Positions 1 through 64,000 of a DNA stretch of 64,000 nucleotides are shown piece after piece. Both the position numbers and the translations under genes were made by a program. How positions within the stretch are numbered: the stretch's first letter is position 1; the number at the start of each line of letters is the position of its first letter. This DNA comes from a virus: the UHGV virus genome UHGV-0125821; one strand, 5' to 3'. The notes under the pieces are model-generated. The model saw only the letters and a list, made by a program, of their open reading frames with translations, did no database searches and was not told the DNA's origin.

Positions 1-85
1 GCAAAGACTTTAAACCTCGTTACGGCTGGCGTGGCAAACGCGACAACCGAGACAGAGCGGTGACGGGCGGAGAGAGTGCCGCATC

Positions 86-162
86 AAGAAAGAAGCCGAC
101 TTGTGATCCCTTTCAGCGGGCATTTGAAAGTGAATCTAGCTCAGGCAGTCGGCTTCTTTCTT
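86..162. repeat. perfect 15-bp inverted repeat around a 47-nt loop
   Basis: AAGAAAGAAGCCGAC at 86-100 and GTCGGCTTCTTTCTT at 148-162, read directly. Confidence 0.6.
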
Positions 163-182
163 GTGTGAGATGTAGCGTATTT

Positions 183-207
183 GCCCATCTTCGGGTGGGC
201 TTTTTTA
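183..207 (+). terminator. intrinsic terminator
   Basis: GC hairpin GCCCA..TGGGC followed by TTTTTT; lies inside track ORF 60..245. Confidence 0.55.
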
Positions 208-379
208 GGGTTTTCGTCATGGTTAGCGACTTTGCGGCGGTTTAGAAACCGACCATTAAAGTAAATGCAAACGATGATCTGATGATGGTAGCGGCCTAAG
301 AAGCCTGACGCCACGGGGTATGAGTCGTCCCCCGTCAAAAAATCGACCGCAGAGTGTCCCCGTCTGTGTATTAGGGAAC

Positions 380-477
380 GGGGAGGCATAACAGGCAAGG
401 GCGCTGGTGTGATTAACCAGATGAATGAGAAGGGTCAGGTCTTTCTGGTCAGCGCCCTTACCTGTTACGTCCCTCCC
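380..477. repeat. 98-nt imperfect palindrome (about 28 paired positions, ~39-nt loop)
   Basis: GGGGAGGCATAACAGGCAAGGGCGCTGG pairs with CAGCGCCCTTACCTGTTACGTCCCTCCC with 3-4 mismatches. Confidence 0.45.
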
Positions 478-666
478 GCGTAATAGCCATTGCTTAATGG
501 CATCCTGGGGGAATTTCTTGTAACGGGTATATCCCGTCATGCTGAAGGCGCTAATCACGCTGGAAGCCAGGGTTATGCATCCCCTGTTACTGAATTGCAG
601 CCAGGGCGCGGTGCGCCGAAAAGCATACGGAGGTGGAAGCCCTCGCCGGAGACGTACCCGGCAAGT

Positions 667-742
667 GATGGTGTAGCTCAGCGGTTAGAGCGGTTGACTG
701 TTAATCAACGGGTCGATGGTTCAAATCCATCCACCATCGCCA
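667..742 (+). tRNA. tRNA-Asn (anticodon GTT)
   Basis: hand-folded cloverleaf: acceptor GATGGTG/CACCATC, anticodon loop CTGTTAA, T-loop TTCAAAT, encoded CCA. Confidence 0.85.
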
Positions 743-744
743 AT

Positions 745-820
745 GCCGGTTTAGCTCAGTTGGTAGAGCGCCTGCCTTGTAAGCAGGATGTCAGCGGTTC
801 GAGTCCGTTAACCGGCACCA
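745..820 (+). tRNA. tRNA-Thr (anticodon TGT)
   Basis: acceptor GCCGGTT/AACCGGC, D-loop AGTTGGTA, anticodon loop CTTGTAA, T-loop TTCGAGT, encoded CCA; 2 nt after tRNA-Asn. Confidence 0.85.
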
Positions 821-828
821 ACACAACA

Positions 829-902
829 GGTAAGGGTATTTTGCGACGTCGGAGATCGCCGTGCTTGGCAGAGGGTTCGAATCCCTACGAAGTACCCTTA
901 CC
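829..902 (+). ncRNA. tRNA-like element that does not fold as a canonical tRNA
   Basis: 10-bp terminal stem GGTAAGGGTA/TACCCTTACC enclosing GGTTCGAATCC T-arm-like motif; no cloverleaf register fits. Confidence 0.3.
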
Positions 903-1241
903 GTTGTGATGAAGTGCAGCTCTTTGAAGCAACCAGAAGATAAGCATCTGGCTTCACAACATAAACCGCAGGAACGACCAATAAACGGTAGTCCGTATGG
1001 AGAACACCCCGTTGAGGAAGAGGCCTGGCCGGAACCGTAACCGGCACTACAACGTTAAGAACACTGGCGTAACGGGGTCATATCCCAATCTATGAATAAA
1101 TGTTGCGTTGCAGCGTGACAACCAGTGTTCTCAACATTGTGGTGAATGCACAGGCTGATGTGCCGCAACTACAGTAGTGCGCGCTTTGCGGGGCTTGCTA
1201 CAACCCTGTGTCGGAGTTCAGCACCGACCATCACAATCACT

Positions 1242-1328
1242 GGAGAGTAGGGAGCATGGTGCTCAAACGGTCTTGAAAACCGTCCCATTGCGCAAGCGAT
1301 GATGGTTCGATTCCATTACTCTCCGCCA
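1242..1328 (+). tRNA. class-II tRNA-like, Ser(TGA)-like anticodon arm, atypical D-arm
   Basis: acceptor GGAGAGT/ACTCTCC plus G plus CCA; anticodon arm ACGGT-CTTGAAA-ACCGT; variable hairpin with GCAA loop; D-loop only 5 nt. Confidence 0.4.
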
Positions 1329-1591
1329 GTGCAACGTTAAGAGTATTTGGCTAATTAAGCGAATGCCGGAAGCAGAACCGGATCACCAAATGCGTACAGG
1401 CGTCATCGCCGCCCAGCCAGCCAAGTGCTCTTACCATTGCGGTGAATGCGGTTAAGCGCACGCGGAACAGTTAAAACAATCCTCCTTAGTGGTTAAGTCA
1501 AACATCCCGGCGTTAATTGTTAACTGGTTAACGTCACCTGGAGGCACCAGGCACCGCAGCTTTTTTATTCGTTAAATAATGGAGTGAGAGG

Positions 1592-1828
1592 ATGCAGAAC
1601 AATCCGAACAAATGTCGAACGCTATGGGTGCGGTTATATATTTATGTCGCCCTCTGTTTGATTGTGTCACTGGTTCTGTATGTTTGGCTTTTGCCAAATA
1701 TGATCTCATCTGACAGCACAATACTTGTATTGTTGGGAGTCCTTCTCGCGCTCATTTACCCGGCTTTTGCAGTAGTCTTTTTTCGTGAAAAAACCAGGAA
1801 ATTGATTAATGAAAAAAACGTTGATTAG
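1592..1828 (+). CDS. small membrane protein with two predicted TM helices
   Basis: hydrophobic 78-aa ORF, SD-like GGAGTGAGAGG before ATG, overlaps start of SPFH gene. Confidence 0.5.
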   Translation: MQNNPNKCRTLWVRLYIYVALCLIVSLVLYVWLLPNMISSDSTILVLLGVLLALIYPAFAVVFFREKTRKLINEKNVD

Positions 1829-2615
1829 TGCAGCGATTATTTTTGGTTCTTTATGTCTGACCGGATGCGACCGGGTAGAACCAGGCAATGTAGGGATCAA
1901 AGTAAATAAGCTGGGGGATGATAAAGGTGTCGGCGAAGTAGTTGGCGTTGGTCGCTACTGGACAGGCTGGAACACAGAAGTTTATATCTTCCCGACCTTT
2001 AAGCAAATGAAGACCTATGATGATCCGTTCAGCTTCCAAATGAGCGACGGGACAACAATTGGTTACCACATTGGTGTAGCTTACAAGGTTGATCCGGCAA
2101 AAGTCACAACTGTATTTCAGACCTACCGCAAAGGCGTGGATGACATTACCGACACTGACCTGCGCCAGAAGATCGCCGATGCACTCAACCGACTGGCCAG
2201 CAAAATGACCACCGATAAGTTTATCGACGGTGGTAAGTCTGAACTGCTGGATTCAGCACTTAAAGATATTCAGGAAGAGATGACCCCCATCGGCATTCAG
2301 GTCATGAGCCTCTCTTATGTCGGTAAACCGGAATATCCGCCAACCGTTATCGACAGCATTAATGCAAAAGTCACGGCGAACCAGAAAACTCTGCAACGCG
2401 AAGCAGAAGCCAACATGCTGCGCGCAGAAGCTGCCGGACAGGCCGATGCCATTCGCACAAAAGCCCAGGCTGAAGCTGATGCCATTCGTTTACGCGGTGA
2501 GGCTCTGCGCCAGAACCCCGGCGTTATGGAGTTGGAAGCGATCAACAAATGGAACGGAACGCTACCGCAGTATATGACCAGTAATACCGCTGTTCCGTTT
2601 GTTCCGGTGAAATAA
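1809..2615 (+). CDS. SPFH/band-7 (prohibitin-like) lipoprotein
   Basis: lipobox LTGC after N-terminal signal; SPFH-type core and Ala/Glu-rich coiled-coil tail. Confidence 0.8.
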   Translation: MKKTLISAAIIFGSLCLTGCDRVEPGNVGIKVNKLGDDKGVGEVVGVGRYWTGWNTEVYIFPTFKQMKTYDDPFSFQMSDGTTIGYHIGVAYKVDPAKVTTVFQTYRKGVDDITDTDLRQKIADALNRLASKMTTDKFIDGGKSELLDSALKDIQEEMTPIGIQVMSLSYVGKPEYPPTVIDSINAKVTANQKTLQREAEANMLRAEAAGQADAIRTKAQAEADAIRLRGEALRQNPGVMELEAINKWNGTLPQYMTSNTAVPFVPVK

Positions 2616-2628
2616 CCAAATAGATAAC

Positions 2629-2760
2629 ATGATGGAATTTTGGACGTTTGCCGACAAGAACCCTTGGTGGACATTTTTATTTCTGCTGGTGGTTGCATAT
2701 GGGGTCGAGCAAGCAGCAAAAGCCTTACGCGGTCCTGGCAAAAAGCGTAAGCGGAATTAA
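2629..2760 (+). CDS. 43-aa membrane peptide with basic C-terminus
   Basis: MMEFWTFADKNPWWTFLFLLVVAYGV...KKRKRN; below track size cut-off, no clear SD. Confidence 0.3.
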   Translation: MMEFWTFADKNPWWTFLFLLVVAYGVEQAAKALRGPGKKRKRN

Positions 2761-2769
2761 CAGTAATCT

Positions 2770-2845
2770 GGCCCTTTAGCTCAGTGGTTAGAGCAGGCGA
2801 CTCATAATCGCACGGTCACCGGTTCAAATCCGGTAGGGGCCACCA
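2770..2845 (+). tRNA. tRNA with CAT anticodon, ileX-like (Ile2 lysidine type) or Met
   Basis: acceptor GGCCCTT/AGGGGCC, anticodon loop CTCATAA, T-loop TTCAAAT, CCA; resembles enterobacterial ileX from memory. Confidence 0.8.
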
Positions 2846-3300
2846 TATTTGGTTGTAACACGGCGTCTGGCACATGCGTCGTTAGCGGTCTGGTGACGTT
2901 AAAAGGGGTATCTTTGACTCTTGCTTAGGCAAACGGACCAGGTAGCCGGAATGTGCAAGCCCCGGTAACAGTGGCGGACCGAGGACTCACCATCCTGGCG
3001 ATTCGGTGTGACAGCCGGAAGAGCACGGCGCACAACAGGAAAAGGCGTTTAATTAGCGTGAGCGCCGTTTCCGTTGTGGTAATTGCGGCTATGCGCTCGT
3101 GACGAAGCCATTTTCATTCACTACGTTCTGATAAGTGACGTCGCCAGGAGTGGCTAACCTGGCAGGTGGAGGCACCACCGCCACAACTCCTTTCAATTCA
3201 TCATATAGCCGCTCAGGCTGTACCCCTTAATTAATACGAAGTTACGACATCACTACCGGTACTTCCGGGGGATAGTCGCGCGTGTAAAAAAGGAGACGTT

Positions 3301-3876
3301 ATGTTAATGGCGAACGATAACGCATATGCAGAAGAAGATCTCATTTTGAGTGACTTCATAGGGAAGCGTGAACGCTGGACCCAAAAGCGAGAGGAACTTT
3401 ACGCCTCATTAGTTCGCAAAGGCGTCAATATCGAAACCGCACAGAGCGGCGATATGACAGTGGTAAGCGTTGGATTGCACGGTGTAAGCGTGTCAGCAAT
3501 CAATCATGAGCCATACGTTGCGTTATCCGAGTCAATGGTAAGGTTAGTTAAGTTCCTGAAGTACACAGAAGCGAATAATGTAATCATTGGCAAAAAGAAT
3601 ATCCCTTTTTCCTCGGCTTTTTACTGGATGATGAAAGGGCTTGATGCCCGGCGGACATCATGGCCTAAAGGGAGCTATATATCGATGTTCCGTGGCAGCA
3701 TTGGCAGCAAAGAAAAGCTCTTCGAATTCTTGCCGGAAGAGGCATTCGATATTGTGGAAGGGTGCGATGTGATGGTGATGCCTCGCCTGGTAATGATGAA
3801 TGGTGATTTACAGGCGCAGACAGACTGGTTTGCAACTGGTGTGGATATTATCGCGACTGACTGGGAGGCTTTCTGA
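3301..3876 (+). CDS. hypothetical protein with Trp-rich C-terminal domain (DUF2829-like)
   Basis: SD AAGGAG before ATG; C-terminus W..G..RR..W ... D(I/L)(I/L)A.DW shared with ORF 11524..12186. Confidence 0.65.
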   Translation: MLMANDNAYAEEDLILSDFIGKRERWTQKREELYASLVRKGVNIETAQSGDMTVVSVGLHGVSVSAINHEPYVALSESMVRLVKFLKYTEANNVIIGKKNIPFSSAFYWMMKGLDARRTSWPKGSYISMFRGSIGSKEKLFEFLPEEAFDIVEGCDVMVMPRLVMMNGDLQAQTDWFATGVDIIATDWEAF

Positions 3877-4268
3877 TGTACGGGACTACCAAATTAAGCA
3901 CTCAACAGGCCACCAATATGGAGTGGTCTATCGCTAACTGTAAGATCGTGTCATGCAATGCCACGCGTACTGATGTGGGCCATAAAAGCACTATAACAGG
4001 CTATCTAGTAATGACCACCAGGGGGATGAGGGTTAGCTTTCGCTGGAAAGCAGAGCAAGTAACGCCATTCAGAGAGCCATCAATGCCGCTGCAGGTTGAG
4101 CAGGATTATCTATGTTTACCAGAAATAGATGGCGGAATGCTGGTGGAGTCTGATGGTAGTAAGGCTGATTTTGAAGCCAATTTGAAGCTGGCACAGGCCG
4201 TAATCAATAGTTATCGCGGAAAGTGGATCGCAAAAGTGAAACATGTTGTTCGTTTGTCTCGCTGGTAG
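3876..4268 (+). CDS. hypothetical protein
   Basis: ATG overlaps upstream stop (TGATG); no family recognised. Confidence 0.55.
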   Translation: MYGTTKLSTQQATNMEWSIANCKIVSCNATRTDVGHKSTITGYLVMTTRGMRVSFRWKAEQVTPFREPSMPLQVEQDYLCLPEIDGGMLVESDGSKADFEANLKLAQAVINSYRGKWIAKVKHVVRLSRW

Positions 4269-4376
4269 CGTTAGGTATTTAATATTAATTTTCTAATACA
4301 ATCATCTTTTTACCAGTCTATACAGTTTTAACATTCTCATTATCATCCCCTCGGTCATTTCCTGCCCGGGGGATTA

Positions 4377-4769
4377 ATGGAACAAATCAGCAGCGCAGAA
4401 ATTGCGGATATCATGATCAGGGCTGACTGCTATCTGACAGTCACTGAAATTACCACTCTCGCCAAAGAAAAATACCCTCATCTCCATGTTTCACGAGTAA
4501 GTGTAACTAACATCATTCGTCATTTTGTTCGTTCAAGCAGGGCAATCTGTGAGCTTGATGATCGTGTTTACCCACGAAAATACTGGTTGCATGGCCTGAA
4601 CGGATATCAGTTCAAGGTGCGTGGGCGAACCCCTGAATATGGCAGTTTACTGGTTAAAAACTGTAGCAGGAAATCAGTCGAACAGGCGCGAAAAGAGCAA
4701 CGAGAGCTGGTGGACATGGCGAATAAGCTGTGGAATGCCGCCGTTATAAAGCGTGGTGTTGCTTTATGA
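4377..4769 (+). CDS. hypothetical protein, Lpa-like by position upstream of terminase
   Basis: position only; stop overlaps pacA-like start (ATGA). Confidence 0.5.
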   Translation: MEQISSAEIADIMIRADCYLTVTEITTLAKEKYPHLHVSRVSVTNIIRHFVRSSRAICELDDRVYPRKYWLHGLNGYQFKVRGRTPEYGSLLVKNCSRKSVEQARKEQRELVDMANKLWNAAVIKRGVAL

Positions 4770-6130
4770 GTCTGGTTAATTGGGAGGAGCACCGCGCCCG
4801 CTTTATAGCGTTGCGTGAAGAAAAAGGGATCACTGTAAAGGAATACTGTGAGGAGCATGGCCTTAGCTTCAATACAGCCAGAAAGCATCTCAATATGAAA
4901 AAAAATGAGGTGCGGTCGCAGGTAAAGACAACAAAAAAAAGCACCAAATCACCTGAAAAAAAACGGGCGGGAAGAGCAACAAAAAAGCTGGAAGAGGGTG
5001 TAGAAAAAACAAAATTTACAGAAATTGACAATTCGCAGGGCGCAGGTTCTTTCCGAAGTATGCCGAGAAAGAAAACTTCGGATCATGAAAATAATTCAAA
5101 TAATAACAATAAGATAAAAGAATCTGTCAGGAGATCATTGCGCGAAAAAATGGCGAAAATGATCCCCGAAGAAGATAAAAACGCCCCAAAAATTGAGGGA
5201 TCTTCTGCAATGATCCATGACGGTGCTGTGCAGCGAGCCACATTGCCAACTACGAATGTGGCTCGCGATATGATGAAGAACGGCGCAGAAGAACACCTGC
5301 GGTTAGCAATTCAAATGGCGCAAGAGCGCGCACTTCAGTATCAAAGCATTGTTGATCAGGAGGCCGAACGTCTACAGGCGGAAATAGACGCCTTGGGCGA
5401 TAAAGAGCCAGAAGGAATGCACCCTGGGCAGCGCCTTCTCGGTCTAATCAGTGACGCGGCCTACTACATGAATGATTTTATCAGTAGGTTGGCAGCTATA
5501 TATCAGTCCGAACAAAAGCTGCGACAGGGGGATGAAAAGCTTCGTCAGAGCGCTCGCCAGCAAGCATTCAAAGAGGCTGAGGCCAGAGAAAAACTCGAAT
5601 TAGCACGCCTACAGGCCGAACAGCGTGGCAAAGAGATTGAATATCGCATTGGCGCTGACGCACGCGCAGCCAGAGTTATCGCCGCCGCTATACGTATGCG
5701 TGAGCGCGAGGAACTGGATGATATCGGTGTTGCTGAATACATCGAGCGCCAGGGTGTCAGCGTCCCGGCTATCCTCGCGGCGCGCGCGGCGAAAGCTATC
5801 ACTCTTCTCGAACCACCTGTTTCTGACGTCAATGATGTTGATGATGAACAGCTGGACAAAGAGGCAAGGGAGTTTGCAACGCTTCAGGCTAACCATCCGC
5901 AATGGCTGGCAGAGCGCCGGGCGGATGTGGCAACCATTGTTGAAGAATTGGGGTGCGGAGATTACGACCGCAATGGCGAGCGTAAAGCTGGAGAATTCGA
6001 GGCCAACGACGAAGAGCTGGATATTGACCCTTCGGCAACGGCTGAAATTTACGGTGATTATGATGCATCTGATGCAGGGTATGACGCCGGAGATGATGAT
6101 ATCGCGATAGAACCGCCGGAGGATGATTAA
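4766..6130 (+). CDS. pacA: terminase small subunit (PacA-like)
   Basis: precedes and is translationally coupled to large terminase; N-terminal HTH-like region, acidic C-terminus; start moved to ATG 4766. Confidence 0.65.
   Translation: MSLVNWEEHRARFIALREEKGITVKEYCEEHGLSFNTARKHLNMKKNEVRSQVKTTKKSTKSPEKKRAGRATKKLEEGVEKTKFTEIDNSQGAGSFRSMPRKKTSDHENNSNNNNKIKESVRRSLREKMAKMIPEEDKNAPKIEGSSAMIHDGAVQRATLPTTNVARDMMKNGAEEHLRLAIQMAQERALQYQSIVDQEAERLQAEIDALGDKEPEGMHPGQRLLGLISDAAYYMNDFISRLAAIYQSEQKLRQGDEKLRQSARQQAFKEAEAREKLELARLQAEQRGKEIEYRIGADARAARVIAAAIRMREREELDDIGVAEYIERQGVSVPAILAARAAKAITLLEPPVSDVNDVDDEQLDKEAREFATLQANHPQWLAERRADVATIVEELGCGDYDRNGERKAGEFEANDEELDIDPSATAEIYGDYDASDAGYDAGDDDIAIEPPEDD
5080..5217. 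other. candidate pac site: five GATC-containing hexamers in 136 bp
   Basis: GATC at 5081, 5134, 5162, 5200, 5213 inside 5-prime part of pacA-like gene. Confidence 0.4.
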
Positions 6131-7638
6131 TGGCTGGCGGGCGCAAGATTAAATGCGTCACCAGAGATCCACGCTGGCGCGATATGGTAATCAAATACCG
6201 CTACAACTTTACCCAGGCTGTTGTCGATATTTTTGGGATGTTCCCCTCCCAGCAGCAGCAGCAGATCATTCAGTCCGTACAGGAAACGGGGAGTAGGACT
6301 ACCGTCACGTCCGGACACGGAACGGGGAAGTCGTCCCTTACCGCGATGTTGCTGTTGATTTTTATGATCCTGTTCCCCGATGCCCGTGTCATCATTGTTG
6401 CTAACAAGATAGGCCAGGTAAAAACAGGCGTATTCAAATACGTTAAACAGTATTGGGCGAATGCAGTTAAGCGTCATGGGTGGTTGCAGACCTATTTTGT
6501 CCTCTCTGACACCATGTTTTATGAGCGCTCCCGTAAGGGGATTTGGGAAGTTCTCTGCAAAGGTTATCGACTCGGCAACGAAGAAGCGCTGGCGGGGGAA
6601 CACGCGGCACATTTGCTTCTAATTCTGGATGAAGCATCTGGTATATCTGATAAGGCGATCGGCGTAATGACCGGTGCTCTTACTGAAGAAGATAACCGGA
6701 TGTTGATGCTATCCCAGCCAACAAGGCCAAGTGGTTATTTCTACGATTCGCACCATTCTCGAGCAAAAACCCCAGACAACCCGAAAGGGATCTGGACAGC
6801 AATTGTTCTTAACTCGGAAGAATCACCGTTCGTCACACCACAATTCATCAAGGAGAAGCTTCTGGAATATGGCGGGCGCGATTCTATTGAGTACATGGTC
6901 AAGGTGCTTGGTCAGTTCCCACGAGAAATTAACGGCTATTTGCTTGGTCGTGATGAATGCGATCGCGCTGCTCGCCGCAAGGTGTTGTTGGAGAAAAACT
7001 GGGGATGGGTGGCAACGGCTGACGTTGGTAATGGGCGAGATAAGTCGGTCCTCAACATCTGCAAGGTATCAGGTCACAGGGATAAGCGGCGCGTTGTTAA
7101 CTTTAAGGTAATGGAGATGCCTGGCACTATGGACCCATTGGCCTTTGCTGACTTCATATATAACGAATGTACGCCGGAAAAATACCCGAATATAACAATC
7201 GCGGTTGATGCTGATGGTTTTGGTTCTGATACGTGTGCGCAGTTGGTGCGTCGTGGTGCGAACCCGGTACGTATTCGGTGGGGAAAACCCATGTTTGCGA
7301 ACAAAGACAGGGAGCGATTTGTTAATCAGCGTGCCTACGCAAATATTATGGCGCGTGATGCCATAAAGTCAGGGCGTATGCGGATAGACAGTGACCCTAA
7401 AACGGCAGAGCAAGCGTCAAAAATCCCCTTTTTACTGAATGAAGAAGGGAAAATGGCGATGATGCGCAAAGAGCACATGCGGCAAAAGCTAAACATCAAA
7501 TCGCCTGACCGATGGGATACCTACTGCTTCACTATGCTGGTGGACTATGTGCCTGCTAATGAAGATATTGGTGCCGAAATGGCAACTTTCCGAGATCAGG
7601 TTCTGGCGGATATCGAAATGCCGGATCTGGATATATAA
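6130..7638 (+). CDS. pacB: terminase large subunit (PacB-like)
   Basis: Walker A GHGTGKS, Walker B-like LLILDEA, nuclease-like C-terminal half. Confidence 0.75.
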   Translation: MAGGRKIKCVTRDPRWRDMVIKYRYNFTQAVVDIFGMFPSQQQQQIIQSVQETGSRTTVTSGHGTGKSSLTAMLLLIFMILFPDARVIIVANKIGQVKTGVFKYVKQYWANAVKRHGWLQTYFVLSDTMFYERSRKGIWEVLCKGYRLGNEEALAGEHAAHLLLILDEASGISDKAIGVMTGALTEEDNRMLMLSQPTRPSGYFYDSHHSRAKTPDNPKGIWTAIVLNSEESPFVTPQFIKEKLLEYGGRDSIEYMVKVLGQFPREINGYLLGRDECDRAARRKVLLEKNWGWVATADVGNGRDKSVLNICKVSGHRDKRRVVNFKVMEMPGTMDPLAFADFIYNECTPEKYPNITIAVDADGFGSDTCAQLVRRGANPVRIRWGKPMFANKDRERFVNQRAYANIMARDAIKSGRMRIDSDPKTAEQASKIPFLLNEEGKMAMMRKEHMRQKLNIKSPDRWDTYCFTMLVDYVPANEDIGAEMATFRDQVLADIEMPDLDI

Positions 7639-7665
7639 AGCCCCGCGATGCGGGGCCGGTTGTGA

Positions 7666-8703
7666 TTACCAGAGCTTCGCGGCGTACTGCGTTTGGGGGA
7701 ATGTGTATCCGTAACGTTCTTCGATTGCTTTGCCGTATTTTTTACGAGCTTCATTCAGTTTAATGCCGGTCAGGTCGTCTCCAGAGGCCATCATTACGTC
7801 TAACAATTCCAGATCCATTTTATCCAGCCTTGCCATTGCTTCACGTGATGTACGTATCTTACGCTCAATGATATGGCGAATAGCCGGATCGGCATCCTCC
7901 AGCATCTTAGCGGATTTCTGCTTAAGGCTTTCATTGCGAATATCGATGTTCCTTAAGATGTACGACTTCGCAACGTAGCTTGGCTGGTGTTTTTCCAGGT
8001 CACGAACACGATATAAGTTAAAATCGCCGAGAAGGCTGCAAGGTACCGATTCGACGCCAGAATAAATTGTAATGCTCCGGCGTTCACCAACATTATTGAC
8101 AACGGGGATCGTTGTCTTCGGTAGTCTTGCGAAAACCAATGCACCATGTGCGCCAACTCTAAAGCGAGAAAGGGCATTGCTGCCTTCGATGTTTGTTGTC
8201 AGCACAACATCTGTATATGCCTCTTTACGCGCCCGGTAGATCTCGCCTTCAGGCTCAGCTTCAAAGAAGCGCTGTTCTTCTTCAAGATCGCCTACGATTT
8301 GAGAAAAAACCCTATTTTTCAGGCTTTTCTTTATGATTTTGTCGTATTTTTTTAGCAATTGTTCACGTGTAAATGTACGTGTTGTTGTAGCGCTTTGCAC
8401 AACGACATGCGTGCTTTGATTGGTGTCCTCAATGATGAATGGGATCGGAGAATATACAGACTCAACAATGTTCGACGCTTTGCCGTCGGCATCGCGGCAC
8501 ATGTCAACGAAGGCTTTCCATTCAGCAAGACATTTTTCAGCTTCTTCTAATATGTTTTGGTCATGCGTTAATGCAACATGGCGGAATTCCTCGCCAGCAT
8601 AACTGGTATCATGGAAAACAGAGTTTGCGACCACCAGCTCTTTCCACCGTTCAGCGGTTTGCAGGAACCGTTTGTACTCTTTCTCGATCGACTTCTTACT
8701 CAT
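7666..8703 (-). CDS. hypothetical 345-aa protein at the position of the P1 c1 repressor
   Basis: antisense between pacB-like and rox/dre; operator-like motif 20 bp upstream of its start; function not established. Confidence 0.6.
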   Translation of the reverse strand: MSKKSIEKEYKRFLQTAERWKELVVANSVFHDTSYAGEEFRHVALTHDQNILEEAEKCLAEWKAFVDMCRDADGKASNIVESVYSPIPFIIEDTNQSTHVVVQSATTTRTFTREQLLKKYDKIIKKSLKNRVFSQIVGDLEEEQRFFEAEPEGEIYRARKEAYTDVVLTTNIEGSNALSRFRVGAHGALVFARLPKTTIPVVNNVGERRSITIYSGVESVPCSLLGDFNLYRVRDLEKHQPSYVAKSYILRNIDIRNESLKQKSAKMLEDADPAIRHIIERKIRTSREAMARLDKMDLELLDVMMASGDDLTGIKLNEARKKYGKAIEERYGYTFPQTQYAAKLW

Positions 8704-8718
8704 TATTCCTACTCGATT

Positions 8719-8738
8719 TAGTTTTCTAACATAAAATT
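8719..8738. promoter_or_regulatory. operator-like motif copy
   Basis: TTATGTTAGAAAACTAAATC on minus strand. Confidence 0.45.
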
Positions 8739-8914
8739 ACTATGACAAATTTATGTCGAATAACAGAGTGAGTAAAGGATCGAACTGTGATTTTTTGTCA
8801 TCAATTTTAGAAAACCAACCGTAGAAACCACACTTCGCAAATTAAAGACCATGAAGGCAACGTGTTACTGGTCATCATCAATCTATGATGGGTTAAAAAA
8901 AAATCGGCATTTTA

Positions 8915-8946
8915 TAACTTTAAATAATTGGCATTATTTAAAGTTA
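8915..8946. other. rox-like recombination site
   Basis: TAACTTTAAATAATTGGCATTATTTAAAGTTA; reverse complement equals the rox sequence as I recall it. Confidence 0.85.
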
Positions 8947-8955
8947 GGCTATAAT
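8928..8955 (+). promoter_or_regulatory. sigma70-like promoter overlapping rox
   Basis: -35 TTGGCA (8928-8933), 16-bp spacer, -10 TATAAT (8950-8955), pointing toward dre. Confidence 0.45.
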
Positions 8956-9098
8956 CATGTGTAGATGAACAGTATTGACATCACTGAAAATACGTACCTC
9001 GAATCAAAGGCTTGTATTTTGAAAATTAACTTATAGCTACCCTGTCATTTTTATATTTTTCGCGTAGCATCATCTGTATATAGAGGTGAAATAGTTTC

Positions 9099-10127
9099 AT
9101 GAGTGAATTGATTATCTCTGGCAGTTCCGGTGGTTTTCTGCGCAACATTGGCAAAGAGTACCAGGAAGCCGCAGAAAACTTTATGCGGTTCATGAATGAC
9201 CAGGGGGCTTATGCGCCGAATACTCTGCGCGACCTCCGGTTGGTGTTTCATTCCTGGGCGCGCTGGTGTCACGCTCGCCAGCTTGCCTGGTTTCCGATCT
9301 CACCAGAAATGGCCCGCGAGTATTTTCTTCAGTTGCATGATGCCGATCTGGCTTCGACCACCATTGATAAGCACTACGCCATGCTTAACATGCTGCTTTC
9401 TCATTGTGGCCTTCCGCCACTTTCGGATGATAAAAGTGTTTCTCTGGCTATGCGGCGTATCCGGCGCGAAGCGGCAACGGAAAAAGGCGAACGAACAGGC
9501 CAGGCTATACCGCTGCGATGGGACGACCTGAAACTGCTCGACGTCCTGTTGTCCAGGTCAGAACGGCTGGTGGACCTGCGCAACCGGGCTTTTCTCTTTG
9601 TTGCATACAATACGCTGATGCGTATGTCGGAAATCTCGCGTATTCGTGTAGGAGATCTGGACCAAACAGGTGACACCGTCACGCTACATATTTCACACAC
9701 GAAGACAATAACGACCGCCGCCGGGCTTGATAAGGTGCTTTCCCGTCGCACTACTGCTGTGCTGAATGACTGGCTGGATGTTTCCGGGCTTCGTGAACAT
9801 CCTGACGCGGTGCTGTTCCCGCCGATACACCGTAGCAATAAGGCCAGGATTACGACAACGCCCCTTACTGCACCTGCAATGGAGAAAATATTCAGCGACG
9901 CCTGGGTGTTGCTGAATAAAAGGGATGCCGCGCCAAACAAAGGGAGATACCGGACGTGGACCGGGCATAGTGCTCGTGTCGGGGCCGCTATCGATATGGC
10001 TGAAAAGCAGGTGTCTATGGTGGAGATCATGCAGGAAGGAACCTGGAAGAAACCGGAAACACTTATGCGGTATCTGCGCCGTGGCGGTGTGTCTGTGGGG
10101 GCTAATAGCCGCTTGATGGATTCGTAG
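9099..10127 (+). CDS. dre: Cre-family tyrosine recombinase (Dre-like)
   Basis: blocks shared with Cre from memory: SWARWC, WFP, AYNTLMRMSEISRIRV, WTGHSARVGAAIDMA. Confidence 0.9.
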   Translation: MSELIISGSSGGFLRNIGKEYQEAAENFMRFMNDQGAYAPNTLRDLRLVFHSWARWCHARQLAWFPISPEMAREYFLQLHDADLASTTIDKHYAMLNMLLSHCGLPPLSDDKSVSLAMRRIRREAATEKGERTGQAIPLRWDDLKLLDVLLSRSERLVDLRNRAFLFVAYNTLMRMSEISRIRVGDLDQTGDTVTLHISHTKTITTAAGLDKVLSRRTTAVLNDWLDVSGLREHPDAVLFPPIHRSNKARITTTPLTAPAMEKIFSDAWVLLNKRDAAPNKGRYRTWTGHSARVGAAIDMAEKQVSMVEIMQEGTWKKPETLMRYLRRGGVSVGANSRLMDS

Positions 10128-10130
10128 ATT

Positions 10131-10148
10131 AAATTTCTAACACATCTT
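10131..10148. promoter_or_regulatory. operator-like motif copy
   Basis: GATGTGTTAGAAATTT on minus strand, just after dre stop. Confidence 0.45.
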
Positions 10149-10200
10149 TTTAGATTGATGTCTTTGCTGTAAAGTACCCTCGCCTATTTCGGAGGGTGCT

Positions 10201-10545
10201 TTGCAGAGTCAAATCACGGAATCAAGACGCTTTAAGGTGGATGGTTACACCGTAACCTTCGCTGCTGGTGTTAAGAACAGTCATGCTGTCGTTGTATTCG
10301 GCATCATGACCGGGCTTGAGGCCGTCCCTGTGTTTACCCTCGAAAAAAACTGGCGAAATCTGGAGGAAGCAGAAAGCTACGTCCGGAAAGTAACCATCAT
10401 TGCCGCCGAAAAACTCCTGGCCCACTATCAGGAAAATTATCGCACTATGGTCGAGAAGATTAATCTCGCTTTCACTCGCCCCACTACCGGCTTTATTGCA
10501 CCGGATACTAATGCAGGTCGCTATCCTGCAAGGGGGCGTCGGTGA
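10201..10545 (+). CDS. hypothetical protein
   Basis: ORF downstream of dre. Confidence 0.55.
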   Translation: MQSQITESRRFKVDGYTVTFAAGVKNSHAVVVFGIMTGLEAVPVFTLEKNWRNLEEAESYVRKVTIIAAEKLLAHYQENYRTMVEKINLAFTRPTTGFIAPDTNAGRYPARGRR

Positions 10546-11018
10546 AAACTTATTACCCATCTCTGAATTGTTACCCGTCTTCCTATCCAGGATTGTCCGG
10601 GAAGCTGTTAGCTCTATTAGCTAAAGCACCTACGGAATGGTTTAAGCCAGTCGTTATCAATCCACACTTCCTGGATTACGGATCTGTTCGCACTCGTAAC
10701 GAACTCAAAAACTTACTGGCGCATGGATTCATTCGACACCGTGCCGGTAAAGGCTATCAGTTATCGATTGCGCCAGAAGAGGCCGTGCGGCTATTCGCAT
10801 ATCGTGACAGCCAGACAAAAGCTCGGGTAATAGCTCAAATACTTCATAACGGCAGCACCTATGCCCGCCAGTTTGGCGGCGACACGTCGCAGTTCTTGCG
10901 GGCGGTGCGATCGCTGGAGGAGCAAGGAGTTATTGAAAGTTCCTGTCTTCCTGTTCCTACCGTTCCACATATCAAACGTCGGGTTTACACCTTCACGCAG
11001 AGAGCTAAAAAACAATGA
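10542..11018 (+). CDS. hypothetical protein
   Basis: coupled ORF (overlapping stop/start). Confidence 0.6.
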   Translation: MKTYYPSLNCYPSSYPGLSGKLLALLAKAPTEWFKPVVINPHFLDYGSVRTRNELKNLLAHGFIRHRAGKGYQLSIAPEEAVRLFAYRDSQTKARVIAQILHNGSTYARQFGGDTSQFLRAVRSLEEQGVIESSCLPVPTVPHIKRRVYTFTQRAKKQ

Positions 11019-11509
11019 TTTACGTAAAAGTGAAACGCCTACATCCGGCAGCAAAACTTCCAGCTTATGCCACCTCCGGATCGGCGGCGATGGATTTTGA
11101 GGCTGTTGAAATAAAACCATGTGTCGATAGCAATGGTGCAATTTCCTCAAGCTGGTGGGTATACACCGGACTGGCTATGGAGATCCCGCCCGGCTGGTGT
11201 CTGAAACTCTATCCGCGTTCCGGATTGGGCTGCAAAAAACATACTCGCCTGGCTAACTGCGTAGGAATTATCGACTCCGATTATCGCGGTGAAATCATGG
11301 CAAAACTGATTACAGATCCCGGTGGTGAAGGCGTTTGCCTCAAGCCAGGAATGGCGGTCATGCAAGGCATTTTTGAGCGTGTTGAACCGGTATCGCTGGT
11401 AGAAGTTGATGAACTCGATGAAACAGAGCGAGGCGCTGGTGGCTTTGGTAGCACATCGGAAGACCGCGTTGAAATCAAGCGTACACCGCTTCAGTACGCA
11501 AAGTTTTAA
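11015..11509 (+). CDS. dut: dUTP diphosphatase
   Basis: motifs PRSGLG, GIIDSDYRGE, RGAGGFGSTS. Confidence 0.85.
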   Translation: MIYVKVKRLHPAAKLPAYATSGSAAMDFEAVEIKPCVDSNGAISSSWWVYTGLAMEIPPGWCLKLYPRSGLGCKKHTRLANCVGIIDSDYRGEIMAKLITDPGGEGVCLKPGMAVMQGIFERVEPVSLVEVDELDETERGAGGFGSTSEDRVEIKRTPLQYAKF

Positions 11510-11523
11510 GTAGAGGAAGGATT

Positions 11524-12186
11524 ATGGTCAGCACTTTTCAGGTGTTCCCCAAATACAAATGCCACAGCATCATTCGGGCATCGAAAATCAAAGATATTGT
11601 TATTGTCGGCAAAGCTTATGCGCCCATTTTTGGCAGTATCGAAGTCGTTGAGCCAAAAGGAATGACGCTTCGTGTTGATGGTGTGTTCTTGGAAAAATTC
11701 CGACCGCAAATAGGAGGATATCTCGTCACTGCTGAAAATGGCTATCTGGTCTATGTGCCAGAGAAAGCATTTGAAAAATGCTATAGCCGGGTTAACGACG
11801 CCTCCGAAAATGGGGTATCGCTCAGCATTGAAGGTCACAATGGGGTGACATTCATTACAGCCAGGGACGTAACTATTTCTGCTGGCGGTATCGCTACTCT
11901 ACAAGAAGAAATCGACCTTGAAGCAGCCGACTTTTCTGACGCGCTGATGTGGCTGAAGGATGGCAAGAAAGTTGCCCGGCGCGGGTGGAACGGCGAAAAC
12001 CAATTCTGCTGGCTGGTTCCTGAAGGACAGTACCCGGCACGAATGGAAGCCATTAAGGGATATTTCCCCGGCGATCTCGTTCCGTATGGTGCTTATTTCG
12101 CCTTAAAAAATGCACAAGGTGTAGTTGTTCCGTGGTTGCCTTCTGTAGGCGACTTACTGGCATGTGACTGGTTTGTAGTGGAGTGA
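11524..12186 (+). CDS. hypothetical protein with DUF2829-like C-terminal domain
   Basis: ALMWLKDGKKVARRGWNG ... DLLACDWFVVE. Confidence 0.65.
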   Translation: MVSTFQVFPKYKCHSIIRASKIKDIVIVGKAYAPIFGSIEVVEPKGMTLRVDGVFLEKFRPQIGGYLVTAENGYLVYVPEKAFEKCYSRVNDASENGVSLSIEGHNGVTFITARDVTISAGGIATLQEEIDLEAADFSDALMWLKDGKKVARRGWNGENQFCWLVPEGQYPARMEAIKGYFPGDLVPYGAYFALKNAQGVVVPWLPSVGDLLACDWFVVE

Positions 12187-12192
12187 TTTAAC

Positions 12193-12993
12193 GTGGAAAA
12201 TACTAAAGCAATTCAATACCGCTTGCGTAATGGCCTGCTGGTGGCTGTGAACGCCGACATGTCACTGCCGTTTGACACGATTGAACGTACTATCATGACG
12301 TATCTCGGCTTTAATGAAGAGCTGAATGAAGAGCATGGCGTAGCTATATGGAGTGATGCAGAAAGCGGCGTTCATCGTTACATCACCGCCAGGGGCAAAG
12401 ACTACTCTCTGGAAGAACTGTTTACCCTTGCACAGTCTTTCGAATGTGTAGCATTAGACATGTTTAATGATCCTGCTATAGCGCAACGACTTATACGCGA
12501 GCTTGGGCTATCCGTTACACCAATTATCTTTAAGAATGGCAGCCTGACTGGCACATGGCGCGTAGAACGCATCTCAAACTACCTTCCATATAACCGACAG
12601 TTAAATGGAGTAATCTCCGGCGTTAATCAGCCCGTAGCGTGTGAAAATGTAAACCTGGTTGCCGCTGTTTTGGCAACCGCATGTCGTGTTATCGGTTTGG
12701 CTAAACAGGCATTTATTCATTTCCCAAATGGTGCAGAAGGTAGCGCAGAGATTATCGCGTGTGATTTCGAATTTACCTGGATGCTACGCGAATATCTGGA
12801 CCAAACAGTATTCCGTGCCGAAGAACTGGATATGTATATCACGTCAACGATTCCAGACGATGTGCGAGCTGAAGCAATCGCTACAGCCAGGGCGAAATGC
12901 CGTGCGGCGATTGCAGAGCAGGCCAAAGAAGAACCGTCCGATGAAGCCGTGGCTGATGTTGAAGCAGAGGTAGCGGAGGATGCTGACGCCTAA
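12193..12993 (+). CDS. hypothetical acidic protein
   Basis: GTG start, 266 aa, acidic C-terminus. Confidence 0.6.
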   Translation: MENTKAIQYRLRNGLLVAVNADMSLPFDTIERTIMTYLGFNEELNEEHGVAIWSDAESGVHRYITARGKDYSLEELFTLAQSFECVALDMFNDPAIAQRLIRELGLSVTPIIFKNGSLTGTWRVERISNYLPYNRQLNGVISGVNQPVACENVNLVAAVLATACRVIGLAKQAFIHFPNGAEGSAEIIACDFEFTWMLREYLDQTVFRAEELDMYITSTIPDDVRAEAIATARAKCRAAIAEQAKEEPSDEAVADVEAEVAEDADA

Positions 12994-13047
12994 AAACATC
13001 ACCGAATTAGCTGGCTGACAGCAGAAAAAATCATTGAGTGATAGTAG

Positions 13048-13076
13048 GAAGCCCGCCTGGTTGAGCGGGCTTCTTT
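13048..13076. terminator. bidirectional intrinsic terminator between convergent genes
   Basis: GCCCGC ctggttga GCGGGC followed by TTCTTTTC. Confidence 0.5.
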
Positions 13077-13457
13077 TCAAATATTGGAACCAAATAATTC
13101 ACGTAGTTTTTCCGCTACTGAAGATACGGGGATTTCTCCAGTTGCGGCCCCCACCGCAAGTTCCACCAGCACGGGAGAATCATATACCTGTATACCGTTA
13201 CGGCGTAGAAATAGCAGCGCACTGTTTAGCGCGGTACGCTTATTGGCATCATTGAATATATGCCCTCTCGCCGTAGCCACCAGGTAGGTGGCGGAGACTT
13301 CGAAAAGGTCGGTGATCTCTTCGTAGGCAACTCTGGCCTGAACTCTCCCGATAATGGCCTCTGCCCTACCCGGATCTGACATTCCCGGCAGGCCGCCGTA
13401 GCGGCTTATATTCGCATCATGAAGCGCAATAAGTTCTTCCGGTGATATATGCCTCAT
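13077..13457 (-). CDS. doc: Doc toxin (Fic-fold kinase)
   Basis: near-identical over most of its length to P1 Doc as I recall it. Confidence 0.9.
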
Positions 13458-13678
13458 TATCGGTTAACCAGTTCCTTGTTGGTGGAGTCCAGGGTGTCAA
13501 ACAGGGATGCAAATTCAGCATCCAGCGCCGCTTTTTTGTAGGCTTCAAAAGTAGCCTTGCTGACAATTACTGCTGGCTCTCGGCCTCTGCGGGTGATTTC
13601 AACCTCTTCCCCGGCTTCAACATTGTTGAGCACTTCAGAAAGGTTGCCGCGCGCGGTACGGAAGTTAATGGATTGCAT
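13457..13678 (-). CDS. phd: Phd antitoxin
   Basis: [49 protein letters not shown]... matches P1 Phd from memory; start set at second Met. Confidence 0.9.
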
Positions 13679-13786
13679 AAACACCTCGTGTGCTCGTTAT
13701 GTGTACGCAATTATAGGTTTTAATGATGCTGAATACCACTTCTTGGTGCCTTAAATCCTCGAGATGCAGTCTTGCAATTGCTGGGA

Positions 13787-14209
13787 TTAAGCAGAATAAG
13801 TGGTTGGAATTCTGAGCAGTAATCCAATCTTGGCTATGTGTGCATATGGCAGCTCTCCGGTTTTACCATCATGTATCGAGGCTATCAGATTCAATTCTTG
13901 CGCCGCTTTACGAATTTCAGTTTCTGATGGAACAAGGCGAAAACCGGTGTGTAACATTTTGATATAGAAAGGTAATAGTTCGTACTTCACCCGTAACTGT
14001 GCTGCCGCATCTTTCAAATCATGGATGATTTCTTGTTTTAAGTCAGAGCGGGGATTCGATAGCTTTGCTTGGTTAGACAATAACAGATGCGATATTTCCC
14101 CCAACTGTTCCTTGAATGAAATGTAAGACTCAACCCCCTTGATGATGAGTCGACCTAGGACAAAAACGCTTACTCCAGTGACAACAGTGACAAAAGCAGA
14201 CGAACTCAT
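13787..14209 (-). CDS. membrane-anchored hypothetical protein (N-terminal TM helix)
   Basis: 140 aa, hydrophobic N-terminus; lies between humD and phd-doc. Confidence 0.55.
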   Translation of the reverse strand: MSSSAFVTVVTGVSVFVLGRLIIKGVESYISFKEQLGEISHLLLSNQAKLSNPRSDLKQEIIHDLKDAAAQLRVKYELLPFYIKMLHTGFRLVPSETEIRKAAQELNLIASIHDGKTGELPYAHIAKIGLLLRIPTTYSA

Positions 14210-14343
14210 TCGCGTACCTAAAAAGAGAATTATAACCTCATCTTATCTTCAAGTGAGTAACCGCGTCTAATGGGAGGAATCATTTAAATGGCCAGGGCGA
14301 TATAGAGCCAGTCATGCCTCTCTATGGTTTCTCTGAAAACAAA

Positions 14344-14733
14344 TCATATAGCAGGACTATCATCAAATTCACCGCCCCTGGCGTCATTGATAATGTGGGT
14401 GATCACACCAAAAACAGCATTACTACCCGTGTAACCATCGTCATCTACTGGTAACGCCTCTTTCTTCCCGGTGCTTAAATCCTCCAGGTGCTGGCGCGGA
14501 TACTTCCGGTATCTTTTTACGCGATATTCCCCCTCCATAGCGCATATAAGCAGTGAGCCATCAACCGGAGTAAGTGAGGAATCAACCACCAGCAAAGCAC
14601 CTTGCAATATTCCCTCACGGTGATGGCTGTCTGCCGCCCGCATGAAGTAGGTCGCTGAAGGATGTCTGATTAGTTGCTGATCAAGAGAAATACGGCTCTC
14701 TGCATAATCCGCCGCAGGAGAAGGGAAGCCCAT
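14344..14733 (-). CDS. humD: UmuD-prime-like protein
   Basis: GFPSPAADY...HPSATYF...FGV(I/V)xH core of UmuD C-terminal domain, no N-terminal cleavage arm. Confidence 0.8.
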   Translation of the reverse strand: MGFPSPAADYAESRISLDQQLIRHPSATYFMRAADSHHREGILQGALLVVDSSLTPVDGSLLICAMEGEYRVKRYRKYPRQHLEDLSTGKKEALPVDDDGYTGSNAVFGVITHIINDARGGEFDDSPAI

Positions 14734-14751
14734 AGCGTTTTACCTCAATGA

Positions 14752-14771
14752 TACTGTTTATTCATACAGTA
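14752..14771. promoter_or_regulatory. LexA box
   Basis: TACTGTTTATTCATACAGTA (CTGT-N8-ACAG) about 20 bp upstream of humD start. Confidence 0.6.
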
Positions 14772-14832
14772 TACATTGAAAAGGCATAGTTTGTGAAAGC
14801 GGGGTTTGCAGGCGCGCCACGCTGGGGGCTAA

Positions 14833-15225
14833 TCACATTGGTGGCGTGAACTTGCCATTCATATATTGCAAAATGCTTGACTCAATTTTTTCATTAAAAT
14901 CAGAATGATGCTCCTCAAGGACAAAGCGCGCCTTATTGTTGCGCACAATAACCTCCGCCAACGGACTAACCAGAGATGTGGAGTTAGAGATTTTCTCGGC
15001 GCGCTCTACATCGCTTTTAAACGTTACGATGAAGTGCTGGTGGCCTGGTGACCGGCGACACAACATGCGTCGCACTTCCACGGTATCTTCACGGCCTTGA
15101 GTATGTACAGGAAAGCTATCGACCACCGCTGTATTGGTGCGGATTGTCTGCATAGAACGCGTGTTGTCGTGATAGTTAAGCATGTTTAATGTCTTCCCCA
15201 TCTTGCCGTTATTTTCTTGGTGCAT
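14833..15225 (-). CDS. hypothetical protein
   Basis: ORF between humD and hot. Confidence 0.55.
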
Positions 15226-15460
15226 CCTCGTTCTGATACACCGGATGGCTCCCTTTTGGCAACTGGAGGCTTAACTGCCGGTAGTGCCGTAACCGTTCCA
15301 TGAAATAGGTGCGCAGGTTCTCTGGTTGCTCGCGGGCTACCTGTTCAGCCATGACAGGTATGTTCAATCGCTCTTTGTACGCCACACCGCTGGCAGCCAG
15401 ATCAACGTTAACCTTATCCCGTTCTTCCTGACTTTTAGCTGCAATATTCCAGTCGCTCAT
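15209..15460 (-). CDS. hot: DNA polymerase III theta-subunit homolog
   Basis: [36 protein letters not shown] closely parallels HolE. Confidence 0.8.
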
Positions 15461-15462
15461 AT

Positions 15463-15735
15463 TTAAGGCTCACATTTCCAGATGGTATTCTGAACACCCG
15501 AACCGGGCGCAAGATTAGGGTTAGCGTTCGCGCTATGCTGATATACTGCTTTAGACTTCCCATATTGCTGACAGGCTTTATCTGCGGTTTTTTGCAGGCT
15601 ATCCAGGCCATACCAACCATCTGACTGTATGCTTACCTTTTCACCGTCGTTGTATTGCACCATTGCACACCCAGATATAGCCAGTATCGCGCCGACAATA
15701 ACGCTTTTCCATAAAACTCTATGCAACATATACAA
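15463..15735 (-). CDS. small lipoprotein
   Basis: signal peptide with lipobox ISGC. Confidence 0.55.
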
Positions 15736-15774
15736 AAATCCCCTCTGTGAATTGAGGGGATTTTAGCATGGTGA

Positions 15775-16605
15775 TCAGATATCGGCCTTATTCGGAATTT
15801 TATCAGCCACCAGCGGCAATAAAGCCTTCGCCATTTCATGAACCAACATGGCATCAATGACGCCTAGCGTATGGCCCGGCTTAATCTTTAATGCGGCCTC
15901 AAGATAGCCTCTTTCCAGAGTGGTTTTTACGCTTTTCTTGGGCGATTGTTGGGAACTATCCGGAAAATCCGGATGGTTGCCAGCCAGTCTACGCAAAACG
16001 GCCTTAACAGCCTCAATACGGTCATCATCGCAATTTTCCAGCGTATCTATGCGGTCGAGCATGATGATTGCGTTATCAATATCAGGATTGCCGGTCCACT
16101 CATTACCGCGATTGGATTCGGCAGCATGGTTGCCGCGTACTGGTTGATTCTCGGCTTTACCCTGTCTGTCGTCGCTGCATGAATGCCCTTCCAGCCAGGC
16201 CAATGCTTGTCGCATGAAATACGCAATATGTTTGCCGTGGTAATCGTCTTCATCGATGTGAAAAGCGATACTGCGGATGTATTCAATTGCGTTTTCAATG
16301 GCCTCCGGCGTTATCGGCGCTGGCGGTGCGGTATAAAACTTCGTCCCCAACGGCAACAACTTCATCGCTTTTTCTCCCTTAATGATGCGATAAGTTGATT
16401 TCCCGCCAAGGTCTACCGTCCCATCCATAACAAGGCCATGTTGCTTCTCTGAAACTTCACCAATAGGCTCTGCTTCCAGCGATGTCAGCGCAATCCGCGC
16501 CAGTTCTTCCGCTTCTTCTGCTGGCAGTACAACGTTGCTACCAGGTCCGTATGTTTCGCGCCACTGCTTGATTGTCAGTAGTCGCTCTTTGGTTATAGTG
16601 GTCAT
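15775..16605 (-). CDS. hypothetical protein
   Basis: 276-aa ORF. Confidence 0.6.
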   Translation of the reverse strand: MTTITKERLLTIKQWRETYGPGSNVVLPAEEAEELARIALTSLEAEPIGEVSEKQHGLVMDGTVDLGGKSTYRIIKGEKAMKLLPLGTKFYTAPPAPITPEAIENAIEYIRSIAFHIDEDDYHGKHIAYFMRQALAWLEGHSCSDDRQGKAENQPVRGNHAAESNRGNEWTGNPDIDNAIIMLDRIDTLENCDDDRIEAVKAVLRRLAGNHPDFPDSSQQSPKKSVKTTLERGYLEAALKIKPGHTLGVIDAMLVHEMAKALLPLVADKIPNKADI

Positions 16606-16883
16606 TTGTTAACCCTCAAAACTTTATGCCCGGGCGCAAAAGCACGCGTTTTGTCTTTGCTTATTCGCCAGCCATCCTTGCGCGCCTCTTTTGCACAGCC
16701 AGCCCATGACGTACCTATATACTCACCGAAGTCTGGCACTGGATATACACCTTCCGTGCACTGACGGCAGTCACAATAGAGATGCATGGTGTAACTTGCA
16801 GCGATAGCCATATCACTCTCCTTTAGTACGCAAGTGGTTTTTCCAGCGGTTTTGCGCCGCGCTGGGCTTTTTGCAAAAACCAC
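16602..16883 (-). CDS. hypothetical Cys-rich protein
   Basis: 93 aa with CDCRQC and other Cys. Confidence 0.45.
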   Translation of the reverse strand: MVFAKSPARRKTAGKTTCVLKESDMAIAASYTMHLYCDCRQCTEGVYPVPDFGEYIGTSWAGCAKEARKDGWRISKDKTRAFAPGHKVLRVNK

Positions 16884-16987
16884 AATCCATCATCCCGTAA
16901 TGTTTCATTAACCCCATCCGTCGGTTGCTGAGTCTCACCCACTGCCAGACGCCAGGAGCGTTTCTACGAACTAACAGAATCTTTGCT

Positions 16988-17740
16988 TTACGGTTTTTCA
17001 TCGTTTTGCTCTCCTGCGTCTCCTTTGATGCAAATGCCAGCGACGCATGGCACATTAACTTCCACGATGCGCACAGTTGGTTTGTACATCTCAATCGCTG
17101 TCAGCCAGTCAGCGCCAGTCATGCGCTTTTCTGCATCGCCATTAGTCCACTTAACCGGTACACCAATAGCCTTCATCGCGATTTCTATTTCCCCGGCGAT
17201 GGCGCTTTTTCCGCAACCAGTAAAACCAGAAACAACGACAAGAACTTCACCTTTGGCTGGTTTTATTTCCCGTGCTTCCAGTTCTGCAATGCGCTTCTCT
17301 GCGGCTTCCAGCTTCTCGCGCATATCGTCAACGTACTCGACCAGAGAACCGCCAGCAGGAATTTCGCACTCCTCGACCAGTTGGAAGTAGATATCAGCTG
17401 CGGCCCGTGTGTTGCTATGCCTAGCGTCGCCCATCTCACCTTCACGAAGAGCATCGCGTTCGGCGGTAAGATTGGCTATTTTGCTGTCTTTGCCTTCCAG
17501 CTCAACACGCAGCTTCCCTACCGTTAGCGCAATATCCTCGTTCTCCTGATCGCGGCTTTTGATGTATTGCAGGTTTCTTTCCCGTTCATCCAACAATGCC
17601 AGCGCGATATCTGGCGAAAAGTGCTTCATAAAATCGTTAAGCGCATTAATTCGCTGATCGAAAGGCATTACAGGTGCTTCACCAGCAATTTTTGTTTTTT
17701 CAGCGATTTCACGAAGCTTTTGATAATCAATCTTGCTCAC
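16988..17740 (-). CDS. Ea22-like family protein
   Basis: N-terminus SKIDYQKLRE, LLDERERNLQYIKSRDQENEDIALTVGKLRVEL block; GTG start overlapping upstream stop. Confidence 0.65.
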   Translation of the reverse strand: MSKIDYQKLREIAEKTKIAGEAPVMPFDQRINALNDFMKHFSPDIALALLDERERNLQYIKSRDQENEDIALTVGKLRVELEGKDSKIANLTAERDALREGEMGDARHSNTRAAADIYFQLVEECEIPAGGSLVEYVDDMREKLEAAEKRIAELEAREIKPAKGEVLVVVSGFTGCGKSAIAGEIEIAMKAIGVPVKWTNGDAEKRMTGADWLTAIEMYKPTVRIVEVNVPCVAGICIKGDAGEQNDEKP

Positions 17741-18381
17741 TGGTTGCCTCCTTTGCGAAGCTGCTCCGCACAATGCAGCAGGGCGTCCGTCGCTTCTTTC
17801 ACCGTAACGATGTCGCCATCGTCCAGCCCGGCAACCGTCGCGTCCTTAACGAACACCGAGCAAAGGTCATTAAACGCCTGCGCACGTACTTCAGCCAGGA
17901 GAGCGTCGGTGACCGGAGTTTCAGGAATCCGTCTCCTCATCCGTTCTATTGCATGATTGAACCCGAAATCTTCAGCAAGAGATACGTCATCCATATTGTC
18001 ATTGTCGTCCTCAATATCCCGTGGTTCTGGAATTGCAGACTTTATTACCGCATTCTCCGCTGCTAGCGCCGCGCACTTGGCCTCAAGAGCGGCAACCACT
18101 TCCTGATGGTCTTTGTACTTAACGTATGAGCCGGAGATGTCATCACCTTCGGTGTTTAGCCATGCGTCATTGCAATTCACTGCGTAGGTTCTGATGCTCA
18201 TGCTGATGCTCTCCCGCCCCTGACAGACGCCAGGCCAGTCAATAAAGTATCCGCAATGCCTACCCTCAGACGTGCGCGCAGGATAAATGCCGTTATGACC
18301 CGGCAAAATATATGCTACCCATTCATCTTGCGTTGCCTGTTTCGCCGCCTCGCGCAGTTCTTTATAGTTAATTTCGCTCAC
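17737..18381 (-). CDS. Ea22-like family protein
   Basis: N-terminus MSEINYKELRE, C-terminus LRKGGNQ; GTG start overlapping upstream stop. Confidence 0.65.
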   Translation of the reverse strand: MSEINYKELREAAKQATQDEWVAYILPGHNGIYPARTSEGRHCGYFIDWPGVCQGRESISMSIRTYAVNCNDAWLNTEGDDISGSYVKYKDHQEVVAALEAKCAALAAENAVIKSAIPEPRDIEDDNDNMDDVSLAEDFGFNHAIERMRRRIPETPVTDALLAEVRAQAFNDLCSVFVKDATVAGLDDGDIVTVKEATDALLHCAEQLRKGGNQ

Positions 18382-18617
18382 TGGTTGCCTCCTTTACGGA
18401 TCTGCGCTGCGATGCGCGAAAAAAAAGACTCCCGCGTATGACTGTTAAGAGCTGGCGCGAACGCTGCGTTAAGAACAGCAGCATCACAGCCGTCATCAAT
18501 ATAGAGCGCAATTTTTTTCTCCAGGCGCGCTTTGGCTTCCTGCAACTGCATACCCCGGCACGCACGCGGGATATAATCAGCAATTTGAGCGATAGCCTTT
18601 TCGTTCTGTTTAAACAT
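18378..18617 (-). CDS. hypothetical protein carrying the RKGGNQ C-terminal module
   Basis: 79 aa ending IRKGGNQ. Confidence 0.5.
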   Translation of the reverse strand: MFKQNEKAIAQIADYIPRACRGMQLQEAKARLEKKIALYIDDGCDAAVLNAAFAPALNSHTRESFFSRIAAQIRKGGNQ

Positions 18618-18813
18618 GCTTCACCTCGATAGGCTTGATGGTGTCTAACAGCAGTCGACGGCGCGTATTTTCTGCAAAGTGGCGGCGTCCGGTATCTTTG
18701 TGGTAAAACTCATTTTTGCCGACGACCCACATCCGCTCTGTTTGGTGCAGTTTTTTTACCTGCGGACCGTCTTTGGTGATCACGGTGCCGGTATGGGTTT
18801 TTACGATTGTCAT
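18610..18813 (-). CDS. hypothetical protein
   Basis: 67-aa ORF. Confidence 0.45.
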   Translation of the reverse strand: MTIVKTHTGTVITKDGPQVKKLHQTERMWVVGKNEFYHKDTGRRHFAENTRRRLLLDTIKPIEVKHV

Positions 18814-18896
18814 GCCACTACCTCTTCGAACAGATGAACGAGACAGGCCGATGCTCGTCCACCTAAAAAGCTGACGACTTGATGCATACTCACGGT

Positions 18897-19589
18897 TTAT
18901 TCCTGAATGCGCTTAAACTCAATTACCCATACCCACGGGTTAGATAGCCAGTTATCCTGCCCGTAAATACTGCGCCAGATATCACCAAAACCAACGCGAT
19001 AAACAGCTTCCGGCGGTGTAATTTTGTACATCGCCGGAGATGCGCCTTCTGCTTTAGCATCTGCCTCGCTCATATCACGCAGCCGTTCCACACGCACGTC
19101 GGTAATTTCCAGCAAAATGCGCGATGCCCAGCGCGGCATGTGAATTGATGGACACCACCCGCCATCAAATTTTTCATTCACAGTGTGAGGTTTCCAGTCG
19201 GCATCATCGGGTATCGACCACAAGCCGTAATCACCCGGCTTTTGCTCACAACTGGCCCGATAAATCCTTGCTGCGTTCTTCTCATCGCCACGACAAAGGT
19301 TGTCGTTCCAGTCCACACTGCAACCATCCTCATTGCCTAATATCGCCCACGCCTCACGGACCCATATGCGATCACCAACGTTACCGAACGGGCATAAACC
19401 ATGTTCAGGTGCATCCATAACGTGGGTATAGACACCATTGCGTTTCTTTGTCGGTTTACGGATAACCAGGCAGTTATCGGCCCTGACATTTTTTACAGGT
19501 CGGCGAGTCTGCGTCTTCCTTCCTTCGAGGATGGCCCTGACCATCTCATCGTTAAAAATCATCCCGCGTTCTTTCATTTTTTGATCCAC
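18897..19589 (-). CDS. hypothetical protein, ASCH/PUA-like N-terminus
   Basis: MIFNDEMVRAILEGRKTQTRR pattern; start codon uncertain. Confidence 0.55.
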   Translation of the reverse strand: MDQKMKERGMIFNDEMVRAILEGRKTQTRRPVKNVRADNCLVIRKPTKKRNGVYTHVMDAPEHGLCPFGNVGDRIWVREAWAILGNEDGCSVDWNDNLCRGDEKNAARIYRASCEQKPGDYGLWSIPDDADWKPHTVNEKFDGGWCPSIHMPRWASRILLEITDVRVERLRDMSEADAKAEGASPAMYKITPPEAVYRVGFGDIWRSIYGQDNWLSNPWVWVIEFKRIQE

Positions 19590-19593
19590 CTCA

Positions 19594-20589
19594 TCAGTTA
19601 TTGAAAGTGATCACTCCGCGCTCGATGGCGAAGTCAAAAAGCTGGTTAGCGGCTACGTAAAGGCGTATGCCATGTGCTTTTTCCCATGCCCGAACATCGT
19701 TTTCTGCGCTTCTGGCGCAGTCATCGCAAAGAGGAACAGCCCAGCGGTCGTGTTCGTTTAACGAGCGGGCGCGGTACATGAACGGGTGGTTAACTTTGCC
19801 ACCGCATCCGATGCACGGACGAGAAACCACAAACCGGAGATAAGCCGGGCTTTTACCGAGGACCGCTTTTGGTCGGCGCATATAAAGCAGACCGGAATCC
19901 TCATCTACAGACAGGTTGACGATCTGCTCTGCGGTTATGTCCACCAGCTCACGGGTGCTGTGCTCCCAGGTGATATCTGATTCTTTCAGCGTACCGGTAG
20001 GGATTTCAGTTTTTGGCTGACAAAATGCAATGCGACCGGCTTCATCTGGCAGCTCATCTTTCAGATTCCGGCGAATGGCCCAAAAAGTGAGTTCAACCAT
20101 GCTCAGATCGCGTTCTGGCGGTAGTTTTAACTCGCTCGCAGCCCAGTTCATAACCCAGTTGGCACGATTCAGGGATAACTGGTCGTCCAGCTTGCTGTAC
20201 CCCTTCATCATGTATTCCGCATCATGCTTCCAGCACAGGCGAACGGCAGAGCCGTTATAGAAATGGGTGGTTAGCTGGTGGCTGCAATCGCGCTTATCGT
20301 GCGCCTGGCAATCGTGGATATTGGAACTTACCCAATGAACAAGCGAATCTTCACCGCCCAACGCGTTAAATACGCGCTCGCTTTGAAAAAACGGTTTCAG
20401 AGACTGGTTGGCAACCAGCGAATAATTCAGATCCACTACGCCATCTGGCGTGTTTTCAGCCTGTTCACGCGGAAGTGGGGAGATAATGAAACGGCGACCT
20501 GCGCCAATGTAGTTGCTGGTGGGCTTGTCTACCGGAAAGACAGCCACACCAGCTCCGTTTACGAAATGAGGTGTGATTATTGCACTCAT
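19594..20589 (-). CDS. hypothetical protein with C-terminal Cys/His cluster (possible DUF968-like)
   Basis: CIGCGGKVNH ... CDDCA near C-terminus. Confidence 0.55.
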   Translation of the reverse strand: MSAIITPHFVNGAGVAVFPVDKPTSNYIGAGRRFIISPLPREQAENTPDGVVDLNYSLVANQSLKPFFQSERVFNALGGEDSLVHWVSSNIHDCQAHDKRDCSHQLTTHFYNGSAVRLCWKHDAEYMMKGYSKLDDQLSLNRANWVMNWAASELKLPPERDLSMVELTFWAIRRNLKDELPDEAGRIAFCQPKTEIPTGTLKESDITWEHSTRELVDITAEQIVNLSVDEDSGLLYMRRPKAVLGKSPAYLRFVVSRPCIGCGGKVNHPFMYRARSLNEHDRWAVPLCDDCARSAENDVRAWEKAHGIRLYVAANQLFDFAIERGVITFNN

Positions 20590-20630
20590 AATGTATACCG
20601 ACTCTGTTTTGTTCCGAGCGGTAAAATAAT

Positions 20631-20667
20631 ATGTTAGAAAACTAAAATCAATGTTCTAACACATTTT
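20631..20667. promoter_or_regulatory. inverted pair of operator-like motifs
   Basis: ATGTTAGAAAACTAAAAT and TGTTCTAACACA facing each other. Confidence 0.5.
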
Positions 20668-20686
20668 GAGTGCGTAAATGATTTGA

Positions 20687-21367
20687 TCAGACTTTAAGCT
20701 GCCCTCCCTTCACCTGCATTAGCGTCAGATTTCCACAAAAAACCGCGCCCGTGTCTATGTAGTGCTGATTCCAGTATGCTTTTGGTCTTCGTACCGGTGT
20801 GTGCCCAAAGATAAAGCGATCTGCGCCTGTGATTTCTCCACCAATGCCATCTATCGAATCACCGACGCGACTGCGCGACCAGACAACATCAAAAAGCGAT
20901 ACATCCTTACCGAACTGGTACTCTCCACCTGGATAGTCGGCATGGGCTATAACGATAGTTTCATGTCCGGTGTTCAACTCAATGATATATGGCAGACGCT
21001 TTACCAGCTCCACCAGCGCCTTGGCTAATATTTCCTGATCAGTGTCCAGCATGAAGAACCATTGTCCGCCATTCATTAGCCAGTTATTCACGTTGCCATC
21101 TGGACTTAACGCATCAAGCATCAACCGCTCATGGTTCCCCATTACTGCCCTGAACCAGGGCATCTGCAATAGTTCCAGACATTCGACATTTTCAGTACCG
21201 CGATCGATAAGGTCGCCAACCGATATCAGTAAATCCTGCGCCGGGTCAAAATCCACACGATGGAGTTCGGACATCAGTCTGGTGTAGCAACCATGCAGAT
21301 CACCAACTACCCATATGTTTCTGTAGCCAGAACCATCAATACGGCTATATAAATTCACTTCATGCAT
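20687..21367 (-). CDS. Ser/Thr protein phosphatase (lambda PPase-like)
   Basis: GDLHG, GDLIDRG, GNHE motifs; start set at MHEVNLYS. Confidence 0.8.
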
Positions 21368-21375
21368 AGCTTGGA

Positions 21376-21687
21376 TCATGCGGCAACCTTCTCCCGCAGC
21401 CAGATACAAACTGGACCATCTTCAGTGTCATGAATAGAGCCAACAAACCAGCCTTCACCCTCTGGTCGCTCCGGTTCCCAGGCGGCAATATCGGGACCAG
21501 CTGCGTCCATATCAAAATCATCTTCATCCATACTGCGAATAGTCCACTGAAGATTATTTTCCTTCATCCAGGCGTCAAATTCCTCAGTGGAAATATATTC
21601 ACGACCTGCGCAAAACTTCTCATACTCCGGATGTGTCCAGCAGCCATATTCATCACGTTCTACCGGCATTTCTTTAATTGTGTTCAC
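21376..21687 (-). CDS. hypothetical protein
   Basis: 103-aa ORF. Confidence 0.5.
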
Positions 21688-21908
21688 TCTTCATCCTCCA
21701 AATCAGCAACCGCGTCCATCACATCAGAACCGCGAATAACTTCAAAAGCGCGGCAGGCCATTTGAAATACCCGTTGCTCTTGCGGGTGCGGAGACTCCCA
21801 ATATTTGAAGCCTGGGCGATGCGTGTACCCCATCATGGAATAAAAATCGCCAGCAAGTTCAATCGCGGCATCAACAAGTTCGCGATTTGTCATCGTCTGT
21901 TCTGTCAT
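21684..21908 (-). CDS. hypothetical protein
   Basis: 74-aa ORF. Confidence 0.45.
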   Translation of the reverse strand: MTEQTMTNRELVDAAIELAGDFYSMMGYTHRPGFKYWESPHPQEQRVFQMACRAFEVIRGSDVMDAVADLEDEE

Positions 21909-22195
21909 TTGGTTTTCTCCTGTCTGAACATCACTATCATCAGGTCGCCTTTTGTCGCTATTCTGGCTGTTGTGCCTGGTTCAATGCTGCCAAGTTCAAA
22001 TGCGTCATAGAACGCTTCTAATGCCTTCTGGCGTAGTTCCTGTTTGCGCCGTTTTTTCCACTGTTTCAGGAAAATGGAACCCAGCCATCGCCATGTACGG
22101 GACATGATGTAAAGCCAACCGAGAAGTGCCAGACCGGAATTTAGGAGCGTATCGATCGTTATTGTCGTGTCGATATTCATTGGATTCTGCCTCAT
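21905..22195 (-). CDS. small membrane protein
   Basis: TM segment LLNSGLALLGWLYIM, basic stretch after it. Confidence 0.45.
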   Translation of the reverse strand: MRQNPMNIDTTITIDTLLNSGLALLGWLYIMSRTWRWLGSIFLKQWKKRRKQELRQKALEAFYDAFELGSIEPGTTARIATKGDLMIVMFRQEKTK

Positions 22196-22271
22196 CTTTT
22201 TTCATCGTATCCCCCTCCCATGCGGGGCGACGGTGCGCCCCGTTAAAATTCAAAGTGATCAAATTCGTCAT

Positions 22272-22595
22272 TCATTTTCTTAAGTCCTCTTCCCGGATAA
22301 CGTTGTTGCACGCATCCACACACTCGTCGCAGATGAAAACGTCTTCCCCGGCAATTAACTTTTTGACGGCGTGCTGTGGTTTATTGCAGAAGCTGCAATA
22401 AAGCGTTCGCCTGACTGATACGGATGGTGCGCCAGATGTCAGCCGCGCGATGTCGTTCTTGCGACGCAATATCACACGGCTGCACTCGACCAGCATCTCC
22501 GGGGATATCTTCTCCTCCGTAGCGAGCGTTTCTAATCGTTCGAGTATGTGGAAGGCTTTTTCCTGGGTAATTGCAGAATGCGATGTGGTCATCAT
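22272..22595 (-). CDS. ClpX N-terminal zinc-binding-domain-like protein
   Basis: C-terminal [39 protein letters not shown] parallels ClpX ZBD; no AAA+ module. Confidence 0.65.
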
Positions 22596-23260
22596 CTTTT
22601 CCCTTCAAAGTTCGGGCGCAGGCAGGATTGTCCTTTACGAAGCAGGGCTGCGAACCTGTCAGCCGCATCCGCGCAAGCAGAAGCAACGGAATCAAAAAAT
22701 GGATCATCTCCGGTATCGCGCATCGTCAAAGCGAATGCCTCCAATCCCTGAGCCTGTATTTCAACAAGGTAAGCTTCAGATGTAGTGCTTTTCGCCTCGC
22801 CTAATTTGTTATGAGCTATGTTCGCTACACATGCGATGTCTATATCTGGATGATTAATTGGGAGATGGCTAAGAATTTCCTCAAGTGCTGCTTTTTTGTT
22901 TTGGCATTCCGCCACCAGCGCCCCGCAATTGCTTTCCAGCTCTGCAATACACTTTTTAGCGGCTTCCAGCTCAACACGCAGATTCTCAAGCGTTAGAGCC
23001 ATCTCCACGTTCTCGTCCAGCAGTTCAATCACATCAGGATCGCTATCATCAACTACTGTTATGCGCGATTTTTTGTAATGCTCGTCAGCATAAGTTCGTC
23101 CAGTTTTGAAGCATCCGTCATCCTCCATGCCAGAACAGGCATAAACAACATGTGATCCAGATATGCGCTGCATTGACATTTCCTCGCCACAAACAGAGCA
23201 TTTAGGCGCTGGTTTCGGTGAAAAACGTTCACGTAACGTCTGATAATAAAGCTCGCTCAC
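22592..23260 (-). CDS. Ea22-like family protein
   Basis: N-terminus [11 protein letters not shown], coiled-coil middle; GTG start overlapping upstream stop. Confidence 0.6.
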
Positions 23261-23766
23261 TGGATGACTCCTTTACGAAGCTGTTCGGCGATATCTTCGA
23301 GAACGCCATCAGAGAATGAGCGATCAAAATCGCCTTCCGGCGCATTAGCCATAAACTCAGTAGAGGTAAGAATCATCCGGGCAATATCCGCGGCGTTCTT
23401 CGCAGTATCATCAATAAAACCAGCTTTCCAGGCAGCCAGCATTCTGTTCGCCACAAAGTAAGCGCCCTCCTTGCGTGCTTCAGTCTTCACTTCATCCAGG
23501 AAAGTGTCGGTCGCAGGAGTAGTTTTTTGTGGTGATAGGGCGATACGAATTGTTTCAAGAGCTGGATCTATTTCCACTGTTGGCACCTTGATAAAACCAA
23601 GCTGCACGCCATTCATAATGAACGTGCGGCGATCCTCACATATCGCCTTCAGTCTCGCATTCTCCGCAGCCAGCGCCGCGCGCTCTTTCTCAAGTCGGGA
23701 AATTTCCGTTACATACTCAGCGTTACGCTCTGCCAGTTGTGCGGGCGTTAAACCTTCAGACTTCAT
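23257..23766 (-). CDS. hypothetical protein with RKG..Q C-terminal module
   Basis: ends EQLRKGVIQ. Confidence 0.55.
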   Translation of the reverse strand: MKSEGLTPAQLAERNAEYVTEISRLEKERAALAAENARLKAICEDRRTFIMNGVQLGFIKVPTVEIDPALETIRIALSPQKTTPATDTFLDEVKTEARKEGAYFVANRMLAAWKAGFIDDTAKNAADIARMILTSTEFMANAPEGDFDRSFSDGVLEDIAEQLRKGVIQ

Positions 23767-24073
23767 ACACTCTCCTTTCGAAATAAACGTACTGATTAAT
23801 CATGCCCAGGGGCATTTCGAGTTTTTCCGCGATCTCACGGCGGGGAACACCACACTGATGAAGCTGCCGTGCCAGTTCTATATCGCTCTGCCGGTATTTG
23901 GCTGACGGATGAAAGTCTCCTTTCAGAATCATGCTGATCCCCAACTCCCGCGCTTTAGTCCTGACGGCATCACCGGTACGACCGATCAGCTTCCCAATAC
24001 TCTCGACCGTCATAGTTCCGGCGCACTGGCGGAGTATCATGATTTCTGCCCTTCCCCATCCCCGCCAGCTCAC
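23756..24073 (-). CDS. hypothetical protein, possible HTH
   Basis: two HTH-like segments. Confidence 0.45.
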   Translation of the reverse strand: MSWRGWGRAEIMILRQCAGTMTVESIGKLIGRTGDAVRTKARELGISMILKGDFHPSAKYRQSDIELARQLHQCGVPRREIAEKLEMPLGMINQYVYFERRVYEV

Positions 24074-24708
24074 GCAGAACTCCTTCTAACCAAAAGAACG
24101 CCATCTTCAGAAACAACGTTGCAGGACTTCAGGTAATTCATTGCCTCTTTCGGTAATGGATTCTTTGGATCGGCGTTTGCCAGGGATTTCGATAACCTCA
24201 TGATAAATTTGATCATTACCTTCTGGCGGAGCTTGTGCTCATGAGATAAAGAAAGGTAATAGGAAATGGTATGGGCTAAACGCTCACGAAGCTGTTCTGT
24301 GCCGTGATATACAGCAGCGATATCACGCAGTGCATTGACCAGTTCCCGGTAAATATGTGGAGCAACCTGGCATTCAATGTTGGTTGGTGACTCATAAATT
24401 ACAGTCAGCCCCAGCTTTTCAGCCAGCGCGTGCTCTGCACGAGCACCAACCGATTCTTCCCATTGATTGAGCAAATAGATCGCATCAGCAGAACGCACCA
24501 TTGCCAGGCAAATATCCATGTATTCACTCTGGCAAAGGCCACCAGGTAACACCGCTGGATTCAGAACGATATGCCCTTCAGCCATCAGCTCGCTCGCTTT
24601 CGCATTAAACGCCGCACGGTTGTAATCTGGATAACCAGTCATCGGCCCCGCGATGTAAATTTTCAAAACACGTTTCACCATCAAAATTTCCCCAAAATCG
24701 TGACGCAA
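24070..24708 (-). CDS. DUF4406-like (deoxyribosyltransferase-fold) protein with C-terminal extension
   Basis: KIYIAGPMTGYPDYNRAAF...HIVLNP; true start may be the internal Met. Confidence 0.55.
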   Translation of the reverse strand: MRHDFGEILMVKRVLKIYIAGPMTGYPDYNRAAFNAKASELMAEGHIVLNPAVLPGGLCQSEYMDICLAMVRSADAIYLLNQWEESVGARAEHALAEKLGLTVIYESPTNIECQVAPHIYRELVNALRDIAAVYHGTEQLRERLAHTISYYLSLSHEHKLRQKVMIKFIMRLSKSLANADPKNPLPKEAMNYLKSCNVVSEDGVLLVRRSSA

Positions 24709-24872
24709 AACATAAGCACTGCGAAAAGCTCAATACCAAGCTCAAGTAGCGCCAACGCCCCGAAAAACAACACATAGAACAGGCCAATCTCATTCACAGA
24801 TGGCTGGTGGATCGCACTTAAAGCTATAAGCATCATGTCCTCCAAACAGTTATCAGGAATGATATTAATGTT

Positions 24873-24906
24873 TTGTGTTAGAAAATCAATTTTGAATATC
24901 TAACTG
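24873..24906. promoter_or_regulatory. operator-like motif with partial inverted half-site
   Basis: TGTGTTAGAAAATCAA ... TATCTAACTG in divergent promoter region. Confidence 0.45.
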
Positions 24907-24953
24907 TTTTGATCAATCATAGAAAAATAGCTGAAAAGTAAGAGGCAGCCATC

Positions 24954-25532
24954 ATGCAGAAACAGAGCTATTGGGAGAAACAGAGACAAAAAGCCATGCA
25001 AAAATTGGCTGACCCAGCCTGGCGAGAGGAACAAAGGGCAAAGCGCCTTCAACAAGCTCAACGCCAGCAGCAACGAGCGAGAGAAAAAGCCGCATCGCCT
25101 GAATATCGGCAAAAGAGAATTGAAAAAGCAAAGCAATATGACCAGCGGAGAAAAGAGAAAACTGTATCCGCTCCGTCCAAAAAAACACGCACGTCACGCG
25201 GCCTGAAGGGCAGATCACTCACAGCCGATGAACGCCGGATACAGACCGCTATCGGTACTCTCCCCTGCATTGCCTGCCATATTCACGGGCAACATAGCCC
25301 AGTGGTATCCCTGCACCATATCTTCGGGAGAACGGCAGAGAACGCGCATAAATATGTCCTCCCTTTGTGTAAATGGCACCACCAGTACGCAGCGCCAGCC
25401 GAGGTCCGAGAACAATATCCCTGGCTGGTCCCTGTTCATGCTGACGGAAAAATAGGCGGAAAAGCAGATTTCATGCGGCACAATGCCGATGAAATGACGT
25501 TATATCAGATGGCGATTGAATTGATAAATTAG
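24954..25532 (+). CDS. ref: HNH-type endonuclease, Ref-like
   Basis: LPCIACHIHG ... LHHIFGRT ... LCKWHHQ His/Cys motifs; similarity to P1 Ref is from memory. Confidence 0.6.
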   Translation: MQKQSYWEKQRQKAMQKLADPAWREEQRAKRLQQAQRQQQRAREKAASPEYRQKRIEKAKQYDQRRKEKTVSAPSKKTRTSRGLKGRSLTADERRIQTAIGTLPCIACHIHGQHSPVVSLHHIFGRTAENAHKYVLPLCKWHHQYAAPAEVREQYPWLVPVHADGKIGGKADFMRHNADEMTLYQMAIELIN

Positions 25533-25548
25533 TTTTCTAACATTTTAA
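25531..25548. promoter_or_regulatory. operator-like motif copy
   Basis: AAATGTTAGAAAACT on minus strand. Confidence 0.45.
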
Positions 25549-25777
25549 GTTGAATTGTAAATTTCTCCGATGTACATTCACTACCGATTGGCACACCGGT
25601 CAACTTTTTGAGACAAACTGTTTAGTTTTTCGTATTATTGCCGCCGCCATACCTATGGCGGTGCAATATAGGTGGCTGAAAAGCCCCCGTTGACTCACGG
25701 TGTTCCAGCCTTTATTGCGCCGCCACCAGACCGTGGAACAGTCGATGGCGGCTCCGAAAGCAAGGAGTCACTACACT

Positions 25778-25867
25778 ATGAACAACTACAGTCTTTTCCC
25801 ATCACTCGTCGTCCACCACTCACGCGATAATCTGCATTCTTTACTCGCGCTGGGGGTGTCAAAATGA
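25778..25867 (+). CDS. 29-aa ORF coupled to next ORF
   Basis: SD AAGGAG 10 nt upstream; stop TGA overlaps next ATG. Confidence 0.3.
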   Translation: MNNYSLFPSLVVHHSRDNLHSLLALGVSK

Positions 25868-26031
25868 CTGTTCGCTACCTCAACTTTCAAATCAAGAACA
25901 TTACTGGCGGTTGCTATGACTGGTTTGTCACTCTCGGAAAAGAAGTGATCACCGGGAAGCTGGATGAAGTGAAAGCTAAAGCAATGGCCTACGCCTGCAA
26001 GCAAGCCCGGAAGAAATCCGCCAAAGCATAA
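25864..26031 (+). CDS. 55-aa hypothetical protein
   Basis: MTVRYLNFQIKNITGGCYDWFV...; followed by terminator. Confidence 0.35.
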   Translation: MTVRYLNFQIKNITGGCYDWFVTLGKEVITGKLDEVKAKAMAYACKQARKKSAKA

Positions 26032-26135
26032 AATACTGACTGTTGCGCCCTGGCATTATCGTGGGGTATATTTCTACGGCACCTTAGAAAAACGGGTGCC
26101 GGGATTGGAACCCCGGATAATGCAAAAGGCGACAC

Positions 26136-26160
26136 AGACGCCGAAAGCGTCTTTTTTTTT
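26136..26160 (+). terminator. intrinsic terminator
   Basis: GACGC cgaaa GCGTC followed by T9. Confidence 0.6.
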
Positions 26161-26345
26161 GTGTCATGCCATCGCACAGCCATACGTAGCGTTTAGCTCA
26201 GAGATCAATGGTAGTGCTGGCTGGGCTGCCGAAAGGCAGGCCGGTTCCCTTTTGCGCCGGTAGTTCCAACCCAGTCAGTGCTACCGCCATTGAGATTGGA
26301 ACCTCACGCGGTAGCTCCTTAAATTAGCAAAAGGAGGCTGCCAAT

Positions 26346-26516
26346 ATGGCTACTATCCCTACCCCAACTCATTCTGAATTTATCTGGCGTTTCTATTCCT
26401 GCCAAAAGCACCTGTATATCTGCGTCATGGCTGCTACCGAATCAGAGGCGCGCTCATACCTTCCCGAAGAACCCTGCATTTTTGCTGCTCGCTTCACTCT
26501 AATTGAAAGGTCTTAA
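26346..26516 (+). CDS. 56-aa hypothetical protein
   Basis: strong SD AGGAGG; MATIPTPTHSEFIWRFYSCQ... Confidence 0.4.
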   Translation: MATIPTPTHSEFIWRFYSCQKHLYICVMAATESEARSYLPEEPCIFAARFTLIERS

Positions 26517-26638
26517 CGATAGTCTGCCACGAATAGTTACTTCCACTGCCTAAAGTTATTTAATTGCATTACAAAGTGTAAATTAGTAACATTAGAATCT
26601 CACACAGCACTATAACTATATGTTTTTTATGTAAAAGG

Positions 26639-26998
26639 ATGATAATCGTGGCTACTAAAATTAAACTTGAAAACCCTCAAACTGGCGAATCAATCACCGG
26701 TTTTTATGGTTTTTCCTGGACTACATTCTTGTTTGGTGCTTTTCCAGCTTTGTTCAGGAAAGACTTTATAACTTTTATTGGGGTATTTGTAGTGATGCTG
26801 ATACTGGCATTCCTCACAGCCGGAATTGGCCCGTGGATTGCCTCATTTATCTGGGCGTTCATGTATAATAAATATTTCACCGTAAATAAGATAAAACAAG
26901 GCTTCATTTTTGCTGGTTCTCACACAGAAAATGAGTTGGCTGCTAGCAAGCTAGGATTGTCATTAAATCAAAACAACTGCAAAACTATTACCGAGTAA
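26639..26998 (+). CDS. membrane protein (2-3 TM helices), AT-rich gene
   Basis: 119 aa; low GC relative to backbone. Confidence 0.6.
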   Translation: MIIVATKIKLENPQTGESITGFYGFSWTTFLFGAFPALFRKDFITFIGVFVVMLILAFLTAGIGPWIASFIWAFMYNKYFTVNKIKQGFIFAGSHTENELAASKLGLSLNQNNCKTITE

Positions 26999-27006
26999 AG
27001 CCAAAA

Positions 27007-27030
27007 AGCAGGCTTAATAGTAAGCCTGCT
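27007..27030. terminator. 10-bp hairpin between convergent genes
   Basis: AGCAGGCTTA atag TAAGCCTGCT. Confidence 0.5.
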
Positions 27031-27037
27031 ATGTCAA

Positions 27038-27871
27038 TCACGAATCTCTCTGACAATTCAGAAACATAAACGCCCGCTTGTCTGTTAAATCCGTAACATA
27101 ATACTCTCTCATGCCTGTAGGTTTTATTCTACGAGCATATACAAACTTATGAACTGGTTGTTTTTCCCCATAACTTACATCAGTCCTAAATTCATCAACC
27201 ACGCTACCATCTTTTTCAGTTTCCTTTCTCACTAGCTGATTTTCTAATACAGGCTTTGATTCGTCCATGCCACTAAAAGCATCCTGACCTGTGCTGTTGC
27301 CTCGGTTTCCGCGTGGCAAATCCCATGAAAAATAAGTGCCATAGTCAGTAATCACACGATCCCATGTTCCGGAATCCCCCATATAGTTAGAACGCTCCCC
27401 CTTGTAAGTTACAGCCACCTTACAGGCATACGTTTCACCATTATTTTTTTTATCATGTCCAGCCATGCTTGCAGGAGTTGCAGGGGAATTATGAATAGAT
27501 GCGCTTACATCATCTTGCGTTAATTCCTCAACTGGAGCAAATTCATATATGGGTGTGCCGAGGCTATTTAAATATAACTTATATCTAACCCTAAGCGCAC
27601 TTCCATCAGAGAATTCATACGTTCCCAGACATTGGAGCTTATTTTTTTCTCTTATCTCATTGATCTGATTATAAGCATCAATTACAGAGATTGCTTCCTG
27701 ATCGTCCTTAAGCAGTTCATTATAATCATCGATTAACATCTGTCTGGTTTTAGGGGCATTACAGTCAATTTTGCTAAAATCATAAGCAAAGGCAAATGTG
27801 GGAACAGAGAGAGCAACAACAGTAGCAAGTATTGTTGAGGAACATCTTTTCCCATTTTTTATAAAAAACAT
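27038..27871 (-). CDS. secreted protein with cleavable signal peptide, AT-rich gene
   Basis: start set at MFFIKNGKR (SD GGAG); signal peptide ending AFA; 4 Cys in mature part. Confidence 0.6.
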   Translation of the reverse strand: MFFIKNGKRCSSTILATVVALSVPTFAFAYDFSKIDCNAPKTRQMLIDDYNELLKDDQEAISVIDAYNQINEIREKNKLQCLGTYEFSDGSALRVRYKLYLNSLGTPIYEFAPVEELTQDDVSASIHNSPATPASMAGHDKKNNGETYACKVAVTYKGERSNYMGDSGTWDRVITDYGTYFSWDLPRGNRGNSTGQDAFSGMDESKPVLENQLVRKETEKDGSVVDEFRTDVSYGEKQPVHKFVYARRIKPTGMREYYVTDLTDKRAFMFLNCQRDS

Positions 27872-28163
27872 TTCATTAACTCCATACTTTACCATCTTAG
27901 CCGCGAGCGCGGTCCCTAAAACCCTTAACTTCACTGCACCGTCCTTCATGCAATCAAAATGACTTTTATGTTATAAAAATAATCAGCAAAATCAACATGA
28001 TTTAGGCCAAATTTCGGTCAAAAATAAAATCCACAAAAAGTGGTTGACACTATTTTGGAAATCACAAACTGCACATAATCCATCGCGCTAACGGCTCCCG
28101 TTGAAGGTTCTTTTGACGATTAACTTTCAGCCGAAGCGCGGTAGGGAGTCATAACGCCAAAGC

Positions 28164-28188
28164 AGGCCGCCATGTGCGGCCTTTTTTT
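28164..28188 (+). terminator. intrinsic terminator immediately upstream of next gene
   Basis: AGGCCGC catgt GCGGCCT followed by T7. Confidence 0.55.
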
Positions 28189-28215
28189 GTATCCGTCATC
28201 CGTGGAGGAAGGACA

Positions 28216-28869
28216 ATGGAAAAGATCGCAATATTCAGCCTGACCACCAGCAAGCCTCAAATGCTCACTGCAATACTGAAAGACGGTGCTCTCATTATTA
28301 ACGAAGTAAAACCCCTCCCCGCGTCAGCATTGGAGCAAAAGCAAAAAATTCCTCCAGCTATAGCAGCCCTGCGGAAAAGCAAATTTAAGGTACTGGTAGA
28401 CGAAATTACGCCAACGATCTCCGCTGGCACCGGAGCAAGCCAGGTGACTCTCAAGACCCGTCATGCCGATGGCAGAGCAGCAATCATCGTCGGGATGGAA
28501 AGATACAGAGAGTTAAAACTCCAGAAGCTATTATCCCTGCCGCAAAATAACAAAGGTGCTTTCGAAATCCCTGACTCCATCGTTGACACCGAATACAACG
28601 GTAACGGAGAAGAAGTCTACCGGGTGAACTGGCAGGATATCAGGCCGGAGCATATTCTGATGATCCTGTGTTGCTACGCAACCGTATACCACAACGTTGC
28701 CAGTGCGGATTACGTAGAGCAGATGATCGGTACAGTCGAGAAAGAGCAAAAAACAGGCATACTCGCTTCGTTCCTGTCCATTATTGGGCATGAAAAAGTT
28801 AAAGCAGGCACCTCCCAGCCAAAGTCACTGACTGGGAAAGAAGTTGATGAAGATACCGTGATACTTTGA
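28216..28869 (+). CDS. hypothetical protein
   Basis: start set at MEKIAIF with SD GGAGGAAGG. Confidence 0.6.
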   Translation: MEKIAIFSLTTSKPQMLTAILKDGALIINEVKPLPASALEQKQKIPPAIAALRKSKFKVLVDEITPTISAGTGASQVTLKTRHADGRAAIIVGMERYRELKLQKLLSLPQNNKGAFEIPDSIVDTEYNGNGEEVYRVNWQDIRPEHILMILCCYATVYHNVASADYVEQMIGTVEKEQKTGILASFLSIIGHEKVKAGTSQPKSLTGKEVDEDTVIL

Positions 28870-29004
28870 TCACATTAGTAGCTTTGTTAACTCCCTCAAT
28901 ACCAGGTAGAAGAGTAACAAAAATATTGACGCGAGTATTTGAGTGGTCAATGAAGCGTTCATAAACAGATCAATTAGCATTAATAATTCGAAGATAACAT
29001 CCAT
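28870..29004 (-). CDS. 44-aa hydrophobic peptide (single TM), type I toxin-like
   Basis: MDVIFELLMLIDLFMNASLTTQILASIFLLLFYLVLRELTKLLM; SD GGAG 9 nt upstream; hand translation, may be off by 1 nt. Confidence 0.35.
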   Translation of the reverse strand: MDVIFELLMLIDLFMNASLTTQILASIFLLLFYLVLRELTKLLM

Positions 29005-29197
29005 GTCATTCACTCCGTTTAATTTTTAATCTAATGCCAGCAAATGAAGCTGGCCCCCGCATAAAGATTAATGAAAGTCACTTGTCACCAGTGAGGGGAT
29101 TTATGAACCACATCCCCCTGAACTGGTGGCCTGTCTGTTTCTCGCATTTCACACCCTGCATACAGTTTCCCCCAGGTTATGACTGAGAGGCTTTGTT

Positions 29198-29527
29198 ATG
29201 GGCTATAGCAGACTCGACGATAGGTACATTGAAGACGATATTTTTCGTGCGCTGTTTCACCAGGAAATGATTAAGCGGGTATCGGAGTATCACTCTGATA
29301 ATTTCCAGTACACGATAAAGATTGATGAAGTATATCGTTCAGATCTTGCAGCCTACCGGGCGTATGGCAATGCAGATTTGCGCTGGGTATTCCGGGTGCT
29401 GGTGGGCCATGAGTCAGAAATGGAAGAAATGCCCGCAGGGACCACGTTAACTCTTCCTGATGTGGCATGGCTGAGGAACAAGATCCGTGATTACGCGAGC
29501 GCGGAACCGGAGATAGAAAATGCCTGA
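29198..29527 (+). CDS. hypothetical protein
   Basis: 109-aa ORF. Confidence 0.55.
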   Translation: MGYSRLDDRYIEDDIFRALFHQEMIKRVSEYHSDNFQYTIKIDEVYRSDLAAYRAYGNADLRWVFRVLVGHESEMEEMPAGTTLTLPDVAWLRNKIRDYASAEPEIENA

Positions 29528-30713
29528 TTTCCTGAAAAACCAGGACGGGCGCTATATCACTGACGGCCTGTCCTCTAAGGACTTCACGCGTTTATTCGAG
29601 CTTATCAGGAAAGAACAAACCCGTAAGCGCCGACAAGCTCACCGGACGCTGACGCCAGGTAGACTGAGGAACAAATCCGCCGAAGATATTCTCAAGTTAG
29701 GGAAGAAAAAAGGCGGCACGTTCTTCACGCGAGACGACCTGAAAGGTTTCGAAAAGCTACGGAGTAAAACGCGCGAAAAATACGACAGCAAGACGGCTGG
29801 CATCACATACGCCCAGCTGGTGGCATCCAGCCAGGCAATCGATATTAAGCGTGCAAATAACGCCGTGGATGACGGATCTGGTATCAAAAGAGCTACACCC
29901 GTATCTCTTCGCCACAATGTGATTAATATCCGCGTAGAAGCATCGGATATATCCGTCCACCAGCACCATATCGTCCGGATACGCTTTGAAGAATGGGATC
30001 AGATGGTTGATGACATCGCAGAAGACGATAAATCAGCTCTCAAAATCACTAAATCACTGTGCGCCGGGCGAGTGTCTTTCGATTGTGACTGTGGTCGTCA
30101 TCAATACTGGTATCGTTACATCGCCACTGCGGGTAACTTTGCCCTGGCACCGCCAAAAGAATACGCCTATCCAAAAGTTCGCAACCCGAAGCTGCAAGGC
30201 GTCGCCTGTAAACACGTGATCCACTCAATGACGCGGTTACAGTCCGCCAGTTGGCAAATGAGTATTGCTCGTGCGCTACAAAAGGCTGCAACGCAAATTG
30301 CATTTGGTGATGATCGCCGCCGTACAACCAAACACTTCTCAAAAGAAGACGAGAAGGAGTTTAATCGCAATCGTAGCAGTAAAACGAACGTTGAAGCCGC
30401 CAAACGCGAATGGAGGCTCTATCAGAAGCGCCAGGCAGCTTTAAGTACAAAACTGGCAAAGGACAACGGCAAGATCGACAAACTACGTGACCAATTGACC
30501 AAGGCCAGAAAGTTGTCAGATGCACAGAAAAAACGGGCGGCAGCAAAAGAAGCGGCCTTGCAACGTGAGAAACAGAAAAACAAGGAGCTTCAGCAACGCC
30601 TTGCCGATCAGTTCGCACTGAAGAAGCAGGCGTTCATTGATGCGCTTGTCATGGCTGGAACACCACCAGCACAAGCTGAAAAAATGTTCATGGAGTATGT
30701 AAAAAAAGCATAA
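29520..30713 (+). CDS. SWIM-type zinc-finger protein with basic coiled-coil C-terminus
   Basis: FDCDCGRHQ ... GVACKHVIH (CxC-Xn-CxH). Confidence 0.65.
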   Translation: MPDFLKNQDGRYITDGLSSKDFTRLFELIRKEQTRKRRQAHRTLTPGRLRNKSAEDILKLGKKKGGTFFTRDDLKGFEKLRSKTREKYDSKTAGITYAQLVASSQAIDIKRANNAVDDGSGIKRATPVSLRHNVINIRVEASDISVHQHHIVRIRFEEWDQMVDDIAEDDKSALKITKSLCAGRVSFDCDCGRHQYWYRYIATAGNFALAPPKEYAYPKVRNPKLQGVACKHVIHSMTRLQSASWQMSIARALQKAATQIAFGDDRRRTTKHFSKEDEKEFNRNRSSKTNVEAAKREWRLYQKRQAALSTKLAKDNGKIDKLRDQLTKARKLSDAQKKRAAAKEAALQREKQKNKELQQRLADQFALKKQAFIDALVMAGTPPAQAEKMFMEYVKKA

Positions 30714-30746
30714 ACCACACATAGCCTAGTAGTTTATGCTGGGCTT

Positions 30747-31475
30747 TCATTTTTTTGAAAGATCAATTCCAGTATTATCAAACAAACTGGAAATATCAGA
30801 CACCAATTTATTAAAATGCTTGTCATCATTATAGAATGATGTGCTTTTTATAGCGACTATAAAATCACATAAATCTTGCGGAGATTCAATGCTAACCCCC
30901 TTATTTTTATATAGTTCAATAATACTGCCAACATCAGTATGCAATAGTTTTATCGCGCCACAAATTTCTCGCTGTTTCGTAACCAAGTCATTAAGTTTAT
31001 TTTCATTTTCATCTAAGATTTGTTTTGAATATTTAGCGTCATTGGTTGCTTGATTTAACTTTGTTTTCTTTCTTTGCAATTCTATTCTTTTATCATAATC
31101 AGCAACTTCATCTAAATATCTTATTTCAGTGTATAATTTACTTGTTAGCTTAGATATCTTCAGTGTGAGAACAGGAGCTAACACAGATGCAAATACTCCA
31201 TAAACAAATGGGATTACAACGTGATAAACCCACGGGGATACAATCCAATTATCAATGAACGGGACATTACCACCAACAGAAACAATAGATAATGTATATA
31301 GGATGTCGTCCTTTGACTTTAATATAATTAAAATATCCTTCCAGTTAAAAATTAGAAAAGAAATGACAACATATGCAAAAACCTTGTTAAATATTTTATC
31401 TTTTATTATTTCAGAAAATGATTTTAGTTCTGTTTCATTTATAGACGGATTATCTTTAACTTTTTCTGACATCAT
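30747..31475 (-). CDS. membrane protein with cytoplasmic coiled-coil domain, very AT-rich gene
   Basis: 2-3 TM helices then Lys/Asn-rich coiled coil; SD AGGA before ATG. Confidence 0.6.
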   Translation of the reverse strand: MMSEKVKDNPSINETELKSFSEIIKDKIFNKVFAYVVISFLIFNWKDILIILKSKDDILYTLSIVSVGGNVPFIDNWIVSPWVYHVVIPFVYGVFASVLAPVLTLKISKLTSKLYTEIRYLDEVADYDKRIELQRKKTKLNQATNDAKYSKQILDENENKLNDLVTKQREICGAIKLLHTDVGSIIELYKNKGVSIESPQDLCDFIVAIKSTSFYNDDKHFNKLVSDISSLFDNTGIDLSKK

Positions 31476-31496
31476 AGCTTATCCTGATTACTTTTA

Positions 31497-31697
31497 TTAT
31501 GGATAGTTAAAAGATTCAACAGGTGATGGTGGTTGAATTGGGTAATGTTTCTTCTCGTACTCCTCAATGAGAAGACTCATAACCTCAAAGAAATCACCTT
31601 CCGGAGTATTCATTTCCGGTTCGTTATCGAACATCGGTTCGACCGCACGCAGTGCGGCCTCATAATCTTGTTCTGTACGGATAGGTTTAATGTTCAT
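31497..31697 (-). CDS. 66-aa protein resembling the N-terminal domain of HigA-type antitoxins, no HTH
   Basis: IRTEQDYEAALRAVEPMFDNEPEMNTPEGDFFEVMSLLIEEYEKKHYPI; no obvious SD. Confidence 0.45.
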   Translation of the reverse strand: MNIKPIRTEQDYEAALRAVEPMFDNEPEMNTPEGDFFEVMSLLIEEYEKKHYPIQPPSPVESFNYP

Positions 31698-31710
31698 TAA
31701 TTACAAAGGA

Positions 31711-31737
31711 AAGCCCACTTGCTAAGTGGGCTTTTTG
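31711..31737 (+). terminator. intrinsic terminator-like hairpin
   Basis: AAGCCCACT tgcta AGTGGGCTT followed by TTTT. Confidence 0.5.
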
Positions 31738-31753
31738 TATGTGTTTTACTATA

Positions 31754-32092
31754 TCAGGCTGCTTTTTTATTCAGGTTCCGCTGAGAAATAAATTTTTCAG
31801 CAGTATTGATACGACTTAACTCTTCCTGAACGCGCATATCATTTTCGACTTCCCACAGATCTACTGCGGTCTGAAGATTAATCCAAAAATCTACAGAAGT
31901 ATCGAATGCTTTTGCCAGGCGATATGCCATATCCATCGTTAGCTTACGATTGTTATTAACAAGAGCACTTACGGTGTTACGATGAACATGAAGTATTTCT
32001 GCTAACTCGTTGATCTTCAGCTCTAACGGCTCCAGGTATTCGTACAGCAGGATATCACCTACGGTCGTCGGTTTTCTGGTTGCCTGTTTCAT
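31754..32092 (-). CDS. higA: HigA-family antitoxin (XRE-type HTH)
   Basis: TTVGDILLYEYLEPLELKINELAEILHVHRNTVSALVNNNRKLT. Confidence 0.8.
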   Translation of the reverse strand: MKQATRKPTTVGDILLYEYLEPLELKINELAEILHVHRNTVSALVNNNRKLTMDMAYRLAKAFDTSVDFWINLQTAVDLWEVENDMRVQEELSRINTAEKFISQRNLNKKAA

Positions 32093-32162
32093 TTTTTGCC
32101 CTTACTAGCGTGCGTATTAAGTGGACTCTGGTCAGAACCCGGTCCGTAACCGGGTATCTGTT

Positions 32163-32465
32163 TTAGTATTTGTGAGGGTCGAGATACAAGTCCTCGGCCT
32201 TTCCGTTAACCCACTTAAAAATTAACCTATATTGCTTATTCACCCTTACTGATGAATAGCCATTTAGCTTCCCTGACAGTTCCTCATACCGATTACCTGG
32301 TGGTGATCTTAAATCCTTACAGGTAGTTGCGGCATTGATAATGTCCAACTTCCGTGACAATGTCATATGAATATCAGGAGGTATCTTTCTATGTGGTGTT
32401 GAAAATTCAAAAAAATCATCAAGCCACGCATCCCTGAAATCCTTTATGTTAATTTTTTTGGTCAT
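32163..32465 (-). CDS. higB: HigB-family toxin (RelE/ParE superfamily)
   Basis: DFRDAWLDDFF...HRKIPPDI...LRSPPGNRYEEL...RLIFKW...LYLDPHKY. Confidence 0.8.
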   Translation of the reverse strand: MTKKINIKDFRDAWLDDFFEFSTPHRKIPPDIHMTLSRKLDIINAATTCKDLRSPPGNRYEELSGKLNGYSSVRVNKQYRLIFKWVNGKAEDLYLDPHKY

Positions 32466-32627
32466 TAGTCATTTGATCCTCCGTGATGATTACCGAATGC
32501 CATAACTATAGCGCACCGTTGCACTGTGCGCAAGTGCATTTTATGAATTCCCCCTCCTTCATCCAAAATCACAATCTCCAGAAAATCTTCCTTTCGATAC
32601 CTGACAGATCGACCTTTGAGGATGCTT

Positions 32628-33419
32628 ATGGGCCGTTTTGACGAATGGTTTGCTGACGATGCAAACCTGGCAAGTAAGGAGTCAGAACATGACAGCACGC
32701 AGAGAGAAACGCCAGCGCCGATTGAAGCGAATGCAGGAGGCGCGCCGGAACATGGCAATACCGGTTCGGATTCATTCAGCATTCTGGAAGAGCAACCCGC
32801 CGCCCAAGCTGATAGCCATGATAATTTTGCTGATAGCAACGGTGGCCTTACTCCGGATGCTGGCGAATCAGATATAGCCATACTTCCATCTTCCCTGGCT
32901 GGCAGAGAACCGACTCCACAGTTAAAAGCACGCTATAACGGGCATAAAGCCTTTAACGACCAAATCCGCGCAGACTGGATGCTGATTATTGAATCCAGCC
33001 CAGACGCGTTTCAGGCTCTCTTATATCGACCAGATGTTGGCACATATGGGGTAGTCAGCGACGAAACAGGAGAAGAGTCATTCACTGAACTGGATAACAA
33101 CCAACGCGAACTGACTTACCAGGAACCTGAAATCGTTTATGTGCTGGATAACCCTGACGGGCGTGACTCTTTCCATGCGATTGACGCAGACGGTGAGCAG
33201 GATGGCTTAACCGATGATGTTCTGATTCTGCGTATTGCAGCAAATAACGTCCCCGTCGGCTCAATTCTTGAATGGAATGAAGAGATGGTAAACGGCGTAG
33301 CGCGCCGCTGGTGGTACGTGCACCGTATTTTTAGCTACGGCACACAGCATGTTGGTTCGCTTTACTACTGCATACCTGCCAGGAATTTTGATACGACTCA
33401 AAACGGAGTGATCGAATGA
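32628..33419 (+). CDS. hypothetical acidic protein, possible virion component
   Basis: start set at MGRFDEWF with SD GAGGA. Confidence 0.6.
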   Translation: MGRFDEWFADDANLASKESEHDSTQRETPAPIEANAGGAPEHGNTGSDSFSILEEQPAAQADSHDNFADSNGGLTPDAGESDIAILPSSLAGREPTPQLKARYNGHKAFNDQIRADWMLIIESSPDAFQALLYRPDVGTYGVVSDETGEESFTELDNNQRELTYQEPEIVYVLDNPDGRDSFHAIDADGEQDGLTDDVLILRIAANNVPVGSILEWNEEMVNGVARRWWYVHRIFSYGTQHVGSLYYCIPARNFDTTQNGVIE

Positions 33420-34183
33420 CTTCAAATAAAACCCTCCTGGCGCGAACAGGTGAATGGCAAACCTCACGCACAGGAAAATTCCAGACCACGGGCTTTGAAA
33501 ACGTGGATAACGCGTTTGCGACGCTAATCAGCAACATTTTTTCTGATATCTTACTGGTGGCCCCCGCGCCGGAAGAAAAACGCTTTGCGTCATTCCTGAA
33601 TCGTCCACCAGCAGAGCGTGTCTATGTGGCCCGTTTCGACAATGCGATCGAGTTTCTTAAAGCAGTTCGTCGCGCAAATGCCGGGCAAGGGAGAAAACCT
33701 GAAAACCAGAACATTAACCGGGATGCTCTCCCCCTGGTCAATATCTCACGCACTATGGATATCAATTATATCAACGATGATCAGCAGATTGACCGCAAAA
33801 AAGTAGCCAGTTTTTGCGAACCGGATACCGGAATGCCTTTAGCAGAACTGGAATACACCCAGGCCATTCTGACGTATGACGTTACGTTAATGGCAACTGA
33901 TAAAGCGACCATGAGTCTGATGTGTAATTCGCTGGGCGCACGGCTTCGCCTGATGACAGGTACACAATTTGAAGCAACCACTCACCTTGTTCGTGTCCCG
34001 GTCCCGCTGATTTGCTCGATACAGGATGCCAAAGAAGTCGGCTTTACGGATGTTTCAGCACCAATTGGAGAAGAGCGTATTTATGCCACACAAGCGCCGA
34101 TAAGTGTGATTGCAGACGTGATCACAGCATGGGAGTTGGACGCAAAACGTATTATTACCGAAACCTCGATATCTATGGGGTGA
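33416..34183 (+). CDS. hypothetical protein, possible baseplate or tail component
   Basis: coupled to neighbours in plus-strand block. Confidence 0.55.
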   Translation: MTSNKTLLARTGEWQTSRTGKFQTTGFENVDNAFATLISNIFSDILLVAPAPEEKRFASFLNRPPAERVYVARFDNAIEFLKAVRRANAGQGRKPENQNINRDALPLVNISRTMDINYINDDQQIDRKKVASFCEPDTGMPLAELEYTQAILTYDVTLMATDKATMSLMCNSLGARLRLMTGTQFEATTHLVRVPVPLICSIQDAKEVGFTDVSAPIGEERIYATQAPISVIADVITAWELDAKRIITETSISMG

Positions 34184-34186
34184 TAA

Positions 34187-35167
34187 GTGGCCCAGGAGTT
34201 ACAACAATATTTTCTACAGTCAGTGCTCATTAACGATAACAAAGTGCCACGAGACTGGATTTTTACCGCAGTATATGTAGAAAAAACCAGCCTCAAAGCC
34301 CCTTTGCTAAAACTGGAAATTCATGACGCTACCGGCACCGTAATTGATGACTGGAAAGCCAAATACGGTGCATCGCTGGTGGCTGAAATGGGCGATCCAA
34401 ACGGTAATGCAGGCACTTTTAAAACAGATTTCTTTGTTACGTCTGCAATGCTGGCTGGTGATGTTGTTACCGTTATTGCTGTCAGTGAAGACGTGCGCAG
34501 GTTTAAGATCCCCTCCCCGCGCACAAATTTACATACCAACAAAACACCAGACGCTATATTCAAGGCATATTCCGGCAAACTTAAAATTACCAGCAGCGTG
34601 CTAAAACGCGCAGTTACATATCATCTGAATGCCGGTGACAAACCGTCAAAAATGCTTTCGGAGATAGCGCGAGACAAAGGTGCATTGTGTTGGGTATGTC
34701 GGGGGGAATTTAACTTTTACACCCTGGCTGATCTGATGAAGCAAACGCCATCATTTACCTACGAGGGGAATAACCCTAAAGCAGAATACACTTTGTCCAA
34801 AATGCGCCTACTCCAACAGGAACATGCGACAACAGCAAAGAATCAATATCGTTTTGTTGGGTATTCCATGACCGATGGCTACGTCGAATATGGCGATAGC
34901 TCACTCCCAGTGCGTTATATATCCGACTCTGATATGGAAACTCTTCGCAATATGCAGCTGTCTCTCGTCCCCAAAATGGATATAGAAGTCGCAGGCAATC
35001 CTGATATAAAACCGGGGATGGTAATAGAGATTATCGTATACCGCTATGACCAGGAAAACCGCATTGATGAATCAATGCCCCGTAAGCTGATAGTAAAAAA
35101 TGTTGCGCACTTTGAGGACCGCGTAGGCTACACAACACGAATGATATTGGGAGTGCCTAACAAATGA
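34187..35167 (+). CDS. hypothetical protein, possible baseplate component
   Basis: 326 aa, adjacent to gpV-like gene. Confidence 0.55.
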   Translation: MAQELQQYFLQSVLINDNKVPRDWIFTAVYVEKTSLKAPLLKLEIHDATGTVIDDWKAKYGASLVAEMGDPNGNAGTFKTDFFVTSAMLAGDVVTVIAVSEDVRRFKIPSPRTNLHTNKTPDAIFKAYSGKLKITSSVLKRAVTYHLNAGDKPSKMLSEIARDKGALCWVCRGEFNFYTLADLMKQTPSFTYEGNNPKAEYTLSKMRLLQQEHATTAKNQYRFVGYSMTDGYVEYGDSSLPVRYISDSDMETLRNMQLSLVPKMDIEVAGNPDIKPGMVIEIIVYRYDQENRIDESMPRKLIVKNVAHFEDRVGYTTRMILGVPNK

Positions 35168-35817
35168 AGCGTAGAGCGCAAATTGTTGGAACTGTGCACC
35201 CGGCAGGGCTTATGCGTGCTCAAGTCCGTGTTTTACCTGACTGGAATGGCGTTCCTGATGACGATCTACCCTGGGCGGAATACCAGTTACCCATCGGGAA
35301 CGCTTTTGTACCTACAGTCAAAGGTGACCTGGTCTGGGTAGAGTTTCCTTATTTAGATGTTAACGGTCGAATAGACACCAGACGCCCAATGATAGTTGGT
35401 GCCGCTCAGGATGCACCGGGAGGAATTCCAAACGTTGCACCAGAAGCATCTGGCAAAGGCAACGGCTGGACGCCGCCGGAAGTAGATGGAGCACCTCCCC
35501 GCCCCCAAATCTCAGCAACGAAAGACTTCGTTATTCACCGCAACAATATTCTTGAAGTACGAACTGCTGGTGGCGGCTATGAAATTGCCAATACGGCAGC
35601 AGGCTCAAGGATTGGCATGAATGAGTCCGGGCAGATATATATCATTGGTCCGGCTGATGTAATCGTGAATGCAGGAGGGAGTGTTAACGTCAAATCAGCC
35701 AACAACATCAATGTTAATGGGGAAAATATAGCTGTCACCGCTAACGGAGACATAGCTTTCAAGGCAGGAGGAACCTTTCAGGCCACTGCTGGCAACTTCG
35801 ATTTCAAGAAAGGATAG
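35164..35817 (+). CDS. baseplate spike/hub protein (gpV-like)
   Basis: N-terminal OB-like VRVLPDW...LPWAEY...VKGDLVWVEF, C-terminal beta-helix repeats. Confidence 0.65.
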   Translation: MKRRAQIVGTVHPAGLMRAQVRVLPDWNGVPDDDLPWAEYQLPIGNAFVPTVKGDLVWVEFPYLDVNGRIDTRRPMIVGAAQDAPGGIPNVAPEASGKGNGWTPPEVDGAPPRPQISATKDFVIHRNNILEVRTAGGGYEIANTAAGSRIGMNESGQIYIIGPADVIVNAGGSVNVKSANNINVNGENIAVTANGDIAFKAGGTFQATAGNFDFKKG

Positions 35818-35826
35818 AAAATGCAC

Positions 35827-35870
35827 CCATTTGTGTTAGATAATTAATATGTATTTTCTAACACAAATGG
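35827..35870. promoter_or_regulatory. palindromic operator pair
   Basis: CCATTTGTGTTAGA, 16-bp spacer, TCTAACACAAATGG; ends 7 bp before rdgC ATG. Confidence 0.55.
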
Positions 35871-35876
35871 TGAGAC

Positions 35877-36782
35877 ATGAGATCAGTCGCTTTCAAAAAT
35901 ATCTTCATCTATCGTCTTTCACGCGAAGTTAGCTGGGATACTGCAGAAGTAAATGCAGCCCTTAGCAAGTTTGTGTTTACCCCATGCGGTTCTCAGGATA
36001 TGGCTAAAGCTGGTTGGACCTCCGTTCTTGGTGACAACCTCACCCATGAATACCAGGGTTTTCTTCTGATACAGCATAAACGAGAGGAAAAAATCCTACC
36101 CTCTCAAGTGCTCAAAGAAGAGTTACAGAAAAAAATCCTGACACTTGAAGAAGAGCAAGACAGAAAGCTGAAGAAGACTGAAAAAGATTCGCTGAAGGAT
36201 GAAGTGCTTCACTCTCTGCTTCCTCGTGCTTTCACGAGAAAATCAGTCGCTAAAATCCTGATAGACCGAAGCAATCATCTGGTTTTTGTCGAGGCCAGCA
36301 GTGCTAAAAAAGCAGAGGATCAGCTGGCTTTGTTACGGAAATCGCTTGGCAGCTTGCCCGTTGTCCCCTTCTCTCCGAAAGACCCATTAGAACTGACCAT
36401 CACTGGCTGGATTAAAAATGGCTTCCCGAACGGTTTCCGTGCCGGTGAGGAAGCGACCTTAAAAGCATTGCTTGATGATGGCGGCGCGGTCCGCTGCAAA
36501 AAAGTGGACCTGCTATCCGACGAGATCATGAGTCATATAGAAGCTGGTAAGGTTGCAACCACAGTTGCGGTTAACTGGCAAGACCGTGCATTTTTCAGAC
36601 TGAATGACGATATGAGTATCAAGGCTTTGTCGTTCAGCGACGAATTGTACGACCAGAACGACGATATTGATCGAGAGGATGTTGCGCAACGATTTGACGC
36701 TGACTTTATCCTGTTTACTGCTGAATTATCCGCGATGTTCACTTCGCTGGTGGAGGCCGTTGGTGGTGAAGCTGAACGTTAA
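35877..36782 (+). CDS. rdgC: recombination-associated protein RdgC
   Basis: [14 protein letters not shown] ... [21 protein letters not shown] ... [18 protein letters not shown] parallels E. coli RdgC. Confidence 0.9.
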
Positions 36783-36795
36783 CAATAGACCTCTG

Positions 36796-37446
36796 ATGGT
36801 GAGTCTTTGTGATTTCACGGGGAAAATGGTCGCCCCCTGGCTGGAGCATGGTATAGATGCTGTTATCGTCGATCCACAACACGCAGAGACCAGAGATGAG
36901 CTGATGCAATCAGGCGCAGTTCTGACACGTATCAGTGCGATTATCGATAGTGATGAAGTTTATGCTTTTCTCCGAAATAATTTACAACGTATTGTGTTTT
37001 TAGCTGGTTTTCCGCCGTGCACGGACCTTGCTGTTTCCGGTGCGCGCTGGTTTGCGCATAAGGCTGACAAAGATCCGTTTTTCCAGTTCAAAGCAATGCA
37101 GGTTGTCTGGCAGTGTTATGACATTGCAAAGATGATCGGTTGTCCGTACATGATTGAAAATCCGGTCAGCAAAATATCGACATTCTGGCGTAAGCCAGAT
37201 CACATCTTTCACCCTTACTTCTTCACTGCATATTGTCAGGAAGATAACTACACCAAAAAAACATGCCTCTGGAGCGGCCAGGGCTTTGTCATGCCTGATG
37301 CCCTAATGGACGAATCATTAGGCAAGCCAGATAACAGAATCCATGCCGCGCCACCAGGGCCTGACAGGGCTAATTTTCGAAGTGCTACTCCACATGGATT
37401 CGCAAAGGCAGTTTTCGAAGCGAATAAGGGGGTGCTCTATGAGTAA
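36796..37446 (+). CDS. small C5-cytosine-methyltransferase-like protein
   Basis: FTG, GFPPC and ENP motif-like segments; too short for a full MTase; start set at MVSLCDF. Confidence 0.4.
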   Translation: MVSLCDFTGKMVAPWLEHGIDAVIVDPQHAETRDELMQSGAVLTRISAIIDSDEVYAFLRNNLQRIVFLAGFPPCTDLAVSGARWFAHKADKDPFFQFKAMQVVWQCYDIAKMIGCPYMIENPVSKISTFWRKPDHIFHPYFFTAYCQEDNYTKKTCLWSGQGFVMPDALMDESLGKPDNRIHAAPPGPDRANFRSATPHGFAKAVFEANKGVLYE

Positions 37447-38344
37447 ATCTATAGCAAGCATAGCCATAGAAAAACAGGATACGATGGCTGAAATTAGCTA
37501 TATGCGCACCATTCGGACTCCGGATGAATATGAGCGTCCGATATTCAAATGGGTAGGTGGTAAATTCTCAGAATTGCCTACAGTGCTTGAGCATCTACCA
37601 CACGGTAAGCGGTTAATAGAACCATTCGTTGGTGGCGGTTCCGTATTTACGAATGCAGGATTTTGCCACAACCTGCTTAATGATATTAACGGTGACCTGA
37701 TTAACTTCTATCAGACATTGCAGCGAGAAGGACATTCGCTCGTCACGCTGTCATATAGTTTTTTCCAAAATTACAACAACGCTGACGCTTACCTCGAAGT
37801 GCGTGAGGCATTTAACAGAGGAAAGTATGACCAGCTACATCATGCTGCCGCCTTTTTGTACCTTAATCGGCACTGTTTTAATGGCGTAACGCGGTACAAC
37901 CAAAATGGCGAGTTCAACGTGGGGTATGGCAAATACAAAGCGCCCTACTTCCCACATGCAGAGATGGAGGCATTTTTGGCTGATGACGTACTCAAAAACA
38001 CGTCCTTTGTATCAGGTGACTTTGCTGGCGTCATCGAGGCGGCTGGTGAAGGCGATGTGATTTTTTGCGATCCGCCGTATGAACCGCTGCCGGATACAGA
38101 AGGGTTTACCAGTTATTCAGGAAATAGCTTCCGTTTCGACGAACAGAAACGGCTGGTATCTCTATTGGTGGAAGCCCACCAGCGCGGCGCTAAGGTAGTG
38201 ATAACAAATAGTGGTGCGCCAAACATCCGTGAACTATATGAAGGAAACGGGTTTAAAGTACATCATATGGCAGCCAGACGGTCGGTGTCCTGCAAGGCGT
38301 CAACACGTGTAGTTGCTAACGATATAATTGCAATAATGAAGTAA
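37439..38344 (+). CDS. dam: DNA adenine methyltransferase (Dam family)
   Basis: FKWVGGK, EPFVGGGSVF, DPPY motifs; start set at MSKSIAS. Confidence 0.85.
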   Translation: MSKSIASIAIEKQDTMAEISYMRTIRTPDEYERPIFKWVGGKFSELPTVLEHLPHGKRLIEPFVGGGSVFTNAGFCHNLLNDINGDLINFYQTLQREGHSLVTLSYSFFQNYNNADAYLEVREAFNRGKYDQLHHAAAFLYLNRHCFNGVTRYNQNGEFNVGYGKYKAPYFPHAEMEAFLADDVLKNTSFVSGDFAGVIEAAGEGDVIFCDPPYEPLPDTEGFTSYSGNSFRFDEQKRLVSLLVEAHQRGAKVVITNSGAPNIRELYEGNGFKVHHMAARRSVSCKASTRVVANDIIAIMK

Positions 38345-38346
38345 AA

Positions 38347-38376
38347 AACGCCGCAGTAGCGGCGTTTACTTTTTTA
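38347..38376. terminator. bidirectional intrinsic terminator between dam and glnS
   Basis: AACGCCGC agta GCGGCGTT with T-runs on both strands. Confidence 0.6.
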
Positions 38377-38392
38377 TGTGGCGAAATACCTA

Positions 38393-40054
38393 TTAACCTA
38401 ACTTCGCCCAGGTATCACGCAGCCCAACGGTGCGGTTAAATACCGGTTTTTCCGCCGTAGAATGGCGGCTGTCGAGGCAGAAATAACCTTCACGCTCAAA
38501 CTGGAATGCTTTACCCGCTACCGCTTCTTTCAGCGACGGTTCAGCAAAACCCTGTTTGATCACCAGCGATTCCGGGTTAATCACCGACAGGAAATCATCC
38601 GCAGCACCTGGGTTCGGCACGCTGAACAGACGATCGTACAGGCGGATTTCAACCGGCAGCGCATGTGCCGCGCTCACCCAGTGAATAACGCCTTTCACTT
38701 TACGACCATCTGCCGGATCTTTGCTTAAGGTGTCGGCGTCATAAGTACAGAAGATGGTGGTGATATTGCCTTCGGCATCTTTCTCCACGCGTTCAGCCTT
38801 AATGACGTAAGCATTACGCAGACGCACTTCTTTACCCAGCACCAGACGTTTGTACTGCTTGTTAGCTTCTTCGCGGAAATCGGCGCGGTCGATCCAAATC
38901 TCACCGCTAAACGGCACCTGACGGCTACCCATTTCCGGTTTGTTCGGATGGTTCGGCATGGTGACCATTTCGCCTTCGCCCTGGTAGTTTTCGATAACCA
39001 GTTTCACCGGATCGATAACCGCCATTGCGCGCGGCGCATTTTCGTTGAGATCTTCACGGATGCAGGATTCCAGCGACGCCATCTCAATGGTGTTGTCCTG
39101 CTTGGTCACGCCGATGCGTTTGCAGAACTCACGAATAGAAGCCGCAGTGTAACCACGACGACGCAGACCGGAAATGGTCGGCATACGCGGGTCATCCCAG
39201 CCTTCAACGTGCTTGTCGGTCACCAGCAGGTTCAGCTTACGCTTGGACATCACGGTGTATTCCAGATTCAGGCGCGAGAATTCGTACTGGCGCGGGTGAA
39301 CAGGAATGGTGATGTTGTCCAGCACCCAGTCGTACAGGCGACGGTTGTCCTGGAACTCAAGCGTACACAGAGAGTGCGTAATACCTTCCAGCGCATCGCT
39401 GATGCAATGGGTGAAGTCGTACATCGGGTAGATGCACCACTTGTTGCCAGTCTGGTGGTGTTCAGCAAATTTAATGCGGTACAGCACCGGATCGCGCATT
39501 ACGATAAATGGCGACGCCATGTCGATTTTCGCACGCAGGCAGGCTTTACCTTCTTCAAAACCACCGGTACGCATTTTTTCGAACAGCGCCAGGTTCTCTT
39601 CAACGCTGCGGTCGCGGTACGGGCTGTTTTTACCCGGCTGCGTCAGGGTGCCGCGGTATTCGCGGATCTGTTCCGGCGTCAGTTCATCAACGTACGCCAG
39701 GCCTTTATTGATCAGTTCGATCGCATAGGCGTGGAGCTGATCAAAATAATCGGAGGAGTAACGGACGTTACCAGACCAGTGAAAACCTAACCACTCAACG
39801 TCGTTTTTGATCGACTCAACATACTCGATATCTTCTTTTACCGGGTTAGTGTCGTCGAAACGCAGGTTGCACTGGCCTTTATAGTCCTGGGCGATCCCGA
39901 AGTTCAGGCAGATAGATTTCGCATGACCAATATGCAGATAGCCATTCGGTTCCGGCGGGAAACGGGTATGTACTGTGGTGTGCTTACCACTGGCCAGATC
40001 TTCATCGATGATCTGACGAATAAAGTTAGTCGGGCGGGCTTCTGCCTCACTCAT
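38393..40054 (-). CDS. glnS: glutaminyl-tRNA synthetase
   Basis: 553 aa essentially identical to enterobacterial GlnS as recalled; last residues read KLG. Confidence 0.95.
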
Positions 40055-40225
40055 TGTGGATTCCTCAAAGCGTAAACTACGTATAACAGCGTATGATCTT
40101 ATAAGCCGAATAGGCTGACAACCACTAGTTGATTAGAAATTGCTTTCTATCGTTATTTCAATAATGAGCTTTTTCATGAAGCCCACTTTTGCGCATAAGT
40201 AAATTAATGACAAATGGTACACAAT

Positions 40226-40285
40226 TGGAACCAAAAAGGATGTAAAGGTGCACCAAATTAGTGGTGTATTGGTGCACCTTTGGTT
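40226..40285. repeat. GGTGCACC-type short repeats
   Basis: TTGGAACCA, GGTGCACCA, GGTGCACC downstream of parG-like gene. Confidence 0.4.
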
Positions 40286-40322
40286 CAAGACTTTTTAAGT
40301 TCTAAAACCAACCTGAAAGACT

Positions 40323-40610
40323 TTATTTTGCTTCCTCAGACTCCGCTAACATGAGGATAGCATGGCGGATCATATTCAATTTGCTGCGATTATGCTTTTT
40401 ACTTAACGCATCAAGTACCTGGTACTCGTATTCATTGAAACCAACACGAATAGATTTAAAATCACGTGGAGCGTCCTTATCGAGCACTTTGTTGTCTTCT
40501 GGTTGCTCACCTGGCACCAAATCAGCCTTACTGGCAAAATCCTCAATTCGGCGTTCAAGATCGGGGTCTTTTACTTCGGGGGCTTTTACCGATTTACGAG
40601 GCTTAATCAC
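40323..40610 (-). CDS. parG: ParG-like ribbon-helix-helix partition protein
   Basis: C-terminal RHH-like SIRVGFNEYEYQVLDALSKKHNRSKLNMIRHAI; coupled to ParF-like gene. Confidence 0.7.
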   Translation of the reverse strand: MIKPRKSVKAPEVKDPDLERRIEDFASKADLVPGEQPEDNKVLDKDAPRDFKSIRVGFNEYEYQVLDALSKKHNRSKLNMIRHAILMLAESEEAK

Positions 40611-41244
40611 TTAATAACTCCTTAACCAACATCTGGATTTCACCTTTAGCTTTCCCGTTGTCCATCTCAACAACGCCCTTCCCTTCAGCCATGCAATCGC
40701 GGTAAACCTTACGATCACGAATGATGGTTTTCAGCAACTTCAGTTGCGGATATTCAGCCAGGTACTCTTTGGCCTCATTGGTTTCATTCACAACCGGATT
40801 GGATGGGGCCATTGTTAAGACTGCGAACGCCTTAATGCTAGGATTAGGCATCAGGTCCAAAGCCTCTTCAAACACTTCAACAAAGTGTGCCAGCGTGTCT
40901 AAATCTGGTTGAGATGGTCTGAATGGGACCAACACAATATCTGCAGCGGTTATGCCTGTACGCATCTCTTTGCTATCGCGCCCGGCTGTATCAACAACTA
41001 CAAATTCATAACGCTTATCCAGATCGAGAAGTGTTTCTCGAATATTACCAAACTTCTGGACACAATGAATAACAGGAGAAACCTCTGCCGTGTTACGGTC
41101 AGCTGCCCAGCGGGCAGCTGTTCCTTGCTTGTCTGCATCTAGTAACACTACATCCTTATTTGCGCGGGCAAGCTCCGCACAGATGTTTACGCTTGTGGTT
41201 GATTTTCCACAGCCACCTTTTTGGCTGACTACCAATATAATCAT
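40603..41244 (-). CDS. parF: ParF-like (type Ib ParA) partition ATPase
   Basis: Walker A KGGCGKST; start set at ATG with SD GAGGAA. Confidence 0.8.
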   Translation of the reverse strand: MIILVVSQKGGCGKSTTSVNICAELARANKDVVLLDADKQGTAARWAADRNTAEVSPVIHCVQKFGNIRETLLDLDKRYEFVVVDTAGRDSKEMRTGITAADIVLVPFRPSQPDLDTLAHFVEVFEEALDLMPNPSIKAFAVLTMAPSNPVVNETNEAKEYLAEYPQLKLLKTIIRDRKVYRDCMAEGKGVVEMDNGKAKGEIQMLVKELLSD

Positions 41245-41404
41245 ATCCGTTCCTCGGTGTGATTTTGGTATCAAAACGGTTCCAGATAAGAGCCTTTTTG
41301 ATGCGGGACAGGCTCTATAATGGAGTCATGAATGTTTGGCAAAGTATAACATCAATCAGACCAAATACACCTTATATTGCATCCTATTTAACACGAAATC
41401 AGCC

Positions 41405-41485
41405 CCAAATTGGAACCAGATACAAAACTGCACCATAACAGCACCTAACTGGTGCCAGATAAACACCAATTAGGCACCATTAAGG
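41405..41485. repeat. centromere-like array of GG(T/C)(G/A)CCA motifs upstream of parF
   Basis: TGGAACCAG, TGCACCAT, GGTGCCAG, ACACCAAT, GGCACCAT. Confidence 0.45.
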
Positions 41486-41513
41486 CATAAAAAAGGCTGC
41501 AATTTGCAGCCTT
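41485..41513 (-). terminator. intrinsic terminator after parR
   Basis: AAGGCTGC aattt GCAGCCTT followed by T-run on minus strand. Confidence 0.55.
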
Positions 41514-41531
41514 AAACCAGCACATCTTCTG

Positions 41532-41876
41532 TCAATCAGGTAGAGAGTCAGCCAGATTGCGCGCCGACGCGCTTTTGGCAACAACTTGCTCCTTCACTGG
41601 CTCAATGGAGGCAGGGCGCTCCTCAACCGCAGCTGGTAGTTCCAGGAAGGATGCCAGCATTTTTCGGATCAGCTCCGGATTATTATCTTCGGTCAGCAGG
41701 GAAGCCAGTAATCCTGGAAGCCTGCTATCGACTTCTCCCAGCGCAAGCCCTGCCAACAATGCGGTTCTTGCCATATCGCTATGTTTTTTTATCTTCTCGC
41801 TCGCCGCCTTTTCATTAGCATAAGCCTCTGGGCGAAGATAAATCATCACTTTCTTACGTTCCTGAGACATGGACAT
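41532..41876 (-). CDS. parR: ParR/StbB-like centromere-binding protein
   Basis: ARTALLAGLALGEVDSRLPGLLASLLTE parallels R1 ParR. Confidence 0.7.
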   Translation of the reverse strand: MSMSQERKKVMIYLRPEAYANEKAASEKIKKHSDMARTALLAGLALGEVDSRLPGLLASLLTEDNNPELIRKMLASFLELPAAVEERPASIEPVKEQVVAKSASARNLADSLPD

Positions 41877-41883
41877 TACCTCG

Positions 41884-42864
41884 TTAACCGATTGCTTTCA
41901 GGCCATGAACAAGAGCAAGTTGCGGGTCATCCGCCACGAAGAAACGGTCATCACGAATATTAACTTGCTCGCGAATTGCATCTGCCACCAGCGGTGCGCC
42001 ACCACCGATCACCATGACATGCGTATATCCTTTAAAGTCGCCAATCACATCAAGAACGCGGGTACGCAGACGGTCAATGCTTGCGGCAATGGCCTTTTTC
42101 ACATCACCAATCGCTGATGGGTCATTGATATTGTCGTTCAGATAATCTTCATCGTGGCGGTTAATAATGAGCTGATCGACATTGTAATTTGACGTTTCGG
42201 TATTGGCTCTGGCAAGTGCTTGCCTTACTTCCCTGGTAACCAGAGAGACGCCAAGATTCGAATCGCCAAAAACACGGGAAACTGCCGTCATTTGCCCGGC
42301 GACCATTGAAACATCAAGGGTAGTTCCACCCAAATCGACGATAAGAACAGAATGGGCAGGGTTCAGATTGTCGCACAGGCCAATTCCTGCCGGAATAGAC
42401 TCCGGGCGTACCGTAACTTTCTTAATCGTGAACACATTGCCTTTATTCAGCGTGACGGGGCGCATAAGGCTGGCTTTCTTGCGCTCGATGTTATCGAGAT
42501 TGTATTGCGCGTCGTCGTCGTAAAACTCCGCCAGAGGCAGCGTGACCACAATTTCTACTTCCTGCGGCTCAATGCCACTTGTCAGCAGGGCATGGTGAAC
42601 AGCCAGGACGTTAAGCGGGCTGTATTGCCATTCCACGTTATTCGTCGGCAGAACATCTGGCGAGATCAAATCATACGAATACTTTTCGTCGTCAATGACA
42701 TAGTTAAACGGCTTGCCCGCACCAAATGTTGCTGACCATCCGCGCTTAAAGCTGTTAGGGCTGATGTGAGTGCGAGTTTCCCCGTCGTGCTCCCACAGCA
42801 TTTTGATATTGGTTGAACCATCATCGATAAAAATGCGCATCTTCTTGCTCCACTTCTGAGACAC
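41884..42864 (-). CDS. parM: ParM/StbA actin-like partition ATPase
   Basis: FIDDGSTNIK ... IVDLGGTTLD ... VMVIGGGA parallels R1 ParM. Confidence 0.85.
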   Translation of the reverse strand: MSQKWSKKMRIFIDDGSTNIKMLWEHDGETRTHISPNSFKRGWSATFGAGKPFNYVIDDEKYSYDLISPDVLPTNNVEWQYSPLNVLAVHHALLTSGIEPQEVEIVVTLPLAEFYDDDAQYNLDNIERKKASLMRPVTLNKGNVFTIKKVTVRPESIPAGIGLCDNLNPAHSVLIVDLGGTTLDVSMVAGQMTAVSRVFGDSNLGVSLVTREVRQALARANTETSNYNVDQLIINRHDEDYLNDNINDPSAIGDVKKAIAASIDRLRTRVLDVIGDFKGYTHVMVIGGGAPLVADAIREQVNIRDDRFFVADDPQLALVHGLKAIG

Positions 42865-42865
42865 A

Positions 42866-43020
42866 TTTGAGAATCAAAATGCAATTTTAAAAGAGAAGCA
42901 CCCAAAAATCCACACCAAAAGAGATAAAAAAGAGTGATTATTGAGTTCATTTTGAGAATATCTTAATCACCCAATGAATGATGGTCTGACAGTGAGATTT
43001 ATTTGAGAATGAATTGAGAA
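42866..43020. repeat. parC-like repeats upstream of parM
   Basis: at least four copies of TTGAGAAT. Confidence 0.45.
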
Positions 43021-43106
43021 TACAAAAATATTCCGAAATTTAACTCTCAGTTTGAATGACGAAATAACAAAGTGATGACAATAGGAGGATAACCAGGAGG
43101 TGAAGA

Positions 43107-43391
43107 ATGAGCGCAATAGCCACCAGCGACACCCTTTGTTCTGGTCACGGAGGATTTCCGCCGCGACTGGTAGCTGAAACTGTTCCCTGGTTCACCGTTA
43201 ACGGTAAGCCAATTGTTGTAGATGGTGCCATGTTTCCCAGTCACACTGACGGTAACAGTGCACATCCAGGGGCAGCTGTATCGACGCGAGTATGGTTTTC
43301 GATAGGTGGAAAGGGAGTTGTCTGTGTAGGCGATCCGCTTTCTTGTGGTTCTGTTATCGCCAACGGCGAGGATATTTTTCAGGTTGCATAA
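43107..43391 (+). CDS. PAAR-like baseplate spike-tip protein
   Basis: 94 aa, SD AGGAGG, Gly/His-rich PAAR-like pattern. Confidence 0.6.
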   Translation: MSAIATSDTLCSGHGGFPPRLVAETVPWFTVNGKPIVVDGAMFPSHTDGNSAHPGAAVSTRVWFSIGGKGVVCVGDPLSCGSVIANGEDIFQVA

Positions 43392-44194
43392 TGCTTGATT
43401 CAATAGGTGAAGTTAAAGCCTTCAAAATTCTGTCAGATGCCGGTATCTCTACACCAGAATCTATAACCATAAGCCGGGCAGCTTCTGTAAAAGCCTCATC
43501 GCTCGCCAGCGCCATACAGGGAATAGTTCACGCCGATAAAGCCTATCCTGATTCTGTTTCGGCCTGGACTACTCAATTGCTTGGCTTTTCTGAACAGCTC
43601 AATGAGGCCAGCAAAGCGTCTTCATTACTGGCTGATTCTCTTTCCCCATACACCAAGCCATCAGAGCTGTTACAGATGAAGATTGGCTGGGAATGCTACG
43701 TAAAAGGTAACGAGCTGACCCCCATACCTGCTTTCGCCCTTGTTGAGGGGATGGGGAATGTTTCCATTCCGCAATCTCTAACGGACGCATTGACGGCGCT
43801 AAAACTTGATGCTCTGAAAACCGCCATGAACGCCATTAACGCAAAAATAGAAGCTGCTGGAAGTGCTGGTGGTTATAGCAATGGTGGACAGGGTGGTGCT
43901 GGGGGCGCTCAGGCTCCAGTCATTACTCAGGATGAAATTGATGCTTTACGGGAAGCCGTGACAGCCGCCGAAGTTTTACTCTCCGAAATTAACTCAGCAA
44001 GTGAGAGTGTCGTAGCCCTTACAGGTCGCATTAAAACGTCAACCACTCAGGCAACCAAAGGTTTAGAGAACGCTGTCGCCATCACGTTAACTGGTTCTCT
44101 ACTGGATGATGCAGTAATGAGTCCGGCAATCAGTTTAATCATGCCACAAGGCGTTATCGATGCGCTCCAAAAGAACACCAAAAAGGAACAATAG
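43391..44194 (+). CDS. hypothetical protein
   Basis: start set at ATG overlapping PAAR stop (TAATG). Confidence 0.55.
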   Translation: MLDSIGEVKAFKILSDAGISTPESITISRAASVKASSLASAIQGIVHADKAYPDSVSAWTTQLLGFSEQLNEASKASSLLADSLSPYTKPSELLQMKIGWECYVKGNELTPIPAFALVEGMGNVSIPQSLTDALTALKLDALKTAMNAINAKIEAAGSAGGYSNGGQGGAGGAQAPVITQDEIDALREAVTAAEVLLSEINSASESVVALTGRIKTSTTQATKGLENAVAITLTGSLLDDAVMSPAISLIMPQGVIDALQKNTKKEQ

Positions 44195-44249
44195 CAACAC
44201 CACTTAGGAACACAAAAGGATGTGAATTGGTACATGTTTAACACCAAAA

Positions 44250-44723
44250 ATGAACCTGAAGAGGATGGTTTTGAAAAAGATAATTTTGATTGTAATTGCG
44301 CTTTTAGCCATTTCTGGAATTTACCGAACAACGACGGCAGTTATCGAACACATCAGGTATGTCCGATCGCTTGAAGACTCAAAATCACAACTGGAAAGCA
44401 CGAACAACACACTTTCTACCGCATTACAGTTAAGTGAGAACGCTCGCTCAGCCATGCTGACCGAAAACGAAAGAATTAAAGCACTGGAAAAGGAGTACCA
44501 GCGCAAAACAGCAGAACTGAATGCCAACCTAATCAAACAACGGGAGGAAAGCCAGAATGAAATCACTCGCCTTGAAAATGCGTTACGCCGTGCTGGGATT
44601 AACGATGTGCGTGTGCCTGATGACGTTATCAGGATGCAGCGGGAACGGGCAAAAGCCATCAACCAGCGTGCCAGTGAAAATTACCGTAGAAGCCACCAGC
44701 AGGCCGCAGGCAAATCTGATTGA
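44250..44723 (+). CDS. i-spanin (Rz-like)
   Basis: N-terminal TM helix then coiled-coil periplasmic domain. Confidence 0.65.
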   Translation: MNLKRMVLKKIILIVIALLAISGIYRTTTAVIEHIRYVRSLEDSKSQLESTNNTLSTALQLSENARSAMLTENERIKALEKEYQRKTAELNANLIKQREESQNEITRLENALRRAGINDVRVPDDVIRMQRERAKAINQRASENYRRSHQQAAGKSD

Positions 44724-44889
44724 TTACTCCCCTTGTTTAGTGCCAGAAGACACGCCAGTGCTGTTAAACAAGTATCCGACATACGCTGAACAGTTATTCA
44801 GCACGATCGACGAATGCAACCAACGAAACGCACTGAATAACCAAAGAAACAGGGAGATTTGGGAAGGGAAGGGGGATCAAGGCTCCTGA
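44557..44889 (+). CDS. o-spanin (Rz1-like lipoprotein) overlapping the i-spanin gene
   Basis: SD GGGAGGA; lipobox LSGC; Pro-rich; starts inside Rz-like ORF in +1 frame. Confidence 0.6.
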   Translation: MKSLALKMRYAVLGLTMCVCLMTLSGCSGNGQKPSTSVPVKITVEATSRPQANLIDYSPCLVPEDTPVLLNKYPTYAEQLFSTIDECNQRNALNNQRNREIWEGKGDQGS

Positions 44890-45335
44890 AGCCAGATGTC
44901 CTGGCTGTCAGCTTCTTCGAAACCGTGACAGACGTTAAAGTCACTCAAACGATACTGACGCTGACGGCCCCTATTTCGCTCATGCCAATGCATATATCCA
45001 CCAGCAAATGCCAGCGGACAATCGCTATAGTCTATGTAACCAATACCATTCCCCAAACGTGCTTCGCGCGCACCAGCTTTCCAGGACAGTAGAAAAGAGT
45101 CACGATCCGCCAGCATAACAACAAAATCGTCCGGATCTCCGATACAGTGAAGAATACCAGCCTTACATAACTGCTTGAGCGCTTTTGACTGGCTCAGGAT
45201 GTCTTCTCCGTAATACTGAAAACAATCATCAACAACAGCGGGATAGCCTGTCGGGGGATTCAGGCTGGCTGGTATAGCTGACGCGATCGCCAGCATTAAG
45301 CGATATTGTGTTTTTGATGGGTTAACGTGACTCAT
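44877..45335 (-). CDS. hypothetical protein
   Basis: 152-aa ORF. Confidence 0.55.
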   Translation of the reverse strand: MSHVNPSKTQYRLMLAIASAIPASLNPPTGYPAVVDDCFQYYGEDILSQSKALKQLCKAGILHCIGDPDDFVVMLADRDSFLLSWKAGAREARLGNGIGYIDYSDCPLAFAGGYMHWHERNRGRQRQYRLSDFNVCHGFEEADSQDIWLQEP

Positions 45336-45351
45336 TTTGTCCCTTGTTTAC

Positions 45352-45744
45352 TCATTGTCGCCATGCATTTTTTAACTCAGGAATATCTGCCATTTCAATT
45401 AACTTGCGAAGTCCAGCACTGACTTTCCCATTGCCAACCATAGCAAGCCAATCTCTTACAGCTTTCGGCATGTAGAGCGTTGCAGTTACCGGCTCTTCAA
45501 CCCTGGCAGGACATCCGCATACAGGCCATTTAATTGATTCCATAACTTCGGATGCCGGGGTGAGGGCGGGGACATTGAGTATATCTCTACCAGAAAACTG
45601 GATAACGATCCGTTCAGCGAGCGAGAGTATCTCACTTTCGGCAAGAATTGATGCCAACTGCGCCTCAACAAGAAAGCGACTTGTTGTGTTCAGAGAGTGG
45701 CTCTTAGCGCCATTTTTATACGAAACAAAGATTCGATACGCCAT
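45352..45744 (-). CDS. hypothetical protein
   Basis: 130-aa ORF. Confidence 0.55.
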   Translation of the reverse strand: MAYRIFVSYKNGAKSHSLNTTSRFLVEAQLASILAESEILSLAERIVIQFSGRDILNVPALTPASEVMESIKWPVCGCPARVEEPVTATLYMPKAVRDWLAMVGNGKVSAGLRKLIEMADIPELKNAWRQ

Positions 45745-45764
45745 AACTCTAATGATTTGTGTTA

Positions 45765-45790
45765 GAAAACTAAAATTAAATCACATAACA
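45765..45790. promoter_or_regulatory. operator-like motif copy
   Basis: TTTGTGTTAGAAAACTAAAATTAAATC between divergent genes. Confidence 0.5.
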
Positions 45791-45902
45791 ACATGAGTGT
45801 TAATAGATTTTATTTTACTAAACCTATTGACTAAATCACAAAGTAAGTATTGTTAGCCCGTCAAAAGAACCTTCACGCCGCGCCCGAATTTAGGGCTTAA
45901 CC

Positions 45903-47600
45903 GTGAATAAAAACATTCAGCCAGCTCGTGATCGCGAGCGCGAGATTATGAATCGGGCGGCAAGCGTCATGGCTATGACCGTCGATCCGACCACCGATGC
46001 AGCAGGCAACATGATTGCTGACCAGGCAGTAATGATGGAAAACCTGGATAAAGCAATCCAGAAAGTGCCTATGTTTGAAGGCGTAAATCCAGAGGTCGCT
46101 CGTCAGATCACTGGTGGGTGGGCTATGTCTCTGCATGAGTATAAACGTCAACATGGTCATTACCCGGCAAGTGACATCCTGGCGAACGCACACATGGCTC
46201 TTGAGCGCCTGATGACTGAATGTGCCAGTGATACCCATGAAGGCACGGGTAAGGCAATGTTTGAGTCTGTCGCGCAATCAATGCGTAGCTCTGACGGCGT
46301 AATGAAAGTTGCTCAATATGCTGCTCTAATTCTGCCTGCCTCTCTGGGCGCTGCTACCAGTGATGCCTGTACTTTTGTTCCTTGTGATCGTGACGAGTCA
46401 AATATTTATGAACTGGTCAACGTAGCAGGCACAAAATTCGGCACCTTCAACCAAGGTGACGAACTGAATATGCAGTCAGCTGGTGTTTATTCTCAAATGA
46501 AGCGCCTGTATGCCCTTTCCACTAAAGGGGATGGCAGCACCAAAACCTTCCAGTTCAACATCCAAAAATTTGAGGGACAATCCTGCCCGCTTCGCGCTGG
46601 TTATAACAAACTGCTGATCAACCGCAAACCGTCCAAAGTTGACGACGGCGATGGCAACCTTTATTTCAATGCTAAAGACAGCAAAGGTAATACTTTCTCA
46701 GCGACTGCCAAAGTTGCCTATGACACTGGTGTCATTGACATTACATTTACCCAGGCTCCGCCAGAAGGTACTGAAATTGCTGTTCAGGTCGAAATTAACA
46801 TCGAGCGCAATCCAAGCCTGATTCCGGTGATCAACCAGGCTATGCGTAAGTACGAAGTTCGTCCGTCCCAGTACGTACTTGCTTCCGAACACACGGTAAT
46901 GTCCGCATCCGATTTAAGCCGTGAGCACGGCCTTGAATTAGCGGCACTTCAGTTCTCCGCGATGCGTAACTGGATCTCCCATGAAACCGACATCATGCGT
47001 CTGCGCACCCTGGTATTCCATACCGTTTATGGTCGTGAATTTGATGTGGCTCTGCCGGAAGCTCAAAACTATGAGTCCTGGGTCGGCCTCCTGCGTCACG
47101 TAGTAAACGCTCTGTCTCAAGAAATGGCAAATCGTACCCTGACAACGGGTATTCGTGGCGGCTTTGCTGGTAGTGACGCCGCGAACTTCCTGCGCTCTCT
47201 GCCTCCACAGCACTTCCAGATCGCACCAGGTTACGTTCAGTCGCCGTATGTACAGTACATCGGCACCCTGTTTGGCACGATTCGTATTTACGAAGTGCCG
47301 CAACCTGTCTGTGAGCAATTCCAGGCACAGGGATATGACTTCGGGCTGGATGACATCTTCTTCTATGGGCGTGGCGAAGGCATTGGTAAAGCCGGTCTGA
47401 TTGCTGGTGATGCAGTCCCAGCAATCCCTTACGTTCACGAAACCAATCCGTCTCTCGTTAACCGTACCACTCTCTGGGGCAGTGCCATCAACGAAGTACA
47501 TCCTCGCAACGGTGAAAACTACTTCACCCGCCTGCGTCTGACTCGTGCCAAAGAAGGTGCTTTCGACATGCTGACAGGCAAGGTTAACGAAAAAAAGTGA
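45903..47600 (+). CDS. major capsid protein candidate
   Basis: 565 aa, GTG start; assignment by size, late-block context and Ig-like fragments downstream. Confidence 0.55.
   Translation: MNKNIQPARDREREIMNRAASVMAMTVDPTTDAAGNMIADQAVMMENLDKAIQKVPMFEGVNPEVARQITGGWAMSLHEYKRQHGHYPASDILANAHMALERLMTECASDTHEGTGKAMFESVAQSMRSSDGVMKVAQYAALILPASLGAATSDACTFVPCDRDESNIYELVNVAGTKFGTFNQGDELNMQSAGVYSQMKRLYALSTKGDGSTKTFQFNIQKFEGQSCPLRAGYNKLLINRKPSKVDDGDGNLYFNAKDSKGNTFSATAKVAYDTGVIDITFTQAPPEGTEIAVQVEINIERNPSLIPVINQAMRKYEVRPSQYVLASEHTVMSASDLSREHGLELAALQFSAMRNWISHETDIMRLRTLVFHTVYGREFDVALPEAQNYESWVGLLRHVVNALSQEMANRTLTTGIRGGFAGSDAANFLRSLPPQHFQIAPGYVQSPYVQYIGTLFGTIRIYEVPQPVCEQFQAQGYDFGLDDIFFYGRGEGIGKAGLIAGDAVPAIPYVHETNPSLVNRTTLWGSAINEVHPRNGENYFTRLRLTRAKEGAFDMLTGKVNEKK
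47591..47597 (+). other. A_AAA_AAG slippery heptamer at last codons of capsid-candidate gene
   Basis: codons GAA AAA AAG TGA; -1 frame continues 35 codons. Confidence 0.35.
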
Positions 47601-47746
47601 TGGTGGCGAACGTGTCGGTATCACCAACGTCACTTGACGTAGATGAAGGTGAAACTATCGCCGCGAACACTTCAAAGGCACAGAAAAAAACAAAGCAGAA
47701 GTAAGGCAAAAACACGCCCCTGATTAAGGGGCGTTCAGGAGAAAAA

Positions 47747-48025
47747 ATGGCAAACATTCAAGTAACTATCACGCCATCTGACGCAACAGACAAATCTTTC
47801 ACTGTTGAGTCAGATCACCCTGAAATTGTCCGGGTTGATGGCACTACATGTACCGCTCTTAAGGCCGGGCAGGCAGTGCTGACAATCAAAACAAATGACG
47901 GCAATAAAACCGCACAGTGCACAGTCACTGTTAGGGAGGCACATAAAAGCGTAAGCACCGTCAGTGTTGAACCAACTACGAAAGAAGTAACCGTAGGCGA
48001 TAACTTCACGGTAAGCGAATCCTGA
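47747..48025 (+). CDS. Ig-like (Big_2-type) domain protein
   Basis: TITPSDATDKSFTVESDHPEIVRVDGTTCTALKAGQAVLTIKTNDGNKTAQCTVTV; SD AGGAG. Confidence 0.6.
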   Translation: MANIQVTITPSDATDKSFTVESDHPEIVRVDGTTCTALKAGQAVLTIKTNDGNKTAQCTVTVREAHKSVSTVSVEPTTKEVTVGDNFTVSES

Positions 48026-48092
48026 TCAGAGGCTGCCCATTAACCGTGGGTAGCCTTGCCTCGTTCTCTCGCTTTAGAGGATAAGAACCAGC

Positions 48093-49751
48093 ATGAATAA
48101 GATTAGTTTTTCGGTAGGGCAGGCAGCTGGCGTTGCTGTAATGTCAGTAAATGCTGACGCTACCCTCACCAATACCAGCGGTGGCGCATCCGTCTTTGCT
48201 GGGCTTGTAATATCGCGTCGTGGCGCACCGGGTAAGGTACTGAAAGTTGACGATACGACTTATCAAAGCGTATTAGGTTCACCGATTCACCCTCGCCAGG
48301 GCGCGGCATTTGAACCATATCGCCACGTGGAGCGTGCAGTAAAAGGCGGCTCTGGATATGTCGTTCGAGTTTGCGCTAAAGACATGAAGGTGCCGGGTAT
48401 TTCTGTTTCCGTTGTGGGCAGAGCAAAAGCGGCAAAGGCGAGTAAAGAACTTTCCGTTGAACCAACTGAAACCACAGTAAATCCAGGTGTCACATTAAGC
48501 GTTGGTGTTGCTTCAACTGCAACGACTCAATCAGTGACCTTCACACCCAAAGAGACGCCCCAGATTAAAGGTGAAGAGAAGGCATTATTCTTCATCAAAG
48601 ATGGTGATGCATCTCAAAATCGCACGTTATCACTAACTCGCGATGATGAAGAAAGCGAACTCTTTACGCTGACGCTGAAAGAAAAACAAACCGATGGGTC
48701 CATTGAGGTGCTGGAAAGCCACCAAGTGTCTTTCAATCCAGAAGGCACCAACGACATGGGCCAACCAGCATGGATTCCGACACTGCTTGAAAGCCAGTCC
48801 ACTCGCATTGGTGCCGTACTGGCAGATAATGCAGAAGCATCCGCTGCTCAACTCATTTTTGAGGATGTAGCTTTTGAAGGTGGTACTGATGGAAATCTAT
48901 CCGAAATTAACGCTGCAGACTATCTGGAAGCATTAAAGGTTCTCGAAGCTTCAGAGGTTAATTACACCGCATTGCTGTCATTGGGTTGTTATGACGCATC
49001 CGCCTTAGCCGCAATCAAAAAGCTGGCTGAAGATGTTCGCGTAGACATGTTCTATGACCTGAAGGGCAACCAGACACCTGAAAACGCTATTTCAGAAGCG
49101 AAAAGCCATAGTTTTGGCGGCTCACATCAACCAAGCCGTTACTACTTCCCGCTCTCCTGCCGAGATACTTTCACTGGAATGAATGTCGTCTATGGCATTA
49201 GCTGCGACGCATTCGTAGCGAAGGCAAAAGGAGTGGCGCTGGTACCGGATGTTGGTGGTTGGCATTACGCACCGGCAGGTATATCACGCGCGATTATTGA
49301 TCGACAGAACATTGCCCGAATTCCAAATATCGGTGCAGTTGATCGTGAAGCGTTCGTTCTTGCGCGCATTAATCCAGTTTCAGTTGCTGCTGACGGGTCC
49401 GTTTACATTGACGACTCTTTAACAACTTACAGCAAAAACAACTATCTGCGATTCCAGCATGTGTCTTCCTTGATGAACGCCATCGCCAGAGATTTCTATG
49501 AAGTAGCTCAGGCGATTAAGCACGAACCGGATGGCATTACCAAAGAAACGCTAATGAAAGCAATGACTGAATTGCTTGACCGTTACGTTGCAGCCGGTGC
49601 GCTGGTTACTCCACGAGACAAGTCCCAGGGTGAAGATCCATATGTTGTTCAGGTTGTCCAAAAGGACATCGATCTGTGGGAAGTGTCCTGGTCTGTTTGT
49701 CCGACCGGCACAGCTCGCCGAATCGTCGGTAAGCCAATTCTGATGCGCTGA
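48093..49751 (+). CDS. tail sheath protein candidate
   Basis: 552 aa upstream of tube-like genes. Confidence 0.6.
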   Translation: MNKISFSVGQAAGVAVMSVNADATLTNTSGGASVFAGLVISRRGAPGKVLKVDDTTYQSVLGSPIHPRQGAAFEPYRHVERAVKGGSGYVVRVCAKDMKVPGISVSVVGRAKAAKASKELSVEPTETTVNPGVTLSVGVASTATTQSVTFTPKETPQIKGEEKALFFIKDGDASQNRTLSLTRDDEESELFTLTLKEKQTDGSIEVLESHQVSFNPEGTNDMGQPAWIPTLLESQSTRIGAVLADNAEASAAQLIFEDVAFEGGTDGNLSEINAADYLEALKVLEASEVNYTALLSLGCYDASALAAIKKLAEDVRVDMFYDLKGNQTPENAISEAKSHSFGGSHQPSRYYFPLSCRDTFTGMNVVYGISCDAFVAKAKGVALVPDVGGWHYAPAGISRAIIDRQNIARIPNIGAVDREAFVLARINPVSVAADGSVYIDDSLTTYSKNNYLRFQHVSSLMNAIARDFYEVAQAIKHEPDGITKETLMKAMTELLDRYVAAGALVTPRDKSQGEDPYVVQVVQKDIDLWEVSWSVCPTGTARRIVGKPILMR

Positions 49752-49794
49752 TTTATAACCCCCGCTAAATGATGCGGGGGAGAGAGGTTTGAAT

Positions 49795-50529
49795 ATGAAA
49801 AATTATACTGCTGATCCTTTTATGCGTGCGATTTTCGGTTCTGGCTGCTTTGAAAGCGGTGATAAATCCACGCAGGACAATAATGATAACGCCATGCTGG
49901 AAAGCGCAGGACAGAAAGGAAAGGACACTCAACCAAAGCCCAAAGGCGACATTGAAACCGCGATGATGGAAGCGGTTGAATCCCGTGCACAAGGTGATAT
50001 GCGCAGCCTGGCAGCTTCCATGCTTGCTGGTTGGGTTGAAGATGGTGATCCGGAGGCTGACTCATTTGATGCATTAGCAATCACTATGGCTGGCCTGGCT
50101 GATATCGATGAAGACACCGATTTCACCGATGAGCAAATCGATGCTTATAACGATGCTCTCGCAGCTCTTGCTGATGCAGCTGTTGCGCTTGGCGCTGATC
50201 AGGACGATGTAACCGAAATGATCGACGATGAAGATGACTCAGCTGCCGAACGTGTTTATGACGCTCTTTCCGAAAGCGACACCGACATGATGGAAACAGC
50301 TATTGCCATTTACACCGTTGCTGGTGGTGATAGCGCAATGCTGGAAGCGGTACGTAAAAAAGTGGTTCGTGATGGCAAGGTTACCATCATCCGTAAACGC
50401 CCGCGTCCTCGCCGCATGACGTCATTGCAAAAACAGGCGCTGAAAAAAGCACGCCGCAAAGCACATACATCCGTAGCGAATATCAACCGCAAAAAATCAA
50501 TGCGCATTCGCAAAAAACGCGGTTTGTAA
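49795..50529 (+). CDS. highly acidic protein with strongly basic C-terminal tail
   Basis: Asp/Glu-rich body, C-terminus RKRPRPRRMTSLQKQALKKARRK...; start set at ATG with SD GAGAGG. Confidence 0.6.
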   Translation: MKNYTADPFMRAIFGSGCFESGDKSTQDNNDNAMLESAGQKGKDTQPKPKGDIETAMMEAVESRAQGDMRSLAASMLAGWVEDGDPEADSFDALAITMAGLADIDEDTDFTDEQIDAYNDALAALADAAVALGADQDDVTEMIDDEDDSAAERVYDALSESDTDMMETAIAIYTVAGGDSAMLEAVRKKVVRDGKVTIIRKRPRPRRMTSLQKQALKKARRKAHTSVANINRKKSMRIRKKRGL

Positions 50530-50578
50530 GTGACATAGGTCGCCTGCAAAGGTGGCCTCTACCTGGGAGAAATAGCGT

Positions 50579-51169
50579 TTGATTTGCGGCGCGATAATGC
50601 CTGACGGAATAAGTCCGTTAATGAAGGTTTATATCCTCTCTTCAGAGGATATGGTCGTCGGTTATATCGGTGAAGGATCTACCGCAGAACTGTCATCAAT
50701 GTGGCAATCACCATTTGAAAACCAGTCAGTAGGAGGTTTGCTTGGCGGTATTAGCGCTGCGGCTGGCTCTCTTGCAGATACGCTTCAGACCGCAACCGGC
50801 GTAACAACAAAAACCCTCTTCAACTCAATGCTTGTTTGGGAAGGTCAGCAACCGCCTGAATTTAATCTGGTAATTGATTTCATGGCGACAACGAACGCGC
50901 AACTTGAAGTGAACGCAGCCATTACAGCATTGCTGAAGATGGAATCGCCGGAACTGAACAATGTAGCGCCATTCGGTCGTCGCCCGGAGACAGTAACGTT
51001 AAACATAGGTAGGAACATAGCCCTTACCGACGTTGTTATCAAAAGCGTGAGTTACCAACTGGACGCCCCGCGCACACCGGAAGGCTATTTCACTCATAAC
51101 ACGGTAACCCTGCAATGCAGCGGTAACACATCGATCAACCGTAGCAATATCTCATCTGTTTTTGTGTAG
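50579..51169 (+). CDS. hypothetical tail-associated protein
   Basis: 196-aa ORF between sheath and tube candidates; start uncertain. Confidence 0.55.
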   Translation: MICGAIMPDGISPLMKVYILSSEDMVVGYIGEGSTAELSSMWQSPFENQSVGGLLGGISAAAGSLADTLQTATGVTTKTLFNSMLVWEGQQPPEFNLVIDFMATTNAQLEVNAAITALLKMESPELNNVAPFGRRPETVTLNIGRNIALTDVVIKSVSYQLDAPRTPEGYFTHNTVTLQCSGNTSINRSNISSVFV

Positions 51170-51177
51170 GAGTATTT

Positions 51178-51669
51178 ATGTCCGGTTTTGCAAATACAAA
51201 AGCCGATATGGCCTTTCTAAAATCCCGGTTTAATAAAAACCTGGCTGCAGGCGAAAAACTTATTGGTTCTGAATATTGGATGACCATTAAGGGTTACGAA
51301 CATCTGTCTGTACTAGTTCGTACAGCTCAGTTACCAGAAATGACACGTGAAGATGTGGAGGATTACGCCCCTGGTGGCATGAAATTCAACCAGCACGGAC
51401 CATTACGCAACTCTGGTGAATTTCAGGTCACATGCGCGGAAACTATCGAAGGCGCAGTTCTCGCCGCTGTAAAACAGATGGTATACGGAAAAGAATATCT
51501 GGAAATTACCTTACAGGCGGCGGCTGAATCGAATAGCGGTAACCATAAAGGTCTGACCCGCACATATTCTCATTGCAAAGTGTATTCCGACGCCGTGGAC
51601 TTCTCATCCGAAGACGTAACGGCGGTCGTTAAACCTTCCCTGCGCATTGTTTACAACTGGGCGGAATAA
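51178..51669 (+). CDS. tail tube protein candidate
   Basis: 163 aa, size and position typical of contractile-tail tube. Confidence 0.55.
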   Translation: MSGFANTKADMAFLKSRFNKNLAAGEKLIGSEYWMTIKGYEHLSVLVRTAQLPEMTREDVEDYAPGGMKFNQHGPLRNSGEFQVTCAETIEGAVLAAVKQMVYGKEYLEITLQAAAESNSGNHKGLTRTYSHCKVYSDAVDFSSEDVTAVVKPSLRIVYNWAE

Positions 51670-51723
51670 TCCCTATCCCGCCCTTGTGGCGGGAACATCC
51701 TTGTTATTGAGTTGTAGGCAACA

Positions 51724-52275
51724 ATGACACCAATTGAATTATTAGAAAGCGTTAAAGAGCGATTTAATCCGCTGCTTGTGCGTGAAGAAGAAACGTTGAA
51801 AGCATTCCTGATCAAAGCTCTGACCACGTATCAGGACAGGGCAGGGGTAGTGAAAACGTTAAAACTTGAAAAAGCTGGTGGTACTGCAATCCCGTTGCCA
51901 GAAGATTATCTCTCTCTGGTTCATGTTACCGACAACAACGGCTTGTTGGTCTATTCGGATGAATTATCCGGATTTATTGAATTAGAGCTAACAGGTTCAG
52001 AACGCTGGCCTTTTCGAATGCTGTATCTGGTTAATCTACGCGACAGAGAGCTGGATGAATGGCAAGTGCCTCCTGCAATCATTGGAATGCTGGAGGAATA
52101 TCTGGAGGCGCTTATCAATGTAAGAAATGTCGCCCGGCAGCGTAGAGCGTCCATCGACGGGAAATTTGACTACTCCGATCTGCCCGATGAAGCCACGCTA
52201 TATGCCCGCGTGCAGGAGATTGAGGAAAAAATGTCCTCAAACCGGGCCATTATTCCGGGGGCTACCATTTTTTAA
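51724..52275 (+). CDS. hypothetical tail assembly protein
   Basis: 183-aa ORF. Confidence 0.55.
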   Translation: MTPIELLESVKERFNPLLVREEETLKAFLIKALTTYQDRAGVVKTLKLEKAGGTAIPLPEDYLSLVHVTDNNGLLVYSDELSGFIELELTGSERWPFRMLYLVNLRDRELDEWQVPPAIIGMLEEYLEALINVRNVARQRRASIDGKFDYSDLPDEATLYARVQEIEEKMSSNRAIIPGATIF

Positions 52276-52290
52276 CGCTGGAGGCGCAGA

Positions 52291-52998
52291 GTGAGTATTT
52301 TCAGCAGCGTTGGTAGAACGTTGACCACCGCATTGTCATTTAACACGAAATCATTCACCAGCAACCTCATTAGCGACATTCTTGATAAAGCCATATCAGG
52401 CGGCGGGGTAAGCGGGAATTACAGTAGCGATATTGCCTACGGGAAAAATATTGTTGCTGCCGCTATGCGTATCCGTTACGCCCAGGGGTGGCAGTGGACC
52501 GTTGAAGTGGATGGCCTGAACGGCTTCGATATGTTCGTGAAGGATATCACCTACAGCAGTGGAAACATTGAGACAGAAAGCAAGGTGATCGGCAGCGTAG
52601 AATTCAGCAAGCCAACCTATGTTAGCGCCGGACCGGTCACTATGACCGTGAGGGATACCGAAGATGGCAAGATCATGGACTGGTTCAAAGAGCGTCGTTC
52701 TCGTGTAACAAATCCTGATGGAACAATAAACCTTCCTCCTGAATATCTGATGAAAATCCGTGTCTACCGGGTGACTCAGGACGGCGGAAAAGAACTGGAA
52801 GAAGAAATGCGCGTATTTCCTACGCAACTTGGGGAAATCACACGCTCACGTGATCAGGTGTCAGAGTTCTTGTCATACCCAATCACTTTCCAGAAATACA
52901 CATCCGCAGGCTCAGGTGTTTCTGCTTTGGTCAACGGTGCCGCTGGCATGGCTACAAGTGCGTTAAAGGGGGCTGTGAGTGGAGTGATCAAATTCTGA
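52291..52998 (+). CDS. hypothetical tail-associated protein
   Basis: GTG start with SD GGAGG. Confidence 0.55.
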   Translation: MSIFSSVGRTLTTALSFNTKSFTSNLISDILDKAISGGGVSGNYSSDIAYGKNIVAAAMRIRYAQGWQWTVEVDGLNGFDMFVKDITYSSGNIETESKVIGSVEFSKPTYVSAGPVTMTVRDTEDGKIMDWFKERRSRVTNPDGTINLPPEYLMKIRVYRVTQDGGKELEEEMRVFPTQLGEITRSRDQVSEFLSYPITFQKYTSAGSGVSALVNGAAGMATSALKGAVSGVIKF

Positions 52999-53087
52999 AT
53001 AGCTTTAATTATGTGTGCTGGAGGGTTGCTCATTTCCCGTCAGCACCCACGCCCTCAACGATAGCGGGTAGGGAAGGTAGCGCAATT

Positions 53088-53384
53088 TTGAGGGCATTTT
53101 TTACATCATCAATTCATCTGTAATGAAGGCATTCTTTACACATTTCAATAATATCAATCAGTTAACACAGTGAATGATAATAAAAAAGCGCAATAAGAAT
53201 GCACGATACGCACGATATTGGTTGAGGGCGATTTTTACATAGTCCTTACATATCAATACGTTATATAAAAACACAACTTGCTAATAACAAGATACATGCA
53301 ATTAAGATGTAAAAATTGCCCTCAATTGCCGATCGTTAAGGGCAAATTCTACACCTTGAGAGGGGTGTAAAAATTGCCCTTAAG
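53088..53384. repeat. iteron array downstream of repA (incA-like), five copies in both orientations
   Basis: TTGAGGGCATTTTTTACATC, TTGAGGGCGATTTTTACAT and relatives in AT-rich DNA; last copy overlaps repA stop. Confidence 0.6.
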
Positions 53385-54135
53385 ACTGCTGATAGGTAAA
53401 TTTTATCCTGGTAACTTTGCCGCCTTCCGTCACCTCTGAGAAGACTATTTTCATTTTTGTATTTTTTTCAATCTCTGCTACAGCCTTCGTTAAAAAACTT
53501 CTCTTAAATTCGGCATACCGCTGATAGCTTTTTGGTAACCCATAACGCTCCCGCATCCATTCGACGCCAAGTATGGCAAAGCCGCTTCCATCATCCTTCC
53601 TGTACTGGCATAAGGACTCATAAAGCCGCATAGAATAAGGATTTGTAAGGCGAGATACTTCGGTAAAATTCAGCCTTGTGAATCTCTTATCAAGCAGAGT
53701 AAAAAACGGCATGAGATATGGATTAAGATGAATAATGTAAGTCCCGCGACGTGGTGAATAGGCATCCTTAATCATCCAGGGATAAGACTCATAACTGTCT
53801 TCTGATTCGGTCGATTCATCAGGGTTATATATCGTAACTTTCTTCTCGCTAAGACCTGAAATGGCCTTACGAATATCCTTGCTGGCTTCAGCAGAGGGCA
53901 AATTATACATCTCTGCATATTCGTTGACCGTCAACTCACAGGCACCTGAACCAAGAACGCCATCCTTAGAAGCATAGCGAAGTCTTCCCACCACAATAAA
54001 CAACAGTCGCTTTTGGTCGCGAGTCAGGTGATAAGCAGCCTCCGTGATCTCATTGGCTTGTGCCAAACTACGACTAATAGGTGTCGCTGACTCAATCAGG
54101 CTGACGGCTTTTGCTGTTAATTCCGCTCTGTTCAT
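53380..54135 (-). CDS. repA: iteron-binding replication initiator RepA (Rep_3-like)
   Basis: TNPYSMRLYESLCQYR signature-like block; flanked by iterons; start set at internal ATG. Confidence 0.75.
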   Translation of the reverse strand: MNRAELTAKAVSLIESATPISRSLAQANEITEAAYHLTRDQKRLLFIVVGRLRYASKDGVLGSGACELTVNEYAEMYNLPSAEASKDIRKAISGLSEKKVTIYNPDESTESEDSYESYPWMIKDAYSPRRGTYIIHLNPYLMPFFTLLDKRFTRLNFTEVSRLTNPYSMRLYESLCQYRKDDGSGFAILGVEWMRERYGLPKSYQRYAEFKRSFLTKAVAEIEKNTKMKIVFSEVTEGGKVTRIKFTYQQS

Positions 54136-54159
54136 AACCCTGTGTGATCCTTCAAATGG

Positions 54160-54277
54160 TGAGGGCAATTTTTACATCACTTTGAGGGCAATTACTACAC
54201 CTTTTGAGGGCAAATCTTACACCTTCTGAGGGCAAATCTTACACCGACCGTATTTAATTGAGGGCAAATCTTACACC
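54160..54277. repeat. iteron array upstream of repA (incC/oriR-like), five direct copies
   Basis: TTGAGGGCAAATCTTACACC at 22-bp spacing; sixth inverted copy near 54400. Confidence 0.7.
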
Positions 54278-54372
54278 AGCCTCCTCTACAGCCCGCGCCA
54301 CTACTGGCTCCAGCGACGCCTAAAAAGGATCTAAAAAGGATTAAAAATGGAAAAAGGTTTATAAAAATACTC

Positions 54373-54381
54373 TGTGGATAT
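54373..54381. promoter_or_regulatory. DnaA-box-like 9-mer
   Basis: TGTGGATAT, 8 of 9 to TGTGGATAA, beside AAAAAGGAT repeats. Confidence 0.4.
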
Positions 54382-54523
54382 GTGAGTAGCGTCACTTAAG
54401 GTGTAAAAATCACCCTCAATAATCGCTTCTCGACCGGCAAAGATCTTCATTCAATCCCCATCGCAAATCACACACTCCCTATCCTCTGGAAAATGAACAG
54501 ATACCTGCTTTTCGGAGGAATAA

Positions 54524-55345
54524 TTGAACATTCCAAAATTCCCATTGCCTTCCCGTCCTGAGACAGAAATTCAGTTCCACGCCCCTACCGTGAAGGATGC
54601 GCTGAAATATTCTGACCTGAACCCGGCAGAAGATGAGGCAACTACTACAGAGTACCTTAACTCTATGCAGGATGGTGAAATTAACGACAGTGCTAACTGG
54701 ACAGTTCAGGATCGCAGAACTGCTCTTTGGTGGATATTTGTTAATTCGCGCCCCGATGCAGTAATGACCTACTCCTATGAGTGCAGTCACTGCGGTAATA
54801 CGCATCATGCAGATATTAACCTGAGCGACCTGGCCCAAACAGTAGAAATACTCACTGTACCTCCTTACGTGAAAACCAACGTACCAGTAAATGGAGTACC
54901 AACTGACTGGATACTTAAACCATTAACCGGGAAAGGCGCGGAACTCCTTGAACGAATGCGAGCGTCACTTCCTGATATGAAAAGCCCCGAATACAGTGCT
55001 GGCGTGGCACGGATGCGAATTGCTGAACTCGCTTTATGCACGGCGCTTGAAGACGATCCGGAGGACTTCACGCAGGCCGCTAACCGACGCTTTGACATCA
55101 TTGAAAGCATGGCGCTTGAAACCGAATTTACCCCGCTTGTGGCTCGCATACAGCTTATGCAAAAAGACCTACGCCACGGCCTGAAAATGTCTATTGAGAG
55201 AGGCTCAAGCCGACTGATCCTGCCTCCGCAACATTGCAAAAACGCTAAGGAGGGTGCAGATGTGACAACCACACTGTACGTCCCCTTTCTCAATAGAGAG
55301 TTTATCCCATCAATTAGATCTGAATGGATGGCTAACCATTATTAA
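54524..55345 (+). CDS. hypothetical protein upstream of tape measure
   Basis: 273-aa ORF, TTG start in track. Confidence 0.55.
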   Translation: MNIPKFPLPSRPETEIQFHAPTVKDALKYSDLNPAEDEATTTEYLNSMQDGEINDSANWTVQDRRTALWWIFVNSRPDAVMTYSYECSHCGNTHHADINLSDLAQTVEILTVPPYVKTNVPVNGVPTDWILKPLTGKGAELLERMRASLPDMKSPEYSAGVARMRIAELALCTALEDDPEDFTQAANRRFDIIESMALETEFTPLVARIQLMQKDLRHGLKMSIERGSSRLILPPQHCKNAKEGADVTTTLYVPFLNREFIPSIRSEWMANHY

Positions 55346-55359
55346 CAACCTGACTCTGT

Positions 55360-58300
55360 ATGGATATCAGCCCGTTAGTGACGTTGAACAATTGCCACAA
55401 TGGCGAGCACTCCATATGTCAAAAGCCCTGGAAGAAAAATACAAAGCTCAAGCCGGGAAACGTTGTCGCCGCTGGTAAAAGAGAGGTTATTTTGAAAGAG
55501 AATAAAGACCGTATCGCAATAATTGACGCTATTCAGGGGGCGAGCACAAACGAACTTAAGGCTCTTGCTGAGATCAAAGATGCCATTCTTTCTGGGGCAA
55601 GCACCATAACTCAACAGGCCGAAAGGCAAGGCAGAGTTAGCAACAGACTATCACGCAGGCGTAAAGAGTACGAGCAAAGTACATCTGATAGCGTTAGAGA
55701 TGTCCAAACTAACCCATATAAAAAACGTCTCCCTGCTAAAAAGGAAAGGGCACCGTTAAACCAAACCGTGGACCGCTCTATCGTTGCAACGAACACACCA
55801 GAAAGTGTTCGCTCCGTGCAATCACGTCAGACCATCCGAAAATCGGACGGTTTTATACCGGTAGCTGCTAATTCAGCCCCTCTTGAACCACAATCCCCCC
55901 AAAGTCTAAAAGGCCCGCTGCGGGATAGTAATGGACGTTTTGTATCCCAAAAAAGCAATGAGGATGTAGCCAGAAAAAAAGAATTGCAGAACGCACGTAA
56001 AGCCGACGCAAAATTACAAGCTGGCTTTCTCAGAAAGCTAGGTTCCATTATGGGGGTAGATGGCAATCGGTCTTCCAGTGAAGAGTCTTTAACAAATGCA
56101 GCTGGTGTCGGTGCTGGTGGGCCGTTCTGGATGGCGGCTCGTGGCATGTACGACATAACTAAAGAGATCACAGGTAAAGCAGAATCTCTTAAAGAATGGG
56201 TAGAAAAGGGGAAAAAAGAAACATCAACCTCGAAAGCAATATCACCAGTAATTACTTATCCGGCGGCGGTGAATTCTCAAAAAGCAACATCTGCAAAAGC
56301 GTTCAATAACGCTGTTGAGACAAAATCCGCACAAGCAGTAGAAGAGCAAACCAAAATCCTTCAGACCAATGACAACAAAATAATTGATGGTCTGGAAAAT
56401 GTTTCTGACGAGATAGTTAAGCTTCGGAAATCAGTGTCTTCTGGAAATAAGTTCGGCTTAAGTGATCTCTGGAAAAATCGAGCAAGCAGAAGAAATAAAA
56501 TCAATATTGGTGATCAGACGGGAAAAAATAAACGGAACAAATCGAAAAGGAAAGGACGCAATCTTGGGAAAAAAGCACTCTCCGCTGGCGAAAAAGTTGC
56601 TGCCGGTAGCGCTGCGGCTGGCACTGGTGTCGGAGCAGCAAAAGTAGTTAAAAATAAGATCAGCAAACCCAAAGATGTAAGCACTATCAGCGATACATCA
56701 AAGGGGATTGCAAAGGAAACAAAAAATACTGCTAAGGCCGTGAAGTCAGCTGGTGTTGTGGCTGAAGATGCCACCATTAAAACCGGCGAAGCCATTGCAA
56801 AGAAAAAAACTGAATCTGTAGCCCTCAAAAGTGCTGCAAAAATAGGTGTTAAATCAGCAGCATCCACAGCGGCAAGAGCGGTCCCTATCATCGGTTCGCT
56901 GGCAATGGCTGGATATGACGCCATAGATGGTTACACAGATACAGAGGCGCAAAAGGCAGCCTTTGGCTTAAGTGATGATAATGCTGTATCCACACAGCAA
57001 AAAACCGCTTATGCAGCAGCTAATGTGCTTGATATGGGCGGCTTAGTGTCGGGTGCAACCAACCTAATAGGCAAAGGGATTTCTGCGTTAGGCTTTGAAG
57101 GGGCAGGTGAAAAACTTCAGAATTTTAACACTGGAGATATTGCTCGTGACATAAATAGTTCTATAGACACGACAAAAACCGTATTCAGCAGCCTAAAAGA
57201 ATCGTTCTCATCAAGCAGCGAAGGCACTGCGCAGGTTAAGAAAGCCGTTGAAGATGGCACCAAGCAAACGGTAACCGCAATTAATAACCTGGGCCGACAG
57301 CTACAAGGCGGGCGTGATGGTGAAGATGGTGTTGGTGAGCACGGGTATACTTCCCCGGCTGAATTTAATGCGCCTACCAGTAACACCATTGCTGCGGATC
57401 TGAATATTGGTGGCAGCAACGCTAAAAACCGCAATTATCGGAATAATAATCTCGGGAACCTTGTTTTCGCCAATCAGGAAGGGGCGACGCTGGAAGCACC
57501 GAATGCAAAAGGTGAACAGCGTTTTGCTCGATTCAACACGCCTGAAGAAGGGATCAGGGCGTTGGCAAACCAAGTGTCAAGCTATTACAACGGCACCAGT
57601 GCCGCAGCAGGACATCAGAAGTTACAGACGGTATCAAGCATCATTTCCAAATGGGCGCCGCCAAATGAGAACAATACCAATCAATATATTGATAACGTCA
57701 GTAAATATCTTGGCGTCTCGCCTAATGAAAAAATAGACGTCAGCAACCCAGAGGTTATGACGCAATTAGTTCGTGCAATAGCGACGAAAGAAGGTGGAAA
57801 CCCGGCGGTTAACAATGAGTTCATAAAGAATGCTCTTGGGGCATTCAACGCAAATACTGGTCGTTGGGAAGGGCGGTTCTCCGATGAAACATTGGCGCGG
57901 CTTAATAAAATTCAGCAAGAGAATGGCGGTCAACTAATTGCTCGTGATTCGCAATATAGCGTTGGTCGCAAGGTGAAATATGCTGATGGTACATCTCCAG
58001 CACAACCTGTATTGAATGCAGTTCCAACAGCAACACCTAAGCCAATTGAAGTTGCACAACATGCCCAGGCCGCCAAAAAGCCACAAAAAAAAGGTAACCA
58101 ACCACAACCGATTAATCCAGAGAACGCTGATGTTAATACCGGCTCTCCATCGAGTTTGCTTGAGCGGTTAATCGCAATAAATGAAAGCGGAATCAGTGGT
58201 GCAAGTAATTTATTTGGCGGCGCGGCTACCAGCCTTGCTGGAACAAGTCTGGACCTGGTAAAGGATTTTGCGTCGGCTACTTCGTTTGGTTCTATATCTT

Positions 58301-59529
58301 CGCTTTCCGAAAAAGCGAAAGGAATGGATCAGGCTCTTACTGAAAAGATATCCGGCTTAACCGGTAAATCTTTTGGATTTAAAAAAGCTTCTCAAGTGGC
58401 TGATATCGCAACAGCCATACAACAAAAACGCACTGTTAATCACGATACAGAAATCATTGATCTACTTCCGGGAGATCAAGTATCCCCTTCTACTCCGAAA
58501 ACTCCACAGCAGGAGCAGGCTCTAGCAATCAGCCAGGCTATGGCGGGCTTTTCGTCTGCAGCGCCAGCACCGAAAACCCCACAGCAGGAGCAGGCTCTAG
58601 CAATCAGCCAGGCTATGGCGGGCTTTTCATCTGCAGCGCCAGCACCGAAAACCCCACAGCAGGAGCAGGCTCTAGCAATCAGTCAGGCTATGGCGGGCTT
58701 TTCGTCTGCAGCGCCAGCACCGAAAACCCCACAGCAGGAGCAGGCTCTAGCAATCAACCAGGCTATGGCGGGCTTTTCGTCTGCAGCACCAGCACCGAAA
58801 ACCCCACAGCAGGAGCAGGCTCTAGCAATCAACCAGGCTATGTCGGGAGCTGCGCCAGTAGTTACCTCTGGAAAACGAACTATCACGGCACCAAGTGATG
58901 TGCAGATTTATGACAACGGCTACAAGGTGGTTACAGGTGAGGATAAGAGCTTCTTTGGTTCGCTATTTGATTCCACGGTGTCAGGGCTTAAACAGGCAGG
59001 AACCGCAGTAATTCCTGCCGTTGGCGATAACCTTTCACGACTTGTTGGGGGGATTGATAGTACAGGGATATTGAACGATCTTGTAATGCAGTCTACTGGG
59101 CAGAATAGTGCGATTGCGCGAGCTATTAGCCCATTAACAAGAAATGTTGGAGACTGGCTGAATGGGGGGATTCAACAAACCGCTAATAGCATTAGGGGAA
59201 TAGCAACTGGTGCCAATAACGCCATATTTGGCTCTGCTTCAGCTGTGCAAGAACCTTTTCTTGCTATGCCGCCACAACTCCCTACTGTAACCGATCTCGC
59301 ACGAAGCGGAATAAGACAACCATTAACTACTGACACTATAAATAACGATCCTGCTATGTTGAAGGCGCTGGATAACATCTGCTCTATCCTGAACGATCTG
59401 CTGAATGTGAACAAGAACAATACAAAAGGCGATCCGGATAATGTTGTCAAAACATCGCAGCCGCAGCCGCGACCACGTGCGAGCACAACTATTAATGACC
59501 AGTCGCTGGATGCTCTGCTTGAGGATTAA
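55360..59529 (+). CDS. tail tape measure protein candidate
   Basis: 1389 aa, Ala/Gly/Lys-rich, upstream of baseplate genes; contains 25-aa tandem repeats. Confidence 0.7.
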   Translation: MDISPLVTLNNCHNGEHSICQKPWKKNTKLKPGNVVAAGKREVILKENKDRIAIIDAIQGASTNELKALAEIKDAILSGASTITQQAERQGRVSNRLSRRRKEYEQSTSDSVRDVQTNPYKKRLPAKKERAPLNQTVDRSIVATNTPESVRSVQSRQTIRKSDGFIPVAANSAPLEPQSPQSLKGPLRDSNGRFVSQKSNEDVARKKELQNARKADAKLQAGFLRKLGSIMGVDGNRSSSEESLTNAAGVGAGGPFWMAARGMYDITKEITGKAESLKEWVEKGKKETSTSKAISPVITYPAAVNSQKATSAKAFNNAVETKSAQAVEEQTKILQTNDNKIIDGLENVSDEIVKLRKSVSSGNKFGLSDLWKNRASRRNKINIGDQTGKNKRNKSKRKGRNLGKKALSAGEKVAAGSAAAGTGVGAAKVVKNKISKPKDVSTISDTSKGIAKETKNTAKAVKSAGVVAEDATIKTGEAIAKKKTESVALKSAAKIGVKSAASTAARAVPIIGSLAMAGYDAIDGYTDTEAQKAAFGLSDDNAVSTQQKTAYAAANVLDMGGLVSGATNLIGKGISALGFEGAGEKLQNFNTGDIARDINSSIDTTKTVFSSLKESFSSSSEGTAQVKKAVEDGTKQTVTAINNLGRQLQGGRDGEDGVGEHGYTSPAEFNAPTSNTIAADLNIGGSNAKNRNYRNNNLGNLVFANQEGATLEAPNAKGEQRFARFNTPEEGIRALANQVSSYYNGTSAAAGHQKLQTVSSIISKWAPPNENNTNQYIDNVSKYLGVSPNEKIDVSNPEVMTQLVRAIATKEGGNPAVNNEFIKNALGAFNANTGRWEGRFSDETLARLNKIQQENGGQLIARDSQYSVGRKVKYADGTSPAQPVLNAVPTATPKPIEVAQHAQAAKKPQKKGNQPQPINPENADVNTGSPSSLLERLIAINESGISGASNLFGGAATSLAGTSLDLVKDFASATSFGSISSLSEKAKGMDQALTEKISGLTGKSFGFKKASQVADIATAIQQKRTVNHDTEIIDLLPGDQVSPSTPKTPQQEQALAISQAMAGFSSAAPAPKTPQQEQALAISQAMAGFSSAAPAPKTPQQEQALAISQAMAGFSSAAPAPKTPQQEQALAINQAMAGFSSAAPAPKTPQQEQALAINQAMSGAAPVVTSGKRTITAPSDVQIYDNGYKVVTGEDKSFFGSLFDSTVSGLKQAGTAVIPAVGDNLSRLVGGIDSTGILNDLVMQSTGQNSAIARAISPLTRNVGDWLNGGIQQTANSIRGIATGANNAIFGSASAVQEPFLAMPPQLPTVTDLARSGIRQPLTTDTINNDPAMLKALDNICSILNDLLNVNKNNTKGDPDNVVKTSQPQPRPRASTTINDQSLDALLED
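58495..58869 (+). repeat. in-frame 75-bp tandem repeat, about 4.6 copies
   Basis: unit encodes PKTPQQEQALAISQAMAGFSSAAPA; copies differ by 1-3 substitutions. Confidence 0.85.
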
Positions 59530-59534
59530 TACTG

Positions 59535-59909
59535 ATGCTTTACGAAATAGACGCAAGACTTCAAACGAATGAGAGCGGTGTCATTATTGCAGAAGGAAGT
59601 ACCGCAGCATGGATGGCCCGACTTGACGAGTGGCTACGAACCCCTGAAGGGAGTGTTTATGGTTTACCCTCTTGGGGGAGTCCAATGGAAGAATTTAAGC
59701 ATGAACCATTCGGCTCTGAAACTTCGCACATAGTTGAAGTGGCTATTGAAGGGAGAATGATGAAAAAACTACGACAAGACTTGCCAGGTTTGGATGTGCA
59801 GGGGATTCGTTGCACATCAATTTCTGAAGATTCTTTATTAATTAGTTTTTATGCGAAAGGTGGGAGCATGGATATTGTTATGCAGAAATCAAGTGGGGTG
59901 GGCGCGTGA
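59535..59909 (+). CDS. baseplate wedge protein (gpW/gp25-like)
   Basis: 124 aa, position before gpJ-like gene. Confidence 0.55.
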   Translation: MLYEIDARLQTNESGVIIAEGSTAAWMARLDEWLRTPEGSVYGLPSWGSPMEEFKHEPFGSETSHIVEVAIEGRMMKKLRQDLPGLDVQGIRCTSISEDSLLISFYAKGGSMDIVMQKSSGVGA

Positions 59910-61336
59910 CGATTACAGAATTACTGGACAAATTTAACGCCAAGTTAAATGAAAACACATGGTGGTCACGATTTGTAAATAGTCAGTTTGTGCAGATGCA
60001 CGCTATATTCGGATCGCAGCTTATTTATATTGCCCGTACATTTGCAAGCCGCGGCCTCACTGAGGGACTTATTTCAACGGCAACGCGTCGCTCAAGTATT
60101 TTAGCGGTTGCTGAAGACCGTAGCTACGTAGGGCGATTTGTTAGTGCTTCATACGGAACAACGTCTATAACCAATAAAACTGATCGGGATATTACGTTAC
60201 CAGCCGGGGCTGAATTGCTTGCCAATGACCAAACACCTTTGGCAATTATTAACAGTGTTGTAATTCCTGCTGGAGGAACTGTTTCTGGCGTAGAAACTAA
60301 ACAGCATGAAGCTGTTAGCATTACATTTGATATTGAGAAGGAAACTTTATTTCTGACATTGTTGCTTTCCAGAGAGTTAACAAAAGAAGTCTCTAGCCTG
60401 GATGTTTATGTTATTACAGATGGAGTAGAAGAAAAATGGACATATAACCCATTATTTAGAATGTCCAGAGACAAGAGTAAGCACTATTCATTGGCATATA
60501 AACCTACAGAACAACTTGGAGTCAAGTTTGGTGATGGTTCTATGGGTATGATGCCTCCAGCAGGCTGTCAGGTTCGAATCGATGTTATGGCTAGCCTTGG
60601 CGACTATACTTTGGCTGAAGGACAAAAGTTAGAACCGGCTGGAAATATCGCTCAATATGTGGAGTCACTAGAGTTTAAAACTGATTCGATCATTACCGGT
60701 GGTAGTGGTATGGAAACTACAGAAGAAACTCGAAATCGTGCTCAGTATTATGTTGCATACGATGAACAAGTGGTATGGGGCGGTGATTATCGCCAATTCA
60801 TTCAGAATGTTGTTCATGGAACTTCATGGTTGAACGTTTGGGGCGAAGCGTTACAAGAGAAAATAACTGGGTTTGACGTTCGAAACATCAACAAAATTTT
60901 CTTTTGCGGACATAAGCCGGGTGTAAGCCAGGCTCAGCTAAAATCAGAAATACTGAAAGCTCTAGAGAATGTTCCAAATGAGTTGAACAAGCGGTTCGAG
61001 TATGTAGATACAAATGAACAGCCATTTACTATAAATTTTATAGGTATTGCACGTAAAAATGTTCTGATAGACGATGCTCAAAATGCTATTAAAGCAGCAT
61101 TGGAAGATAATTTTGGCCGTGATTCGTCATCATTCAGTTTATTACTACAGAGTGATGATGATTCCCAACAATGTTATGCACAGGTAAAAGTTAAAGATAT
61201 TTGGCGAGTAATAGAGTCTCTGGATATGTTTCTGTCTTACGACATAACAATACAAAATATGAAAGATGCTGTTTACTTTAATGACTTCATTTATCTTAAC
61301 GTAAAATCTTCAACGTTCAGCATTTCTTACCCGTAA
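59906..61336 (+). CDS. baseplate protein (gpJ-like)
   Basis: 476 aa, position and size. Confidence 0.6.
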   Translation: MTITELLDKFNAKLNENTWWSRFVNSQFVQMHAIFGSQLIYIARTFASRGLTEGLISTATRRSSILAVAEDRSYVGRFVSASYGTTSITNKTDRDITLPAGAELLANDQTPLAIINSVVIPAGGTVSGVETKQHEAVSITFDIEKETLFLTLLLSRELTKEVSSLDVYVITDGVEEKWTYNPLFRMSRDKSKHYSLAYKPTEQLGVKFGDGSMGMMPPAGCQVRIDVMASLGDYTLAEGQKLEPAGNIAQYVESLEFKTDSIITGGSGMETTEETRNRAQYYVAYDEQVVWGGDYRQFIQNVVHGTSWLNVWGEALQEKITGFDVRNINKIFFCGHKPGVSQAQLKSEILKALENVPNELNKRFEYVDTNEQPFTINFIGIARKNVLIDDAQNAIKAALEDNFGRDSSSFSLLLQSDDDSQQCYAQVKVKDIWRVIESLDMFLSYDITIQNMKDAVYFNDFIYLNVKSSTFSISYP

Positions 61337-61346
61337 TGAGGTTAGC

Positions 61347-62192
61347 ATGAAAGATAATTGGCTTAAGGAACGATTAACTAAAGTAAAACAGGATTCACAT
61401 CTCTGGAGTGCATTTATAGACGCTTTACAGGATGTCTGGAATGAGGCAGTAGAACCAATATTAACAAGAATAAGTAACAGAAAATCCTTCTTCACTATGG
61501 ACAGTGAGGATATGGATGCCCGCATTGCTGAATACGGGCGTTTTTTCGTTATCACTGAAAAAGATAAGGACCGTAGGCCAATGCTGCTGGCGCAACGTTT
61601 AGATGAAGTGCACTTTAAAGGCACTATCTTGCCTATTGAGCAGACATTCTGGCGTGAATTCGGTTGTATTCCTGTTAGTTGGGAACCGCTGTATGCACCT
61701 GTAAATATAGAAAAACACCCCTATGGTTCATATTTTGCGACCGAAATAGAAATACCTACGGCACAGGCTCAATTCGGTGAGTTCTTCCTGACATCAAGGG
61801 GGCTGGTCGTTGTTGATCAGAACAAGCTATATCGCTCATATGGAGAGCAGGATAAAGAAGCCGCTGTGCAGAAATTGTTATCTGACTTCGAAACAGTAAT
61901 AGCCCCTTTGTTGCCATTGCATATTGTTTTTGATGGCGTCTCGTTTCGGCTTAGTGCTGTATTCCCTGAAGTGGCAGAAATACTAAATTGCTTGTCTACG
62001 GATGTTTCGGTAATTGAAGGTGTTTATGTTACTGAGAGTATGGCTGATATGCTATCCCGTAGTGATACCTCCTGCCAGGTAAACAATATTTCTCTTAACG
62101 CCATACAGAACAGAACGGCAGAAAAGCAATTACATCTTGATGTAACCCCACTCGATGCGTGGCCTTTGGATTACCACCTTCAACCTGTTTAA
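61347..62192 (+). CDS. baseplate protein (gpI-like)
   Basis: 281 aa following gpJ-like gene. Confidence 0.5.
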   Translation: MKDNWLKERLTKVKQDSHLWSAFIDALQDVWNEAVEPILTRISNRKSFFTMDSEDMDARIAEYGRFFVITEKDKDRRPMLLAQRLDEVHFKGTILPIEQTFWREFGCIPVSWEPLYAPVNIEKHPYGSYFATEIEIPTAQAQFGEFFLTSRGLVVVDQNKLYRSYGEQDKEAAVQKLLSDFETVIAPLLPLHIVFDGVSFRLSAVFPEVAEILNCLSTDVSVIEGVYVTESMADMLSRSDTSCQVNNISLNAIQNRTAEKQLHLDVTPLDAWPLDYHLQPV

Positions 62193-62286
62193 TAATTCTT
62201 CCCCCAAATGCGGGGGAAGAACAACGGAAATCACAAACTGAGCATACTCTCCTTTGGTTCATTGCTTATGAAGGGGCTATGTTCGT

Positions 62287-62733
62287 ATGGCTGAAAATTT
62301 AAAGGCAAGAGATGGTAACCGCCTGTATAAGGCGCAATTGCTTTCCTACTATTATTCACGCCGCGCTGAGTCGGCGATCGGCAAAGGTGCGCGTTTTGTT
62401 ATCTCTAAGGCGTATTGGTGCAAATCTAGTCTGGTAACTGCTAATGGTGCAGGAGGCTGGAATATAGCGGACATTCCACTCGATTTTAAATTGAGAAACG
62501 CTCAACAGTTTGCTGTGTCCGATCTGATATTGTCCAGTGTGGATGGGATTATCACTATCAATGCAGCCTTCCCTCAAGAAAGAATGCCGGATAACACGCC
62601 TTACGACTTTAACACGCTTGTGCTTGTTGATGCTGAGGAACAGGCTTTTGCTGTGCTTTGCACCCAGCAAGACACCCTCTATAAAGGTAAACGTTACAGT
62701 ATTCTCATGACAATCGAGCAAGTTGAGGGGTGA
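62287..62733 (+). CDS. hypothetical tail protein
   Basis: 148-aa ORF before tail fibre gene. Confidence 0.5.
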   Translation: MAENLKARDGNRLYKAQLLSYYYSRRAESAIGKGARFVISKAYWCKSSLVTANGAGGWNIADIPLDFKLRNAQQFAVSDLILSSVDGIITINAAFPQERMPDNTPYDFNTLVLVDAEEQAFAVLCTQQDTLYKGKRYSILMTIEQVEG

Positions 62734-62735
62734 TT

Positions 62736-64000
62736 ATGGGTGCTGATAAAACGAACAACATAATGACACTATCCTCTGGTGTCTCACAGCCGTTGCTTGC
62801 TGATGTTCAATATTTCGAACTCTATAGTAGTTCGGCTCTTAACAGAAAACTTAAAAATATTGTTTTGCCGGGCTTTTACTGTGGATTTGAACCAGTTCCC
62901 GGCACAGGGTTGAGCGTCCGTATAACTTCTGAAAACTCAGAAGGTAAAGGGGCTGCTTCAGTAGATGTAAATAATGTTCAGATATCCGTTCAGCAAATAG
63001 AAGATGTGACTGTCTCGGTAAAGGCTGGGGCTACCAACATTATTGTGCTGGAAGCCAATTTTGAACATGGTGTAAAAACGACACAGGTAGAGAGCGCATC
63101 TTCTGTCAGTGCTGCAAGAATTTACGCGCGTACGGACAATACTATTGGGCAGAATCAAATTGAATTATGTCGAGTTATCGTGCCTAACGGCGCAACGGCT
63201 GTGACTAAAGAAATGATTGTGCTTAAATACCGGGTTAACCGTGCTGTTGGTGTCGAATTCTCTAATGAAATAAGCAGTACAGAAGAAAGAAAAGCGGCTA
63301 CACCTCTGGCTGTCAAAACTCTCCATGATTTGGTTGATACAAAAGCTCCGCTCGATAGTCCACATCTGTCAGGTACGCCGACTTCGCCGACACCTGAACC
63401 CGGTACAAACAACACACAGATCGCAAATGCGGCCTTTGTTAAGGCAGCTATAACGGCACTTATCAACGGTGCACCTGGCACATTGGATACGCTGAAAGAA
63501 ATAGCGGCTGCGATCAATAACGACCCGAATTTCAGCACAACTATCAACAATGCTCTGGCCCTTAAAGCGCCTTTAGCAAGTCCTGCATTAACGGGAATAC
63601 CTACTGCGCCTACCGCTGCACAGGGTACGAATAACACGCAGATTGCTACGACCGCTTATGTAAGAGCTGCTATCTCTGCATTGGTCGGCTCATCACCTGA
63701 AGCTCTTGATACCCTGAATGAGCTTGCAGCAGCACTGGGCAATGACCCGAACTTTGCGACAACAATGACAAATGCGCTGGCAGGCAAACAGCCTCTGGAT
63801 GCAACTTTAACCGCGCTCGCTGCCCTTGCGACTGGTGCAAACAAACTGCCTTATTTCACTGGTAAGGATACGGTAGCGCAGACTGATTTAACGTCAGTCG
63901 GTCGCGATATTCTGGCTAAAACAAGCACACTGGCCGTTATCCAATACCTTGGTTTAAGAGAACTCGGTACCAGCGGTGAAAAGATCCCCCTGTTGAGCAC
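62736..64000 (+). CDS. tail fibre protein, 3-prime partial (runs off window)
   Basis: open frame from ATG 62736 to window end; two copies of a ~55-aa GTNNTQIA...NDPNF...T(I/M)(N/T)NALA motif. Confidence 0.7.
   Translation, partial: MGADKTNNIMTLSSGVSQPLLADVQYFELYSSSALNRKLKNIVLPGFYCGFEPVPGTGLSVRITSENSEGKGAASVDVNNVQISVQQIEDVTVSVKAGATNIIVLEANFEHGVKTTQVESASSVSAARIYARTDNTIGQNQIELCRVIVPNGATAVTKEMIVLKYRVNRAVGVEFSNEISSTEERKAATPLAVKTLHDLVDTKAPLDSPHLSGTPTSPTPEPGTNNTQIANAAFVKAAITALINGAPGTLDTLKEIAAAINNDPNFSTTINNALALKAPLASPALTGIPTAPTAAQGTNNTQIATTAYVRAAISALVGSSPEALDTLNELAAALGNDPNFATTMTNALAGKQPLDATLTALAALATGANKLPYFTGKDTVAQTDLTSVGRDILAKTSTLAVIQYLGLRELGTSGEKIPLLS

Follow-up and report, generated by a model that had tools for sequence, protein, structure and literature searches.

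A perfect inverted-repeat hairpin and a conserved intrinsic terminator in the non-coding leader upstream of the tRNA genes of a D6-type phage-plasmid

The stretch of virus genome UHGV-0125821 analysed here (64,000 nt, hereafter the window, with all coordinates counted from its first letter) raises, close to its left end, the question of what a perfect inverted repeat followed by an intrinsic terminator at 86–207 represents. An earlier note had offered two readings, an elaborate 3′ end of an upstream operon or a small structured RNA. Our analysis reveals that the feature is a lineage-specific structural RNA module plus a conserved terminator, located in a non-coding leader, and that it is neither a gene nor a tRNA. 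The structures, their conservation, their modularity and their synteny are solid, and the small structured RNA of the earlier note is a live option.

Over its first 700 nt, the window shares 99.1% identity with the P1-like plasmid prophage Escherichia phage D6, and it carries tRNA-Asn, tRNA-Thr, tRNA-Ser, a CAU-anticodon tRNA, and C4 and isrK RNAs. Extension of the sequence leftward, made in D6, identifies a pmgS-like gene as the nearest upstream gene, ending ~570 nt left of window position 1, with no annotated gene from there to tRNA-Asn. The D6 stretch left of the window contains only scattered ORFs of at most 85 aa, together with a σ70-like promoter and additional hairpins. Because the nearest upstream gene is this far away, the feature lies within a long non-coding leader that reaches the tRNA genes, and an upstream-operon 3′ end is left unsupported, with ~750 nt of non-coding sequence between the pmgS-like stop codon and the terminator. 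The elements of the leader present in the window are the following:

1–66, plus strand: 3′ part of a conserved non-coding leader motif, which extends ~60 nt further left in D6
67–82, plus strand: small hairpin GCGG-AGAGAGUG-CCGC, immediately 5′ of the long hairpin
85–101, plus strand: 5′ arm of the inverted repeat, invariant among D6-type relatives; the extended helix begins at 80
102–146, plus strand: loop of 45 nt, with an inner bulged hairpin (105–114 with 126–136) and a single-stranded tail that includes TAGCTCAGG
147–163, plus strand: 3′ arm of the inverted repeat; the extended helix runs to 167
164–182, plus strand: linker UGUGAGAUGUAGCGUAUUU, 19 nt, a nearly empty "cargo slot" from hairpin to terminator
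183–206, plus strand: intrinsic terminator GCCCAUC-UUCG-GGUGGGC + U6; homology to P1 (~91%) starts at 180

The hairpin and the terminator are real and far beyond chance. The repeat had been described as 15 bp long, with AAGAAAGAAGCCGAC at 86–100 and its exact reverse complement at 148–162, flanking a 47-nt loop. That observation is confirmed and was slightly understated: the repeat gains one pair at each end, giving a 17-bp perfect inverted repeat (85–101/147–163) and a loop of 45 nt. Past a bulged U84, four additional pairs (80–83 with 164–167) bring the helix to a total of ~21 bp, and the calculated minimum free energy is −34.7 kcal/mol for 85–163 and −40.6 kcal/mol for 79–168. The 17-bp repeat is the longest perfect inverted repeat of the 64-kb window (the runner-up has 14 bp); a repeat of this length was reached in 0 of 60 shuffles, and its analytic expectation is ~6e-4. 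With 17 perfect pairs plus four beyond a 1-nt bulge, the helix has the length of double-stranded RNA (~20 bp or more) of an RNase III substrate. The four pairs of the small hairpin at 67–82 are all unchanged across 11 variants.

The GC hairpin with T6 reported earlier is likewise borne out as a terminator, at a spacing of 19 nt from the repeat (164–182). Its stem (183–189/194–200) comprises seven pairs, five of them G–C, and carries a UUCG tetraloop closed by a C–G pair; T6 follows at 201–206, and the calculated free energy is ~−12 kcal/mol. The G+C-rich stem, the short loop and the U-tract on the transcribed strand are those of a Rho-independent terminator. The terminator hairpin is present in 117 of the 120 recovered copies of the tag-like block that follows it (113 P1/D6-like viral contigs, P1, D6, a CP104667 plasmid, and the window), including all P1- and D6-type copies examined. 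Its only changes preserve pairing through wobble (T188C and C200T), and its tails range from T6 to T8.

The tag-like block itself, at 207–300, is the most conserved stretch of the region, with one difference from P1 and flanks at ~91%. Within it, GCA AAC GAT GAT CTG ATG ATG GTA GCG GCC TAA at 267–299 reads ANDDLMMVAA*, a translation with a striking resemblance to the tag frames of tmRNAs. The frame is identical in 114 of the 120 copies and shows synonymous changes in the other six, the search pattern having admitted synonymous variants only.

The region encodes neither a protein nor a tRNA that we can recognise. ORF 60–245, which runs through both structures and had already been doubted, has no Pfam match, either in the window or in its longer D6 version, and its frame is not conserved: it contains three in-frame stops in CP104667-type relatives, spans a T-run of varying length (T6, T7 or T8) among P1-like phages, and is shifted in P1 through a T-run indel. 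On these comparative grounds, ORF 60–245 is not a gene. The frame that enters from the left edge stops at 61–63, as had been stated, and is open for only 21 codons in D6. ARAGORN and the Rfam tRNA model find no tRNA at 86–207, and searches of Rfam at gathering and at permissive thresholds give nothing meaningful there, the sub-threshold matches (miRNA-like, MicA, STnc240) reflecting a generic hairpin or terminator. The tRNA D-loop-like TAGCTCAGG pointed out earlier is present at 137–145, but its first T is specific to the window: D6 and most relatives have CAGCTCAGG, and others have CAGTTCAGG, CAACTCAGG or TTGCTCAGG. Because D6 and relatives differ at this site, the resemblance to a D-loop is not conserved.

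In pattern scans of IMG/VR and in BLAST searches against plasmids and complete E. coli genomes, the hairpin is confined to D6-type phage-plasmids. It is single-copy per plasmid, and 98 of the 5,426 complete E. coli genomes carry it, never on the chromosome, indicating that it is not a mobile or dispersed repeat. A MITE or dispersed palindromic repeat was considered and rejected, there being one copy per D6-type plasmid and flanks (GCAT and TGTG) that are not duplicated. Absence of the repeat from relatives, which the earlier note had named as grounds for discarding the feature, is not what we find, since hairpin and terminator are both kept in relatives.

Among 11 distinct variants of the hairpin, 16 of the 45 loop columns and 5 of the 34 stem columns vary. 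All five stem changes come from a single lineage (CP104667 type), in which four of them make up two compensatory pairs (A–U to U–A and G–C to A–U) and the fifth produces a G·G mismatch. The inner pair 108/133 is C·A in seven variants, U–A in three and C–G in one. The pattern provides moderate evidence for selection on pairing in the stem, as read from a shallow phylogeny with one diverged lineage; the identical arms of a perfect repeat can also be maintained by DNA-level processes. On the minus strand, the inner-helix C·A of 7 of the 11 variants would become a G·U pair, and the minus-strand fold is ~2 kcal/mol more stable in 6 of the 11, a difference of only ~2 kcal/mol either way. The hairpin by itself indicates no strand.

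Comparison with P1 and other lineages shows that the hairpin and the terminator are two separable modules. P1, P7, SJ46 and similar phages match the window only from 180 on (~91% identity), and therefore P1-type homology starts exactly at the terminator. In P1, the terminator occurs without the hairpin, and a "dicF-like" segment sits in the hairpin's place; in CP104667-type plasmids, the hairpin is followed by P1's dicF-like segment (~120 extra nt) and then by the terminator; and in a third lineage, the downstream conserved block occurs without the terminator. A P1-like plasmid of Pantoea has the order leader motif, small hairpin, canonical CACAAC...GUUGUGG hairpin, tRNA-like gene, terminator. 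Its tRNA-like gene begins GTGATGTAGCTCAG (45 bits with the Rfam tRNA model, ARAGORN negative), and the terminator that follows this gene, TTTGCCCATT...AATGGGCATTTTTT, opens with the same TTTGCCCAT as the window terminator. Because the P1, CP104667-type and Pantoea arrangements differ in this way, the hairpin and the terminator bracket a slot of lineage-dependent cargo. The AUGUAGC of the window linker resembles the beginning of the Pantoea tRNA-like gene and may be a vestige of such a gene, a likeness that is only suggestive.

In the P1 record (NC_005856), the terminator closes the feature annotated as "dicF-like region" and is located ~150 nt downstream of the promoter Pban, which is under the control of C1 through the operators Obanab. 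Past Pban, the P1 record shows no other promoter ahead of trnA, trnT, tciABC, trnI and ban.

The leader motif at 1–66 has no annotated gene in D6 and no conserved ORF, and is found outside the D6 type: it matches the Pantoea plasmid (L004) at ~82% over 114 nt, in an alignment with D6 that extends through the small hairpin, matches Klebsiella phage Kp4865-1 (L005) at ~80% over 76 nt, and is also present in ~35 non-D6 viral contigs. In every other lineage with this motif, the small hairpin with a GGAGAGA or GGAAGAGA loop has a canonical long hairpin after it, directly or one module later. A scan of genome contigs with the pattern CGGTGACGN{3,4}GGAGAGA was unspecific, returning random matches in unrelated phyla only. 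An HK022 put-type antiterminator was rejected as an identity for the motif, which has no similarity to HK022 20,000–40,751 (the right-hand half, where put is unannotated). Identities of 10–11 nt between the leader region and what we take to be the E. coli tmRNA sequence were judged to be chance: ~0.1–0.5 such identities would arise at random, the phages disagree in the order in which they come, and BLAST of the Pantoea version of the leader motif does not return ssrA.

Further along the window, at 387–3102, five long plus-strand hairpins share the base CACAAC(A)GG-U-AAGAGCA ... UGCUCUUUCCGUUGUGGUGAAUGC, followed by a small hairpin, GCGCAGGCUGAUGCGC. A scan of IMG/VR with CCRTTGYGGTGAATGC returned at least 120 loci, mostly 30–60-kb lambdoid or P22-like contigs among the matches listed, and the matches listed yield at least 52 different inserts, whose arms are conserved and whose loops, 33–178 nt long, are hypervariable. 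This canonical family has at least 44 distinct members. In the 44-member alignment, 96.6% of cells are paired, 11 pairs are changed on both sides, a U·G pair is kept in 29 of 44 members, and a bulged A and an internal mismatch are conserved; none of the shuffles equals its pairing or covariation values. Because U·G pairs make sense only on the sense strand, the canonical hairpins are RNA structures of the plus strand. No Rfam family covers them. The concept of boundary sequences reportedly originated with the HK620 genome paper. Phage CUS-3 has matching DNA in the interval from the gene for the Q antiterminator to that for the holin, annotated "bsq3/bsq4; boundary sequence", and boundary sequences have been proposed as recombination linkers for lambdoid mosaicism (PMC3029335).

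The relationship of the 85–163 hairpin to this family is one of position. A covariance model (R1) built from the 44 canonical sequences scores the five window copies at 25.9–53.4 bits and the 85–163 hairpin at 8.4 bits (E = 2, plus strand) and 9.7 bits (E = 1, minus strand), with similar values for D6; a profile HMM that combines the canonical small hairpin with the 5′ arm matches window 3009–3038 and misses 60–100. Because both models miss it, the 85–163 hairpin is not a family member by sequence or structure. It resembles the family in part (CAAGAAAGAAG versus CAACAGGUAAG, and UUGUGUGAGAUG versus UUGUGGUGAAUG), and it has neither the CACAAC...GUUGUGG base, nor the GGUGAAUGC tail, nor the trailing small hairpin. 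The order of elements is the same, the small hairpin at 67–82 preceding 85–163 just as a small hairpin precedes a canonical hairpin at 3009–3102. In Pantoea, in several Klebsiella-type phages, and at window 3009–3030, the element that comes before a canonical hairpin is a homologous small hairpin whose loop reads GGAGAGA or GGAAGAGA. The 85–163 hairpin is thus a lineage-specific occupant of the canonical-hairpin slot, a positional equivalent, position being the one argument for its homology to the family.

Several elements bear on how the leader might be transcribed. Window 1–3000 contains no σ70-like site on either strand, and the sole such site of the D6 leader, a consensus match (TTGATT-17-TAGAAT), is located outside the window, at 5467–5495 of the D6 record (L001). 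The window has 11 copies of the sequence GTGTTAGAAA, against an expectation of 3.9. Copies arranged as an inverted pair 22 nt apart are seen twice, and one of these pairs belongs to the 14-bp inverted repeat at 35827–35870. In D6, GTGTTAGAAA adjoins the promoter-like site and recurs 100 nt downstream, and in the CP104667 type copies at the promoter-like site make up a perfect inverted pair. P1 has scattered C1 operators, and by this analogy we read GTGTTAGAAA as a putative operator for the D6-type repressor; the leader would then be repressor-controlled like Pban. Three pointers favour the plus strand: the terminator works on the plus strand only, the tRNAs are encoded on it, and the neighbouring hairpins are plus-strand RNAs. 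Our searches of the literature found no expression, end-mapping or cleavage data for D6 or P1, and nothing usable on P1 or D6 transcriptomes, the P1 dicF-like region or bsq elements.

With confidence that we would put at about even, we propose that 80–206 forms a processing or insulating stem plus a leaky terminator. The leader RNA that contains them would probably be under repressor control and would supply tRNA genes that lack a promoter. The region would be the D6-lineage counterpart of the P1 Pban – "dicF-like" – tRNA leader. Transcription would proceed rightward (plus strand), with the σ70-type site ~600 nt upstream in D6 as its putative promoter. The hairpin would fold as it is transcribed, insulating adjacent RNA modules from one another and providing two turns of double-stranded RNA as a putative site for cutting by RNase III. 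The terminator would serve as the conserved right boundary of a variable slot (empty here, dicF-like in P1, a tRNA-like gene in Pantoea), and partial termination there, halting some of the polymerases, would both produce a short leader RNA and meter read-through into the tRNA cassette array. For the tRNA genes, located 460 nt downstream, no separate promoter is detectable, and some polymerases must therefore pass the terminator, either because it is leaky or because it is overridden. The same holds in P1, where Pban controls ban, 2.6 kb downstream, implying a leaky terminator. Partial read-through is expected because the P1 terminator separates the C1-controlled Pban from the tRNAs and ban that it controls, and the earlier view that transcripts reading through would count against the feature is too strict.

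A different product of the same terminator would be a trans-acting sRNA, a reading that we consider unlikely. Here the U-tailed terminator and the preceding UAUUU would constitute an Hfq-type 3′ module, and cleavage of the long stem would free a ~45-nt RNA (~164–206) with UGUGAGAUGUAGCGUAUUU as a single-stranded 5′ seed; P1 would use another seed, the "dicF-like" one, so that a 5′ part that varies would be joined to a conserved 3′ part, as in AgvB and AsxR. The conserved terminator does stand beside an upstream segment that varies between D6 and P1, and the equivalent P1 segment is annotated "dicF-like". Prophage anti-sRNAs are 51–60 nt long, with a conserved ~42-nt 3′ terminator region and variable 5′ ends, and sit in the equivalent moron site 3′ of PR′ of lambdoid phages (PMC4104026). 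However, the Rfam DicF model (RF00039) has no match at E ≤ 10 in window 1–700 or in the P1 "dicF-like region", AgvB reaches 13.3 bits where the gathering score is 56, the sequence just upstream has no promoter, no target was identified, and the CP104667-type linker is not adjacent to the terminator, hence the seed is not kept beside the 3′ module. Somewhat less probable still, in our estimate, is a DNA-level element with no RNA role, either a recombination linker or a cruciform-prone palindrome at a mosaic junction, with the terminator inherited from the P1-type module on the right. The break in P1/D6 homology at 180, just right of the repeat, would fit such an element, as would the perfect identity of the arms, expected from DNA-level homogenisation, and the annotation of the matching CUS-3 hairpin arms as "bsq; boundary sequence", for which a linker role has been proposed (PMC3029335). 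Against it, the repeat is single-copy and has no recombination partner within the genome, the loop of the 85–163 hairpin evolves faster than the stem, whose changes are compensated, and the canonical relatives carry sense-strand RNA evidence (U·G pairs, the bulge, and 11 covarying pairs).

Another reading, which we regard as distinctly improbable, makes the hairpin a diverged representative of a class of phage RNA scaffolds that is widespread but undescribed. Their conserved closing stems, the "boundary sequences" of DNA annotation, would display hypervariable loops that are released by processing of the leader transcript and act in trans. Some of these loops would imitate stable RNAs of the host (T-arms of tRNAs here), and just downstream of some hairpins there is a fragment resembling 16S rRNA. 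If it were true, the loops could be decoys or sponges for host RNases, toxins or sRNAs, for example, with the 45-nt loop as a D6-specific effector and the invariant tmRNA-tag-like block as another. The 3′-end structure of an upstream morphogenetic, pmgS-like operon is a very remote prospect: a strong plus-strand terminator is indeed located downstream of the pmgS-like gene and on the same strand, but the ~750 nt of intervening non-coding sequence are structured and carry a promoter-like site of their own, and in P1 the terminator follows a different gene (dmt) and Pban. Least credible of all is that the region belongs to a degenerate or permuted tmRNA-like gene, as the tag-like frame at 267–299 might suggest. 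A weak match to Rfam tmRNA_permuted at 194–299 (24.1 bits, E = 0.007 in a 700-nt search), a tag reported by ARAGORN at its 80% threshold only, and the near-invariance of the block in 120 copies speak for it; yet 24.1 bits falls short of the gathering score (47), a tRNA-like domain is lacking, ARAGORN reports nothing at its default or at 90% and makes four unrelated calls besides at 80%, and BLAST of the leader motif (Pantoea version) against E. coli genomes misses ssrA.

Taken by itself, the feature is a modest gain in annotation, namely a previously unannotated D6-type structured leader with its terminator, and the removal of one spurious ORF. More interesting as a lead is the hairpin family around it. 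The P1-family tRNA region and the Q-to-lysis leader of lambdoid and P22-like phages draw on one set of RNA blocks: small hairpins with a GGAGAGA loop, long hairpins with a CACAAC/GUUGUGG base and a hypervariable loop, terminators, and tRNA cassettes. Covariation in the canonical hairpins is clear at the RNA level, yet Rfam has no entry for them, and they had earlier been discussed only as DNA "boundary sequences". The old question of whether boundary sequences are recombination linkers, signals for RNA processing or insulation, or both, is now testable.

Among known systems, the boundary-sequence hairpins of lambdoid late-operon leaders, such as bsq3/bsq4 of CUS-3, resemble the window hairpin in having a long stem and a variable loop of ~45–55 nt, in following a small hairpin, and, as CUS-3-type boundary hairpins do, in standing beside terminators and tRNA genes. 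Unlike them, the window hairpin has no CACAAC(A)GG-U-AAGAGCA / UGCUCUUUCCGUUGUGGUGAAUGC base, bulged A, internal mismatch, or trailing GCGCAGGCUGAUGCGC hairpin. AgvB and AsxR share with the window a phage-borne location in a leader moron site, a conserved, terminator-bearing 3′ part, and a variable 5′ part, but they are 51–60-nt primary transcripts antisense to the late operon and have no sequence or model match in the window. RNase III processing stems, such as the sites of T7 early mRNA and the stems of rRNA operons, are similar in comprising about two turns of near-perfect double-stranded RNA within a polycistronic transcript that is non-coding or contains tRNAs; the T7 sites differ from the putative site in the window in having internal loops and far smaller apical regions.

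Short leader RNAs that end at a terminator after a regulated phage promoter include lambda 6S RNA, at tR′, and StxS of Stx phages. These have the same architecture as the proposed D6 leader, with a promoter, a short structured RNA, an intrinsic terminator, and genes that depend on read-through. Read-through in lambda and Stx phages uses the Q antiterminator, whereas in D6 read-through itself would be a consequence of the proposed arrangement; we know of no Q-like factor for P1 or D6. The Pban leader of P1 occupies the same genomic slot, also ahead of trnA(Asn)-trnT(Thr), and shares its terminator with the window. P1 differs from the window in having no inverted repeat and none of the sequence of 1–179, and D6-type phages differ from P1 in having no dicF-like segment, while both the P1 Pban leader and the D6-type leader are probably under a repressor-controlled promoter.

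The window contains five long canonical hairpins, which have hypervariable loops and a base of the form CACAAC...GUUGUGGUGAAUGC:

387-469, plus strand, canonical hairpin
819-932, plus strand, canonical hairpin
1045-1169, plus strand, canonical hairpin
1327-1465, plus strand, canonical hairpin
3028-3102, plus strand, canonical hairpin

In lambdoid, P22-like, and P1-like phages, no fewer than 52 different inserts belong to the same family as these hairpins. Covariation within the family is strong, and Rfam has no entry for it. A T-arm-like hairpin is present in at least 7 of 52 canonical-family loops. A perfect tRNA T-arm (GAGGGUUCGAAUCCCUA) lies in the loop of the 819-932 hairpin, as does an anticodon-arm-like hairpin, but no tRNA was called there. 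The counterpart DNA in P1 is annotated as a minus-strand gene, plp, overlapping trnT. In several phages, a 16S-rRNA-like fragment (ttatcagctagatggtgaggtaatggctcaccatggcgacgacgggtag) is located just 3′ of a canonical hairpin, and in two lambdoid viral contigs this fragment was matched as SSU rRNA:

L091 (lambdoid viral contig), 624-670, 16S-rRNA-like fragment
L098 (lambdoid viral contig), 1953-1999, 16S-rRNA-like fragment

The tRNA-Ser (UGA anticodon) at window 1242-1328 has Rfam tRNA-Sec as its best clan match (45.1 bits, slightly below the gathering score of 47); in the record of phage D6, its amino acid was left unassigned by tRNAscan-SE. Within region 1136-1240, UUGUGGUG, located 3′ of the hairpin at 1045-1144, is positioned to potentially pair with CAUCACAAU, located just 5′ of the tRNA-Ser. 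This pairing would enclose a second domain holding GCACAGGCUGAUGUGC and GUCGGAGUUCAGCACCGAC. An equivalent long-range pairing, between GUUGUGGUG and either CGCCACAAC or CACCACAAU, is seen again in the leaders of lambdoid phages.

Rfam STnc100 is matched in part at window 1438-1558, over model positions 31-147, with 39.5 bits where the gathering score is 47. This STnc100-like element immediately follows a canonical hairpin and has a terminator-like sequence, GCUUUUUUAUU, at its end. P1 has this element 5′ of tciA, and in the related plasmid CP104667 its score attains the gathering value.

At 1592-2760 the window departs from D6; in D6 and P1 this slot is occupied by tciA/tciB. Three open reading frames (ORFs) lie within this interval of the window:

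within 1592-2760, 78-aa hydrophobic ORF
within 1592-2760, 268-aa SPFH/Band_7 lipoprotein-like ORF (Pfam E = 3e-30)
within 1592-2760, 43-aa ORF

For the segment annotated in P1 as a "dicF-like region" (L002 4937-5038), Rfam's DicF model gave no hit at thresholds as permissive as E <= 10.

The sequence GTGTTAGAAA is over-represented in the window (11 sites, compared with 3.9 expected), and inverted pairs of sites occur. The sites are located at window positions 4290, 8723, 10134, 20631/20653, 24875, 25534, 27241, 35833/35855, and 45759. D6 has copies at L001 5436 and 5590. GTGTTAGAAA is probably a D6-type C1 repressor operator, and differs from the P1 sequence, ATTGCTCTAATAAATTT.

The leader motif located 5′ of the hairpin and terminator under study is common to a Pantoea plasmid and many phage contigs of ~40 kb, including Klebsiella phage Kp4865-1:

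window, 1-75, leader motif
L004 (Pantoea plasmid), 2440-2568, leader motif
L005 (Klebsiella phage Kp4865-1), 2470-2560, leader motif
L276 (a further sequence), about 2200-2350, leader motif

Another Klebsiella phage matches the Kp4865-1 query in the chain of modules that follows the leader motif, not in the motif itself; it has this chain within an early-operon leader, with a gene for an HTH regulator on one side and an exonuclease gene on the other.

P1 and D6 types are nearly identical across the block at window 207-300, which includes GCAAACGATGATCTGATGATGGTAGCGGCCTAA, a frame (267-299) with the translation ANDDLMMVAA*. Rfam tmRNA_permuted matches the block at 24.1 bits, which is sub-threshold; ARAGORN reports the frame at the 80% threshold only; and no tRNA-like domain was found. 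The frame, including its A-rich UAAAU lead-in, resembles tmRNA tag frames. The canonical hairpin family has its counterpart in the annotated "bsq boundary sequences" of phage CUS-3, which lie between Q and the holin gene.

Follow-up and report, generated by a model that had tools for sequence, protein, structure and literature searches.

What does a long imperfect palindrome do in front of the tRNA genes of a P1-like phage? The question is raised by positions 380–476 of the DNA analysed here (the window, 64,000 nt of UHGV virus genome UHGV-0125821, numbered from its first letter), where an earlier note had described a 98-nt palindrome and proposed a structured leader or a processing site of the tRNA transcript, an sRNA or a protein-binding site. 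Positions 1–3000 match phage D6 at 97% and P1, P7, RCS47 and SJ46 at 90–95%; the window is a phage-plasmid of the P1/D6 type. The corresponding stretch of the P1 record follows the C1-controlled P1ban and P2ban promoters and a "dicF-like region", precedes trnA (Asn) and carries no annotation. This map position assigns the palindrome to the untranslated ban-operon leader, which, by homology to P1, is probably transcribed in the window as well. A literature search retrieved a P1 transcriptome preprint, in which the region is not mentioned. The palindrome indeed lies upstream of the tRNAs, 190 nt before tRNA-Asn, and the landmarks of the leader are as follows.

183–206, plus strand: intrinsic terminator of the DicF-like upstream sRNA region (terminator scan; P1 homology begins at the same point)
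667–742, plus strand: tRNA-Asn
745–820, plus strand: tRNA-Thr
1242–1328, plus strand: tRNA-Ser

The spacer of ~490 nt is highly conserved, its segments 195–434 and 535–674 being less variable than the tRNA genes, and its most variable part is the right arm of the hairpin together with the following 60 nt. Two IncY plasmids (loci L005 and L006, 1–1261) carry a diverged leader (78% identity) that lacks the 5′ part, and ~40 nt before the leader homology begins lies the end of a TnpB (IS200/605-type) gene. Further downstream in the window, positions 1592–2700 hold a small membrane-protein ORF and an SPFH-domain lipoprotein gene in place of P1 tciA–tciC, and these genes are common to RCS47 and to Stx and P88 prophages. 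The expected P1 immI RNAs are also present (25651–25730, 26079–26157 and 26204–26291), namely a C4 antisense RNA (76.7 bits), an isrK-like element (62.5 bits) and a second C4-like match that is sub-threshold at 40.2 bits.

Folding of the region revealed two overlapping structures.

380–476, plus strand: hairpin A, the reported palindrome (inverted-repeat search, folding, covariance model)
357–384, plus strand: invariant small hairpin TCCCCGT/ACGGGGA, 357–363/378–384 (full-leader and alignment folds)

The inverted-repeat search returned 27-nt arms (380–406 and 450–476) that are 81% complementary and 43 nt apart, and adding the wobble pairs 407/449 and 408/448 gives the ~28-nt arms and ~39-nt loop described before. 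Paired by hand, the arms form 22 Watson-Crick and 2 G.U pairs and leave three true mismatches (A.C, A.C and C.A). As plus-strand RNA, 370–487 folds at −53.4 kcal/mol compared with −35.6 ± 3.5 kcal/mol for 200 dinucleotide shuffles, none of which folded as well (z −5.1). The lower stem CATAAC/GTTACG is topped by an upper stem AAGGGCGCTG/CAGCGCCCTT, a conserved mismatch is present at 396/460 (C.A here, U.U in P1), and the apical domain (407–449) has its own helix (416–421/444–449) and a GAGAAGGG loop. The loop is kept even in the most divergent P1-like variant; its role is unexplained, and its complement is not enriched in the window. The bottom 5–7 pairs of hairpin A (380–386/470–476), nearly all G.U in P1-type relatives, compete with the upstream hairpin at 357–384, which wins in both the full-leader fold and the alignment fold. 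Thus, we regard 384–472 as the conserved core and stable unit.

No T-run follows the palindrome, as had been pointed out (477–490 reads CGCGTAATAGCCAT). An intrinsic terminator, that is, a short G+C-rich stem followed by a U-run, was rejected for this reason and because the terminator scan of positions 1–1700 reports only 183–206. A coding function was likewise rejected: neither the 20-codon ORF in the loop (421–483) nor the 100-aa minus-strand ORF (256–558) is conserved in P1 or matches Pfam, and indels between lineages break the frames of the ORFs over hairpin A. Rfam searches of 380–476 at gathering and E-value thresholds gave only meaningless microRNA-precursor matches, and the STnc100 model (RF02076) did not match this interval.

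Conservation analysis of hairpin A covered 125 loci, which collapse into 29 distinct versions; a scan of genome contigs contributed no more than two E. coli contigs and one chance match. Pairing is retained in 90.8% of the cells of these 29 variants, compared with 44–53% when the partner is slid. Pair 389/467 alternates between U-A and C-G, another pair is U-A in E. fergusonii, and six pairs alternate between G-C and G-U. Conservation and covariation in relatives had been named among the checks, and both are found, with compensatory changes across the orthologs as well as across the wider family described below. The window's own allele folds slightly better as minus-strand RNA (370–487, −58.7 kcal/mol, z −9.1). 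Across the variants, however, the plus-strand energy is nearly constant (−44 to −62 kcal/mol) while that of the minus strand collapses, by 10–20 kcal/mol in most relatives and down to about −29 to −34 kcal/mol in the P1-type and E. fergusonii variants, indicating selection on the strand that carries the tRNAs and ban.

Hairpin A is not alone. Long inverted repeats elsewhere in the window share its base, and together they define a family with the frame CAYAAC-A-GGnAAGRGC...GCYCTTnCC-GTTRYG around a variable apical insert of about 18–70 nt. A pattern search over all fetched loci gave ~10 types of the form 5′-CAYAAC-A-GGTAAGRGC...GCYCTTWCC-GTTGTG-3′ with inserts of 18–60 nt. We built a covariance model, R1, from 16 seed sequences, and its scan of the 64 kb detected six strong copies (46–65 bits), all on the plus strand and all in the ban leader between 80 and 3081. 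Hairpin A (384–472), itself a seed sequence, scores 64.1 bits (E 3e-16); the other five are listed here.

80–168, plus strand: hairpin E, diverged, with perfect 17-nt arms (46.1 bits)
819–911, plus strand: hairpin B, beginning 2 nt after the CCA of tRNA-Thr (65.3 bits)
1045–1144, plus strand: hairpin C (53.3 bits)
1327–1444, plus strand: hairpin D, beginning 3 nt after the CCA of tRNA-Ser (48.4 bits)
3028–3081, plus strand: hairpin F, a short 48-nt form upstream of the ban (dnaB-like) gene (54.3 bits)

The sole other match in the window, a weak two-strand hit at 31699–31746 (17–20 bits), is probably an unrelated A+T-rich palindrome. Members that were not used as seeds include P1 2146–2238 (65.6 bits) and copies in phages Akira (59 bits), DS8 (71.3 bits) and HK620 (44.2 bits). 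Among the 16 paralogs, 93.1% of cells are paired, 12 of the 19 pairs show compensatory double changes, and not one of 500 shuffles was as good. In the enlarged set of 62 distinct copies from 53 loci, pairing reaches 95.0% of cells, and double changes occur in 11 of 19 pairs (134 cells). The plus strand is the more stable one in 56 of these 62 copies, by a mean of 5.7 kcal/mol, with 69 G.U as against 36 A.C. In P1 itself (locus L001), the annotated minus-strand genes plp and upl (2118–2687) overlap tRNA-Thr and three plus-strand family hairpins (2146–2238, 2372–2471 and 2648–2732), and the two annotations may or may not represent real genes.

The apical inserts differ widely between copies, and those of hairpin B (829–902, with GGTTCGAATCC), locus L146 (1012–1106) and locus L007 (1818–1910) carry canonical-looking T-arms (GGGTTCGAGTCCC and GAGTTCGACTCTC being further examples), none of which is called as a tRNA by ARAGORN or the Rfam tRNA model. 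Adjacent to hairpin D lies a further candidate RNA.

1438–1558, plus strand: STnc100-like element (39.5 bits, Rfam threshold 47)

Similar sub-threshold elements (34–39.5 bits, the window element included) are found in locus L133 (2144–2267) and in the Qin prophage between dicF and dicB (locus L137, 2933–3142). Their closing stem uses GTTGTGGTG, which is at the same time the 3′ end of a family hairpin (hairpin D in the window); the hairpin base and the base of the STnc100-like element are therefore mutually exclusive pairings.

Outside P1-like elements, the family is carried by lambda, Qin, Deseoctovirus, Akiravirus, HK620 and Ackermannviridae phages. The lambda copy (44784–44865, 67.7 bits) starts 8 nt past the U-run of tR′ in the late-operon leader. 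At ≥90% identity it recurs in 58 records of phages from E. coli, Klebsiella, Salmonella and Shigella; among 5426 complete E. coli genomes, 450 contain it, in every case without annotation. RNase III sites were reportedly mapped to the lambda late leader in a 1988 study, and we presume that they perhaps lie within this hairpin. The insert of hairpin D is 98.5% identical to lambda 44866–44930, just downstream of the lambda copy. The shared ~65-nt RNA insert, AATTAAGCGAATGCCGGAAGCAGAACCGGATCACCAAATGCGTACAGGCGTCATCGCCGCCCAGC, occurs in hairpin D (1345–1420), in the lambda late leader (L134:1067–1131) and in an rV5-like phage (L135:~705–770), each time within a different closing stem, and matches no Rfam family. 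In rV5-like phages it follows tRNA-Ser, in an array where family hairpins alternate with tRNAs. In the cryptic prophage Qin, dicF is preceded by a weaker copy (25.8 bits) and followed by the STnc100-like element, an order that mirrors the window. Maturation of DicF involves RNase III and RNase E.

With its structure, strand, conservation, covariation, family and positions established, hairpin A is in our tentative reading an RNA hairpin at a module boundary, with a role in processing or stabilizing RNA that probably involves RNase III. It would form part of the long plus-strand non-coding leader of the ban operon, in which each family member, a conserved basal frame with a free apical insert, would mark the 3′ edge of an RNA module: a tmRNA-like tag element in the case of hairpin A, and tRNA-Thr, tRNA-Ser or an sRNA-like element elsewhere. 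The hairpins would thereby punctuate a polycistronic non-coding transcript. Their irregular duplex of ~20–27 bp may be cut by a double-strand-specific endonuclease, most likely the RNase III of the host; alternatively or additionally, the stem may block 3′ exonucleases, so that the neighbouring RNAs would be released with a protective stem. As a side effect, the repeated frames might serve as junctions at which recombination shuffles modules from phage to phage. We base this punctuation role on the length of the duplex, on its repetition between units and on the direct abutment to tRNA 3′ ends. Hairpin A offers the roughly two turns (~20 bp or more) of mostly Watson-Crick duplex, with tolerated internal loops, that characterize RNase III sites, and it lies between two units, the tag module and the tRNAs, that are probably co-transcribed. 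RNase III has no need of a frame that is conserved in sequence (CAYAAC, the bulged A and AAGRGC), and this conservation may reflect gene conversion or a sequence-specific partner. An RNase III consensus, WNAGWG/CWCUNW, would fit the UAAGAG/CUCUUW of the frame, to which we give no weight. Counted against this reading is that expression of the palindrome depends on read-through past the terminator at 183–206; no sigma-70-like promoter was found in positions 1–1700.

What, then, became of the initial proposal? Its structured-leader or processing-site part is borne out in so far as the hairpin is a conserved RNA-level structure on the tRNA strand, in a leader that is transcribed according to P1 homology; processing itself is our best mechanistic guess. 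An independent sRNA or a protein-binding site, the other candidates, may also apply. The hairpin has no specific tie to the tRNA cluster. The constant upstream partner is the tmRNA-like tag module, and family copies occur at tRNA-free places (L133, DS8 and lambda). In a distant P1-like Salmonella plasmid, the ban leader has no tRNAs, yet it holds three hairpins with the family base. The six copies and the wider family, the lack of a specific tie to tRNAs and the location of the frames at recombination breakpoints had all escaped the earlier note.

The constant companionship of hairpin A and the tag module across very different phages opens another reading, in which the hairpin is an arm of the tag RNA and not a boundary. 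Two parts of the module (207–334) are listed here.

207–266, plus strand: conserved 5′ part of the tmRNA-like module, GTTTTCGT..AGCGACTTTGCGG..TTTAGAAACnGACCA..AAAGTAAAT
267–299, plus strand: tag frame GCA AAC GAT GAT CTG ATG ATG GTA GCG GCC TAA, encoding ANDDLMMVAA* (unannotated)

Located ~85 nt upstream of hairpin A, the frame has an A-rich lead-in (UAAAU, then GCAAACGA) and the hallmarks of a tmRNA tag, namely an alanine resume codon and a hydrophobic-Ala-Ala end followed by a stop codon; the E. coli tmRNA tag is ANDENYALAA. A UUUGCG in 207–266 pairs with the resume-codon region, the stop codon lies inside a covarying hairpin (286–313), and a second covarying hairpin (314–334) comes next. 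The Rfam model tmRNA_permuted (RF04321) aligns exactly over the resume region and the tag (267–299). Window 207–385 has homologs in 303 phage records from very different families, including P1-like, P22-like (HK620), N4-like, Ackermannviridae, Drexlerviridae and other enterobacterial phages. In eight phage lineages with nine distinct sequences, the tag frame follows AN[DE]x......[AV]A* and always has 10 codons plus TAA (others are ANDDVVLMAA, ANDNEFKVAA, ANDDLMLMAA, ANDDVILMAA, ANDNTFLAVA and ANEEMYLAVA). It always starts with GCA AAC GA..., whereas the other frames differ in length between these lineages.

All seven lineages in which a family hairpin was scored have it after the tag frame. 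The gap from the stop codon is 78–86 nt in the P1-likes (window and P1), DS8, Akira, HK620 and phiEa2809, and ~220 nt in PhiSH19, whose copy carries a T-arm-like insert; the upper stems of these hairpins are quite different in sequence between lineages. The arrangement is most self-contained in Shigella phage DS8 (locus L139, 2036–2830), where a stand-alone plus-strand non-coding unit lies inside, and opposite to, a minus-strand structural operon. It opens with a promoter-like TTGACA-17-TAGATT, continues with the tag module, a pair of family hairpins and a T-arm-like hairpin that GTTGTGGTG/CACCACAAC closes, and ends in a terminator; its fold reaches a z of −5.7. In HK620, the tag module is located between pR′/qut and the late terminator. 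In phage ECBP1 (locus L143), it is flanked by an upstream tRNA-Ala-like gene (510–581) and, 12 nt downstream, by a tRNA-like gene (873–951) that lacks CCA, is annotated as a pseudo-tRNA and in its 3′ part weakly matches the 3′ end of the tmRNA model (15.5 bits).

Hairpin A might accordingly be an integral arm of a phage tmRNA-like RNA that is needed for tagging or for interference with trans-translation, comparable to helix 5 or to the pseudoknot-replacing hairpins of some tmRNAs. The RNA would then be a widespread, unrecognised phage RNA with a genuine tmRNA-type tag frame (AN[D/E]x....AA*), which, together with a non-canonical or separately encoded tRNA-like partner, re-tags stalled proteins of host or phage, or which is a decoy that disables host trans-translation, the hairpins being both scaffold and processing system of an "RNA cassette array". 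The constancy of the frame, the exact alignment over the tag, the structured stop codon and the regular spacing speak for this reading, as does the DS8 unit. On the other side, family hairpins also exist without a tag module, as shown by the lambda, Qin and L133 copies and by those that follow tRNAs. ARAGORN detected no tRNA-like domain (G3.U70 acceptor stem, T-arm and CCA) in the window or at seven related loci, and a search for a T-loop motif followed by an acceptor strand and CCA returned T-arm-like hairpins without a chargeable end. The tRNA-like part of RF04321 is skipped in the alignment, the Rfam scores (24.1 bits in the window, 25–33.5 bits in relatives) stay below the tmRNA gathering threshold of 47, and similarity to E. 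coli ssrA is limited to words at chance level. In the surveys consulted, phage tmRNAs are listed only for mycobacteriophages and Bacillus phage G (PMC4131195; PMC11915505). We therefore consider an arm of a tag RNA unlikely, albeit the most serious competitor of the boundary hairpin.

The second of the two main rivals places the function in DNA; like the first, it does not exclude a boundary hairpin that acts in RNA processing. Comparison of the window with five relatives (P1, RCS47, and E. fergusonii and Salmonella relatives; loci L001, L003, L004 and L133 for 891–3032) positioned the homology breakpoints at hairpin edges: 891, 913/918, 1047, 1137, 1331, 1421–1426 and 3032. The tRNA-Ser module looks inserted between hairpins C and D, which share direct repeats (1041–1060/1323–1342 and 1124–1149/1424–1449). 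The hairpins could thus be module junctions, either simple repeats or attC-like folded single-strand sites, at which tRNA, sRNA or small-gene cassettes are exchanged between phages. In line with this, the frames that enclose one apical insert differ between lambda, the window and an rV5-like phage, and the AAC...GTT base, the bulged base and the variable tip recall attC. Homologous exchange requires no hairpin, yet compensatory changes maintain the pairing, and the base CAYAAC/GTTRYG is not the RYYYAAC/GTTRRRY of attC. We know of no dedicated recombinase for these hairpins. All copies are co-oriented with transcription within transcribed non-coding RNA arrays, and the breakpoints are compatible with an RNA role. 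As the primary function, a DNA junction thus appears rather improbable.

Somewhat less probable still is a protein-binding site or shield, in which the hairpin would load an antiterminator or a ProQ/FinO-type binder, or keep the 3-kb leader Rho-resistant before ban. The frame is conserved in sequence, including the bulge and the mismatch, and the leader is highly structured (z −3.5 for 207–668), as is the DS8 unit. Nothing specific points to any factor, however, and the late transcript of lambda, being Q-modified already, would need no shield against Rho. Finally, although the window's own allele folds better on the minus strand, an antisense RNA from that strand, a cruciform or operator in the DNA, and a palindrome due to chance are all very improbable. 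A minus-strand RNA was rejected on the comparative energies and on the plus-strand preference of the family, and the shuffles and the extensive covariation argue against chance.

The hairpin family and the tag-like module are unmarked in the 535-feature P1 record, in the RefSeq annotation of E. coli prophages and in Rfam 15. Processing hairpins in phage transcripts are of an already known kind. What appears to be new is a family with a conserved frame and variable insert in P1, lambda, Qin and several lytic phages that is tied to mosaic junctions and to a tag module; individual copies, especially that of lambda, may have been described in the older literature. P1 and lambda are among the best-annotated genomes, yet the family is unannotated in them, as in all other records examined. 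Should the hairpins prove to be processing signals, they would account for the release of tRNAs and small RNAs from long untranslated leaders, which for late-operon tRNAs has been posed as an open question in the phage L genome paper (PMC8022706). Hairpin frames at mosaic junctions are also a concrete candidate for the long-postulated "boundary sequences" of phage modular evolution. The tag frame region has homologs in ~300 phage genomes, and if it is functional, many enterobacterial phages would manipulate ribosome rescue or the tagging of proteins.

How do the boundary hairpins compare with known systems? Like REP/BIME and ERIC elements, they are transcribed imperfect palindromes that could affect RNA stability. 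In contrast to these, the copies reside in one 3.1-kb leader in one orientation, are phage-borne and share no sequence similarity with them; the scattered distribution in both orientations expected of dispersed repeats or MITEs was not seen, as the R1 copies of the window are confined to the plus strand of 80–3081. Integron attC sites resemble them in the imperfect hairpin with an ...AAC/GTT... base, extrahelical bases and variable tip, in the strand-specific fold and in the position at cassette boundaries. The base of the family, (G/A)CAYAAC ... GTTRYG(G/T), has a purine in the third position with a matching pyrimidine and thus departs from RYYYAAC/GTTRRRY. Moreover, its setting is a transcribed RNA array whose cassettes are RNA genes, and to our knowledge no integrase is associated with the family hairpins. 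The T4 tRNA cluster contains species 1 and 2 (rnaC/rnaD), structured non-tRNA RNAs that are co-transcribed among the phage tRNA genes, some of them tRNA-like. These tRNA-like features recall the T-arm-like inserts of hairpin B and the PhiSH19 copy, whereas the T4 RNAs have no sequence relationship to the family and are discrete and stable with known ends.

With tmRNA (ssrA), the upstream module shares a frame of 10 codons that starts at GCA and finishes with Ala-Ala or Val-Ala and TAA, the A-rich lead-in, the stop codon in a hairpin and the structured arms thereafter. It differs from tmRNA in having no detected tRNA-like domain and only sub-threshold Rfam scores, and the hairpin family also exists without it. 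The closest parallel is provided by the RNase III hairpins of phage transcripts (the T7 early sites R1.1–R5 and the lambda N-leader, sib and late-leader sites), which have irregular stems of ~20–27 bp with mismatches or bulges and no U-run, are repeated between the units of one transcript and are similar to each other in sequence. Compared with these, the present family is known from sequence, with cleavage as the predicted step, and combines its conserved frame with a free, sometimes tRNA-like insert. Furthermore, whereas the classical sites separate mRNAs, the family hairpins separate non-coding RNAs, i.e., tRNAs, sRNA-like elements and the tag module.

Follow-up and report, generated by a model that had tools for sequence, protein, structure and literature searches.

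The locus and its genes

The window (the whole stretch of DNA that was analysed, 64,000 nucleotides in length) is 97-98% identical to D6-type plasmids and phage D6, and its homology with phage P1 amounts to 95% identity across positions 180-1235 and 88% across 2759-3032. On this comparison of sequences it is a D6/P1-type phage-plasmid, and the region dealt with here contains the tRNA genes of an early operon, the counterpart of the C1-repressed ban operon of P1. (Pban and C1 operators are annotated upstream of the same tRNAs in the P1 and P7 records. The P1 C1-operator consensus matches neither the window nor D6, as is expected if the immunity type differs.) A promoter scan detects no sigma-70 promoter on the + strand inside the spacers between the genes, and the operon promoter is placed outside the window. 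The published literature on the P1 ban operon and tciA was searched and provided nothing useful. Four tRNA genes are found:

667-742, + strand: tRNA-Asn (GTT); ARAGORN; Rfam tRNA model, 74.5 bits
745-820, + strand: tRNA-Thr (TGT); ARAGORN; Rfam tRNA model, 74.9 bits
1242-1328, + strand: tRNA-Ser (UGA), class II, CCA encoded; ARAGORN
2770-2845, + strand: CAT-anticodon tRNA; ARAGORN; Rfam, 68.2 bits

The initial annotation had listed three canonical tRNAs, with the Asn and Thr genes 2 nt apart and an ileX-like CAT tRNA downstream. All three are present and so spaced, and their cloverleaves are recognised by ARAGORN and by Rfam alike (68-75 bits, the gathering score of the tRNA model being 29); the P1 record labels the homologue of the CAT tRNA as ileX-like tRNA-Ile2. 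What had been overlooked is a probable fourth gene, that of tRNA-Ser(UGA), which ARAGORN finds. In Rfam it is matched by the tRNA-Sec model alone, whose gathering score of 47 exceeds the 45.1 bits obtained, and according to the D6 record tRNAscan-SE gave no amino acid for it. This gene is found in D6, P7, Klebsiella and SSU5-like elements and is absent from P1.

Other features lie around and between the tRNA genes:

903-1046, + strand: nearly invariant segment, substitutions being all but absent in 8 relatives although their flanks vary
1592-2760, + strand: exchangeable cargo cassette with ORFs for a 78-aa membrane protein and a 268-aa SPFH protein, and a 43-aa ORF
2846-3030, + strand: untranslated trailer of the CAT tRNA, common to the P1/P7 ban leader, with nearly invariant blocks in 8 relatives
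3187-3300, + strand: leader of a Tad2-like ORF, MFE z-score -2.6

The cassette encodes an SPFH/Band 7 lipoprotein at 1809-2615 (Pfam Band_7, 3e-30); the same site is occupied by tciA/tciB in D6, P1 and P7 and by the 43-aa ORF alone in two plasmids. The claim that 905-1241, 1329-1591 and 2846-3300 hold no convincing ORF stands: the longest ORF in the spacers (821/905-1241, 1329-1591 and 2846-3300) comes to at most 59 aa, and a Pfam search of ten spacer ORFs, P1 Plp and Upl included, returned no match. Hidden short ORFs, which would have accounted for the spacers otherwise, were brought to light neither by this search nor by the analysis of the plp frame described below. The further claim of a 2.6-kb RNA island survives as to its four tRNAs and its non-coding spacers but not as to its size; because 1592-2760 is coding, the island amounts to ~1.1 kb of non-coding RNA sequence plus the four tRNAs.

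The trailer at 2846-3030 has no convincing fold (its MFE z-scores are positive) and no Rfam match. A predicted helix in the Tad2-like ORF's leader joins CUCCUUU (3187-3193) to the Shine-Dalgarno region (3288-3294), and both of its strands are conserved. The nearly invariant segment opens with a small closed domain, Y0 (903-960), in which GUUGUGA is predicted to pair with UCACAAC and which occurs also in a Klebsiella P1-like phage. It contains the 12-nt motif CCCCGTTGAGGA (1008-1019), which also occurs in the 5' portion of the DicF precursor of K-12. Homology of 903-1053 to that precursor was considered and rejected: the similarity consists of this exact 12-nt match alone, is equalled by 6 of 1000 shuffles, and remains a weak lead.

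Repeated units of hairpin and closed domain

The spacers are built of repeated units in which a closed domain of several helices (Y) directly follows a long hairpin (X). The related segments beginning ATTG(T/C)GGTGAATGC that the initial annotation singled out (1136-1149 and 1436-1449) are real: the motif is the start of Y, held within a ~300-nt duplication (1041-1241 versus 1323-1560, 71% identity; repeat families D4 and D6) that is old. The components are:

822-908, + strand: X0, long hairpin with ~21-bp outer stem, directly after tRNA-Thr; MFE -40.8 kcal/mol, z -5.5
1047-1142, + strand: X1, long hairpin, ~19 bp (predicted fold, pairs kept in relatives); MFE z -3.0
1136-1237, + strand: Y1, diverged STnc100-core copy; 17.4 (R1) and 17.8 (R2) bits, E ~0.02
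1330-1436, + strand: X2, hairpin 3' of tRNA-Ser with 15-bp stem (1338-1352 with 1419-1433); MFE z -3.1
1436-1560, + strand: Y2, full STnc100-core/dicB-leader domain (helices P1, P2, P4 and P5); R2 94.1 bits, E 5e-21
3031-3078, + strand: X3, hairpin, ~19 bp; MFE z -3.7
3073-3187, + strand: Y3, third Y copy; R1 35.4 bits (E 1e-6), R2 40.3 bits (E 6e-8)

In the Y domain the closing helix (P1) and the joining GAAU come first; then follow hairpin P2, a centre that varies, hairpin P4 and, last, hairpin P5, which carries the conserved GGAGGCACC. Taken alone, the MFE z-scores of Y1-Y3 are unremarkable (-0.9 to -1.9). Two covariance models, R1 and R2, were searched across all 64 kb on both strands; the training copies of R2 are solely prophage or chromosomal copies from the genomes of other species, and Y3 and Y1 belong to neither training set. 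By both models Y3 and Y1 are the top non-training matches in the 64 kb, Y1 being third-best overall, and beyond Y1-Y3 R2 finds nothing above 10 bits there (next best 9.6 bits). Y3 is predicted to form a closed multi-hairpin fold, and it is conserved in D6-type plasmids. Y1 has three interior variants among relatives, in which helices P1 and P2 covary and P5 persists wherever the sequences can be aligned reliably. On these grounds Y2 and Y3 are members of an RNA domain that is widespread in Enterobacterales prophages, and Y1 is marginally assigned as a diverged copy.

The position of the copies differs. Y1 lies upstream of a tRNA, stopping 4 nt short of tRNA-Ser, and Y2 and Y3 lie upstream of gene cassettes. 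The predicted X stems are 19-22 bp long here, and in the predicted fold the outer 6 bp of X1 compete with helix P1 of Y1 for 1136-1142. The position of X3 is the exact end of P1 homology. X3 is also similar to a K-12 hairpin upstream of dicF (none of 1000 shuffles scores as high). Coupling of X to Y was considered as a general rule and rejected: sequence upstream of 116 other Y copies is no more structured than controls (p = 0.65). X is specific to P1-type and dicBF-type copies.

The units might instead be antitermination sites, of the lambda nut (boxA + boxB) or HK022 put kind, that would let the polymerase read through the long untranslated stretch. An untranslated transcript of ~1 kb would be a Rho target, and the 3' strand of X2 reads as a boxA-like UGCUCUUA followed by a small hairpin. 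This explanation is nevertheless very improbable, and identity with put or nut was rejected: the boxA-like UGCUCUUA is base-paired within the X2 stem and is present in some copies only, R1 finds nothing in HK022 (best 9.2 bits, E 1.3), and no N-like gene is seen nearby.

Y as a family: STnc100, PasD and the dicF-dicB spacer

An Rfam scan of the window yields, besides the tRNA models, a match to STnc100 (RF02076) and to no other family. Y2 scores 39.5 bits (E 3e-6) over model positions 31-147 of 206, which is below the STnc100 gathering score of 47 bits; sub-threshold matches to the same positions (33-43 bits) occur at the equivalent site in the window, D6, P1, P7 and Ro157, and Y1 and Y3 are not reported by Rfam STnc100 at E up to 1. 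Within 31-147 the STnc100 core is matched in Y2 over its full length (closing helix, GGUGAAU, P2, P4 and the GGAGGCACC hairpin). Bona fide STnc100 has, besides the Y core, a 5' tail and a terminator of its own, and its phage copies span 1-206; the tail (positions 1-30) and the rho-independent terminator (~170-200) are absent from the P1-type matches, which cover 31-147 alone.

At least 120 DNA stretches from Enterobacterales genomes, across families of the order, carry a Y domain. The E. coli K-12 copy (102.8 bits) lies between dicF and dicB of prophage Qin, beginning 20 nt after dicF and ending 28 nt before the start of dicB. Start codons lie at similar distances past the 3' end of Y for the 78-aa ORF (34 nt), P1 tciA (34 nt), kilR (35 nt) and dicB (28 nt); in other genomes, among the matches listed, 22 of 71 downstream ORFs begin 30-49 nt past Y. 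Adjacency to tRNA is rare (~5 of 120 loci among the matches listed), which rules it out as a general property of Y.

Covariation across relatives, named at the outset as a check, is strong. In an alignment of 128 distinct sequences (A6, among the matches listed) 95.1% of positions that should pair do so and 22 of 27 pairs have compensatory changes, a level reached by none of 500 shuffles; pairing falls to 37-50% when partners are slid. Alignment A2, whose changes separate P1-type copies from bona fide STnc100, has helices P1, P2 and P5 100% paired with 8 compensatory pairs. Among eight P1-type relatives the 109 predicted pairs are 95.7% paired, with compensation at 13 (34-43% paired with partners slid by 1-3 columns); much of the P1-type conservation could come from recent common ancestry. 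One RNA domain, with covarying helices, is common to STnc100 (as its core) and the related PasD, to the dicF-dicB spacer and to the P1-type spacers. The proposal that the spacers encode stable RNAs or leaders is thus supported to the extent that they appear, by covariation and by membership of the Y family, to be structured and conserved RNA, and the relatives of Y, STnc100 and PasD among them, are expressed as RNAs.

The spacers might instead be the evolutionary debris of a mosaic region (tRNAs in decay, leftovers of duplication, scars of recombination), without function and conserved through recent kinship alone. Several features have the look of this: the first unit opens with a copy of the tRNA-Ser 3' end (repeat analysis), the interior of X0 contains a T-loop-like GGTTCGAATCC and is swapped out in P7, Ro157 and a Salmonella plasmid, the ends of the modules fall on mosaic junctions (1558 and 3032), and SSU5-like plasmids make do with a compact, spacer-free Asn-Thr-Ser array. 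What makes debris quite improbable is that helices are kept paired by compensatory changes and that outer stems are replaced in full and yet remain complementary. The outer stem of X0 covaries (GGGUA/UACCC to GAGCA/UGCUC); that of X2 is wholly replaced but still complementary in unrelated, rV5-like virulent phages, with the interior 82% conserved, and the Klebsiella version of X2 has a 19-bp stem of other sequence. Y, moreover, persists across families of Enterobacterales.

The plp and upl reading frames

In P1 two annotated CDSs, plp (125 aa) and upl (63 aa), run antisense over the X/Y RNAs, and the spacers might accordingly be protein-coding on the minus strand. The P1 reference annotation contains both, and the plp frame is open across the conserved core in five of eight relatives. 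Yet the start codon of plp is TTG, the gene extends antisense into tRNA-Thr, and its product, rich in Cys, matches nothing in Pfam; the termini of plp vary wherever the interiors of X0 and Y1 are replaced; and independent nonsense changes interrupt its frame in the window, in the Salmonella relative and in Ro157. The frame has 5 synonymous and 7 non-synonymous changes, 2 independent nonsense changes among them, which is not how a conserved, intact ORF under purifying selection behaves (upl was judged by Pfam alone, with no match). No gene is annotated here in the D6 record or in most of the plasmid records listed. Protein coding of the spacers is scarcely credible: in view of the nonsense changes in relatives plp is probably spurious, and on the RNA reading set out below upl, too, would probably be an annotation artefact.

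Processing and role of the spacer RNAs

The preferred reading, to which a probability of roughly 0.6 may be attached, is that one + strand precursor contains the four tRNAs and the X-Y units, and that cutting frees RNAs headed by Y, with Y in the role of a leader. The region would most likely be transcribed as a single long + strand precursor, with RNase P cutting at the 5' ends of the tRNAs and RNase III cutting the X stems. The assignment to RNase III draws on the dicBF hairpin and on RNA lengths: the 190-nt DicF species is reported in the literature to be RNase III-dependent, and a point 190 nt upstream of the DicF 3' end falls in the 3' strand of the ~22-bp K-12 hairpin (NC_000913.3, 1649172-1649257) that resembles X3. 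RNase III thus appears to cut the dicBF transcript in an X-like hairpin, the site being placed here by counting RNA lengths; the published map is reported to put it at 813/814 (Faubladier 1990; Ragunathan 2023, Fig. S1). Corresponding cuts in the window would release Y1 alone and mRNAs starting with Y2 or Y3. The compact Y would then serve as a stable 5' leader, insulating or stabilising downstream accessory genes; it may possibly also exist as a free sRNA of the Hfq type.

That last property might be the main one, with the Y copies, once freed from the precursor, acting chiefly in trans as STnc100/PasD-like, Hfq-dependent base-pairing sRNAs on host or phage mRNA targets. STnc100 and PasD are Hfq-associated prophage sRNAs according to published work, PasD with many RIL-seq partners; many Y copies elsewhere, among the matches listed, are followed by a rho-independent terminator in the format of a free-standing sRNA, and six Ts follow Y2, whose 3' end is 34 nt from the start of the 78-aa ORF. 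The P1-type copies are, against this, the structured core alone. The T-run is part of the swapped cargo cassette, is missing from D6, P7 and P1, and is not called by the terminator scan, and Y1 adjoins a tRNA while Y2 and Y3 adjoin coding regions. A primarily trans-acting role is, on balance, unlikely.

The spacer RNAs are real but largely a known kind of element. Reading them as structured RNA connects STnc100/PasD sRNAs, the K-12 dicF-dicB spacer and the P1 tRNA region, until now treated separately, and replaces plp and upl, long-standing P1 genes of unknown function, with an RNA reading. It suggests for Y the role of 5' head on processed tRNA precursors and on the mRNAs of accessory genes (those for the SPFH protein, the Tad2-like anti-defence candidate, TerB-like TciA, DicB and KilR). 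Y also ends exactly at the junctions where cargo is swapped, and for this reason may supply homology for phage gene exchange. A broader conjecture, and a rather doubtful one, makes Y more than a single sRNA family, namely a portable RNA cassette that acts in cis and is in general use among temperate phages of enterobacteria: a five-helix junction with the arm topology of a class II tRNA, P5 stacking on P1 as the T arm does on the acceptor stem, which nuclease processing would leave at the 5' end of tRNA precursors or accessory mRNAs, which would occur in tandem arrays of 3-5 copies, and which would constitute a new 'insulator/stabiliser' or nuclease-decoy class.

Comparison with known systems

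In the T4 tRNA cluster and in E. coli tyrT, structured RNAs other than tRNAs (the T4 stable RNAs and rtT RNA) are transcribed together with tRNAs and set free by processing, and the tyrT repeats duplicate a tRNA 3' end plus trailer. By analogy, the first unit of the window, which also duplicates a tRNA 3' end, may be compared with the latter. No sequence or structural relationship with the T4 or tyrT RNAs was detected; the likeness to the T4 tRNA region proposed in the initial annotation holds as an analogy, true kinship lying with STnc100/PasD and the dicBF leader.

With STnc100/PasD of lambdoid prophages the P1-type copies share the closing helix, GGUGAAU, P2, P4 and the CNGGAGGCACCNGG hairpin, and both are carried by temperate enterobacterial phages. 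The P1-type copies differ in having neither 5' tail nor dedicated terminator and in scoring below threshold, and the window differs in having three Y copies within 2 kb, placed among tRNAs and directly before ORFs.

[quoted passage not shown] The window has tRNAs where dicBF has DicF, and similarity of primary sequence outside Y is slight. (With the Rfam DicF model, neither the window (E up to 1) nor P1 or D6 (E up to 0.5) gives a match; the annotated 'dicF-like region' of P1 is rejected as DicF.)

The tRNA region of the P1 ban operon (trnA, trnT, plp, upl, tciABC, trnI) is orthologous to that of the window. The window element has tRNA-Ser and Y3 in addition, carries a membrane-protein and SPFH cassette where P1 has tciABC, and continues into a Tad2-like gene where P1 has ban; the stretch of the predicted X/Y RNAs is the one that the P1 record annotates as minus-strand CDSs.

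tRNA genes and coding content of the region

Positions 660-3300 were described in the initial annotation as an RNA island with three tRNAs. The Asn, Thr and CAT-anticodon tRNAs stand (ARAGORN; 68-75 bits in Rfam), but the count does not: ARAGORN adds a fourth, tRNA-Ser(UGA), which in Rfam matches the tRNA-Sec model alone and, at 45.1 bits, falls short of that model's gathering score of 47. The accompanying claim of ORF-free spacers holds for the spacers proper, in which the longest ORFs do not exceed 59 aa and have no Pfam match, but not for the intervening 1592-2760, which codes for protein.

Features of the tRNA region (X, long hairpin; Y, closed multi-helix RNA domain; each X is paired with the Y of the same number)
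667-742, plus strand, tRNA-Asn (ARAGORN)
745-820, plus strand, tRNA-Thr (ARAGORN)
822-908, X0
903-960, Y0
1047-1142, X1
1136-1237, Y1
1242-1328, plus strand, tRNA-Ser(UGA) (ARAGORN)
1330-1436, X2
1436-1560, Y2
1592-2760, coding: 78-aa membrane protein, SPFH/Band 7 lipoprotein, 43-aa ORF
2770-2845, plus strand, tRNA with CAT anticodon (ARAGORN)
2846-3030, conserved trailer of the CAT tRNA, with no Rfam hit
3031-3078, X3
3073-3187, Y3

Public records differ from these calls: the D6 RefSeq record (L001 3167-3872) places three tRNAs on the strand opposite to that called by ARAGORN and Rfam and omits the fourth (CAT), and the P7 record (L004 1896-1982) omits the tRNA-Ser called there by ARAGORN.

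Relatives and exchangeable cargo

Window 1-4500 is 97% identical to ~35 E. coli and Salmonella plasmids, each roughly 90 kb, and, over 72% of these 4500 positions, 98% identical to phage D6, with partial matches to P1, P7 and RCS47. In pairwise BLAST, D6 aligns at 1-1558 and 2628-3400, and P1 at 180-1235 (95%) and 2759-3032 (88%); the cassette junctions 1558 and 3032 are module ends. According to the P1 record, the counterpart region lies downstream of dmt and starts at the C1-controlled ban promoters, after which come a 'dicF-like region', trnA, trnT, plp and upl (minus strand), tciABC, trnI and ban. The P7 annotation places the tRNAs and ban under control of those same operators.

Cargo between Y2 and the CAT tRNA (1558-2630) is swapped among relatives (compared with L001, L002, L015 and L016), with a breakpoint exactly at the Y2 3' end: membrane protein and SPFH in the window and Ro157, tciA/tciB in D6, P1 and P7, the 43-aa ORF only in two plasmids. 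Just downstream of Y3 lies ORF 3301-3876, whose Tad2-like domain (Thoeris anti-defence 2; PF11195) was matched at E 1e-9; a 130-aa ORF and then the Lpa late-promoter activator (4377-4769) come after it. Elsewhere, 26079-26291 matches Rfam isrK (62.5 bits) and C4 antisense RNA (76.7 bits) above gathering score, and presumably represents the immunity region (immI type) found in the P1 family.

Tandem hairpin-domain units

The related segments noticed earlier in the spacers are real, and are part of an old ~300-nt duplication (1041-1241 versus 1323-1560) that takes in a copy of the tRNA-Ser 3' end. Folding and comparison resolve the spacers into tandem units in which a hairpin X is directly followed by a domain Y, the motif GTTGyGGTGAAT being the 5' strand of Y; D6 has one more unit just upstream of the position matching the window start. 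In the folds, the GUUGUG bases can either close the outer end of each X or enter helix P1 (distinct from phage P1) of the next Y, so the two pairings compete. Y1 ends 4 nt before tRNA-Ser, and Y2 34 nt before the 78-aa ORF; the leader after Y3 contains CUCCUUU, a predicted pairing partner for the Shine-Dalgarno sequence of ORF 3301.

Two further repeats lie upstream of tRNA-Asn. One (380-476; 27-nt arms, 81% complementary) has a stem (AACAGGCAAGGGCG ... CGCCCTTACCTGTT) similar to the X hairpins. The other, an inverted repeat without mismatches over 17 bp, pairs 85-101 with 147-163; beyond it, at 183-206, a hairpin and T-run resemble an intrinsic terminator. This 85-206 segment, which overlaps the 'dicF-like region' of the P1 annotation and has no match to Rfam DicF, could be a separate small RNA heading the operon.

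Covariation across relatives, suggested initially as a check on the spacers, is present. Among eight P1-type genomes the 109 predicted pairs are 95.7% paired, and 13 of them carry compensatory changes (0 of 500 shuffles as high; slid controls 34-43%). In P7, Ro157 and one Salmonella plasmid a different sequence takes the place of the X0 interior, T-loop-like GGTTCGAATCC included, and the outer stem covaries. Three versions of the Y1 interior exist; helices P1 and P2 covary, and P5 is retained wherever the alignment can be relied on. In a Klebsiella P1-like phage, Asn is followed by X0, Y0 and Ser, and then by an X whose 19-bp stem differs in sequence. rV5-like virulent phages have retained tRNA-Ser and, at 82% identity, the X2 interior; the outer-stem strands on either side are of wholly different sequence and preserved complementarity. 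In one of these phages, phita32 (L007 2190-2288), ARAGORN calls an unusual tRNA-like gene next to the shared tRNA-Ser; the gene's anticodon (atcc) has four bases, and Rfam tRNA scores it at 35.5 bits.

Segment 903-1046 is almost invariant among P1-type relatives. The P1 record annotates two minus-strand protein genes over X0-Y1: plp (125 aa from a TTG start, reaching into tRNA-Thr on the antisense strand) and upl. The plp frame has 5 synonymous and 7 non-synonymous changes at 12 variable sites; the latter include two independent nonsense changes, one in the window and one common to Salmonella and Ro157 relatives, and neither the D6 record nor most listed plasmid records annotate a gene there. 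We regard plp as spurious, and upl as probably so. Tests for nut- or put-like antitermination were negative.

Y as an STnc100-core family

Y2 has a sub-threshold Rfam STnc100 match (39.5 bits, E 3e-6, model positions 31-147 of 206), repeated at the equivalent site in D6, P1, P7 and Ro157. A covariance model, R1, was trained on Y2 orthologues together with five STnc100 cores and the leader of one kilR gene; in this set every sequence keeps helices P1, P2 and P5 paired (100%), and 8 pairs are compensatory. The model's only hits over the whole 64 kb are Y2, Y3 at 35.4 bits (E 1e-6) and Y1 at 17.4 bits (E 0.02). A pattern scan of species-representative genomes matched at least 120 DNA stretches. 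Almost all belong to Enterobacterales genera, and R1 identifies 137 Y copies in 100 of the stretches listed, often in tandem arrays of 3-5. The 128 distinct Y sequences among the matches listed are 95.1% paired, with compensatory changes at 22 of 27 pairs (0 of 500 shuffles as high; slid controls 37-50%), a covariation to be read with the caveat that the model shaped the alignment and the search pattern already specified P5.

A second model, R2, trained only on foreign Y copies from the scan, gives 94.1 bits for Y2, 40.3 for Y3 and 17.8 for Y1; no other hit in the window exceeds 9.6. On these model scores, Y2 and Y3 can be firmly assigned to the family; Y1 is, judging by the duplication and its own covariation among relatives, a diverged copy.

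Arrays of 3-5 Y domains occur in Pantoea, Citrobacter and other genomes (L068 6400-7018; L080 4137-4755 and 5821-5927; L074; L116; L079 3741-5460); those of Citrobacter braakii are interleaved with CAT and Thr tRNAs and degenerate tRNA-like sequences.

Proposed processing, and comparison with dicBF and STnc100

The Y copy of E. coli K-12 (102.8 bits) fills the dicF-dicB spacer, beginning 20 nt past dicF and stopping 28 nt short of the dicB start; a Rac-like phage-plasmid carries another, 35 nt before kilR. In other genomes, small ORFs (DicB, KilR, a lipoprotein, Rha/Ash) start 33-43 nt after Y; some Ys are followed by a terminator (the format of a free sRNA) or another Y copy, and a few directly by a tRNA (CAT, Thr-UGU or Arg-UCU).

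Ragunathan et al. report two processing steps on the dicBF transcript: RNase III creates the 5' terminus of the 190-nt form of DicF, and RNase E yields the 53-nt form. In K-12, an RNA of 190 nt ending at the DicF 3' end would begin in the 3' strand of a ~22-bp hairpin that resembles X3 (0 of 1000 shuffles score as high). From this we infer that RNase III would cut in the X hairpins. In the wider Y family, coupling of X to Y does not hold generally.

The most likely picture is that a single early transcript spans the tRNA region and would be cut by RNase P, RNase III and probably RNase E into tRNAs and RNAs headed by Y. The role of Y would be that of a compact 5' leader in front of exchangeable accessory cassettes; it may also act as an sRNA. 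The suggestion that the spacers encode processed stable RNAs or leaders is supported by the covarying Y domain, an STnc100 core, and their processing would resemble that of dicBF. In Stx phages, bona fide STnc100 (150-208 bits) adds to the Y core a 5' tail and a terminator of its own; the Y elements are new, sub-threshold members of this known RNA family, in a new arrangement.

Follow-up and report, generated by a model that had tools for sequence, protein, structure and literature searches.

The two unusual tRNA-like elements near the start of the window (the 64,000-nucleotide stretch of phage DNA analysed here) are probably best explained together as a functional tRNA-Ser of the (8/4) type, element 2, and a hairpin cassette, element 1, that is cut by RNase III and carries an interior kept by selection; we hold this reading as a whole with moderate confidence. 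The region is the C1-repressor-controlled leader of the ban operon of a P1/D6-type phage-plasmid, a long, mostly untranslated transcript in which tRNAs, small structured RNAs and a few genes follow one another:

667..742, plus strand: canonical tRNA-Asn(GUU) (ARAGORN; Rfam tRNA, 74.5 bits)
745..820, plus strand: canonical tRNA-Thr(UGU) (ARAGORN; Rfam tRNA, 74.9 bits)
822..908, plus strand: element 1, the whole hairpin cassette (fold z = -5.0; stem covariation)
1242..1328, plus strand: element 2, predicted (8/4)-type tRNA-Ser(UGA) (ARAGORN; tRNA-Sec model, 45.1 bits; 38 relatives compared)
1438..1558, plus strand: STnc100/PasD-like structured RNA, after cassette copy C (Rfam STnc100, 39.5 bits, below the gathering score of 47)
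2770..2845, plus strand: tRNA with a CAU anticodon (ARAGORN, Rfam; annotated in P1 as tRNA-Ile2)

For element 2, ARAGORN returned a tRNA-Ser(tga) at 1242-1328 with its anticodon at 1274-1276, in agreement with an earlier note made from the sequence, which had listed an acceptor stem with encoded CCA, a Ser(UGA) anticodon arm, a variable hairpin and a T arm. The acceptor stem pairs 1242-1249 with 1317-1324, all eight pairs being Watson-Crick, and is followed by a G discriminator (G1325, i.e., G73) and a CCA encoded at 1326-1328. The T arm (1302-1316) has a 4-bp stem, ATGG/CCAT, the variable arm is 18 nt long, and the anticodon stem has 5 bp (ACGGU/ACCGU), flanked by an A and a C that are unable to pair. 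The 5-nt D loop of the earlier note holds for an alternative register with 4 bp; in the main form the D hairpin, GAGCA-UGG-UGCUC at 1252-1264, has 5 bp and a 3-nt loop.

This shape is rare but has been described, and element 2 is in that sense known biology: allo-tRNAs and (8/4) tRNA-Ser have been published from bacteriophages, where they were found as near-misses of the tRNA-Sec model (Mukai et al., Nucleic Acids Res 2016/2017, PMC5389517). Element 2 likewise lies in a phage tRNA cluster, falls under the threshold of the general Rfam tRNA model (RF00005), and has tRNA-Sec as its top Rfam match, short of that model's gathering score of 47. It shares with the (8/4) class a 12-bp acceptor branch split 8/4 rather than 7/5 (8-bp acceptor, 4-bp T stem), a tRNA-Sec-like D arm in which a long stem closes a tiny, roughly tetraloop-sized loop, and the SerRS identity set of a long variable arm, G73 or U73 (here G73) and a serine anticodon. 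It differs in its 5-bp anticodon stem: allo-tRNAs tend to have a longer-than-canonical one (PMC5389517), but we do not take this as excluding element 2 from the class, because the source states a general tendency only.

The same architecture was found in 38 distinct phage tRNA-Ser genes, carried by rV5-like, T5-like, Streptomyces, Acinetobacter, D6, P7 and other phages, which we compared by structural parses written in Python. Their anticodons are serine in every case and the long variable arm is present throughout; 30 of them have G as discriminator and eight have U. The 38 genes have 25 different D stems of 4–6 bp, all complementary, closing a 3–4-nt loop that mostly ends in GG; the loop is 4 nt in the rV5-like and T5-like relatives versus 3 nt in element 2, and the D6 copy of element 2 has a C.U mismatch within the D stem. 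Positions 8 and 65 are A:U in 35 relatives and G:C in one, whereas position 49 may be G, A, C or U and is thus unconstrained relative to 65. Since the search pattern fixed U65, the 8:65 covariation amounts to a single event, and support for that pair comes mainly from the invariance of A8 and U65 together with the one G:C change. From its sequence, then, we assign element 2 as an (8/4) allo-type tRNA-Ser(UGA) that is conserved and not decaying, because it has 38 phage relatives with 25 always-complementary D stems. The suggestion that it might be a decaying pseudogene is not borne out: the short D arm, shared by D6, P7, Cyrano and rV5-like phages, is a conserved hallmark of the class. For both elements, conservation is well beyond chance expectation.

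Could element 2 instead be a non-functional or non-serine tRNA-like RNA, such as a tRNA-Sec relative or a suppressor? We consider this very unlikely. tRNA-Sec (RF01852) is its best Rfam match, and the two share a compact D hairpin, a long variable arm and an extended acceptor stem; tRNAscan-SE assigns it no amino acid according to the D6 record; and many allo-tRNAs have non-serine anticodons (PMC7609411). However, its anticodon is UGA, which is a serine anticodon, and not UCA, its acceptor/T branch has 12 bp rather than 13, its score stays below the tRNA-Sec gathering score, and the SerRS identity set is found in 38 of 38 relatives. E. coli serylates and uses allo-tRNAs (PMC7609411), and for the (8/4) tRNA-Ser, host SerRS would be expected to charge element 2 through its variable arm and G73. 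The charged tRNA may then help to decode UCA and other UCN codons: UCA is frequent in the phage genes (11.9 per 1000 codons across 47 ORFs of the window), in line with the companion tRNAs for ACA (15.4) and AUA (12.9). Comparison with the tRNA sets of D6 and P1, proposed in the earlier note, gave a split result: element 2 is annotated in D6 and absent from P1 itself. Among the records that we sampled, it is unannotated in P7 and in several rV5-like phages.

Element 1 is a different kind of object. The earlier description of a perfect 10-bp terminal stem around a T-arm motif at 829-902 is accurate as far as it goes: 829-838 (GGTAAGGGTA) is perfectly complementary to 893-902 (TACCCTTACC), and GGTTCGAATCC lies at 874-884. 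The helix is longer than that, with an inner stem of 15 bp, including G.U, between 829-843 and 888-902 and, past a bulged A828, an outer stem between 822-827 and 903-908, for a total of about 21 bp. The minimum free energy is -42.1 kcal/mol, and none of 200 shuffled sequences folds as well. In a six-sequence alignment, a 20-pair helix is 97.5% paired, with four pairs altered on both sides; in 34 unique variants, 7 of the 15 inner-stem positions show at least two standard pair types beyond G.U wobble. The cassette starts 1 nt past the CCA of tRNA-Thr, and its "terminal stem" is not an acceptor stem.

The earlier finding that no cloverleaf register fits was upheld. ARAGORN found no tRNA in element 1 at its default, 90% or 80% thresholds, and at 70% it made only out-of-register junk calls; Rfam scans placed no match to the tRNA model (RF00005) on 822-908 at E<=10 and none to tmRNA or YrlA, the one weak YrlA match (19.9 bits) falling on the real tRNAs. 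Element 1 thus lacks what a canonical tRNA should show, an above-threshold cloverleaf complete with anticodon arm. As judged from its letters and predicted fold, element 1 is a long RNA hairpin cassette, neither a tRNA gene nor a pseudogene. Its interior of about 45 nt has three parts:

844..860, plus strand: interior block 1, CGACGUCGGAGAUCGCC (near-invariant in IMG/VR copies and 34 unique variants)
861..869, plus strand: interior variable linker (14 linker sequences in the 34 variants)
870..887, plus strand: interior block 2, AGAGGGUUCGAAUCCCUA (invariant save for one A887->C)

Block 1 can fold into a D-arm-like hairpin in which 844-847 pairs with 855-858 around a 7-nt loop that includes GG. 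Its sole changes are C847->U in eight variants, which creates a U-A pair with A855, U849->C in four, and one G858->A. Block 2 can form a T-arm-like hairpin (872-875/883-886) with the loop UUCGAAU, and its invariance holds even in a search that fixed only the loop. The linker between them is 9–12 nt long in relatives. The interior thus appears to consist of a GG-loop hairpin block and a tRNA-type T arm, with a variable linker in the place of the anticodon arm. Both the minimum-free-energy structure and the RNAalifold consensus favour a rival interior helix (849-853/876-880) that destroys the T arm; forcing the T arm to form costs only about 1 kcal/mol relative to the minimum. The T arm and D-like hairpin are too invariant for covariation, the sole informative changes being C847->U and U849->C. 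We take the interior to be under selection at the level of sequence, and specifically its blocks to be under purifying selection, because they are near-invariant in the 34 variants while the stem and linker change.

That pattern bears directly on whether element 1 might be a functionless leftover, either a decaying tRNA pseudogene or an att-type recombination remnant, as the earlier note had proposed. The idea draws on its position within a tRNA cluster, its roughly tRNA-like length, a clear tRNA-Thr 3'-end remnant nearby at 1036-1048, and the 19-nt T-arm block, which is identical to the T arms of tRNAs on three further phage contigs that look genuine on visual inspection of their sequence. 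Decay should leave residual homology along the full length and relaxed constraint. Element 1 instead shows homology to tRNAs in its T arm only. Across 34 variants and over 100 copies both blocks hardly change, while the stem varies with compensation at 7 of its 15 positions and 14 linker forms occur; the same interior also occurs in phages without nearby tRNA genes, e.g., BUCT554. Nor do the relatives compared have intact tRNAs in its place: P7 and Ro157c2 keep the element 1 stem around a different, tRNA-unlike interior, Cyrano lacks element 1, and none of the cassettes that we located encloses a complete tRNA. We judge a functionless remnant unlikely.

The same stretch is annotated in the P1 RefSeq record as part of plp, a 125-aa minus-strand lipoprotein gene, on which reading the RNA structure would be incidental. 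We find this barely credible and rejected it: in the window the ORF, which overlaps tRNA-Thr, is split into 49- and 37-aa pieces, no gene is annotated here in D6 or P7, a 20-nt indel separates P7 from Ro157c2 inside the ORF, and cassette lengths differ by non-multiples of three.

The leader holds four copies of the cassette, element 1 and three others:

1036..1048, plus strand: tRNA-Thr 3'-end remnant GTAACCGGCACTA, cf. 808-820, just before copy B (sequence comparison; repeat family D6)
1045..1144, plus strand: cassette copy B (fold -41.0 kcal/mol, z = -5.1; repeat families D4 and D6)
1330..1441, plus strand: cassette copy C (fold -40.4 kcal/mol, z = -3.2; lambda sequence)
3031..3078, plus strand: cassette copy D (fold -24.6 kcal/mol, z = -4.6; repeat families D3 and D7)

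Copy B has the same long-stem architecture and a different interior that includes a GGG-UCAUAU-CCC hairpin; copy C begins 2 nt past the CCA of the tRNA-Ser and has an interior block in common with the lambda late leader; and copy D, upstream of the ban homologue, has the same stem with a minimal interior. A pattern scan of IMG/VR located the stem frame at over 120 loci, whose interiors fall into at least 36 unrelated classes. Free stem positions are 97.6% paired, versus 83.4% with shuffled partners (maximum of 500 shuffles, 86.6%): the stems covary, and the interiors are unrelated from class to class. T-loop-like hairpins occur in 4 of the 36 interior classes, versus 0.24 expected. A scan for longer interiors found three, none of which contains a tRNA. 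The element 1 interior itself sits in four differently sequenced stem backgrounds among the 34 variants, with stem bases that include AATGAGAGC/GCTCTCATT and CGAGGAT/GTCCTCA.

In lambda, a cassette lies at 44781-44888, just after the terminator tR'; other contexts include the interval from the Q antiterminator to holin and a Uetakevirus leader. A scan of species-representative genomes gave mostly chance matches, and the stem filter was passed only by Enterobacterales and by probable lambda-DNA contamination. One version of the constant part is present in at least 628 of 5,426 complete E. coli genomes, a lower bound because the count came from exact-word megablast. The family thus appears widespread in Enterobacterales phages, including lambda and P1. 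It has no annotation or Rfam match, and a literature search by sequence strings found none. The first reading of the sequence had missed that the terminal stem is no acceptor stem, the presence of four copies in the leader, and the wider family, lambda included. The sequences, the conservation of structure, the membership of the family and its distribution form the firm layer of our account.

Repeated inverted arms around unrelated interiors might also suggest that the cassette acts as DNA: it could be a miniature inverted-repeat mobile element, or a conserved "linker" at which phage modules recombine. The many copies in mosaic contexts fit such a role, near-identical arms beside unrelated interiors suggest recombinational exchange, and one copy (L147) is a mismatched hybrid of two stem types. 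On the other hand, every copy that we examined in context lies in an untranslated leader and is co-directional with the transcription unit, the G.U pairs and compensatory changes are in keeping with a helix selected as RNA, and in an unsystematic look we noticed neither target-site duplications nor an associated transposase. A DNA-level role therefore seems improbable to us.

Two RNA-level alternatives concern the stem and the interior, respectively. The commonest 3' strand, GUGCUCUUUCC, includes the boxA core UGCUCUUU of the general consensus, and the stem could in principle be a boxA/nut-like antitermination site that recruits NusB/NusE or a phage factor against Rho; a small hairpin, GCGCA-GGCUGA-UGCGC, often follows that strand, and long untranslated leaders would suit anti-Rho protection. 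We dropped this quite unlikely reading since the boxA-like letters covary away: inner-stem variants read TGATCTTT, GCAGCTTT, TTTGGCTTT or GTTTCCTTT, each with a compensating 5' strand, element 1 reads UACCCUUA, and its interior is also found on the other stem bases given above. Moreover, a boxA inside a 13–15-bp helix would be unavailable as single-stranded RNA.

The second alternative is a processed antisense or immunity RNA. C4 of P1/P7 and CI of P4 are tRNA-like phage regulators processed by RNase P, and P1 uses C4 as an antisense RNA. C4 is itself encoded in the window, the combination of a constant stem with a variable interior resembles specificity swapping, and like these RNAs element 1 is a small structured leader RNA with a closing stem and variable interior loops. 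It differs in its much longer closing stem, which lacks a 3' CCA, in the lack of an Rfam C4 match, and in that we found no target in the same phage to which its loops are complementary. No complement to its interior in the 64-kb window exceeds 10 nt, which is less than the 10.7 nt that shuffled sequences reach on average, and for 31 interior classes compared with their own flanking 2 kb the mean duplex z is -0.11, with 3 of 31 below -2. A pair of neighbouring 12-nt complements, at 30285-30311, falls within an ORF and is matched by shuffled sequences. With complementarity at the chance level, we rejected the antisense-target model and regard such a function as distinctly unlikely.

For the cassette as a processed hairpin, the most likely mechanism is cleavage of its stem by host RNase III, which, like aminoacylation of element 2 and any role of the interior, we infer. 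In the stem it is structure, not sequence, that is conserved, as would suit a factor that reads double-stranded RNA, and element 1 provides about two turns of such RNA (15 bp plus 6 bp, with a single bulge) in a spacer that is transcribed and not translated. In this it resembles the phage RNase III hairpins of the lambda late leader and T7 early RNA, with an imperfect helix of about 20 bp, interrupted by a bulge or mismatch, between units of an untranslated polycistronic transcript. To our knowledge, no known RNase III site has been described as framing interchangeable interiors of conserved sequence. In lambda the homologous cassette follows directly after tR', and its overlap with published RNase III sites is putative; Daniels et al. 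(1988), as cited in PMC7547250, reported that RNase III processes the late RNA of lambda in vivo. Such a cut would part the flanking tRNAs or mRNAs and would release the interior, or "cargo", as a small hairpin RNA. Counting against a function for element 1, trnT, plp and upl of P1 were non-essential in a CRISPRi screen (PMC10695390).

What the released interior might do is more speculative. The earlier note's notion of non-canonical tRNAs or tRNA mimics holds in its first half for element 2, as an (8/4) tRNA-Ser; for element 1, mimicry is possible for the interior only, which as modelled may imitate the tRNA "elbow". Such a mimic could titrate or decoy a factor that recognises tRNAs: a tRNA-targeting defence nuclease, RNase P, or an enzyme that modifies the T loop. 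Element 1 resembles the tRNA-like domain of tmRNA and YrlA in its T arm, D-like GG loop and long helix and in having no anticodon arm; it differs in that the long helix occupies the acceptor position with no free CCA end, and its elbow is conjectural. The T4 tRNA cluster also encodes stable "species 1/2" RNAs, which element 1 resembles in its location among phage tRNAs. A broader proposal, in which the cassettes are a general phage "expression frame" whose nuclease-cut helix releases interchangeable RNA cargos, with a dedicated tRNA-elbow mimic as the cargo of element 1, strikes us as doubtful.

The unusual (8/4) fold of tRNA-Ser extends beyond metagenomic sequences and is common among coliphages as well known as P7, D6 and the rV5-like and T5-like phages. 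Standard tRNA models under-call it, which matters for phage tRNA inventories and for analyses of codon compensation. Element 1 is a modestly novel lead: many Enterobacterales phages have members of its unannotated hairpin-cassette family in their lytic-phase leaders. If the cassettes are RNase III punctuation only, the finding is an ordinary one. If they are processing frames for cargo RNAs, they would represent a new layer in how temperate phages package non-coding functions, and element 1 would offer a concrete, testable candidate for a tRNA-elbow mimic. Should the full expression-frame and elbow-mimic reading prove true, it would define a class of phage RNA that has been overlooked even in lambda.

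The window is a phage-plasmid of the P1/D6 type, and the leader that holds both elements closely matches known relatives: over the window's first 1.6 kb, identity is 97.5% to phage D6 and 93% to P7, and identity to P1 is 99% as far as position 1235. In the P1 record, the corresponding stretch serves as leader to the ban operon, which C1 represses; there the operator and promoter are followed by a dicF-like region, trnA, trnT, and then genes, trnI and ban. Rfam also places two RNAs near 26 kb, the C4 antisense RNA and one resembling isrK. The tRNAs of this region, and the long-stem hairpins with differing interiors that we refer to as cassettes, are as follows.

667-742, tRNA-Asn
745-820, tRNA-Thr
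822-908, cassette copy containing element 1
1045-1144, cassette copy B
1242-1328, element 2, called tRNA-Ser(tga) by ARAGORN
1330-1441, cassette copy C, beginning 2 nt past the tRNA-Ser CCA
2770-2845, tRNA with a CAU anticodon
3031-3078, cassette copy D

Element 1 had been described in the earlier note as a perfect 10-bp terminal stem around a T-arm motif into which no cloverleaf register fits. Positions 829-838 do pair perfectly with 893-902, with GGTTCGAATCC inside, but the helix is longer than noted: 829-843 pairs with 888-902 and, beyond a bulged A828, 822-827 pairs with 903-908 (-42.1 kcal/mol, z = -5.0). The lack of a cloverleaf held up, as ARAGORN relaxed as far as 80% of its thresholds found no tRNA here and Rfam gave no tRNA match at E<=10. 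Element 1 is not a tRNA; the suggestion of a non-canonical tRNA survives for element 2, a conserved tRNA-Ser, but not for element 1, to which none can be fitted.

Instead, element 1 belongs to an unannotated, widespread cassette family. The window's four copies share one design (CACAAC, bulge, long helix, GUUGUG) and fold with z-scores of -3.2 to -5.1. P7 and phage Ro157c2 keep the outer helix of element 1 with compensatory changes around a different interior, 20 nt shorter and without the T-arm motif, and the T-arm version recurs at 86% identity in an untranslated leader of Enterobacter phage BUCT554, an unrelated Uetakevirus with no tRNAs. A scan of IMG/VR for the helix-base pattern returned more than 120 loci, a lower bound; among the matches listed there are at least 78-83 unique cassettes, depending on the pattern used, and at least 36 unrelated interior classes of 21-51 nt. 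Where the pattern leaves stem positions free, 97.6% of cells are paired, versus 83.4% when partners are shuffled among cassettes (maximum 86.6% in 500 shuffles), and four such positions show several pair types. The stem could be taken for a boxA/nut-like site, given UGCUCUUU within the commonest 3′ strand, but those letters covary away. A DNA-level repeat or recombination linker may contribute to the mosaic pattern, but the orientation bias and the G.U-tolerant covariation favor RNA.

Every copy whose context was examined is found in an untranslated leader and is oriented with transcription. In lambdoid prophages they sit between the Q antiterminator and holin genes, directly 3′ of the tR′ terminator; one lies 3′ of a repressor gene and 5′ of yfdP, and others are in Uetakevirus leaders. 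Lambda's own copy (44,781-44,888) immediately follows the 6S RNA terminator, under the hypothetical 'orf-64'. Rfam has no family over the lambda late leader or element 1, the sampled RefSeq rows have no annotated feature beneath the cassette match, and full-text literature searches with cassette sequences gave no match. By megablast, which gives a lower bound, at least 628 complete E. coli genomes out of 5,426 contain one version of the constant 3′ part, and species-representative genomes of Serratia, Klebsiella, Citrobacter, Kluyvera, Pantoea, Pectobacterium, Rahnella and relatives carry real copies. Identical lambda late-leader sequence also appears in small contigs (L272, L276, L300, L312, L316, L350, L355) ascribed to Pseudomonas, Psychrobacter, Algoriphagus, Chromatiales and others, and is probably lambda DNA contaminating the assemblies.

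Two scans for the interior of element 1, one with a fixed T-arm 19-mer and the other with only block 1 and the T loop fixed, together yielded 117 copies representing 34 unique cassettes. Across these, block 1 (CGAYGYCGGAGAUCGCC, 844-860) and block 2 (AGAGGGUUCGAAUCCCUA, 870-887) are essentially invariant. The linker is 9-12 nt long and takes 14 forms, four different helix bases surround the interior (GGTAAG.../...CTTxCC, AATGAGAGC/GCTCTCATT, GATGAGAGC/GCTCTCAAT and CGAGGAT/GTCCTCA), and at seven positions of the enclosing 15-bp helix, G.U wobble aside, at least two standard pair types occur. This pattern indicates selection acting on sequence in the interior and on structure in the stem. With invariant blocks inside a covarying stem, a decaying pseudogene is ruled out, and the same pattern contradicts a tRNA remnant.

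The 19-mer of block 2 also occurs in apparently genuine tRNAs of three other phage contigs, so that block 2 matches a real T arm in sequence. Block 1 can fold as a D-arm-like 4-bp hairpin whose 7-nt loop contains GG; C847→U (8 variants) converts a C.A of this hairpin to U-A, and U849→C (4 variants) falls in its loop and would break the end of a rival helix, 849-853 with 876-880. Both MFE and RNAalifold prefer the rival helix, but forcing the T arm costs only ~1 kcal/mol, making it plausible, short of proven, that element 1 resembles a tRNA elbow, with a long helix, a D-like GG hairpin and a T arm without an anticodon arm. T-loop-like hairpins are found in 4 of the 36 interior classes listed (0.24 expected), and an independent class in locus L059 combines a D-arm-like GCAT-ATCTGGGAA-ATGC with a T arm, GCGG-TTCGATT-CCGC, again without an anticodon arm; both support a recurring tRNA-like theme among interiors.

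What is conserved across the family is a bulged helix of ~20 bp, often also with a U.U mismatch, in which the bases are free to change while pairing is kept. Cassettes occur between the RNA units of polycistronic lytic-phase transcripts that are not translated, and they often adjoin a tRNA directly, at its 3′ CCA or its 5′ end; these properties together give the profile of an RNase III processing site. The family is probably a set of such sites, and we put the chances about even that RNase III cuts the stem of element 1 and releases its interior. Such a cut would open the tRNA-Thr trailer to 3′ trimming and detach the RNAs that follow, and the interior would come away as a small hairpin RNA. 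RNase III processing of lambda Q-dependent late RNA in vivo has been reported (Daniels et al. 1988, cited in PMC7547250). Were element 1 instead a C4/CI-like antisense RNA, it should have targets, but complementarity of its interior within the window, and of 31 interior classes to their own flanks, is no better than chance. Two adjacent 12-nt complements to the interiors of copies B and C at 30285-30311, inside a 397-aa ORF, are each within the shuffled-sequence range and are probably fortuitous.

The region might alternatively encode Plp, since plp is drawn in P1 as a minus-strand ORF over element 1, but this ORF is broken in the window, contains a frame-breaking indel and is absent from the D6 and P7 annotation. 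The split ORF (791-1168, minus strand) overlaps tRNA-Thr and structured RNA. We consider plp, and probably upl, unlikely to be real genes; trnT, 'plp' and upl are non-essential for plaque formation by P1 (PMC10695390).

At 1036-1048, GTAACCGGCACTA repeats the last 14 nt of tRNA-Thr (808-820) and leads into copy B, which looks like a duplicated tRNA-Thr 3′ end plus cassette that has lost its tRNA. The interior of copy C contains a ~65-nt block (AATTAAGCGAATnCCGGAAGCAGAACCGGATCACCAAATGCGTACAGGCGTCATCGCCGCCCAGC, 1349-1415) also found 3′ of the cassette in the lambda late leader (J02459 about 44,852-44,920; lambda locus L371 about 453-521), so that a P1-type ban leader includes sequence from the late leader of lambda. 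Following copy C, 1438-1558 resembles STnc100/PasD RNA (39.5 bits, gathering score 47), and a similar arrangement, GGTGG…GGAGGCACCACCGCCAC, comes after copy D at about 3075-3185, just 5′ of the ban homologue. A ~170-nt non-coding block without an Rfam match lies between the CAU tRNA and copy D (2860-3042); it shares 68% identity with the beginning of the BUCT554 leader (L005 2341-2512) and is a candidate for one more structured RNA. Many cassettes have its 3′ end (…acggagcccata) as their upstream flank. A common 3′ flank, GTGGTGA-AT-GCGC-AGGCTGAT-GCGC (for example L249 3519-3541; window 1139-1170), looks like the 5′ third of a tRNA, with acceptor strand, two-base linker and a D arm with GG loop. 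In the ~700-nt untranslated leader of BUCT554 that holds the element 1-type cassette, a weak DicF-like match (22 bits, L005 2770-2818) parallels the P1 dicF-like region 5′ of the tRNAs (about 110-211 in the window). In loci L199 (2710-2786) and L249 (3375-3447), the short RNA between late promoter and terminator, directly 5′ of a cassette, matches Rfam isrJ (60 bits), which suggests that, in a Gifsy-type prophage, IsrJ is the 6S-like transcript from PR′.

The earlier note's description of element 2 is accurate. It folds as a cloverleaf with its CCA encoded, a UGA anticodon (1274-1276), a variable arm (18 nt), a good T arm and a very small D arm (GAGCA-UGG-UGCUC). Rfam's general tRNA model is below threshold, and the top model is tRNA-Sec (45.1 bits, gathering score 47). 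The earlier note's decaying pseudogene is not borne out, as 38 distinct tRNAs from GenBank phages and an IMG/VR pattern scan share this architecture, among them those of T5-like Klebsiella phages, a Streptomyces phage, Acinetobacter Saclayviruses and Justusliebigvirus. Their 25 different D-stem sequences are all complementary (4-6 bp), with 3-4-nt loops mostly ending in GG; the eighth acceptor nucleotide pairs with position 65 (A:U in 35, G:C in 1), and the T-stem-side nucleotide opposite 65 is unconstrained (G, A, C or U). Variable arms are 15-21 nt, the discriminator is G in 30 and U in 8, and anticodons are exclusively for serine (UGA in 30). rV5-like Vequintaviruses carry a 91-nt version (85-91% identity) whose D arm is just as tiny, with one base more in the D loop and three more in the variable arm. 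In one such phage, Mangalyan, the cluster also holds an irregular 99-nt tRNA (L006 790-888) annotated tRNA-Lys, to which ARAGORN gives a 4-base anticodon (atcc).

By sequence, element 2 is a conserved non-canonical tRNA-Ser matching the published (8/4) tRNA-Ser/allo-tRNA class, which combines an 8/4 acceptor branch with a D stem-loop like that of tRNA-Sec, a long variable arm and G73/U73, is present in bacteriophages and was first spotted as false positives of tRNA-Sec models (PMC5389517). The one described class tendency it fails is a longer anticodon stem, its own being 5 bp. Allo-tRNAs become charged with serine, and the E. coli translation system uses them (PMC7609411). For a D6-like plasmid prophage of Salmonella, tRNAs for Asn, Thr, Ser and Met have been reported (PMC6799933). 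The D6 record annotates the same 87-nt gene as tRNA-Ser, noting that tRNAscan-SE assigns no amino acid; P7 carries it without annotation, and in phage Cyrano it lies directly 3′ of tRNA-Thr. Window genes use UCA, ACA and AUA at 11.9, 15.4 and 12.9 per 1000 codons, well above E. coli averages, and these codons correspond in turn to phage tRNAs bearing the anticodons UGA, UGU and CAU; we infer that element 2 would have the usual codon-supplementing role. Element 2 belongs to a known kind of tRNA and D6 already has it annotated; its main interest is that standard models miss it. Element 1, as a member of the cassette family with a conserved, tRNA-arm-like interior, is a modestly novel and testable lead.
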